Made by a program: the position numbers and the translations under genes
DNA from: a virus
Virus genome (UHGV): UHGV-1596829
Length of the DNA stretch: 16,562 bases
Direction: 5' to 3' (one strand)
Shown here: in pieces, positions 1 to 16,562 of the stretch
Layout: the number at the start of each line of letters is the position of its first letter
Numbering within the stretch: position 1 is the stretch's first letter
Notes under the pieces: model-generated
Database searches by the model: none
What the model was told of the DNA's origin: nothing
What the model saw: only the letters and a program-made list of their open reading frames with translations

Positions 1-262
1 TGTAAACCGACAGGTCAGCTGTTTTGCGAGCGGCAAAGGCACGGTTGACGATAGCAGCCATCTGGGCACGAACCAGCAGGCCGGAGCTGTTAATCTGGCC
101 GTTTGAGCCGTTCAGCAGGCCGTTCTGTACAGCGCTGCGCAGGCCGGCTGCGGACCAGTCGGTCGGGAAATCGGTAAAGTCTTCGGGCGAGGCAGCGAAT
201 GCATTCGTTGGCAGGAGCATAGCTCCTGCCAAAAGCATCGCAAGGGTACGTTTTTTGTTCAA
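1..262 (-). CDS. Secreted protein of unknown function, N-terminal part only (continues beyond window start); probably chromosomal flank or separate cargo
   Basis: Minus-strand TTG start at 260-262 preceded by AGGAGG (271-276, 8-nt spacer). Translation MNKKRTLAMLLAGAMLLPTNAFA|ASPEDFTDFPTDWSAAGLRSAVQNGLLNGSNGQINSSGLLVRAQMAAIVNRAF has a classic Sec signal peptide (basic N-region, hydrophobic core, AFA cleavage motif). GC is about 57%, well above the adjacent AT-rich segment. The listed plus-strand ORF 24..338 is taken to be its antisense shadow. Confidence 0.5.
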   Translation of the reverse strand, partial: MNKKRTLAMLLAGAMLLPTNAFAASPEDFTDFPTDWSAAGLRSAVQNGLLNGSNGQINSSGLLVRAQMAAIVNRAFAARKTADLSVY

Positions 263-305
263 GTATATTTCCTCCTTGTCGTTAGACTGGGCTAACTATA
301 CCGGT

Positions 306-333
306 AAAAATTTTCCTTTCCATAGGAAAGGAG
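306..333 (-). terminator. Putative intrinsic terminator-like hairpin (9-bp stem, 3-nt loop, followed on the minus strand by AAUUUUUA)
   Basis: Inverted repeat ttcctttcc-ata-ggaaaggag at 313-333; on the minus-strand transcript the hairpin is followed by a short U-tract. It sits about 45 nt upstream of the signal-peptide gene start and could insulate it from prophage read-through. Confidence 0.25.
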
Positions 334-345
334 CGTAACCACAAT

Positions 346-365
346 GAGTTATCATACGCTAACTC
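346..365. repeat. Dyad-symmetric 20-bp motif GAGTTA-N8-TAACTC, copy 1
   Basis: gagtta tcatacgc taactc; the half-sites are exact reverse complements. A second copy lies 132 bp downstream at 478-497. Confidence 0.6.
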
Positions 366-477
366 ATAAGTAGGTAATAAAATACCATAAAGATTTTGTG
401 TTGTCAAATCCTGATATTTACAGGAAAGAATGGCCGTATCACATAAACAACACAAAAAGTACACAAAATCCTGCAAC

Positions 478-497
478 GAGTTAGAATAAGCTAACTC
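478..497. repeat. Dyad-symmetric 20-bp motif GAGTTA-N8-TAACTC, copy 2
   Basis: gagtta gaataagc taactc; same half-sites and same 8-nt spacing as copy 1, and flanking bases are also similar (caaYGAGTTA...TAACTCM). A related GCTAACT also occurs at about 291-297. Confidence 0.6.
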
Positions 498-603
498 CAA
501 ACATGTTTTTTAATAAAAGAAAAATTTTTTGTATGTGCGATACATATTGTATACAGCGGCAGGTGGTGTTTTATTTTCAGGACATTTGGACAGGAGGAAT
601 ATA

Positions 604-1200
604 TTATATAGGTATATATAGAGTGTACAAATTTCCTGTAAAAATTTTTTGAAGAATAAATGATATCGCAACAATAGCTATCGCAGATATGATTGACCTA
701 TATTTATGACTTATCATCATCGCAATACAAAAAACAAGATAGAAATAAATTTCGTAACTTAAAGTCCATGCAGTTATTATTAGACTATAACCATAAAATG
801 GGGCATTTTCAGTTGGCCGCAACTGAAGAAACAATAGTGATTTTTTGATATTATCAATATTAAACCAAAGAGGAACTGACGACTTATCCATCATGAAGAA
901 GTGAGTAGCAACAAGGCTAAAAAGGAAAAAGCTTAATAAATAAACAGGGTATAACCTAAAGAATCGCTTAATGATAAATTTGGCGCATACAAAACTCTCT
1001 TTTTTTTCTGTTGCTAACGCGATGATAAAACCGCTGATCACAAAGAATATATCAACACCTATTGCTCCATTGTAAAACAGAAGATCACCAAGATTTTTCT
1101 GCACGTAAACATCGTTCAGGTACACATTCATATGTCCAAGAACTACCAGCATTGCAGCTATCCCACGCAGTGCCTGTATTGATTGTATTTTGTACGCCAT
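604..1200 (-). CDS. Acyltransferase family 3 membrane protein (O-antigen/LPS acyl- or acetyltransferase type), probably 3'-truncated
   Basis: 198-aa translation starts MAYKIQSIQALRGIAAMLVVLGH...FFVISGF...RFFRLYPVYLL, the typical N-terminal signature of Acyltransferase_3 proteins, with several predicted TM helices. Family members are usually about 330-400 aa, and no continuation is seen in any frame below 604. The segment is very AT-rich (about 30% GC) and sits directly after the tailspike, the same position as oac in Sf6. Confidence 0.6.
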   Translation of the reverse strand: MAYKIQSIQALRGIAAMLVVLGHMNVYLNDVYVQKNLGDLLFYNGAIGVDIFFVISGFIIALATEKKESFVCAKFIIKRFFRLYPVYLLSFFLFSLVATHFFMMDKSSVPLWFNIDNIKKSLLFLQLRPTENAPFYGYSLIITAWTLSYEIYFYLVFCIAMMISHKYRSIISAIAIVAISFILQKIFTGNLYTLYIPI

Positions 1201-1221
1201 ACCATGCTCTGGATGTATTAA

Positions 1222-1257
1222 GGTGCCGAGATATTACACTACGGCACCTTTTGTATC
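1222..1257. terminator. GC-rich hairpin between tailspike and acyltransferase genes (7-bp stem ggtgccg/cggcacc, 13-nt loop); possible terminator/attenuator, strand ambiguous
   Basis: Stem 1222-1228 / 1242-1248, followed on the plus strand by TTTTGTAT; on the minus strand it lies 12 nt after the tailspike stop codon but has a weaker U-tract. Confidence 0.3.
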
Positions 1258-1259
1258 AA

Positions 1260-3443
1260 TTATGATATAGGGATAGCATGCCATTCATTCGTACTGGCAT
1301 CAAGACATGTCCATCCGTAGTATTTATCGATCAAAGATGGGCTGTCGTTCTTAACGAAATCACCTCTTTTTGATACGCACTTGTTTCCATATCGCCCATA
1401 AGGATGTGTATTTAGACCAAAATCAAGGTATTTGAAGCCTACGACGCTTACATTCTCAGGCTTCGGTATGAAAGAGATATATGACGCGGCAACAGTATTA
1501 TTATTAGAAATTGTAGCCCCCTCAAAATTATCCATATCTATCAAAGCTGCAAATTCAGTTAAAACTGAATTGCTTCTGAAAATGTTATTTGTAATGGTTG
1601 GATATAAAAGGGTGTAACCAAGATCCCTAATCCTTATTGTCACACCGATCAGTGTATTATTATCAATAACCGGATATTGTCCTGCCCATACCAGGTTAGG
1701 GAAGTCGTCAGGAACCTGCACATAGTTTCCTGTAAAGCGCATGCCAACCAGAGATTGGTTGGACATAATAGGTGCCGGGCAATCAACGATATGATTGTTG
1801 CTGAATGTTATTCCTCGTCTGATCGGAGTACCAATATTATATTCCCTCATCGCATCCGGCCCACCATGAAACACATTACCAGTGATAAGAAGATTGCTCA
1901 ACCCGCCTGCTGGCTCATCGTCCACGCCACCTGAAACCAAAAGAATATGCGAAGAATCACGCTCACCAGTACTGTATGACTGATTATTCGAAATGGTTAT
2001 GTTGCTTGCACTTCCAATTTCTACAAAAATTCCTCGTGATCGCCTACAATAGTTATCAGCAATCAAACACGTGTCCATATAAGACCCTGGTGTTATACAT
2101 GATTGAATAGCTATTTGGTCGTAGAATTTATTTCCAATAGCGACAACATTTTTTGTGTATGTTGTTGGCGCAAAAGCCTCACCAAACGTGTGCCACTCAC
2201 GTCCGTTATACCACACCTCATTTCTACTGAATTCAGCAAAATCTATTTTACGAGAAAGGAAACAGTAGTTCGTGACATACTTGAAGAAGTTGTCATTTAC
2301 ATAAATATTTTTATTTGTTACTGTTGCATTCCAGTTATCTGCTTTAACAAAATATTGGCTTGCATTTACCAGATTATGATTTATGTATAACTTATCACAT
2401 CCTTCAGCAACTATCCCATACCACCACTCACCTTGTTTATGCTGTGTATCAGCTTCATTTATACTGTAATCAGTAAAAAGCCAATTCCATTTAAACCCTT
2501 TTATTTGAATATTATTGCATCCATTTAGAAAGAACACAGTTCTTTCTTTATATTCATCGTGGTAGGTGTCGATATTTACATCTTTTTCTGCATAAAAAAG
2601 TACGTCATCAATTCCGTCTAAGACAAATGATGCCTGAGTGAAGATATTAAACTTGTCGTGTGTTTGCACACCTGTTGTGAAGCCACATTTAATGGTACTA
2701 CCAGCGTCAGCTCTGCATGCTGTCTTTAAAATGGATGCTAGCTTGATCGCCGCCGTCACAGGTACATCGGCAGCATTTTCACCTGTGACGTCATGGCCTG
2801 CCCATGAGGTTAAAATATCAGATCCGTTATACGACCTCACCCAGCATCCCGATCCGCCAGCGTTAGCTTCTCCCGTTCCCGCAAGGAAAGCAGCGAGCTC
2901 AGCATACGAACCATCCCACGGAACTGTGGGGCTGAATATGGTGATACCGTTGTGCTGAGATTTAGGCATGCTGGCATCCCAGTAAAACTGCCCGCCGCCA
3001 AAGTTGGTTCCTGGTACGTATCCAATTACATTTAATGTGTGATTCCCAGCAGGCTCGCTCATTAAGGTATGGATGTCAGGAACATTCTCCATTCGCTGGC
3101 TAAACTGATCGGGATCATACTTCAGCACATTAGGAAAATAGAACTGCTGCGCACCATACGCATCATAAACAGCCATAGAATGGCCTTGCACAGTTACGAA
3201 TTTGGCAATCTGTCCGTTATATACAGGGTAACCAGCAGCGTTAATGATTATTGGTTGCGAAACGGGAATGTGAGAGCCGCCTTCGTTCTCCACATAAACC
3301 TGAATTTGGTTTTCAGGATTTACCGGGTCCGTGTCAATTTTACCGATATAAATTTTACCATTGGCTACGGCTTTAAAAGAACGAGCCATAGTGAAGAGTT
3401 GCGAAGGCATCGATACGATCACATTGGCTGTAATGTCTGTCAT
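1260..3443 (-). CDS. Tailspike protein: P22/Sf6/HK620-type N-terminal head-binding domain fused to a distinct right-handed beta-helix receptor-binding/glycanase domain
   Basis: 727-aa ORF. The first ~115 aa ([54 protein letters not shown]...VLKYDPDQF) match the conserved tailspike head-binding domain. The rest does not match P22, Sf6 or HK620 receptor domains as I recall them but has beta-helix-like repeats ([32 protein letters not shown]) and lower GC. Preceded by GGAG 9 nt upstream of the ATG. Confidence 0.9.
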
Positions 3444-3501
3444 TTAATTTGCTCCAGATACAATGAATCGCCGCAGCGTGGCCACGGTGAATTTTGGGCA
3501 T

Positions 3502-3524
3502 AAAAAAACCCAGCCGAAGCTGGG
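3502..3524 (-). terminator. Rho-independent terminator after the gp16-like gene, upstream of the tailspike gene
   Basis: On the minus strand: CCCAGC-UUCG-GCUGGG (perfect 6-bp stem, plus 3509-3524) followed by U7 (plus A-run 3502-3508). Confidence 0.6.
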
Positions 3525-3574
3525 TAGTTGCGTTGGTTATCTGTCAGTAGTTATGTGCTTATTTAATTATTTAT

Positions 3575-5419
3575 CTATTGTTCTGCTGTAATTTGGCTTG
3601 AAAGTATAGGGCGTATCGCATTTGCAGCATTATTTAACGCTCTTTCATAAGCTGGCGTTCCTGCTTTGGTGTTTGCCAAACGAAGAAGCATATTCCTTGC
3701 GGCTTTGGACTCATACAAACGCATCATTGCACCAAAACCAGCCTCAAGCCCCATTGATACACCAAGAGTCGCAGTTGCGCCAATCGTCCTTATCCTGTTG
3801 GCTTGCGATTGCCCCGTCTGAGTTACTACATTTGCGGTGTCTGACCTTGCTGTTTGCTGTAGAACTTCATGAAGAGCATCAAGCTCTTTCATGTGCTTTC
3901 CAGAAAAAATAGTGTTGTAAATTTCACCGCCTGACTGAGATTTCAGCTTATTAACTTCAGTGATGAACTTGGCTGGAGAGTCACCGGCCTTTTCCGCTAT
4001 TTTGCTGACGTAAGCTGCACGCATAGCATCTTTCCCTTTATCATCCAGTGCGCTCCAGATTCGTTTCACGTCAGATGGTTTTCTGCTTAATACAACGGTA
4101 TTTATAAGTTCAGGACTGGCTTCACTGCTTGCCTTGTTGAGCTTGTTAGCAATGTTTTTATTAAGCACCTTATTATAAACGTTTGCATAATCGGAATTTG
4201 CTTTAAGGTATTTTGCTGCGTCTGATGCACCGAGGTTTTTAGCAACTGCGTTACGAAGGTCTTTTGACATTGCATTCTCTACCATATTGGTAGCTGCTTT
4301 TGCCTGGTTGGGGAAGACCATAGCATCTCCCTGAACATTAGATCTAAATGCTGTTCTGTGCTGACGCAAGAGATCAAACGTAACATCCAAATCAGTTGCA
4401 GGGTTTGCTAATTCTTCACGTAGGTTACGCAAGGATGTAAGCAGGCTTTGATTGGCAGACGTCCCAAGCCGTTCCTGTCTTACGATCGCTGTATTCAGAG
4501 CATTCATGGTATTTGTGGTATCAACTGCGGCATTACCCATTTTATTGGTGACGTCATTGATAACAGCGCCAGCGGCATCCTTCCGCCCCCTTAACGTGGT
4601 GGTCAGAGATTTCACCACATCATCAGGGTTATACTCACCAAAACGGTCAAAATAATTGCTTACCAGTTTACTACGCGTTGCATATTGCTCCGCTCGCTTT
4701 GAGCCTGTCCCGAGCAAAGCACCCTCGGCATCCTGAGTAAGGCCACGAGTGAAAGCATTTTTCGGCGGGATAACATCAGATGTCATTGGTGTCACGCCCA
4801 TCGATTCTGATGTGGCAATTTTCTTCGCCACTTCTGGCGCAATATCACCTTTTATAGCCGTTATTCCACGCCCTATTCCCTTTGCTGCTGCGGAAAGAAC
4901 ACCCTGAGCGGCAAGGTTAACTCCGGCATTTTTGGCTGCATTTTGTGCGAAATCGCCTTTCTGATTTGCGGCCTCTGCCAGTGATCCAATAGCCATGCTT
5001 CCTGCCGTTCCAACTCCTGGAACTAAATACCCGCCAATTGTTTCTCCAGCTTGCGCATAAGGGTCTGTTGGTCGATCTACTGGACGATAAACATCATCCA
5101 AAACCTTTGGGCCACCAAGCCCCTGGCTGATTGCATTAATCAGACTTGCACCACCCTGCAATACGTCAAATGGTATGTTTACCAGACCACGACCAGCCTG
5201 TTCAGCAATTTGCCCTGCACTTTGACCACCAGTGAGCCAATCGCCAGCTTGTTGCATCAATGATGGTTCTTCACGTGCTGGTTCATTATTGGCCTGATTA
5301 ACTGTTTGTTGCTGAACAGCCTGACCAGCAAAATACTCATCAATGGCGGTGCCAATATCTTCGGTGCTCGTACCATTAGGAAAGGTAAATGTCTTACCGT
5401 TTGCAGTTACTTTCATCAT
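3575..5419 (-). CDS. Ejection (DNA-injection) protein, P22 gp16-like
   Basis: 614-aa ORF in the gp16 position and of gp16 size (last of the 7-20-16 ejection-protein trio); start overlaps the gp20-like stop by 4 nt (translational coupling). Confidence 0.88.
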
Positions 5420-6786
5420 TCCACCGTAAATTGAATGCCTGATTTTGACGTGTAGCTACCTCCTGCTGATTGCTGAGTAGGCGGCTGTTGCATTGATGAT
5501 TTCTTCCCTCCATTACCGACATTAACGTTATATTGCTGGTTGTAATTGTCGGTATATTGCTGAATGTCGCGCATTGATTGTTGCAGTGCTTCAGGGCTTG
5601 AGAAATCAACCTGTGGCATACCTTGAAAATACATCTTTGCTTCTGCAACGGTGTTGATACCGGATGCCCCCATGTCTCTGGCTGCTGCAATGCCCTGATT
5701 CTGCATCTTTCCTTGGATTCGCTGTGCAGCGTTGTATAGTTTCCTCTGATCACCACCAGATGCACGGCTACGAATATCTGCACCAAGAGCAGGAGAACCT
5801 GAAGAGCCTGTAATGCCAGTCATGAAGCCAAGATCGTCAATTGATGCACCAGAAATTGCATCAAGATCTTTCTTCATTGCGTAATTCTGCGCGCTTGCTG
5901 CCGATGTAGCCGGAGCGGCAATAGAGCCAGCAGGGACGCGAACCATATTCCCCTCGTTGTCGATACCTTCGTAGAACGCATTAGCCCCAGCGCCGTGAAG
6001 CTTCCCGCCTACCGTTACAGTTCTGCCATCTGCTAACTGAACTGTACGCTCATTATTCCCAACCGACCCTTTCATTGATGCTCTCTGCATCGATAAATCC
6101 TGACCGCGCATCGTGATATTCTGACCACGCGCTGTTAGCGCCTCGCCAGCCTGATTGCTGCGGATTGTCTCTGCCAGTCTTCCTCGGTCAATCTCACGAC
6201 CAGCCATTTTGTCCTGAACATTGAAGTAATCAATAGGACCAAGAGCAGCCATTCCAAGGTGATCAACAAACTCACCAAATCCTGAAGGATTCTGCTGATA
6301 CATCTGAGCAACGTTATTAGGGTCAACACCGACGCGAGTCAGTTCCTTGGCGTTATTTTGCAGCCATGATTGCATTGCTTCTGGAGACGATGCCGCAAGA
6401 CGAGCGCCAGCCGCTAATGTACCGATAGAATTACGCTGGTCTTCATCAATGAATCCCATGCCTTTACGAACGGATTCAATCTGGTCTGGATATTGAGTAG
6501 CCAACTGACGCAAAGCACCGCGATCACCAGACGCATAAGCATTAGCGTATGCCTGCTGAAATTCTTTCTGCCGCTGAGCCTGCTTTTCCTGCTGAAAAAC
6601 ACCCGCAATACCTGAAAGACCTTGCAAGGCCGTCAGTCCAACATTGTTAGCGCCTGAACGCTCAATATCATTGTTCTGCCTGATAAGCTGAAGCGTATTT
6701 CCGATGTCATTTACGCTAGGGGCGTTTGAGTTGACGCCACCGATACCAGCCAACAATCCGCCGTTTGTTCCTTGCCAAGTAGCCAT
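5416..6786 (-). CDS. Ejection protein, P22 gp20-like
   Basis: 456-aa ORF beginning [10 protein letters not shown]..., Gly/Ala/Gln-rich like gp20; position between gp7-like and gp16-like genes. Confidence 0.88.
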
Positions 6787-6795
6787 GATTACCCC

Positions 6796-7488
6796 TTAAA
6801 ACAACGAGCCAAGCAATCCGATACCAGCACCAATGCCAGCGCCCCAAGGCGTTGATGCTCCCAAAAGGCTGGCAAGACCTGCACCGGCAATCGCACCAGA
6901 CGTGCCACCGCTAATTGCAGTCTGAAGACTTGATGGTTTATTGGCATTAGCAGCGGCAAGAGCTGCGCTTTGCTGTGCAATGCTGCTCATGTTGTTGGCG
7001 TACGTCTGCCCGGCGTTTGCCTGACCTTGCAGCGCACCAAGCCCAACGTTTGCCAGATTGTTGTAATTGCTCATCTGATTTGATAACCAAGACTGACCGA
7101 GTGTCGGCGCGATCGTAGCCAGTTGATTGCTTGTGGCTGTCGAACCAAGTCCACCCGTCGCCTCCGCAGCAGCAAGACTCTGGTAACGCGCCTGCCCTGC
7201 AAGGTCTTTATACTGCTGAGAGTTGTAATACTGATTAAGTGCCTGCCCCTGACCTTCTAAACTGGAAAGGTTCTGAAGCTGGTTAACATACTGCTCCGCA
7301 AGAGGCGTGAATGGAGCAAGGTTTTTCATGATCGTCTGCCACTGCTGATTTTGCAGGTCTGCAGCATACTTCTGGGCTTCTGCTGCATACTTTGCGCTTT
7401 TATCAGAACTGCCACCTTTCCCGCCTTTTTCAGGGCAATAAGGTTCCTCGCCGCGCAGTTTTCTGCCCAGCTTAAATGCATATAACAT
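6796..7488 (-). CDS. Ejection protein, P22 gp7-like
   Basis: 230-aa ORF starting MLYAFKLGRKLRGEEPYCPEKGGKGGSS, closely matching the remembered P22 gp7 N-terminus and length; Gly/Ala-rich C-terminal tail. Confidence 0.9.
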   Translation of the reverse strand: MLYAFKLGRKLRGEEPYCPEKGGKGGSSDKSAKYAAEAQKYAADLQNQQWQTIMKNLAPFTPLAEQYVNQLQNLSSLEGQGQALNQYYNSQQYKDLAGQARYQSLAAAEATGGLGSTATSNQLATIAPTLGQSWLSNQMSNYNNLANVGLGALQGQANAGQTYANNMSSIAQQSAALAAANANKPSSLQTAISGGTSGAIAGAGLASLLGASTPWGAGIGAGIGLLGSLF

Positions 7489-7490
7489 GG

Positions 7491-7949
7491 CTATCTCCCG
7501 TGATTCAGGAAGTCGATTAGTTCTTCGCGTGTGGCGCTGTAAAAAGTCACGTCATCCACGCCTTTGAAGTATTTCTTGATGGTTCCTACACGCTTAAGGC
7601 CAATCATTGCGCAGTACATCTGACCGTGTCGGAATTTGCGTGCAGCGAACGATGTTACGCACTGAACGGTGGTGTTAGTCAGAATGTATCGCCAGAACGC
7701 CAGCCCAATTTCCTTGCTGAAGCCGCGAATCTCTGGCAGGTACATGGCGTGGCAATCTAATGTCAGCGGCTGAATCTCCTGATAGTAAACAATGCCACCA
7801 AACTGACCGTGCACGTTAACCTCAAAGTAACGGCATTCAGGCTTGTAGTCGTACCCATCACCGTTGTTGCTACCGGCGATAATGTCAGGGTGATTTCCGA
7901 CTGCTTCGATCAGGTCGATGTTTCGCGTTTGTTTGAACTGAATCATCAC
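7491..7949 (-). CDS. P22 gp14-like virion assembly / DNA-ejection-associated protein
   Basis: 152-aa ORF in the conserved slot between the needle gene and gp7, overlapping the needle stop by 4 nt. Assignment is mainly by synteny. Confidence 0.65.
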
Positions 7950-8794
7950 TGCTCCGCGATTATCTTGATGGTTGTGGCAGTAAACGCCGCACCATTTGAC
8001 TGAATGGCTAACGTACTGCCATTTGTGGCAAGAAAGCCGTCTTTATCCACACTGAAGAACGTAGCTAACAGGATGTTGTCGGTTGTTGTCGCCGCATTAC
8101 GACTGCTGACCTGTGTGTCAGGGACAGAGCCGGAAAAGGTTAGCTGCATTGACCTGTTGGCGGTTCCGCTGGGCCACGTCCCGACAATCGACAGCTTGAA
8201 GAACAAGGTTTTGTTCTCGTTGAACACAACCATCTTGTTGTTAACGGTGTCGAAGAATGGTGCCAACGTGCCGGATGACGGCGTGAGCGTTTTCAGCAGG
8301 CTAACAAGGTTGGTCGGCGCTGTCGGGATGGTTACTGATACGCCAGAGTAAACAACTTCTGACTTCTTGCGCGTAGTGGCATACTCCAGAGCATTAATGC
8401 GCGTTTCATGGTCTGAAACCTGCGATTCCAGCGACTGAACTCTGGTATCAAGCGACGCAATATCGCTTTCATTCTGAGCTATTCGTGTTTCATGGTCCTG
8501 AAGAGTTGATTCTGCCTGGCTGATTCGCTCCTCATGATTAACAAGCGTTGCTTCCGCAGCAGAAATTCGCTGCTCATGGTCAGCGAGAATCACATCCTGC
8601 TCATCGTTCCTGACCTGTGCATCATAAGCGCCCTGTCCGGCCTCGTTGGCCTTGTTAGCCACGTTACCAACATCAGTGCCCTGTGCGATAACGTAAAGCA
8701 GATACGACTGCGAGAAGATATTGCGTGGAAGGACTGATGTGTCGAGCCGTGCAGCCTGAATGATTACCGGCACATTGAGATTCGAATCCGCCAT
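7946..8794 (-). CDS. Tail needle protein (P22 gp26 homolog) with Sf6-type C-terminal knob domain
   Basis: N-terminus [43 protein letters not shown]...[11 protein letters not shown] matches P22 gp26. A central coiled-coil has repeating DHExRI units. The ORF is 282 aa versus 233 in P22, with an extra C-terminal ~130-aa domain as in the Sf6 needle. Confidence 0.9.
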
Positions 8795-10212
8795 TACTCA
8801 ATCCTTATCTGAGCGCCAGACAGAGTGACAGGTGACTTCGTGATAACGCGCAATTTGAAACCGATATTTTTCCTGATGCGCCCGACACGCTTCCACAAAA
8901 CACGTTTGTCGTAAATGAACGGTTCATTCTGTTCAATCATCTGCTCACGCCCGTAATTTATGCCGTCAGTGGTTGCAGAGAGGAACAGGCGGTCGGCGTA
9001 CTGAGCTACGCCAGTGGATGATTCCACCTCCAGATCGAAGCATCTGGCGTTATCCGCTTTGAACAGTGGAGTAAACAGCAGGTGTTCCTGTTGCTTGTCG
9101 TACTGGCTGCTGATGTCGAATTGCAATTTCCCGGTCACGGACTCCAGCTTATCACCGCACGTTATCTGATTGCCTTCGTAAATGAAGTCGATAGCGCGGT
9201 ACACATCGTCATACAAGCCAGTTTTCAACACACACCATTGCGGACCATTGGCGCTTGAAGATGCGTCGTACACGAGAACATGGCGCGGAAGGTGGATAAT
9301 CAGCAGCTCATGCGCATCAAATCGCAGAGACTCCATCACACCATCAGCCAGTTCATCAGCAGTGTAGGAGCGGAGAATTTTCTCAATGCTCGCGCTGGCG
9401 ATTGGTGACACCTGACCGGAGCCGATAATGTATACAGACGGCGCACCCGTTGCCGGATTGCTGATGAACGCATACGAATCAGCAAACGGCGTTTTGCAGT
9501 AAGTCCCGGCGATGCCTTTTTGCACCATCAGTGATGGCTGTGCGACATACAAAGCAGCACCAACGGTGGTTGCGCCAGTCAGGGAGAAGTATTCAATAGT
9601 CGATGAACCAAAGCAGACGATGAAGTCTCGCCATGTCCCGATACCGATGATGCCGTCCGGCTGAGACTCGGCACGATATTGTGCGCTGTAACGGTCAGGA
9701 TGCGATTCGTCTTCAAGGTCAGTGATAAACCATGAATCAGTGCCGTCTTTTGACCACGCATAACGCCCACGTAAGCGCGTAATGTCGCGAACCGAACCTA
9801 ACTCATACTGAGTGAATCCGCTATCTGCAGGCCAGTTTGAGACGGTTTTAACCGTGCCATCATAGCGATACTCTACCAGTTGACCATTAACGCCTACAGC
9901 CTGAGATGTCCGACCATGCGCCATTGATACACGACCACTTCCGGCAACATCACCGACTTCGCTTTCGCCCTTATACAGCTTGCCCCCACACACGCGATAT
10001 ACAGCACTCTGCGCCATGTTGTACTCGACGCCGCGCGATATACCGTTCACATCAGAACGTTTGGCAATGCCCGGGAATGAGCGAAGATATCCGCTGCTGT
10101 TAAGGATTTCTTTTGGTGTAGCCAGCATATTCACTGGCAGATAGTCGATATAGTCGGCGTTTCGGAAGTCTTTGCCGACACCTTTCATAAGCGGAAGTTG
10201 CTGAATCGGCAT
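8794..10212 (-). CDS. Tail hub / tail accessory protein, P22 gp10 homolog
   Basis: 472-aa [52 protein letters not shown]..., near-identical to the remembered P22 gp10 along its length. Confidence 0.95.
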
Positions 10213-10221
10213 TTATTCACC

Positions 10222-10683
10222 TCACGTACTCGGATCATCTTTCTCGATGTAAAACCGATTCCACGTAAACGCGCTTTTGTTACCACTACCGCGAGGCATG
10301 TCATTTCGCCGCTCAAGTGGTGGTATTTTGGTTAAAGCGATACAGATTGTCTGATATGCACTGTCAGCAGCGGTCAGGAGAGCGTCTGACGGCTGAATGA
10401 CGTTATCCATGCACACTTGCACAGCGAGCTTCAAAGCCACGCCATCATTTGCCCATGCAGGGATACCTGAATCATCGTCAGGTAACGGCATGATGCCGTT
10501 TTCTGTATCCGCAAACTGATATCCAAGCTCGATACCTTTCGCCTGCCATGCTGCCATCATGTCTTCGAGGTCATTAATGGCATCTTCAATTGCCTGAGGG
10601 TCAGCATCTGTCAACGTGGCATTGGAATACAGCCCAGCTTTTCGTAAAGCCTTTAGAACGAGATCACCCTTCGTTTTCGCCAT
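10222..10683 (-). CDS. Head-tail adaptor (tail accessory factor), P22 gp4 homolog
   Basis: 153-aa ORF, MAKTKGDLVLKALRKAGLYSNATLTDADPQAIEDAINDLEDMMAAW..., alignable to the P22 gp4 N-terminus; conserved position between coat and gp10. Confidence 0.9.
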   Translation of the reverse strand: MAKTKGDLVLKALRKAGLYSNATLTDADPQAIEDAINDLEDMMAAWQAKGIELGYQFADTENGIMPLPDDDSGIPAWANDGVALKLAVQVCMDNVIQPSDALLTAADSAYQTICIALTKIPPLERRNDMPRGSGNKSAFTWNRFYIEKDDPST

Positions 10684-10852
10684 CTTCTTCCGCCTTAGCC
10701 ACTTTTTGCTTCGTTGCGGTTTCTTCAGGAGTTTTTACCCAACCTTTTTTCAGGTGAGATTTAACTTCTTCGTCATCAACAATGATGTAATCGACAGCAA
10801 ACTGACCACAGGTGATCATGTTGCCAGGCTTATAGAGCATTGTTCGTGCCAT
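10664..10852 (-). CDS. Small acidic hypothetical protein (62 aa) between coat and gp4 genes
   Basis: ATG at 10850-10852 preceded by GGGAGA (10858-10863). Translation MARTMLYKPGNMITCGQFAVDYIIVDDEEVKSHLKKGWVKTPEETATKQKVAKAEEDGENEG; overlaps the gp4 start by 20 nt. The track's longer TTG-initiated version would start inside the coat terminator, so the ATG start is preferred. Confidence 0.45.
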   Translation of the reverse strand: MARTMLYKPGNMITCGQFAVDYIIVDDEEVKSHLKKGWVKTPEETATKQKVAKAEEDGENEG

Positions 10853-10863
10853 TGTCTTCTCCC

Positions 10864-10886
10864 AATAAAAATGGGGCCGAAGCCCC
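10864..10886 (-). terminator. Rho-independent terminator immediately after the coat gene
   Basis: On the minus strand, 6 nt after the coat TAA: GGGGC-UUCG-GCCCC (GNRA-like tetraloop hairpin, plus 10873-10886) followed by AUUUUUAUU. Confidence 0.55.
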
Positions 10887-10893
10887 ACCAAAA

Positions 10894-11781
10894 TTACTGC
10901 CCGGCAATAACGATGCCCGTATATTCAGGAACCAGTACAGAGCAACCGTACAGAGTGGTGAAACGCGCAGTGGTTACGCCTTTGATGTGGTCGAAGGCGT
11001 AAGACATGATCAGCGTAGCGCCCTGCTCGGTGGTTGCTGTCATTACCTGTGGACCCTGACCAGTCGGGAACGCCAGTTTGCCGTACATCAGCTCAACAGA
11101 ACCATCAGCCCAGAACAGGTTAGCCGGTGCGGCATTCTTGTTGAGAATGGTAATTGCTGCACCATTTGCCGCGTTAGCATCAACGTTTGCATATGGACGG
11201 CTGGCGACATCTGCGTTGTCAGGCGGCAGAATTTTCGGGGAGATAGTTACTGTCGTTCCGCTTACTGCCAGAACGCGGAATACCTGCGGCTGCCCGGTGG
11301 TGTCTTTGGTGATCTGGTGTACAGAATTCACGCCAGCAATGGTGAACGCATCGCCAACCTGCAAACCTTCAGCAGATACCGTAATGGTCCCCTGCCGGTT
11401 ATCCACTGGCATATCGTTAGCATCTTTCGCTTCAACCTTGTGCGCAGGTTCAGCCGCCAGCGTCAGGGAAGTTGCTGTACCCTTCGGAACACGACCAGAA
11501 ATATCGGTCTTGTAGCTATCGAAGGACGCAACCGGAGGGATCTGCGCTTTTTCGTATGCTGTCAGGGTTGCGCCCTGAGCATAGGCACGGTGACCAAGCT
11601 CGCCAGCAAGGTCTTTGTAGTTGAAGGGGTTCCAGAAAGAGCGGCGGTTGATACCCTGTGGTACACCAATCGCCGTCATGGTGGCATCAATACCTGCCGC
11701 ACAGTTCCACAAATCACGGCCCTGTGAACCAGTGGTTGAGTCAGCCATTGTGATCACGTTAGTAGCACGCTGCGTGACCAT
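10894..11781 (-). pseudogene. Major capsid (coat) protein, P22 gp5 family; 5'-deleted fragment lacking roughly the first 100 codons and its own start/RBS
   Basis: The translation aligns with P22 coat from about residue 100 to the C-terminus (e.g. ...YANVDANAANGAAITILNKNAAPANLFWADGSVEL... versus P22 ...[35 protein letters not shown]...). Upstream in the same frame, coat-like sequence stops near 11810 and stop codons follow. The gene abuts the truncated portal gene with no scaffold gene between. Confidence 0.8.
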
Positions 11782-11786
11782 GGAAA

Positions 11787-13496
11787 TCAGGTCAGAGTCA
11801 ATCTGTGCAGCTTCGGCGTTCCTGGTGGGATAAGTGCCAGCATGGAAAGTAACGACTTAACCGTTGCATCACGGCGAGTAGCGAACGACTGACCGACATC
11901 GACAGTCACTTCATAGTTACCCTGCGAAAGGTCGTTAAGCGCGATAACCTGCCCTGTCTGACGGTCAACCACTTCACCAGTCATCAGCGCCACGTCATCG
12001 CTGCCGTCCTCATTAACGATACGCATCGGCGTATCGCTGCCATAGACTTCACGCGCCATAGAAAGCCACACAACGCCAGCGCGACGCATAGATTTAGCCA
12101 TGTTGTCCATGTAGATATAGGACTGCGTGTCCATCCGGTTAAAAATGCTATCAACGGTATCAGTAGCGACGTTGCTCGGCATGTTCTCAAGCTGCGACGC
12201 ACCTGTAATTTGCTGAATAGCCGTTCCGGTGTACTGCAATAGCCCGGCAAGAGCAGGAGGCATTTGTGTCGGAGGTGTCCAGCCAGCAACCTGAGCTTCT
12301 GAAATGACTGTTCCGTTTTTGTCCTTCTTGCTGGTCATGGGAAGAACTGCAGGTCTTTTCTTATTCCTCTCTGCCCAGTGATTCATTAATGGACCGGGAA
12401 TGAAATCAACATCCACGATAGGAATGCCATCACCGCCCGCCTGAGTAGCGTTATCTGCAATCATGGAAACCATCAGGTTCTCAAGACGCTGTGCATCCAT
12501 CGCTTTTGCTGCGTGGCCTTCGATTCGTTCCTGATTATCAACAAATGAGCGACGCCCATATACCGGGATGAGAGGAATATGTTCGCCCGGAATACGCTTC
12601 GGTTCTTCCAGCCATTCAGCGCCAGACAGAAGGCCGCAATAAACGCGGCGTTTCTTCACCGTTCGCTCGCCAATCAGTTCGAATGCACCATCGGTCAGCT
12701 CGTCGACAATATCTTTGATTTGCTCTTCATCATAGATTGCCGTTTCTCCGCTAACAGGGTTGCGCCACGCCGTGAGCTTCACCTTCTCTATGCGAACTTC
12801 GTAGTAACGTCCAACATAGATGGCGTCAGGCGTTGACCAGTCATACTGAGTACCAGTGTCATCCCGAGAAAGGCTTGCCGCAATGGAATCAGGGTATTCA
12901 GCCTCGAACGCTTTAGGCGTCATGGAGAACATTTCCATAGCCCACATAGCATCAGAGCGGTCATATTGTTTGCTGTCCTGATCGAAGAAGACGCATGTCG
13001 CCGGGTCGTAAACAGGAAGAAGACTGATGCGTCGCTGCTCGTTACTCGGATCCATTTCATCTTCGTAATCAGCACACATGCGGAAACAACCGAACCCGCC
13101 CGTTACAGCATCATCAAATGCGTTATCACACGCTTCACCACCTGATGTTTCCTGATAGTCAGCGCGGAATTTGCCGTTCATCTTTTCGGCTAACGCTTCC
13201 GATGCCTTATCGTCCTTCGGCCTGAATTTAACGCTGATGCGATTCTGTCGATACTCGCCAATGATGCGATCACATTCACGGGCAATCTTATTCAGTTCAA
13301 AGCGCGGATAATGCTCAAACCTGCCTTCATCAAATGAGTAACCAGCGTTTGTGCTGCCTTCCCACTGTGCGCCGGATACCCGGACGAAACGTTGAGCCTC
13401 AATAATCTGCTTACGCATATCCTGCGTTGCTGACCAGGCATTATCAAAGTTGCACAGCACCTTGCGATGCCAGTCAGTCATCTTTTTTTCTGCCAT
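11787..13496 (-). CDS. Portal protein (P22 gp1 family), 3'-truncated; lacks the C-terminal ~130-150 residues
   Basis: 569-aa ORF with portal-core homology (PGEHIPLIPVYG versus P22 AGEHIPIVPVFG; ...LLSMLALIPPGTP versus P22 ...ELLGKTPQGTP). After GTP the frame reads 8 unrelated residues and stops; P22 portal is about 725 aa and Sf6 about 708. Confidence 0.85.
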   Translation of the reverse strand: MAEKKMTDWHRKVLCNFDNAWSATQDMRKQIIEAQRFVRVSGAQWEGSTNAGYSFDEGRFEHYPRFELNKIARECDRIIGEYRQNRISVKFRPKDDKASEALAEKMNGKFRADYQETSGGEACDNAFDDAVTGGFGCFRMCADYEDEMDPSNEQRRISLLPVYDPATCVFFDQDSKQYDRSDAMWAMEMFSMTPKAFEAEYPDSIAASLSRDDTGTQYDWSTPDAIYVGRYYEVRIEKVKLTAWRNPVSGETAIYDEEQIKDIVDELTDGAFELIGERTVKKRRVYCGLLSGAEWLEEPKRIPGEHIPLIPVYGRRSFVDNQERIEGHAAKAMDAQRLENLMVSMIADNATQAGGDGIPIVDVDFIPGPLMNHWAERNKKRPAVLPMTSKKDKNGTVISEAQVAGWTPPTQMPPALAGLLQYTGTAIQQITGASQLENMPSNVATDTVDSIFNRMDTQSYIYMDNMAKSMRRAGVVWLSMAREVYGSDTPMRIVNEDGSDDVALMTGEVVDRQTGQVIALNDLSQGNYEVTVDVGQSFATRRDATVKSLLSMLALIPPGTPKLHRLTLT

Positions 13497-13497
13497 A

Positions 13498-14913
13498 TCA
13501 ACCTACACCACAAGGAATTGAGTAACTGGAATAGTCGGGTTGCGCAGCCGACTCCGGGCAATGCATACACATCATCAGCGCATCAGCCAGGTTAGGAGAT
13601 GGAATACCGAGCTTCTGCTTCATTTCGACCTTAGTCATAAGCTCCAGCTTCCCGTTATTATTGAATTTGCGCTGAATCTGCGTCAGTTCTGCAAACAGCT
13701 TCTCCAGCATCTTCTCGCCTATCGCTTCTTTGTCGAAACTCAGCATGTCGTCGGGGTCTGCATACTCACCGTGGACAACCGCCCGATATGTCAGATACAG
13801 CCTGTCAGCCAGCGCGTAATAGAATTGCGCTCGCTTATTGCGGAACACATCGCCAATAGTGCGAACGTTGTCGCCCTGTACGACTTCATCAGCCCATGCT
13901 CCGGCCTGATACGGTGCATCTTCATCGAATGGCGATTCGCTGCCCTTAAACATCGTGGCGGTGATTTTCTTACCGGAGAATGCTTCCGTTGTCTGTCTGC
14001 GCAGCCCCGCACCAACACCATCACCATCCCACAGGTAGTGGTCAGCGCCGTCTTCAATCGCCAGCGAAGTAGCCCAGTCAGCACCCTCGTTGATATCCAT
14101 CAGCAGACCTTTGGCAATGCGCTTAACTACCGAACCGTGACGCGATGCGTAACCTTTAGCATCTGGCCCTGTATCTGATGGGTCATGCGCAGAAACAACA
14201 GCGCCTTTCGCTTTCCATCCGAGTTTCTTGTGCGCATCGGTTGCAGCTTCAAGCCATTCACGTTTGATGATTGCCATATCACTTGCGCTTACTGGCTCAC
14301 CAAGCCAGATGTGACGATACAGTGTCGGATTTCTGCGTTTGCACTCTTCCATCTCCAGACGGAGAACTTCAGGAAAGTGCGGGTTGTCGGTGTAGTTCAC
14401 CGTCAGCAGACAAATATCATCGGGAGGATTTACAACGAATCGTTGATAGGTATCGTCGAGGATGTTCTTAGGGTTGAAGCTCACCCATATTTCGGAGAAC
14501 GGCTTACGGATGGTTGGTATCAGGATATCCCATGATTCCTTCGTTACCGCTTCCGCTTCTTCCACCCAGCAGATATCAATGCCTTCGAGCGATTTAATCT
14601 TCGTCGGGTTGTTTTTGATGCCGTAGAACATGAACTCAGCATTCGTTCCGAGATGACGAATCATGGAACGCTGAATTTCAAACTCAGCCGTATACCCTTC
14701 ACGCTCTATGGTGTCTTCAAGCAGCCGGATTACCGAATCGCTGATACTGTTTTGCAGTTCACGAGCGCAGAGAATACGCACTGGCTGCCGACGCGCCGCT
14801 TCAACAAGCAGCCTCGCAATTGCCCATGACTTACCGCTACCTCGACCGCCTTTGGCGACTTTGTAGCGATGCGCCTCAATGAACGGTTCAAAGATAGGAT
14901 TAATCGTGGTCAT
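13498..14913 (-). CDS. Terminase large subunit (Sf6 gp2-type)
   Basis: 471-aa ORF, MTTINPIFEPFIEAHRYKVAKGGRGSGKSWAIARLLVEAARRQPVRILCARE..., with Walker A (KGGRGSGKS) and near-identity to the Sf6 large terminase as remembered. Start overlaps the TerS stop by 4 nt. Confidence 0.95.
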   Translation of the reverse strand: MTTINPIFEPFIEAHRYKVAKGGRGSGKSWAIARLLVEAARRQPVRILCARELQNSISDSVIRLLEDTIEREGYTAEFEIQRSMIRHLGTNAEFMFYGIKNNPTKIKSLEGIDICWVEEAEAVTKESWDILIPTIRKPFSEIWVSFNPKNILDDTYQRFVVNPPDDICLLTVNYTDNPHFPEVLRLEMEECKRRNPTLYRHIWLGEPVSASDMAIIKREWLEAATDAHKKLGWKAKGAVVSAHDPSDTGPDAKGYASRHGSVVKRIAKGLLMDINEGADWATSLAIEDGADHYLWDGDGVGAGLRRQTTEAFSGKKITATMFKGSESPFDEDAPYQAGAWADEVVQGDNVRTIGDVFRNKRAQFYYALADRLYLTYRAVVHGEYADPDDMLSFDKEAIGEKMLEKLFAELTQIQRKFNNNGKLELMTKVEMKQKLGIPSPNLADALMMCMHCPESAAQPDYSSYSIPCGVG

Positions 14914-15350
14914 TTTCCGAATAGAGTGCTCATCGGTGATGTTTCAATCTGAATTGCGCCGCCGTCTTTGCCTGTTAGCTCGTGATCAACCTTATCGCGC
15001 CATTTATCCTTCTGTCGGTTCTTAAGCCAGAAGATGGCGGCGGTTGTATCAGGCGGGTAATACTTCTCAAGCGGAGTTTCGACAATTCTGTTTTCAATAA
15101 CACGAATATCGATGTCTGGAGCCACGAAGCCCATAGCGCGTTGATAAAGACGATCACTAACTTCTGCATCAGCGACGGCCTTACCCTTTTTTATGGACTC
15201 CGAAAACTTAGGATAATCAAGCTTCCACTTGTTAATAGTTGACTCACTGACTTCAAAGAAATCAGCAAGTTCTGCATCGGTGTAGCCCAGCAAGCACAGT
15301 TTGCGTGCCTGTTCGGCATACGCCTCTTGATACTTCGTTGGGCGCGCCAT
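14910..15350 (-). CDS. Terminase small subunit
   Basis: 146-aa ORF directly upstream of and overlapping TerL; the N-terminal region looks like an HTH DNA-binding domain, and the C-terminus (...GKDGGAIQIETSPMSTLFGK) resembles the Sf6 small terminase tail as I remember it. Confidence 0.85.
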   Translation of the reverse strand: MARPTKYQEAYAEQARKLCLLGYTDAELADFFEVSESTINKWKLDYPKFSESIKKGKAVADAEVSDRLYQRAMGFVAPDIDIRVIENRIVETPLEKYYPPDTTAAIFWLKNRQKDKWRDKVDHELTGKDGGAIQIETSPMSTLFGK

Positions 15351-15352
15351 GT

Positions 15353-15595
15353 TTATGCTCCGGTAGTGAACAGGTCTAACGCTTCCTTCGATTTACGCAC
15401 CGCTTCGATAGTGCGGGTCGTGATATCTGAATTAGCGCCGCCTGACTGGAAGTGAATTTTAAATAGCTCAAGCTTCAGCTCGTCAGTGCCAATGAATTGA
15501 AATGCTTCTTCTGCGGCTGCGTTCTGGTTCATGACCAGTTTGTAAATCTCTAACTGGAATTTCTGTTCTTCAGTCATGGGAATAATCTCTGCCAT
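15353..15595 (-). CDS. Hypothetical 80-aa protein, translationally coupled to the small terminase gene
   Basis: GGAG 7 nt upstream of the ATG; its stop lies 2 nt before the TerS ATG, with the TerS RBS (GGAGCA) inside its 3' end. No recognisable domain. Confidence 0.5.
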   Translation of the reverse strand: MAEIIPMTEEQKFQLEIYKLVMNQNAAAEEAFQFIGTDELKLELFKIHFQSGGANSDITTRTIEAVRKSKEALDLFTTGA

Positions 15596-15842
15596 TGTTG
15601 GCTCCGTTTATCCGTTAAAAGGGATATCAGTTAAGTTATCCCGTGTAGGGTATAAGCCATTGTCGAGACCACTCATTGAATGGCCTCTGCAATAACCGAT
15701 GTCTTTCCATCAGTCCGCCACCACAAAGAATCTTTTTTGCCATAAGGCAGGAGGTTCATCTTTCAGTGGCTGCCAGTGTTATTTCCCCACTTTCTGGCTT
15801 GGGTTGTTTCGCTGTACTGCTGTTAATTAGTGAGTCCGGGGA

Positions 15843-16328
15843 TTATTTCAGTTCGTTACCAGGCATTTCTTTTAGCTCTTTCAAATGACAACGATTGAGA
15901 CTAAACCACTCCCCGTGCGACCTATAGTTGTAATATTTTTGGTGCAATTTGGTTTCAAGCTCTCTATCGGCCGGAATCTTTGCAATTAGATTTAGCTTCC
16001 CACCACTCATGCGAGATATCTCTGAAATTCGTTTATTAACCCTGCGACTAAACCCTATTTTTGTTAGCCCACTATCTTCAGCATGCAGAACGTACACATA
16101 TGATTTTTGCGAAGCACTGGGTGCGACTTTGTTGTAATTAATCATGTCAAACATGAAGCCTTGCTTTAGCAAAGTTTCAAAAAAGATAGAATTAACACAC
16201 CCATTCCTTCTCAGCTCTGCACTTAGCTTGTCAATTTCCTCTATGATGTCGCCAGACCCCTTTCCACTTATAAGAAAATCTTGGTACATGCGACCAATTC
16301 TTGAGGTAATTTCAACAAAGTTATTCAT
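15843..16328 (-). CDS. T5orf172 / MUG113-type GIY-YIG-superfamily domain protein (accessory 'moron' gene)
   Basis: 161 aa. C-terminal half has the T5orf172 signature YVYVLHAEDSGLTKIGFSRRVNKRISEISR...ELETKLHQKYYNYRSHGEWFSL (GIY-like YVYVL, YIG-like KIGFS, conserved R/E, GEWF). AT-rich (about 38% GC) compared with flanking phage genes, preceded upstream by a terminator and followed by a 247-bp spacer. Confidence 0.7.
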   Translation of the reverse strand: MNNFVEITSRIGRMYQDFLISGKGSGDIIEEIDKLSAELRRNGCVNSIFFETLLKQGFMFDMINYNKVAPSASQKSYVYVLHAEDSGLTKIGFSRRVNKRISEISRMSGGKLNLIAKIPADRELETKLHQKYYNYRSHGEWFSLNRCHLKELKEMPGNELK

Positions 16329-16474
16329 AGCGTTTACCTTTTAGAAAGATGAGCCTGTTCGCACAGAAAAGCCGTCCCCGAGATGGTCGCCACCATATAC
16401 GGCAATTCTCAGGCTCAGCTTTCTGAAAGACTCGGGATTGTTACGCGCTGCGATGCGCGGTTTACTGCAGATGT

Positions 16475-16498
16475 AAAAAAGCCCCGCAAATGCGAGGC
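16475..16498 (-). terminator. Rho-independent terminator upstream of the T5orf172 gene
   Basis: On the minus strand: GCCUCGC-AUUU-GCGGGGC (7-bp stem with one G-U pair) followed by U6 (plus A-run 16475-16480). Confidence 0.5.
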
Positions 16499-16562
16499 TA
16501 AATCCTGGTATTTGTAATGATCTGGCTCTTATCTCAACGCAGCCCCTTACCGCGCGCCAGAT

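Follow-up and report, generated by a model that had tools for sequence, protein, structure and literature searches.

Three copies of a short dyad motif lie near the left end of the window, i.e., the whole stretch of 16,562 nucleotides of the virus genome UHGV-1596829 that was analysed. Judged from the sequence, these dyads are cis-regulatory sites of the chromosome of a member of the Clostridia (Agathobaculum butyriciproducens and relatives), and not of the prophage that occupies the remaining part of the window. It is rather likely that the three dyads are operators of a putative dimeric regulator, which would control a gene for a surface protein with SLH domains.

Source of the DNA and the chimeric joint

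Positions 1-653 of the window are 100% identical, base for base, to an independent contig (L003) of Agathobaculum, a genus of gut Clostridia. In Agathobaculum this segment is the intergenic region between the SLH surface-protein gene and the rRNA operon. When the paired-dyad pattern was searched in 185,579 species, each represented by one genome, a single match was obtained, and this was in Agathobaculum butyriciproducens DSM 100391. A megablast comparison of positions 1-1300 with 5,426 complete E. coli genomes revealed that only 624-1300 matched, with 97.9-99.9% identity, and this part contains the acyltransferase and tailspike genes of P22-like prophages. The identity to the E. coli prophage begins at position 629, in the middle of the acyltransferase gene, and the remaining window is collinear with P22-like phages, e.g., CUS-3, Sf6, and Sf101. 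For positions 1-653 no match was found in the 5,426 complete E. coli genomes, and for positions 1-700 none was found in 50,697 phage genomes at blastn sensitivity.

The two parts are connected by an exact 25-mer, AAATTTCCTGTAAAAATTTTTTGAA, at positions 629-653. In a three-way alignment, the identity to the Agathobaculum parent runs to 653 and the identity to the E. coli parent runs from 629. The 25-mer occurs both in the rRNA-promoter region of Agathobaculum and in the acyltransferase gene of the E. coli prophage; the loci with this sequence are E. coli L001 and seven loci of Agathobaculum. Past the joint the two parents diverge: L003 runs into a TTGACA-17-TATACT promoter and the rRNA leader, and in L001 the remainder of the acyltransferase gene follows. 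In the window, the acyltransferase ORF is truncated to 198 aa (604-1200, minus strand) and covers profile positions 2-172 of the 326 positions of Pfam Acyl_transf_3. Only 629-1200 are derived from the prophage, and the last codons and the stop codon come from Agathobaculum DNA. The full-length protein has 367 aa in E. coli JKHS016, of which the window holds the first half only; in E. coli the gene runs about 500 bp further and is followed by gtr genes.

The window is, with high probability, a chimeric misassembled contig in which an E. coli prophage was joined to Agathobaculum DNA at the 25-mer, and the chimera would have arisen because both genomes happen to share this sequence of 25 bp. A short exact repeat common to two abundant gut genomes is a classic cause of de Bruijn-graph chimeras. 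Alternatively, the joint could be a real biological junction, formed by recombination between Agathobaculum DNA and an E. coli prophage, in either direction, via the 25-bp microhomology. The join is located exactly at the shared 25-mer, which could in principle fit illegitimate or short-homology recombination, but each side is 99.9-100% identical to its own separate native context. In addition, the join truncates a prophage gene and sets a Firmicute promoter region and a gene fragment into it, and the junction is absent from all six E. coli genomes that contain the acyltransferase gene and from all of the about 80 Agathobaculum loci. A biological origin of the junction is thus very unlikely. 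Irrespective of whether it is a misassembly or a real junction, the source organism and the joint imply that neither a prophage end nor an attachment site is present here. The sole reason why the dyad triplet was seen beside an E. coli prophage is that a chimeric contig fused the two.

The earlier note had placed the dyads between the end of the prophage and the flanking gene, and had interpreted them as possible arm-type sites of the integrase, or as Xis or IHF sites, within the P-arm of the attR of a P22-like prophage, or else as an operator of prophage cargo. This reading is based on positional intuition only, namely that the dyads are found beyond the last recognisable prophage genes, which encode the tailspike and an O-antigen acyltransferase. 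The location turned out to be a different one: at 629 the prophage sequence is interrupted within a gene, and the part to the left belongs to another organism. The assignment to attR has to be abandoned, because the segment is absent from the E. coli and phage sets and identical to Agathobaculum, i.e., the adjoining DNA is not that of an enterobacterial host, and the prophage is cut within the acyltransferase gene. Furthermore, conserved copies of the dyads precede the SLH genes of loci that do not contain a prophage. The segment is ordinary chromosomal DNA unrelated to a prophage boundary, an outcome that the earlier note itself had named as speaking against its proposal, and there is practically no chance that the dyads serve the integration of the prophage or the regulation of its cargo. 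The remark that no tRNA-like fragment is visible was borne out by a tRNA/tmRNA search of the whole window, which detected none. Only one side of the prophage is contained in the window. About 630 bp at the left of the window are thus foreign to the prophage, and inferences about the integration site, cargo regulation or host range that are drawn from them would be wrong.

The surface-protein gene and its upstream module

The minus strand of positions 1-262 contains the beginning (87 codons) of the gene for a large surface protein with SLH domains. The start codon is a TTG at 262-260, and the ribosome-binding site AAGGAGG is found at 277-271. According to the translation, the protein starts with a signal peptide, which is followed by the first SLH-like repeat. 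The assignment to the SLH proteins was made with the intact ORF in relatives, since the 109-aa P0001 had no match in Pfam. In 55 loci the reading frame is open for at least 752 aa, and the ORF of L019 matched Pfam SLH with E = 4e-19. The relatives of the window ORF are 95-100% identical and come from human-gut assemblies. Agathobaculum is a prevalent and abundant butyrate producer of the human gut, and to our knowledge there are almost no experimental genetics for it.

The set of loci comprised 80 further loci from metagenomes and several that were retrieved via protein look-ups. They fall into four lineages, which were distinguished by the protein identity to the window: the window-like lineage (94-100%), the lineage of L005, L006, and L068 (about 80%), the lineage of L070-L087 (about 79-80%), and L007 (66%). 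The neighbour genes vary by lineage. They include the rRNA operon, which in GCA_011075405.1 has the order 16S-tRNA-tRNA-23S and is divergent to the SLH gene at a distance of about 800 bp, as well as GtrA/DegT genes, an ECF sigma/anti-sigma pair, a second SLH gene, a divergent gene for a secreted protein, or an ORF of 396 aa. No regulator gene was found that is consistently adjacent to the SLH gene or common to the lineages.

A motif search revealed exact copies of GAGTTA-N8-TAACTC at 346-365 (GAGTTATCATACGCTAACTC) and at 478-497 (GAGTTAGAATAAGCTAACTC), which are 132 bp apart from start to start, in agreement with the earlier note. Also with one mismatch permitted, the motif is found only at these two places in the 16.5-kb window. 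The chance expectation based on 200 shuffles is 0.04, and two or more matches occurred in one of the 200 shuffles. The repeat finder detected the pair as a direct repeat of 24 nt (342-365 versus 474-497, 83%) and also as an inverted repeat. A partial GCTAACT at about 291 had been taken as a hint at a further half-site; it is in fact part of a full third core dyad, GTTAGACTGGGCTAAC, at 281-296, which has the form GTTAG-N6-CTAAC and was assigned to repeat family D3 by the repeat finder. With at most one mismatch, this core has three matches in the window, all of them inside 281-495. The expectation is 0.28, and three matches were seen in none of the 200 shuffles. The three dyads lie within 215 bp, their centre-to-centre distances are 67 and 132 bp, and no further copy is present in the window.

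In the following, the dyads are described in the sense of the SLH gene, i.e., on the minus strand, and are called sites A, B, and C. Site A, the distal dyad (478-497), is an exact match to the motif and has the sequence GAGTTAGC-TTATT-CTAACTC; about 115 bp separate its centre from the predicted transcription start downstream. In 75 related loci a copy occupies the corresponding position, with a variable spacer (TTATT, TTCCTC, TATAT, GTAAT). Site B, the promoter-proximal dyad (346-365), has the sequence GAGTTAGC-GTATG-ATAACTC, and in the window strain its arms extend to ATGAGTTA/TAACTCAT. It begins about 13 nt past the predicted -10 element and, counted from the predicted start of the transcript, covers about +8 to +27. 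The third dyad, site C (281-296), has the sequence GTTAGC-CCAGT-CTAAC. It ends 3 nt before the ribosome-binding site and is found 34-42 nt ahead of the start codon in 80 loci. The dyads have a length of 18-20 bp and the core AGTTAGC-N4/5-nTAACT, in which GTTA and TAAC are invariant. All three sites have one polarity, i.e., the perfect AGTTAGC half is always upstream on the sense strand. The spacing is 131-132 bp between sites A and B and 66-67 bp between sites B and C.

A sigma-70-type promoter of the SLH gene is predicted at 379-407 (minus strand), with the -35 element TTGACA at 407-402, a spacer of 17 nt, and a TG-extended -10 element TATTTT at 384-379. It is the best promoter-like match in positions 1-1300 (10/12 plus TG), and its -35 element is invariant (6/6) in all four lineages. 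A separate SLH promoter, TGGAAA-16-TATAGT at 322-295, was considered and rejected, because its -10 element is not conserved in the other lineages. The ECF sigma neighbour in one lineage had also raised the reading of the repeats as ECF-sigma promoters, which was discarded on account of the unsuitable spacing and of the position of site C directly beside the ribosome-binding site. Between sites B and C, the predicted leader contains a hairpin that resembles a terminator and might act as an attenuator (306-332, minus strand; terminator scan and RNA fold). Its sequence is TCCTTTCC-TAT-GGAAAGGA (332-314), followed by AAATTTTT. The hairpin and the T-run are kept in all lineages, and the stem is one substitution off in L005 and wholly different in L007. 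A further block upstream of the -35 element (436-463, minus strand; gene sense TGTACTTTTTGTGTTGTTTATGTGATAC) is retained in three of the four aligned lineages.

The order of the elements is the same in the four lineages. In gene sense, it starts with an A5T5 tract, followed by site A, the conserved block, the promoter TTGACAA-17-TGnTATTTT, site B, the hairpin with the T-run, site C, AAGGAGG, and the TTG start codon. The distances between the sites and the start codon are fixed within lineages. L007 additionally has a divergent promoter, TTGACA-17-TATGCT, relative to which site A covers about +8 to +24, mirroring the situation of site B.

The half-sites are far better conserved than their surroundings. 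The four-lineage alignment (66-100% protein identity) has 28% invariant columns overall, versus 28 of the 30 half-site positions (GTTAGC plus TAAC) and 2 of the 18 spacer positions. For site B alone, GTTAGC is invariant at 6/6 positions, TAAC at 4/4, and the spacer at 1/6. In a collection of 84 distinct site sequences, GTTA and TAAC are essentially invariant and the spacer varies freely. Of these 84, 34 have a broken innermost G-C pair, and at the position two bases outside the core both sides change with retention of the symmetry. Site C is degenerate in L005, L006, and L068, where the left arm GTTAGC is retained and the right arm is GCAAC. In 272 kb of related loci, GTTA-N8-TAAC was found 238 times at the module positions and only twice elsewhere, and one of these two copies is a variant of site B.

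Candidate operators and alternative explanations

The invariant half-sites are about one helical turn apart and the centre between them is free, and this argues for the footprint of a dimeric DNA-binding protein. The earlier note had recognised this form from the two exact copies, and the dyad symmetry, the invariant half-sites and the free spacer in the related loci agree with it. The only conserved promoter lies downstream of site A, which should thus be absent from the predicted SLH mRNA. Together with the mirrored position of site A in L007, these features favour an action on the DNA, and we propose that the three dyads are operators. The earlier note had also mentioned an operator as an alternative; for the flanking gene this is close to the best explanation, but it does not apply to the prophage cargo, because the segment is not prophage DNA.

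In the proposed mechanism, a putative dimeric helix-turn-helix regulator would bind to all three operators. Binding to site B would block RNA polymerase at initiation or shortly afterwards, at promoter escape. Sites A and C may be auxiliary operators that act via cooperative binding, looping or a roadblock, and the three sites would jointly set the expression of the surface protein. The transcription start, the binding of a protein and the sign of the regulation are likewise predictions in this model. With 10.5 bp in each helical turn, the distance of 131-132 bp between sites A and B amounts to about 12.5 turns, and no obvious looping phase is seen. A symmetric dimer does not require the shared polarity of the three sites. 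Further observations count against the operators: no regulator gene was consistently found beside the SLH gene, sites B and C are both within the predicted 5' UTR, and the palindromes could form moderately stable RNA hairpins.

An unlikely alternative is that the dyads act as hairpins of the transcript, and that an RNA-binding protein might read the shared stem and control the leader terminator. Site B would then be a 5'-proximal stabilising stem-loop, site C a hairpin near the ribosome-binding site that affects translation, and site A a terminator or insulator hairpin against upstream transcription. This is consistent with the predicted 5' UTR, which holds sites B and C on both sides of the conserved terminator-like hairpin, with hairpin energies of -8 and -9.1 kcal/mol (z about -2.6 to -2.8), and with the polarity common to all three sites. 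In the outer stem, two-sided complementary changes occur (31 cells at pair 5-24), the covariation score is higher than in all 500 shuffles, and in the outer pair of site A, in sense orientation, G..T is commoner than A..C. In the L076/L089 lineage, site A follows upstream genes and forms the tip of a perfect palindrome of 16 bp, which is succeeded by a T-rich tract; this arrangement is terminator-like and also counts against an operator. However, the four core pairs are invariant in sequence and never covary, and the loop or spacer is free, a pattern opposite to that usual for RNA and typical of a DNA palindrome that is read by a protein. With the innermost G-C pair broken in 34 of the 84 sites, the stem of many copies is reduced to four pairs, most of them A-U; no fold was predicted for site C in isolation, and site A precedes the conserved promoter. 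Site A faces the divergent rRNA operon in the window lineage and so has no obvious sense transcript there. The dyads of the window have neither a G+C-rich stem nor an adjacent U-run, the terminator scan lists only the hairpin at 314-332, and a search of Rfam with positions 1-1300 at E values up to 1 gave no match. The two modes might also be combined, so that DNA is read at site A and the promoter and sites B and C form RNA hairpins around the attenuator in one dual-use control module, which would be dedicated to the giant SLH proteins of Agathobaculum and its relatives and is not known to have been described, but we judge this as quite improbable.

Sites A and B could also be the inverted repeats of a promoter segment of 112 bp, which a site-specific recombinase flips and thereby switches the surface protein on and off. 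As inverted repeats (I1, arms 346-365 and 478-497) they are 80% complementary and bracket the predicted promoter at 379-407, and cell-surface proteins are a common subject of phase variation. Against this, an orientation probe was applied to 86 loci and matched 69, all of the window lineage, and in 69/69 the promoter points toward the SLH gene; these include L002, which is merely stored in the orientation of the window. Since assemblies represent the majority orientation only, a rare flipped state might escape this count. The promoter has the same orientation in the aligned diverged lineages. The 8-bp spacers TCATACGC and GAATAAGC match at only 4/8 positions in the inverted register and at 5/8 in the direct register, and thus there is no identical crossover core. 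The spacers drift freely among strains, the third copy (site C) is outside of any such segment, and in L004, L005, and L006 the neighbour genes do not include a recombinase gene. With none of the 69 matched loci flipped and no identical crossover core, an invertible promoter is disfavoured and is highly improbable.

Comparison with known control regions and biological meaning

Several copies of one palindromic operator are likewise found at the E. coli lac (O1/O2/O3), gal (OE/OI), and deo control regions. In lac, O1 is at +11 and O3 at -82. Formally, site B at about +17 resembles O1, site A, about 100 bp upstream, resembles O3, and site C, which is downstream and transcribed, resembles O2. In contrast to lac, gal, and deo, the half-site sequence is unrelated, the host belongs to the Clostridia, the target encodes a surface protein, the regulator is putative, and the spacings of 131-132 and 66-67 bp are in no obvious helical phase. 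Operators of HTH dimers with the form 7-N4-7 or 4-N8-4, e.g., those of the Cro/CI proteins of the P22 c2/434 type, PadR-type ATGT-N8-ACAT, and MarR/SlyA TTAGCAAGCTAA, resemble the dyads in their symmetry and length (18-20 bp), in their conserved half-sites, whose centres are separated by about one turn of the helix, and in their variable middle. A possible lead is that TTAGC/GCTAA is also the pentamer of the SlyA consensus. In SlyA, however, 2 bp separate the pentamers, compared with 4-6 here, each of the other families differs in the half-site sequence or the spacing, and the sequence points to no particular family of regulators.

In the cwpV and flgB switches of Clostridioides difficile, which are operated by the recombinase RecV, short inverted repeats also surround a regulatory segment of 100-200 bp; this segment precedes a gene for a cell-wall protein, and the leader includes a terminator. 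They differ from the module described here, for which 0/69 loci are inverted, an identical crossover core is missing, a third copy lies outside, and no recombinase gene is nearby. The arms of attP and attR of P22-like phages (Lederbergvirus) have only one likeness, namely that the dyads adjoin prophage late genes in this contig, but the sequence stems from the chromosome of another phylum and the prophage is cut within a gene. A literature search for the motif string and for the regulation of the S-layer of Agathobaculum found nothing relevant.

The dyads belong to an ordinary kind of element, i.e., a promoter with multiple operator-like sites, but the motif is uncharacterised and the organism is a poorly studied gut anaerobe. 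The comparison of the loci delimits a conserved module, which consists of three copies of AGTTAGC-N4/5-nTAACT, a promoter and a leader terminator, and is located upstream of the gene for a very large SLH-anchored protein. If the dual-use arrangement were true, one factor would couple initiation, termination and translation of a major surface protein of an abundant butyrate producer of the human gut. With the motif, the search for the regulator and its regulon has a concrete starting point.

The leader hairpin and the upstream blocks

The leader of the gene encoding the SLH surface protein contains a terminator-like hairpin, which is located between the dyads B and C on the minus strand (window 306-332) and consists of an 8-bp stem followed by AAATTTTT. 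The hairpin and its T-run were present in all four lineages that were distinguished by SLH protein identity. The stem carried one substitution in L005, a locus of the lineage that also comprises L006 and L068, where the U-run directly follows the stem, and its sequence was wholly different in L007, the most diverged locus. The hairpin may be an attenuator; an antiterminator fold was searched for and none was found.

Upstream of the -35 element a further conserved block was detected (window 436-463, minus strand), which contains spaced TGT repeats of the form TGTACT-N5-TGTTGT-N4-TGTGAT. We take these repeats to be reminiscent of the direct-repeat sites of response regulators of the OmpR/WalR type, and the block may represent a second regulatory input.

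On the rRNA promoter side of the intergenic region a length difference was observed (window 549-559 versus 940-1101 of the Agathobaculum locus L002). Here the window strain is about 150 bp shorter than the type strain and several others, in which the additional sequence is flanked by the short direct repeats GTATACAGCGG and GTGTACAGCGG. The difference is a deletion or insertion polymorphism.

Neighbors and rearrangements of the module

In the lineage of L070-L087, with an SLH protein identity of approximately 80%, the module of three dyads, predicted promoter and leader hairpin is directly preceded by two genes in the same direction (L078 757-1672, with equivalents in L076 and L083). One of them encodes an ECF sigma factor (Pfam Sigma70_r2 and r4_2), the other a small membrane protein, which is possibly an anti-sigma factor. 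Site A in this lineage is located at the apex of a perfect palindrome of 16 bp, which is followed by a T-rich tract.

The gene pair is absent from the fusion loci L088-L091 (e.g., L089 480-1091; proteins P0033-P0037). Here the module is complete, with all three dyads, and together with SLH codons 1-45 it is joined in-frame to the final approximately 56 codons of a sigma factor, i.e., region 4; this arrangement was observed in 11 contigs, which originate from several samples. Downstream of the fusion follow a full-length gene for a sporulation-type sigma factor and the gene for SpoIIID; in one fusion locus a large serine recombinase stands in the place of SpoIIID. The fusion could result from a rearrangement that has become fixed and in which a sigE-like gene was destroyed, or it could be a programmed rearrangement of the skin type.

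Reading frames affected by assembly and by the chimeric joint

In some assemblies frameshifts break the SLH gene into short ORFs of 109-124 aa (L003 520-849; L004 5001-6692), whereas the ORF is open over at least 752 aa in 55 loci. The short SLH "proteins" listed in the database probably stem from errors of assembly or sequencing.

The joint between the two genomes in this contig is an exact 25-mer (window 629-653), which is identical in both parents, i.e., in the acyltransferase gene of the E. coli prophage and in the UP-element-like region of the Agathobaculum rRNA promoter. The truncated O-antigen-type acyltransferase ORF of the prophage (window 604-1200, minus strand) has a length of 198 aa, compared to 367 aa in E. 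coli JKHS016. As read, this ORF is an artefact of the chimera, because its final codons and its stop codon are supplied by foreign DNA.

A divergent gene in the most diverged lineage

In L007 a divergent gene, the product of which starts with MKKKIKALL, is read on the minus strand (L007 1-130) and has its own promoter, TTGACA-17-TATGCT. A copy of the dyad, GTAAGC-AAAC-GCTAAC, lies between this promoter and the ribosome-binding site of the gene, and, therefore, the motif may control both divergent genes in this lineage.

Follow-up and report, generated by a model that had tools for sequence, protein, structure and literature searches.

Near the left end of a 16,562-nt stretch of viral DNA (UHGV-1596829; hereafter the window), a P22-type tailspike gene is followed directly by a minus-strand open reading frame (ORF) of 198 codons, which spans only the first half of an acyltransferase-3 (AT3) domain. 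The question raised by this locus is whether the second half was lost in a living genome or in an assembly. The window is one whole metagenome contig, ENA ERZ773221 NODE_2059_length_16562_cov_3.388, whose name gives a mean coverage of ~3.39 and, by its format, indicates a short-read SPAdes assembly; that name is the source for the assembler as well as for its k values. The original prediction described the ORF as a truncated, possibly inactive remnant of a serotype-conversion gene. Comparison of the sequences assigns a probability of about 95% to another reading: the 198-aa ORF would be an assembly artefact, created in a contig that is chimeric between two genomes, and it ends early because the contig switches at 629-653 from Escherichia coli prophage DNA to DNA of the Agathobaculum type. 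The features concerned, in window coordinates, are the following.

1..262, minus strand: 5′ end of a secreted-protein gene, 87 codons, TTG start, with a signal-peptide-like N-terminus (MNKKRTLAMLLAGAMLLPTNAFA); GC 57.6%.
263..628, no strand assigned: Agathobaculum intergenic region containing “tatatata”, upstream of the rRNA-operon promoter; aligned to strain DSM 100391.
604..1200, minus strand: the ORF, ATG start, 198 aa.
604..630, minus strand: apparently spurious ORF tail, eight codons (LYTLYIPI) plus stop, in Agathobaculum-type intergenic DNA.
629..653, no strand assigned: probable chimeric junction, an exact 25-mer (AAATTTCCTGTAAAAATTTTTTGAA) that Agathobaculum strains have in common with the acyltransferase gene of the E. 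coli prophage.
631..1200, minus strand: genuine AT3 codons 1-190 of 367, with 190/190 residues equal to the protein of E. coli JKHS016 (WP_112918089.1).
1009-1016 (L002 ~4309-4423): homopolymer run, T8 on the plus strand and A8 in the coding sense; one base shorter in the VE-F10 alignment.
1229-1259: inverted repeat GGTGCCG...CGGCACC followed by TTTT (plus strand), read by eye; overlaps the promoter-like match.
1231..1259, minus strand: sigma-70-like promoter match TTGATA-17-TAATAT, from a consensus scan only (9/12 matches).
1260..3443, minus strand: P22-type tailspike, 727 aa, PF09008 head-binding domain (E=4.9e-65); PF27114 is also listed.

Several elements of the original prediction are upheld, including the position beside the tailspike and the family, Acyltransferase_3: in Pfam, the 198-aa ORF matches PF01757 (Acyl_transf_3) with E=3.8e-22 and 79.2 bits against a cut-off of 31. 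AT3 enzymes are defined by the motifs R/K-X10-H in the first transmembrane helix (TMH1), FFxISG, and RxxR (Pearson et al. 2020, PMC7448272), and these are essential in OafA, OafB, and Oac (PMC7448272). All three can be read in the ORF, as R12-X10-H23 (first helix), F52-FVISG-57, and R79-F-F-R82. The match spans only profile positions 2-172 of 326, which falls short of a complete AT3 domain of ~10 transmembrane helices. The low GC content of the gene is likewise confirmed (33% both at 629-1200 and in the full-length gene, versus 49% in the phage core at 3575-16562); the tailspike gene has 41%. The single “AT-rich islet” of the original prediction, by comparison, divides into Agathobaculum intergenic DNA (263-628) and E. 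coli prophage DNA (629-1200), and the “tatatata” stretch taken as the end of the gene (601-620) is in the Agathobaculum intergenic part.

The right side of the contig is E. coli prophage. All 15362 nt of positions 1201-16562 agree with the P22-like prophage of E. coli JKHS016 (100.0% identity), and this match extends leftwards as far as window position 629. In the E. coli search set of 5426 complete genomes, six carry the acyltransferase gene and, next to it, the 3′ end of the tailspike gene; positions 624-1400 are 97.7-99.9% identical in these six, and every match stops at 624 when window 1-1400 is the query. The same gene continues past the junction in 6/6, as a single ORF of 1104 nt and 367 aa in four of them, and is annotated as two ORFs in VE-F10 (where these overlap) and NZ_OZ121069.1. 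The earlier observation that the ORF has no continuation in any frame is therefore correct for the contig, because of the genome switch at 629-653, and incorrect for the gene, which runs on in six complete genomes. The JKHS016 protein (WP_112918089.1; “acyltransferase family protein” in RefSeq; 1104 nt, 367 aa) aligns with PF01757 over positions 2-326 of 326 at 110.4 bits; on profile alignment, then, the window ORF is short and the E. coli gene is not. The incomplete AT3 domain is a property of the contig, not of the gene. Full-length comparison gives the same result: the window ORF is identical to WP_112918089.1 through residue 190, and from residue 191 the E. coli protein reads FTIDSYAVPGING... 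where the window ORF has its eight foreign residues and stop codon. An exact-protein look-up finds the 198-aa protein on one contig only, ERZ773221 NODE_2059.

The listed homologues of the acyltransferase are long, with a single exception. Orthologues in Salmonella, Citrobacter, and Morganella have 61-86% identity and 350-373 aa, apart from one Salmonella sequence of 241 aa, and the best 120 homologues listed from a large protein collection measure 318-423 aa, that same Salmonella sequence excepted. Functional full-length homologues of about 200 aa had been named from the outset as the finding that would speak against truncation; a natural form of that size has no support among the best 120 homologues listed, and the claim of truncation is overturned by the evidence for a chimera, not by this test. 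Window 1-1400 has no megablast match in the phage database, the nearest phage proteins are at most 35% identical (tblastn), and the acyltransferase has no sequence match among solved structures.

The left side of the contig belongs to Agathobaculum. The identity of positions 1-656 to independent human-gut metagenome contigs is 99.85% for L052 (a single mismatch) and 99.7% for L019, and the DNA alignment to A. butyriciproducens DSM 100391 runs through the gene, then through the intergenic region, then across the supposed acyltransferase end. The 87-residue fragment encoded at 1-262 (L004 736-996) has 95% amino acid identity to DSM 100391 and 80% to A. hominis, with weaker matches in other Clostridia. 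An S-layer-homology identity for this left-end ORF, suggested by a repeat-like region after the signal-peptide-like N-terminus, was dropped, as the fragment has no significant Pfam or NCBIfam match, and it is called here only a secreted Agathobaculum protein. Two MAG contigs with other labels, “Bulleidia sp.” (L005, CAVLCS010000005.1) and “Coprococcus eutactus” (L006), encode the Agathobaculum-type protein (92% and 80% identity, respectively) and also have the upstream element; mislabelling or contamination of these bins is possible. No match to window 1-640 exists among the 5426 E. coli genomes or 72,556 plasmids, distant mode included, and an insertion sequence or other E. coli or plasmid element is thereby ruled out as the truncating agent.

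Relative to DSM 100391, the window has a ~150-nt indel at ~555-560, flanked by a CCGCTGTA(T/C)AC direct repeat (loci listed: L004, L019, L027, L042, L049, L052, and L056). The short form is found in six metagenome contigs as well as the window, the long form in 18 loci (17 metagenome contigs and the DSM 100391 genome), and a few loci are intermediate. A second assembly error at this gap was considered and rejected: because six independent contigs carry the short form, the gap is a natural strain polymorphism. The short allele is also present in five of the seven contigs that carry the exact 25-mer, so the left part of the window is an ordinary natural strain variant.

The two sides meet in the 25-mer, and the switch point was placed there by a three-way comparison of window, Agathobaculum, and E. 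coli. The bases flanking AAATTTCCTGTAAAAATTTTTTGAA differ between the two sources on either side, with the window following Agathobaculum to the left and E. coli to the right. Immediately left of the 25-mer, the window and Agathobaculum read ...TAGAGTGTAC and E. coli reads ...CTATTGTA; immediately right, the window and E. coli read GAATAAATGATATCGC... and Agathobaculum reads AAAAGTTAAAGAAAAGTGTTGACA.... The 25-mer is also the longest exact match between the E. coli locus (L001) and each of seven Agathobaculum loci (L052, L019, L056, L042, L049, L044, and L066). A metagenome-wide scan with the Agathobaculum-specific 20-mer TGTACAAATTTCCTGTAAAA returns 54 loci, 42 of them Agathobaculum-type by their flanks; the exact 25-mer occurs in 7/42, the same seven loci, where it is followed by AAAAGTT[A/G]AAG..TTGACA..TATACT. 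Continuation from this site into the acyltransferase gene is seen in 0/42 of the Agathobaculum-type contigs, and the junction is absent from all six E. coli genomes that carry the gene.

The Agathobaculum copy of the 25-mer occupies a site at which assemblies commonly stop. It lies just upstream of the TTGACA/TATACT promoter and the 16S-tRNA-tRNA-23S operon, and an AT-rich element (TATATAGGTAT.T.TAGAGTGTACAAATTTCCTGTAAAA; L035 2791-8114 and ~20 loci of the 20-mer scan) is conserved upstream of this rRNA-operon promoter in the 42 Agathobaculum-type metagenome contigs. About 20 of the Agathobaculum-type contigs end 150-165 nt beyond the 20-mer, before the rRNA operon, so this site is a habitual assembly dead end; its position is as expected at a multi-copy rRNA leader. 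Since many public gut contigs end 150-165 nt past the element, it marks a place where assemblies break systematically and where chimeras could readily form. For a given pair of genomes of 5 Mb and 3 Mb, a uniform base model predicts ~0.03 exact 25-mers in common, which makes such sharing unlikely by chance. Low complexity and a high AT content would render chance sharing of this word less surprising, as would the enormous number of genome pairs in a gut community.

Three observations carry the reading of the contig as a chimera. The flanks come from different organisms (1-656 from Agathobaculum at 99.7-99.85%; 629-16562 from E. coli at 99.9-100%), they are joined at an exact sequence common to both, and the junction is missing from independent assemblies and genomes, being on record in one contig only. 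The mechanism suggested by these sequences is a k-mer join of a low-coverage graph tip. SPAdes has a smallest default k of 21. At 3.4x depth, the Agathobaculum path would break off at the rRNA repeat, leaving a short graph tip; the prophage path of E. coli would have in common with this tip a 25-base word, exceeding k=21; and the assembler would then walk from Agathobaculum DNA into the acyltransferase gene, joining both paths at 629-653. Inter-genome translocations are reported to be the commonest type of misassembly in the CAMI metagenome benchmarks (PMC9661791).

A real junction must be weighed against this artefact, and it is very improbable that the window records a genuine cross-phylum recombinant, in E. 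coli or in Agathobaculum, formed through the 25-bp microhomology and truncating an O-antigen acyltransferase. If the event took place in the E. coli of the sample, by deletion or illegitimate recombination at the microhomology, acquired Agathobaculum DNA would replace the 3′ half of the acyltransferase gene, gtrCBA, and the prophage end. The position of the junction at a microhomology is as in illegitimate recombination, and independent real damage by a 1-nt frameshift may exist in the two E. coli genomes in which the gene is split; yet this event requires DNA of a strictly anaerobic Firmicute, at 99.85% identity to free-living strains, in an E. coli chromosome, although window 1-640 is in no E. 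coli genome or plasmid searched. The junction is moreover unique to one 3.4x contig, and its Agathobaculum side falls at the exact spot where Agathobaculum contigs end, all of which leaves the E. coli event more improbable still. The reverse event, in which a 16-kb piece of the E. coli P22-like prophage was integrated beside an Agathobaculum rRNA operon, has the contiguity of the contig as the one point in its favour. Its phage part is 100.0% identical to the E. coli prophage over 15.4 kb, a degree of identity that would demand a very recent transfer, and one across phyla; the event is seen in 0/42 Agathobaculum contigs, and its insertion point would have to coincide exactly with the shared 25-mer, so that this event is scarcely credible.

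Equally hard to credit is a naturally short AT3 half-protein of ~200 aa that works alone or with a partner. The essential motifs all lie in the N-terminal half, and tblastn matches in several phages span only the N-terminal 41-46% of the query. Short phage AT3 proteins were for this reason considered as candidates; however, the sole partial match that was checked, in phage TL-2011b, sits in a 368-aa gene, and the N-terminal half alone is conserved enough to align. The lengths of the best 120 homologues listed (318-423 aa, with the 241-aa Salmonella exception) also speak against a half-protein, as do the 10 transmembrane helices that the AT3 pore requires (PMC9833829) and the derivation of the last eight residues and the stop codon from another genome. 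Together, these rivals (recombination that truly took place in one host or the other, or a half-protein that works) account for a few per cent at most. Even as a real truncation product, the N-terminal half would be without TMH6-10 and unable to form a pore.

With the assembly chimera as the preferred reading, the biology to be explained is that of the full-length E. coli gene. A standalone AT3 gene lies beside the tailspike gene at the end of the P22-like prophage in JKHS016, in the order tailspike, AT3, gtrC, gtrB, gtrA, S24 peptidase, and the host gene dacD; the gtrC-gtrB-gtrA cluster is thus at the prophage end next to dacD. The AT3 fold consists of 10 helices forming a pore that brings acyl-CoA to an acceptor at the membrane's outer face (PMC9833829). 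In keeping with its family, the 367-aa protein would take an acyl (acetyl) group from acyl-CoA in the cytoplasm and pass it through the 10-helix pore to a surface glycan, most plausibly the O-antigen. Because the position of the gene between tailspike and gtrCBA parallels that of Sf6 oac, O-antigen O-acetylation is its most likely role, and AT3 with gtrCBA at the JKHS016 prophage end plausibly forms a surface-polysaccharide modification module. In VE-F10, alignment shows that the acyltransferase gene is split by a separate 1-nt frameshift at the A8 tract; with NZ_OZ121069.1, annotated with two acyltransferase ORFs under the match, the split concerns two of the six genomes that carry the gene. 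It could reflect a sequencing error in the homopolymer, on/off switching by slipped strands, or true pseudogenisation, and the full-length AT3, gtrCBA, and rare tailspike could constitute a dual O-antigen-modifying module turned on and off via this tract.

The tailspike is 100% identical to that of JKHS016 and combines a conserved head-binding domain with a rare receptor-binding part. Among the 5426 E. coli genomes, only JKHS016 matches the whole receptor-binding part (1260-3100); the remainder of the prophage has matches in ~2900 genomes, and in the top-scoring ones the alignment begins only at ~3100-3580. The body of the tailspike and the AT3 gene seem to form an uncommon module whose parts travel together. 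A gap of 59 nt separates the tailspike stop from the acyltransferase start. It contains the promoter-like match, in a region where the number of such sites is not above shuffled expectation, and the inverted repeat, which between two minus-strand genes would terminate only antisense transcripts.

The practical lesson is one of caution: a gene that seems truncated where the composition of a metagenome contig shifts can be the join of two phyla. Annotating the ORF would add a false 198-aa acyltransferase to the record, and an E. coli prophage set beside Agathobaculum genes would contaminate bins and phage-host assignments. The underlying biology is ordinary (i.e., a full-length AT3 gene beside gtrCBA and a tailspike gene in a few E. 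coli P22-like prophages); that arrangement is already annotated in RefSeq and is not novel.

Among characterized enzymes, the E. coli AT3 protein resembles in its setting Oac of Shigella phage Sf6, a 333-aa O-antigen O-acetyltransferase. Both belong to the same Pfam family, both consist of AT3 standing alone, with no SGNH domain, and each gene, in its P22-like phage, comes immediately after that for the tailspike, close to the prophage end. Pairwise alignment shows two elements in common, RxxR and, from the FFxISG region, SG. The sequence relationship is nevertheless not a close one: identity is 24% over the N-terminal 173 residues only (pairwise E=3e-8), and Sf6 is absent among tblastn matches at 1e-5. 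The gene arrangements also differ, in that Sf6 oac is convergent with the tailspike gene and followed by int, whereas the E. coli AT3 gene is co-directional with the tailspike gene and followed by gtrCBA. With Salmonella OafA and OafB, which are AT3-SGNH proteins, the E. coli protein has in common the R-X10-H and RxxR motifs of the AT3 domain; unlike them, it lacks an 11th helix and an SGNH domain and ends at residue 367, just past the AT3 domain.

The window ORF itself is best compared with WP_112918089.1 and with known assembly errors. It shares with the E. coli gene residues 1-190, the upstream tailspike, and the intergenic region, and differs in lacking residues 191-367 and in having eight foreign residues in their place. 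The contig resembles an inter-genome translocation of de Bruijn-graph assembly in every respect compared: its flanks match different phyla at ≥99.7%, its coverage is 3.4x, its parts are joined at a shared 25-nt word longer than a small assembly k, one of them is a repeat-bounded tip beside an rRNA operon, and the junction is unreproduced elsewhere; nothing about it is atypical of that class.

Follow-up and report, generated by a model that had tools for sequence, protein, structure and literature searches.

The portal of P22-type phages is needed for DNA packaging, and established P22 genetics holds genes 1, 8 and 5 to be essential for virion production. Procapsid formation in these phages requires both coat protein and scaffold, the latter also driving incorporation of the portal, and the crown and barrel domains of P22-like portals and their role have been reviewed (PMC5850374). 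Sf101 (NC_027398/KJ832078), a Lederbergvirus and serotype-converting phage of Shigella flexneri, forms particles and has a full 732-aa portal, a 297-aa scaffold and a 417-aa coat protein, annotated at positions 605 to 2803, 2894 to 3787 and 3806 to 5059, respectively. Its integration site is sbcB (PMC4159516). The stretch analyzed here, referred to as the window, comprises 16,562 nucleotides (UHGV virus genome UHGV-1596829), and we compare it with Sf101 and with other phages and prophages of the same type.

Layout and origin of the window

Judged by its gene content, gene order and sequence identity, the window carries the late operon of a P22-like Escherichia coli prophage of the CUS-3/Sf101 type (Lederbergvirus). 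All long open reading frames (ORFs) of its E. coli part, which starts at about position 624, lie on the minus strand, and the genes follow one another in the order GIY-YIG nuclease, DUF2560, probable small terminase, large terminase, portal ORF, coat-like ORF, a 62-aa gene, gp4, gp10, tail needle, gp14-like, gp7, gp20, gp16, tailspike and acyltransferase. Sf101 shares the order terminase, portal, (scaffold), coat, 62-aa gene, gp4 and gp10, and also the sbcB integration locus, a 13-bp att core and an O-antigen acyltransferase gene beside the tailspike, but it differs in the receptor-binding part of the tailspike and in its cargo, gtrABC being present in E. coli JKHS016, the complete genome that carries the same element (see below).

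The large terminase subunit (13498 to 14913, minus strand; 471 aa) is intact according to its ORF, the PGAP annotation and the Pfam match Terminase_3 on an identical Logan contig. The intact 146-aa gene at 14910 to 15350 (minus strand) probably encodes the small subunit, a function assigned by its position directly upstream of the large subunit, which matches that in Sf101-type phages. Downstream of the coat gene lies an intact 62-aa gene (10664 to 10852, minus strand), annotated as a virion structural protein in Sf101, and then the head-completion, tail and ejection genes (3575 to 10683), all on the minus strand and intact by ORF length, by PGAP annotation free of pseudogene flags and by Pfam matches on identical contigs. 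These are gp4 (10222 to 10683), gp10 (8794 to 10212), the tail needle (7946 to 8794), the DUF2824/gp14-like gene (7491 to 7946), gp7 (6796 to 7488), gp20 (5416 to 6786) and gp16 (3575 to 5416). The tailspike gene (1260 to 3443, minus strand) is intact as well, with a product of 727 aa that has a P22-type head-binding domain at residues 1 to 113 (Pfam Head_binding). A reading made from the letters of the window alone, hereafter the sequence-only reading, had taken the tail, ejection and tailspike genes to be intact, and they are indeed full length in the window and annotated as intact by PGAP.

The tail and ejection set is of the P22 type, identical proteins matching the Pfam families P22_Tail-4, Phage_stabilise, Phage_tail_NK, P22_gp7, Inj_translocase, Phage_P22_gp16 and Head_binding. 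Matches of the tailspike in the PDB were confined to residues 1 to 117, and the receptor-binding part (residues 118 to 727) had no solved homologue by sequence in this search. Searches of the window with Rfam and ARAGORN found no RNA family and no tRNA, respectively.

The far end of the window has a different origin. Positions 1 to ∼628 are 95% identical to Agathobaculum butyriciproducens DSM 100391 and find no counterpart in the complete E. coli genomes, JKHS016 included. The Agathobaculum match extends to position 650 and the E. coli match begins at 624, both containing AAATTTCCTGTAAAAATTTTTT (window 629 to 650), and past this shared AT-rich string of ∼22 nt the two parents continue independently of each other. 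The window is therefore a chimeric metagenome contig, joined at ∼624 to 650 within a single assembly through a string common to both parents, and its first ∼628 bases come from another organism. Horizontal transfer of Agathobaculum DNA was considered and rejected in view of the shared string and of the fact that the join cuts an otherwise intact acyltransferase gene. The 5′ part of this gene (O-antigen modification type; 624 to 1200, minus strand) is what the window retains of the 367 aa that are intact in JKHS016, and the 198-aa “acyltransferase” ORF at 604 to 1200 is an artifact of the join. The 87-aa Agathobaculum N-terminal fragment, which may resemble an S-layer-homology domain, had no Pfam match.

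A 1,852-bp deletion between the portal and coat genes

To map the region, window positions 10600 to 13600 (minus strand) were compared by BLAST with Sf101 and with the prophage of E. coli ZH063 and, by megablast, with 50,697 phage records. Among the latter, 11 Lederbergvirus genomes, including Sf101, CUS-3, Kapi1 and vB_EcoP-720R6, matched with 96 to 100% coverage and 93.7 to 96.6% identity. Each of the 11 aligned as two pieces spread over ∼4.85 kb, against 3.0 kb in the window, and has an annotated scaffold gene separating portal from coat. The closest intact relatives are the prophages of ZH063 and other O25:H4 E. coli, which are of the CUS-3 type and 98.0% identical over the 3-kb query; CUS-3-type prophages and phage CUS-3 itself (CP000711) retain the 1,852 bp that the window lacks. 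By identity and colinearity the module thus belongs to the CUS-3/Sf101 type, a membership by descent, as its portal-scaffold-coat set is not complete.

Compared to Sf101, the query is colinear apart from one clean gap of 1,852 bp. Query positions 1 to 1791 correspond to Sf101 501 to 2291 (portal side, 94.6% identity) and positions 1790 to 3001 to Sf101 4142 to 5353 (coat side, 98.7% identity), with a 2-base overlap. Both flanks align at an E value of 0, over 1.8 and 1.2 kb, so that a chance match is not an issue, and the ZH063 prophage gave the same gap. In a three-way alignment with Sf101 and ZH063, identity on the portal side is perfect up to ...CCACCAGGAACGCCGAAGC and on the coat side from GCTGCACAGATTGAC... 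onward. With these two genomes as references, the junction falls at 11811/11810 (minus strand), and the dinucleotide GC at 11810 to 11811 is common to both sides, a microhomology that may truly differ by a base or two, given that the deleted side is represented by relatives 94 to 98% identical. The lost segment comprises the final 170 portal codons, the spacer between portal and scaffold, all of the scaffold gene, and 112 codons from the start of the coat gene along with its ribosome-binding site.

The two colinear pieces confirm a portal-to-coat deletion junction where the sequence-only reading had placed one, and also its claim that no scaffold gene lies at the junction, that gene being wholly absent by alignment to Sf101. 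Its estimate of ∼1.6 kb for the loss was too low, and the few tens of base pairs that it supposed between portal and coat do not exist, since there is no filler and the codons it called unrelated are coat DNA read in another frame. The flanks abut directly, with no IS-like or foreign DNA at the junction. At the breakpoints of the closest intact relative, no longer direct or inverted repeats were found, the repeat pairs that do occur lying elsewhere. A GAAGC motif ∼30 nt upstream of the right breakpoint was considered as the deletion site and rejected, as the alignments show that another site was used.

The portal and coat remnants

The truncated portal ORF (11787 to 13496, minus strand; 569 aa) was delimited by translation, Pfam, alignment to Sf6 and P22, and PGAP annotation. 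It keeps native codons 1 to 562 of 732 (13496 to 11811). Since 1,852 is not divisible by 3, the portal frame then runs through 7 out-of-frame codons of coat DNA (LHRLTLT; 11810 to 11790) before it ends at a TGA stop (11789 to 11787). The sequence-only reading had the position of this stop right and the number of unrelated codons, given as 8, wrong by one. The Pfam family P22_portal covers profile positions 2 to 523 of 594, and the product aligns to residues 6 to 559 of the 708-residue Sf6 portal and 10 to 553 of the 725-residue P22 portal, both of which extend 150 to 170 residues beyond its end. Ending at the equivalents of Sf6 559 and P22 553, the protein has an incomplete helical crown and no C-terminal barrel. 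PGAP describes it as “incomplete; missing C-terminus,” and the 90%-identity cluster that holds it otherwise contains portals of ∼731 to 733 aa.

The coat remnant (10894 to 11811, minus strand) comprises codons 113 to 417 and the stop codon, as defined by alignment to the Sf101 coat gene and by PGAP, which calls it “P22 phage major capsid protein family, missing N-terminus” (918 nt). It is out of frame with the portal and has neither a start codon nor a ribosome-binding site of its own. Coat sequence had been supposed to resume at residue 95 to 100; it does so at codon 113, directly at the breakpoint. A mechanical 295-aa ORF (10894 to 11781, minus strand), apparent from the ORF list, the sequence and Pfam, opens at the internal coat Met123, 5 nt after the portal stop, and no Shine-Dalgarno sequence is visible before it. 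Its Pfam match, P22_CoatProtein, covers profile positions 127 to 423 of 423, and its 90%-identity cluster otherwise holds coats of 417 aa. The solved CUS-3 coat (8skg; 416 residues) matches the intact Sf101 coat from end to end, so that the 112 residues lost here belong to the folded capsid subunit. The corresponding N-terminal region of HK97-fold coats contains the N-arm, the E-loop and the beginning of the spine helix. The sequence-only reading had allowed that the two products might be full-length homologues of functional proteins; given the lengths of their cluster members and of the solved structures, they are not.

Occurrence of the junction

When 5,426 complete E. coli genomes were searched with a 201-bp probe spanning the junction, that of JKHS016 (GCF_038396505.1), from hospital wastewater in Japan, was the only one to match it over its whole length. 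The junction 39-mer, CCACCAGGAACGCCGAAGCTGCACAGATTGACTCTGACC, occurs identically in this genome and in four other public assemblies (SRR35196807, DRR089059, ERZ27262414 and ERR589753), which were made with different pipelines. Further public contigs code for proteins identical to the 569-aa and 295-aa products. The carriers differ by at most 1 or 2 single-nucleotide polymorphisms (SNPs) over 10 to 16 kb and, together with the window, fall into three haplotypes (the window, L004, and the pair L003/L009) distinguished at window positions 1856, 12698 and 14443. The recurrence of one junction in several assemblies and three haplotypes establishes the deletion as genuine and as passed on within a small lineage.

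One or both halves of the probe were present as separate places in 423 of the 5,426 complete genomes, at a median of two places per genome, and ∼390 complete E. coli genomes hold the module intact as an uninterrupted span of 4,853 bp, against 3,001 bp in the window. An exact search for the 39-mer found no copy in the viral contigs of IMG/VR or the metagenome contigs of JGI, a result that is compatible with a rare lineage but lends no further support.

The prophage in JKHS016

The JKHS016 prophage measures ∼37.8 kb, or ∼39.6 kb with the lost segment restored, and lies between sbcB and dacD. An exact copy of the 13-bp att core, CGTAATCGTGAAA, is found inside the 5′ end of sbcB, adjoining the tyrosine integrase gene, and a copy with one mismatch is found between the prophage and dacD. 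Integration thus follows the Sf101 pattern, with the integrase next to sbcB and the core at both prophage ends. At megablast-level similarity, the JKHS016 chromosome has one place that matches the portal/coat module.

Genes annotated without defects in this prophage include those for the integrase, an excisionase-like helix-turn-helix protein, recombination functions, sieB, the repressor, cro and cII, those for replication, the nin region, the antiterminator, the holin, the endolysin and a spanin-like lysis protein, and those for both terminase subunits, the tail and ejection proteins, the tailspike, the acyltransferase and gtrABC. PGAP/RefSeq flags the portal and coat remnants as partial pseudogenes and no other late gene, and the sole further pseudogene of the prophage is a homologue of the DNA polymerase III theta subunit gene.

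Origin and consequences of the deletion

We consider it very likely that a recent deletion of 1,852 bp by illegitimate recombination made this P22-like E. coli prophage defective through loss of its capsid genes. As the two ends share GC only, with no repeats at the breakpoints and no foreign DNA, we infer illegitimate recombination, microhomology mediated or end-joining-like, or replication slippage at the 2-bp GC, and not homologous recombination or a mobile element. Deletion by homologous recombination or through a hairpin was rejected because the breakpoints of the intact relative hold no repeat, and a mobile element or RNA gene at the junction was rejected on the empty Rfam and ARAGORN searches and the directly abutting flanks. 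The deletion looks recent, since the remnants carry no further lesions, the prophage has one other pseudogene and the carriers are nearly identical.

Having lost at least one gene that P22 genetics has established as essential for virions, the element is a defective prophage. Because P22-type procapsids need coat and scaffold and packaging needs the portal, it should be unable to produce virions by itself. From what is known of P22, we infer that without scaffold, full coat and full portal no procapsids would form and the terminase would have nothing to fill. Repression, excision, replication, lysis and lysogenic conversion (acyltransferase, gtrABC and sieB) should be unaffected, and a related helper phage could still rescue the element by complementation or recombination.

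That the junction is instead an assembly artifact, a chimeric join or a collapsed region of a metagenome contig, is not a hypothetical concern in a window that is demonstrably chimeric at its other end. Nevertheless, we judge it highly improbable. At the portal/coat join the two sides have no more than 2 bp in common, from which a k-mer graph could not have produced the join unless reads spanned it, and it is neither confined to a single assembly nor built on a k-mer shared by its parents. The comparison with related assemblies that the sequence-only reading had named as a check on mis-assembly tells strongly against it, the identical 39-mer being present in JKHS016 and in four assemblies from different pipelines, with carriers in three SNP haplotypes. 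An even less credible view, to which we give almost no weight, is that a short portal and a short coat are a natural, functional architecture in which the scaffold is dispensable or encoded elsewhere. In both remnants the reading frame stays open, with no internal stop, and a 602-aa chain of the P22 portal core (4v4k) is among the structure matches; the P22 portal core cut at residue 602, studied by Olia et al. in 2011, reportedly still forms rings in vitro. However, portal and coat are not fused in frame, the 295-aa ORF has an internal Met as its start and no ribosome-binding site, the cluster members measure 731 to 733 aa and 417 aa, and the 112 absent N-terminal coat residues belong to the solved 416-residue CUS-3 coat. 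Moreover, a single one of 5,426 complete genomes has this form, and the annotation of the prophage shows no scaffold gene at any other place.

The deletion could also have been kept because it is useful, either because the fragments poison superinfecting relatives or because the prophage lives on as a helper-dependent, satellite-like element. The rest of the late operon is intact, including the terminase subunits and the tailspike, the deletion-bearing prophage is present in several samples, and it is classical genetics that a helper can complement P22 mutants in genes 1, 8 and 5 in trans. Still, we regard this as highly unlikely, as there is no sign of selection, the form is rare (again 1 of 5,426 complete genomes) and its nearly identical carriers point to a recent, clonal origin. 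The lysis genes are intact, so that no pattern of domestication is seen, dedicated hijacking genes are lacking and translation signals are missing from the coat fragment. A recent, neutral deletion would itself be expected to persist in a few samples when the clone that bears it is circulating. In one specific form of the idea, which we hold to be very unlikely, the truncated portal (residues 1 to 562 plus LHRLTLT), the coat fragment or both would act as a dominant-negative poison of the invader's procapsid assembly, a superinfecting relative trans-activating the late operon of the prophage so that the fragments are made. Were this so, the deletion would be an assembly-interference defense, which would explain its persistence in a circulating E. 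coli lineage. Assignment to the phage satellites (PICI, P4-like or cf-PICI) was rejected, the element being ∼37.8 kb long with a full lambdoid early region and lysis, terminase, tail and ejection genes, and none of the satellite hallmark genes is annotated in the JKHS016 prophage.

The defective prophage that we favor resembles other enterobacterial ones in that morphogenesis genes were lost by a small deletion while immunity and lysogenic-conversion genes were kept. The classical cryptic prophages e14, Rac, DLP12 and Qin are heavily eroded. Unlike these, the present element is at a very early stage, with one lesion and the theta-homologue pseudogene. What we describe is ordinary prophage decay, and the lesion was already flagged in RefSeq and is in that sense already known. 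Prophage predictors should score the element as defective, and the 569-aa and 295-aa products, which have already entered Logan/ENA gene calls, should be kept out of protein databases as genuine variants. For following the E. coli clone that carries the junction, its 39-mer offers a convenient lineage marker. The locus shows cleanly and at base resolution how prophage decay sets in, and has little import beyond correct annotation.

Chimeric end of the contig

The first ∼628 bases of the window do not come from E. coli; they share 95% identity with a sequence of Agathobaculum butyriciproducens DSM 100391 (NZ_QEKJ01000005.1). An AT-rich string of ∼22 nt (629-650), common to both sides, links the Agathobaculum DNA to the prophage acyltransferase gene, and window positions 1-650 are the chimeric end of a metagenome contig. 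The acyltransferase gene product in JKHS016, a complete E. coli genome with the same deletion junction, is 367 aa long, and the open reading frame at 604-1200 (198 aa) is a truncated artefact of that gene.

Within the Agathobaculum part, positions 1-262 of the minus strand encode the N terminus of a protein that looks secreted (LNKKRTLAMLLAGAMLLPTNAFA...), with a GGAGG ribosome-binding site ahead of it. By eye this N terminus resembles an S-layer-homology domain; a Pfam search of the same fragment returned no match.

Genes of the late operon and other prophage features

The tailspike (727 aa; 1260-3443, minus strand) carries the conserved P22 head-binding domain at residues 1-113. For its receptor-binding part (residues 118-727), no solved structure was matched in sequence comparison, and the identical protein on the DRR089059 contig, another carrier of the deletion junction, has a precomputed Pfam match to PF27114 (Phage_tail_beta).

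At the junction, the internal coat ATG (11781) lies 5 nt downstream of the TGA stop of the truncated portal gene (11789-11787). The 295-aa coat fragment could in principle be translated at a low level through termination-reinitiation, even though its ATG has no visible Shine-Dalgarno sequence.

A gene for a 161-aa nuclease of the GIY-YIG/T5orf172 family (15843-16328, minus strand) precedes the DUF2560 and terminase genes; it may encode a free-standing homing endonuclease and has no relation to the deletion.

Besides the portal and coat remnants, the JKHS016 prophage contains a single pseudogene, a HolE-like homologue of DNA polymerase III theta that is interrupted by an internal stop and lies in the early-left region (JKHS016 877155-877436; positions 9156-9437 of the extracted prophage stretch L005). 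Outside the window, ∼1 kb between the antiterminator and holin genes has no annotated feature (JKHS016 890337-891359; 12998-14020 of stretch L003). The corresponding interval of lambdoid phages contains the late promoter with its leader and often also tRNA or cargo genes.

Haplotypes of the deletion carriers

The known deletion carriers differ at three single-nucleotide positions (window 1856, 12698, and 14443), at which they fall into three groups: the window itself, the SRR35196807 contig, and JKHS016 together with the DRR089059 contig. One haplotype is common to both Japanese data sets. These three positions serve as haplotype markers of the lineage.

Follow-up and report, generated by a model that had tools for sequence, protein, structure and literature searches.

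Among the closest described counterparts of the gene considered here is Odn (Gp88) of phage ICP1, a small, phage-encoded two-domain protein with a demonstrated anti-satellite role (PMC8263062). Odn cleavage is lost both in vitro and in vivo with the substitution E180A, Glu180 being equated with Glu75 of I-TevI, and the DNA-binding domain at the N-terminus of Odn, of RepA_N type, was copied from the satellite that it targets (PMC8263062). Phage T5orf172 genes have otherwise been treated as free-standing homing endonucleases; a terminase gene is present in 35% of their neighbourhoods, and 87% of T5orf172 homing endonucleases are found with CapR/DUF723/DUF4397 Zn-finger or NUMOD/HTH modules (PMC10448857). 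A linker-joined NUMOD/HTH DNA-binding domain is likewise a feature of I-TevI and the T4 Seg proteins. Slx1 of the Slx1-Slx4 pair, a cellular, eukaryotic protein with a RING/zinc domain, depends on a small helical partner domain. Two further comparators come from lambdoid phages: HkbL of HK620, a stand-alone protein of ~85 aa with a basic tail, together with its relative p61 of HK97, and the Rha proteins of P22 (ORF201) and Sf101, which are built of pRha and ORF11CD3 domains. Rha inhibits phage growth in IHF-defective hosts.

We analysed a window of 16,562 nt of viral DNA (UHGV-1596829) carrying a gene for a 161-aa protein that resembles each of these systems in part. The protein is small and two-domained like Odn and displays the same T5orf172 pattern of Tyr, Lys-x-Gly, Arg, Glu and His, and the Bro-N/ANT gene gp89 that neighbours Odn echoes a Bro-N association of the 161-aa family. 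It differs from Odn in having an acidic HkbL-like bundle in place of RepA_N and in lacking a detectable counterpart of the promoter annotated directly upstream of Odn in the ICP1 record. With the T5orf172 homing genes of ICP1-like, T5-like and other phages it shares family membership, a terminase-adjacent position, sporadic distribution, low GC content and modular domain swapping at recombination boundaries (PMC10448857). Unlike them, it is shorter, has no Zn-finger repeats and occupies one fixed slot by replacing an allele, a slot in which relatives of 60% and 31% identity also stay. I-TevI and T4 Seg differ in their YIG tyrosine (Lys here), in a conserved C-terminal Asn that is missing here, and in the DNA-binding domain already mentioned; identity to Slx1 is only 12-18%. 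Over its first 68 aa our protein shows homology to HkbL and HK97 p61, which share slot, leader and flanks with our gene, the basic tail of HkbL standing where the 161-aa protein has its nuclease domain. P22 and Sf101 Rha are positional alleles with the same start and 3' junctions, terminator and leader, whereas their domains are unrelated to those of the 161-aa protein. The IHF consensus WATCAANNNNTTR had no match in the window, and the Rha-IHF link was dropped as a lead for this locus.

The gene is an ATG-initiated ORF that occupies exactly the interval assigned to it in a preliminary description of this DNA (Table 1), with lysis genes on one side and the DUF2560, TerS and TerL genes on the other. 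Its product is 100% identical in amino acid sequence to proteins of epsilon34, g341c and NM-3, and epsilon34 gp68 is already catalogued under the RefSeq name 'GIY-YIG nuclease family protein'. The whole protein matched PHROG 4284 (function unknown) at E 1e-75; NCBIfam gave no match to it, and PDB chain sequences searched with a family profile yielded 0 matches at E <= 10. A P22-like prophage of E. coli JKHS016 is 100% identical to the window, and Salmonella phage epsilon34 is 99.3% identical over 15600-16562. This particular prophage copy is itself defective, with truncated portal and coat genes, and RusA is encoded in the same prophage as the 161-aa gene. GC content of the gene is 38.9% (GC3 39.5%), compared with 45.3% for DUF2560, 47.2% for TerS, 51.1% for TerL and 47.4% for the whole window, and the distinct base composition reported earlier is evident against the 45-51% of adjoining genes. 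The gene belongs to a known class, of which it is an unremarkable member, and a few new details are added here: the outcome is a routine annotation refinement, in which a catalogued protein becomes a probable T5orf172 nuclease of the late operon, its gene being swapped as a bare CDS bounded by conserved flanks.

Table 1. Coordinates of features at the slot between lysis and packaging genes (positions in the window)
Feature	Position	Strand	Basis
DUF2560 gene, 80 aa	15353..15595	-	Pfam DUF2560, E 1e-43
Downstream non-coding block, left recombination flank	15596..15842	-	Alignments, fold
CDS of HkbL-like/T5orf172 protein	15843..16328	-	Equals epsilon34 gp68, g341c gp64, WP_001058931.1
Predicted T5orf172/MUG113 (GIY-YIG superfamily) nuclease domain, aa 77-154	15867..16100	-	Pfam, alignment, hhalign, AF2
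N-terminal domain, aa 1-68, predicted acidic three-helix bundle	16125..16328	-	AF2, BLASTP, PHROG, charge analysis
Conserved structured 5' leader common to slot alleles	16329..16479	-	Fold, 11-leader alignment
Intrinsic terminator, 8-bp stem and T run, between lysis cassette and slot	16474..16499	-	Hairpin scan, records

A T5orf172 signature had been reported in the C-terminal half of the protein, and Pfam bears this out with matches above cut-off to both MUG113 (PF13455, aa 90-154; 50.1 bits versus a cut-off of 22.3) and T5orf172 (PF10544, aa 77-154; 39.2 bits versus 20). Both families are placed in the Pfam GIY-YIG clan; GIY-YIG PF01541 itself had no match at E <= 1. The signature is complete (Tyr79, Lys90-Ile-Gly92, Arg100, Glu125, His129 and Gly139-Glu-Trp-Phe142), and Tyr79, Lys90, Gly92, Arg100, Glu125, His129, Glu140 and Trp141 are invariant among 70 homologues with 26-65% identity. 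Signature residues and full length are also kept in 16 full-length relatives ranging from 100% down to 24% identity. Comparison with ICP1 Odn by hhalign yielded a probability of 91% and aligned Tyr79, Arg100 and Glu125 with Odn Tyr127, Arg148 and Glu180. These three are among the catalytic positions whose integrity the preliminary description had singled out for checking, and they proved intact and invariant in the 70 homologues. An AF2 model of aa 70-161 (pLDDT 95.4) contains the three-stranded beta-sheet and flanking helices of the GIY-YIG core, in the order beta-beta-alpha-beta-alpha, and was matched by Foldseek to the GIY-YIG domains of SLX1, I-TevI, PD-T4-3 and Eco29kI. The fold was seen only when aa 70-161 were searched alone, the full-length model giving nothing significant against the PDB. 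Alignments of relatives show that the 'YIG' tyrosine is replaced by Lys90, that no His or Tyr lies four residues after Arg100, and that no Asn is conserved after Glu140. Active Odn also lacks the 'YIG' Tyr and the helix-1 His/Tyr (PMC8263062), and the Slx1 family the C-terminal Asn motif (PMC1564403); these absences do not decide membership. The domain is basic, with a pI of 9.7. Collectively, alignments and modeling identify the C-terminal domain as a GIY-YIG fold that retains the catalytic Tyr, Arg and Glu; the protein is probably an active T5orf172 nuclease, for which we infer divalent-metal-dependent cleavage.

The N-terminal region of ~65 aa, earlier described as uncharacterised, corresponds to a domain that spans aa 1-68. 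AF2 predicts helices at aa 3-21, 25-41 and 47-68 with pLDDT values of 81-92. BLASTP aligned the domain with HK620 HkbL (E 5e-12, 33% identity over 55 aa), and PHROG matches were reciprocal, PHROG 875 matching aa 2-60 (E 1.4e-6) and HkbL matching PHROG 4284 (E 4.3e-6). A profile search with the domain recovered 144 clusters, mostly of stand-alone proteins of ~85 aa, HK97 p61 among them. By these sequence comparisons, the N-terminal domain is homologous to the stand-alone HkbL/HK97 p61 proteins (PHROG 875). That it is the same module as these orphans is a somewhat new observation and provides, together with the linkage to Bro-N/KilA-N/P22_AR_N genes described below, a handle on a very common but poorly understood class of phage genes. 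The domain does not look like a DNA-binding one: its pI is 5.2, 11 of 12 family members have an acidic version of it (pI 4.6-5.5), and Pfam detected no Zn-finger, NUMOD or HTH domain anywhere in the 161-aa protein.

The interval between lysis and terminase genes had been proposed as a hot spot for accessory cargo, and P22-like phages indeed differ in what this slot contains, with Rha in Sf101, KilA-N plus HkbL in HK620, a Tad2-like gene in Kapi1 and genes annotated as anti-CRISPR in Huey. Relative to phages that carry other alleles, homology begins again at 16324, taking in 5 nt with the ATG, and stops at the stop codon, at 15832-15845. The breaks are no farther than ~20 nt from the start codon and ~13 nt from the stop codon. 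An empty slot was not encountered, and the term 'inserted', used of the gene previously, is imprecise, as the gene replaces other cassettes and is not an addition to an empty site. The T5orf172 gene is one of several mutually exclusive CDS cassettes in the lambdoid lysis-packaging slot. Homologues of 60% identity are located just after the lysis genes and before terminase in three lambdoid phages of differing holin, endolysin, Q and terminase types, and HK106 gp64 (31% identical) also resides in the lysis-terminase slot. The non-coding block downstream of the gene is shared, at 96-98% identity, by many P22-like and HK97/HK022-like phages and has a fold z of -4.0; part of it is recorded in epsilon34 as a remnant of ST64T orf118.

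An upstream intrinsic terminator was correctly noted in the preliminary description: on the strand of the gene, a stem of 8 pairs (16499..16480) is followed by TTTTTT. The site is annotated as a terminator in the epsilon34 and HK106 records, the former placing PR' and qut together with this terminator upstream on the gene's strand. Terminator and a 150-nt leader, including the Shine-Dalgarno sequence, are common to Rha, KilA-N and T5orf172 alleles, the Tad2-like allele likewise having terminator and structured leader, and the terminator is kept in our leader alignment whichever allele follows. In the leader hairpin, CUUUC (16430-16426) pairs with the AAAGG Shine-Dalgarno (16341-16337). The leader fold has a z-score of -4.0, and an alignment of 11 leaders preceding Rha, KilA-N and T5orf172 genes had 92.3% of cells paired versus 29-57% in slid controls, with compensatory change at 7 pairs versus 2.6 +/- 1.1 in shuffles (0/500). 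An alternative inner pairing, GCCGU/ACGGC, falls where the leader alignment is out of register. That a covarying, RBS-masking leader precedes any cargo of the lysis-terminase slot in P22-like, HK97-like and Stx phages is another comparatively new element of this locus, and suggests that translation of potentially toxic cargo is controlled in a common way. A simple consensus search of both strands of 15300-16562, which a weak or non-sigma-70 promoter could escape, revealed no sigma-70-like promoter. No gene-strand terminator was found downstream of the gene in the same interval, and an Rfam scan of it produced only a sub-threshold chance match. The earlier view of the gene as having an autonomous moron layout does not stand, there being no promoter-like site and the upstream terminator and leader being common to other alleles. 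With leader and terminator shared and junctions at the ATG and stop codon, the gene is better seen as an exchangeable CDS inside a Q-dependent late operon.

A related-locus search, with alignment of closer relatives, identified 30 IMG/VR phage contigs in which the CDS is 99.2-100% identical. In these same contigs identity drops to 66% in the lysis flank and 78% in the leader, and DUF2560 is replaced outright. Relative to epsilon34, there is 1 synonymous difference in the 486-bp CDS and there are 11 differences in the 490-bp left flank. Near identity of the CDS within divergent flanks points to its recent horizontal spread. The gene is present in 5 of 233 phage records and in 56 of the 2631 E. 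coli genomes having the flanks. It thus displays the polymorphism, sporadic distribution and lateral spread of a homing gene, its polymorphism being one of allele replacement and not of occupied versus empty sites; the combination of a nuclease with a sequence-specific DNA-binding domain, also typical of homing genes, was not detected by Pfam, AF2 or charge analysis. A homing target in the conserved flanks was ruled out, as these are up to 98-100% identical with or without the gene, and any such target must therefore lie in the rival cassettes. Against homing is also the fact that exchange at gene borders is general in lambdoid mosaicism and needs no nuclease. Near-identical copies of the CDS in divergent backgrounds provide a clean natural case for asking whether the nuclease drives exchange of its own cassette.

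The adjacent 80-aa gene had been suggested as a possible partner. DUF2560 adjoins the T5orf172 allele in epsilon34, Rha in Sf101 and KilA-N in HK620, and homologues of 60% identity lack it as a neighbour; its presence beside all P22-like alleles examined rules it out as a specific partner. A different association was observed among more distant relatives. Genes encoding Bro-N, KilA-N or P22_AR_N proteins adjoin 6 of 7 distant full-length relatives and 0 of 10 control T5orf172 loci, the latter scored with Pfam on immediate neighbours (home-made HMMs for Bro-N, KilA-N, pRha and P22_AR_N recovered seeds only). Stand-alone HkbL was in every case encoded behind a KilA-N/ORF11CD3 gene, the two mostly overlapping by 4 nt. 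The association of the family with Bro-N/KilA-N/P22_AR_N genes is not a random one. Fusions to Bro-N or KilA-N were not found in the ten longer proteins with the most similar T5orf172 domains, and in the enterobacterial slot no Bro-N/KilA-N gene adjoins the T5orf172 gene.

We assign a probability of roughly one half to the reading that the gene encodes a late-operon cassette nuclease directed against foreign or rival DNA, with homing-like self-copying and with targeting through an N-terminal adaptor. As a member of the Q-antiterminated late operon, the gene would be transcribed at a late stage of lytic growth, with transcription reading through the conserved terminator ahead of the slot and translation starting at a structured leader that occludes the ribosome-binding site. 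Its product may be a Mg2+-dependent DNA endonuclease acting on the DNA of satellites or of phages, co-infecting or resident, that carry a different slot allele, and the resulting DNA breaks would favour copying of the nuclease gene into new genomes, as with homing endonucleases. As the protein has no built-in sequence-reading domain, we infer targeting or activation through the N-terminal adaptor, which might self-associate or dock to a Bro-N/KilA-N-type DNA-binding protein. Absence of the DNA-binding modules usual in T5orf172 homing endonucleases, which would be a source of specificity, counts against this reading. Rather unlikely is the proposal that the HkbL-like module is an adaptor coupling an effector, either the T5orf172 nuclease domain or the basic tail of stand-alone HkbL, to 'antirepressor-like' DNA-binding proteins with Bro-N, KilA-N or P22_AR_N domains. 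If true, the family would supply the nuclease component of a split two-component system for DNA targeting that is widespread in temperate phages, Bro/KilA/Rha genes would provide specificity subunits for a late-expressed nuclease against rival phages and satellites, and this long-enigmatic gene class would acquire a concrete biochemical role.

Unlikely, though the likeliest of the rivals to the cassette nuclease, is a non-catalytic DNA-binding or regulatory protein, a functional analogue of Rha and KilA-N that modulates transcription of phage, prophage or host at a late stage of infection, its T5orf172 domain binding DNA and its HkbL-like module contacting a partner. In position, the gene is allelic to Rha (pRha+ORF11CD3) and to KilA-N+ORF11CD3/HkbL, with the same leader and junctions, the HkbL module occurs without a nuclease domain in HK620 and HK97, and the basic character of the C-terminal domain would suit DNA binding, as T5orf172 was in fact first predicted to do from its co-occurrence with Bro-N and KilA-N (PMC8096241). 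However, a common slot need not mean a common function, as a Tad2-like gene is also found there, and invariance to 24% identity of residues at the Odn/I-TevI catalytic positions is unexpected in a pure DNA binder. Odn, the one T5orf172 protein that has been tested, is a nuclease (PMC8263062), and CapR, the known regulatory derivative, retains the Zn-finger domain and not the T5orf172 domain (PMC8096241). The lack of a sequence-specific DNA-binding domain would also fit a structure-specific nuclease that trims or debranches concatemers prior to packaging, like T4 endonuclease VII or Slx1 with its helical partner, and in every close relative the gene is expressed with, and directly upstream of, the terminase genes. 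Such a role is improbable: carriage by only ~2% of related phages and prophages means that the gene is not needed for packaging, RusA is already encoded by the same prophage, and other slot cargo consists of non-packaging genes.

We regard as very unlikely the option, raised in the preliminary description, of a defence or superinfection-exclusion moron that is expressed from the prophage and cuts incoming phage DNA. No promoter-like site lies between the terminator and the ATG, no dedicated terminator follows the gene, and its position in the late operon behind a terminator and a Shine-Dalgarno-masking leader should render it silent in a lysogen. The gene does have the AT-rich, accessory character expected of a moron, and the PADLOC candidate PDC-S57 resembles its product weakly at the domain level (E 4e-4, aa 74-145). 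PDC-M64B (E 0.03) was the only other PADLOC match, and both are restricted to the generic T5orf172 core, with none in NCBIfam; a known PADLOC defence system was dropped on these grounds. Least probable of all is a homing endonuclease that has lost its activity and is now carried as an inert or decaying passenger. Homing endonucleases often degenerate once fixed, and the defective portal and coat genes of the host prophage would be in keeping with decay, but the ORF is intact and its protein 100% identical to those of the viable phages epsilon34 and g341c. Full length and signature residues are maintained as identity among relatives falls from 100% to 24%, and the sole CDS difference from epsilon34 is a synonymous one.

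Among phage nucleases of the T5orf172/GIY-YIG class, the product of the gene in the lysis-terminase slot is an ordinary member and one already catalogued. In the C-terminal half of the 161-aa protein, two Pfam models scored above their cut-offs: MUG113 with 50.1 bits (cut-off 22.3) and T5orf172 with 39.2 bits (cut-off 20). PHROG 4284, of unknown function, matched the whole protein (E 1e-75). GC content is 38.9%, versus 45–51% in neighboring genes and 47.4% in the window, and DUF2560 (80 aa), TerS and TerL lie 3' of the gene. The preliminary description was right in what it observed (the exact open reading frame, the T5orf172 signature, the distinct base composition and the upstream intrinsic terminator) and right only in part in its interpretation, as detailed below. 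E. coli JKHS016 carries a P22-like prophage that matches the window at 100% identity, and 15600–16562 shows 99.1–99.3% identity to Salmonella phages epsilon34, g341c and NM-3. Epsilon34 gp68 is the same protein (100% amino acid identity), named 'GIY-YIG nuclease family protein' in RefSeq. The epsilon34 genome paper is silent on its gene (PMC2629481), and a literature search found no experimental work on the HkbL-like/T5orf172 family.

Phages with other genes in the slot matched the window in the flanks only. Comparison with Sf101, HK620, a Salmonella P22-like phage (KilA-N) and HK106 showed homology stopping at 15832–15845, at the stop codon, and restarting at 16324, with 5 nt taking in the ATG. 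This exact placement of the cassette boundaries appears modestly new. The terminator and 150-nt leader were common to all alleles compared, no sigma-70-like promoter was detectable across 15300–16562, and the epsilon34 annotation has PR', a qut site and the same terminator upstream on the same strand. Given these junctions, the shared terminator and leader, and the lack of a promoter, sequence comparison places the gene as a coding-sequence cassette in a Q-dependent late operon, and not as the autonomous moron first proposed. A suggested partnership with the adjacent 80-aa gene also fell away: DUF2560 accompanies every allele and gives way to unrelated small genes beside 60%-identical homologues, which rules it out as a dedicated partner.

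Features of the T5orf172 gene, alternative slot alleles and antirepressor-type neighbors of distant full-length relatives
Feature	Position	Strand	Description
T5orf172-type gene	15843..16328	-	ATG-initiated ORF, 161 aa
Terminator and ~150-nt leader	16329-16499	-	Conserved ahead of unrelated cargo (Rha, KilA-N, T5orf172)
Terminator-like hairpin	stem 16499..16480	-	Followed by T run; same strand as and upstream of T5orf172 gene
Slot allele, Sf101			Rha (pRha+ORF11CD3)
Slot allele, HK620			KilA-N+ORF11CD3, then HkbL
Slot allele, Salmonella P22-like phage			KilA-N
Slot allele, HK106			Paralogue of same family, 31% identity
Slot allele, Kapi1	L006 1800-2321		Tad2-like (Thoeris anti-defense 2) domain protein, PF11195 E 4e-26
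Slot genes, Huey	L029 382-1497		Two genes annotated as anti-CRISPR
Relative at locus L019			KilA-N upstream
Relative at locus L022			P22_AR_N upstream, 1-nt overlap
Relatives at loci L023, L026			Bro-N downstream, 4-nt overlap
Relative at locus L025			KilA-N+P63C downstream
Relative at locus L027			Bro-N downstream

The location is a mosaic hot spot of known type, and the alternative occupants (Rha, KilA-N with HkbL, Tad2-like and anti-CRISPR-annotated genes) bear out the accessory-cargo hotspot suspected between lysis and terminase genes. Because of the Kapi1 and Huey genes, the slot can be said to carry counter-defense cargo as well. KilA-N+ORF11CD3 followed by an HkbL-like gene forms a two-gene module in HK620 (L004 1850–2601), HK97 (L014 2173–3137) and loci L015–L018 (3007–3764), unchanged amid four different lysis/terminase module combinations. 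A 4-nt overlap joins these genes everywhere but in HK97 (2-nt gap), and as judged from these loci the pair is a mobile unit. A non-coding block at 15600–15833 is 96–98% identical in HK022, HK97, HK106, mEp234, mEpX2, HK544 and many P22-like phages; its counterparts mostly carry no annotation, its minus strand folds with z = -4.0, and part of it is annotated in the epsilon34 record as an ST64T orf118 remnant. The block may serve as a linker for recombination or as an RNA element.

Homologues with 60% identity hold the same position, directly behind the lysis genes and ahead of the small terminase gene, in lambdoid phages that differ in holin, endolysin, Q protein and terminase. The cassette is present on 30 IMG/VR contigs, its coding sequence 99.2–100% identical to that of the window; on these contigs identity ranges from 66 to 97% in the lysis flank, 78 to 99.6% in the leader and 78 to 99% in the downstream block, and DUF2560 is sometimes replaced outright. 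Where leaders diverge, the last mismatch falls at -21 from the ATG (-5 in one contig) and the first ~13 nt past the stop codon. Relative to epsilon34, the 486-bp coding sequence has 1 synonymous difference, and the 490 bp next to it have 11. The cassette occurs in only 5/233 matching phage records and 56/2631 matching E. coli genomes. Evidently, a single allele has spread recently over many backgrounds, with breakpoints hugging the coding sequence. A published view treats phage T5orf172 genes as free-standing homing endonucleases that lie where recombination boundaries fall, frequently with a terminase gene as neighbor (PMC10448857). The spread pattern agrees with this view and also with ordinary lambdoid mosaicism at gene borders.

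The 186 nt from terminator to start codon fold with z = -4.0. We aligned the leaders of 11 Rha, KilA-N and T5orf172 genes (10 distinct sequences). In the proposed helices, 92.3% of cells were paired, with compensatory change at seven pairs versus 2.6 ± 1.1 in shuffles (0/500); sliding the partners lowered pairing to 29–57%. In the basal helix, CUUUC pairs with the Shine-Dalgarno sequence AAAGG. Covariation among these 10 distinct sequences suggests, but does not prove, a long hairpin sequestering the Shine-Dalgarno, which would put a common translational restraint on any slot cargo. Conservation of terminator and leader spans P22-like, HK97-like and unclassified lambdoid phages, and Rfam has no family for the element; a conserved leader ahead of slot cargo seems a modest novelty. 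Segment 16324–16483 has an 86% match in Stx2a phages, overlapping the Rha gene in one annotated record. Between Shine-Dalgarno and ATG (16329–16334), the leader in the window is 2 nt (AG) shorter than all other aligned leaders, giving a spacing of 8 nt rather than 10.

A three-helix bundle was predicted for aa 3–68 (AF2, pLDDT 86.7), with structural matches to nothing beyond generic helical bundles. This domain is homologous to HK620 HkbL (stand-alone, 85 aa, PHROG 875; BLASTP E 5e-12), with reciprocal PHROG hits, and a profile search returned 144 clusters, mostly ~85-aa enterobacterial prophage proteins including HK97 p61. It is acidic in 11/12 family members (pI 4.6–5.5), in contrast to the basic nuclease domain, in whose place stand-alone HkbL has a basic tail. 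Being acidic, generically helical and HkbL-like, the N-terminal domain is unlikely to read DNA sequence and looks like an interaction or oligomerization module.

Stand-alone HkbL was preceded by a KilA-N/ORF11CD3 gene in 6/6 contexts, usually with a 4-nt overlap, and six of seven distant full-length relatives (24–38% identity) abutted an antirepressor-type DNA-binding gene by Pfam. At 10 control loci (nine with a generic T5orf172 gene, one with a family member at 49% identity), 0/20 immediate neighbors were of this type; for 6/7 versus 0/10, a hand-calculated Fisher's exact test on this small sample gave p ~6e-4. Close relatives that occupy the enterobacterial slot lack an adjacent Bro-N/KilA-N-type partner. 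The HkbL-like, putative adaptor domain and its link to Bro-N/KilA-N genes are modestly new. In ICP1 (L013 2828–4415), the nuclease Odn (gp88) adjoins a divergently oriented Bro-N/ANT 'antirepressor' gene (gp89), a parallel adjacency.

Among 1.8 billion representative proteins, profile search found the T5orf172 domain in 17,130 clusters and the whole architecture in only about 15. Tyr79, Lys90, Gly92, Arg100, Glu125, His129, Glu140 and Trp141 are invariant in a 70-sequence alignment (26–65% identity) and remain so among 16 full-length relatives with identities as low as 23%. Profile alignment with Odn (probability 91%) equated Glu125 with Glu180, Arg100 with Arg148, Tyr79 with Tyr127 and Lys90 with Lys138; Odn E180A loses DNA cleavage in vitro and in vivo, and both proteins are without the helix-1 His/Tyr (PMC8263062). 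Modeled alone, aa 70–161 adopted the expected beta-beta-alpha-beta-alpha core (pLDDT 95.4). Catalytic Tyr, Arg and Glu, whose state had been in question, are intact. Classical GIY-YIG enzymes also carry a C-terminal Asn, which is not conserved here; the Slx1 family is likewise without it (PMC1564403).

We infer that the protein cleaves DNA. Its targets would be rival phage, satellite or allele-bearing genomes, so that the protein would promote its own spread, and the N-terminal domain would give targeting or activation through protein contacts. The weightiest alternative is a non-catalytic regulator analogous to the slot's Rha and KilA-N proteins. Next comes an Slx1-like debranching helper for packaging. 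A defense gene expressed from the prophage is disfavored by the operon context, and an inert relic, the least weighty option, by conservation.

At 10894–13496 (-), a 569-aa portal ORF (positions 2–523 of 594 in the P22_portal profile) directly abuts the coat ORF (295 aa, P22_CoatProtein positions 127–423 of 423), and RefSeq lists both genes as pseudogenes. A deletion took the portal C-terminus, scaffold gene and coat N-terminus, and this prophage copy is incapable of capsid assembly. Adjoining the tailspike gene, a 198-aa ORF at 604–1200 (-; 33% GC) aligns with Acyl_transf_3 over the front half of that profile (positions 2–172 of 326) and probably represents a lysogenic-conversion gene of the O-antigen acetyltransferase type, either whole or as a fragment.
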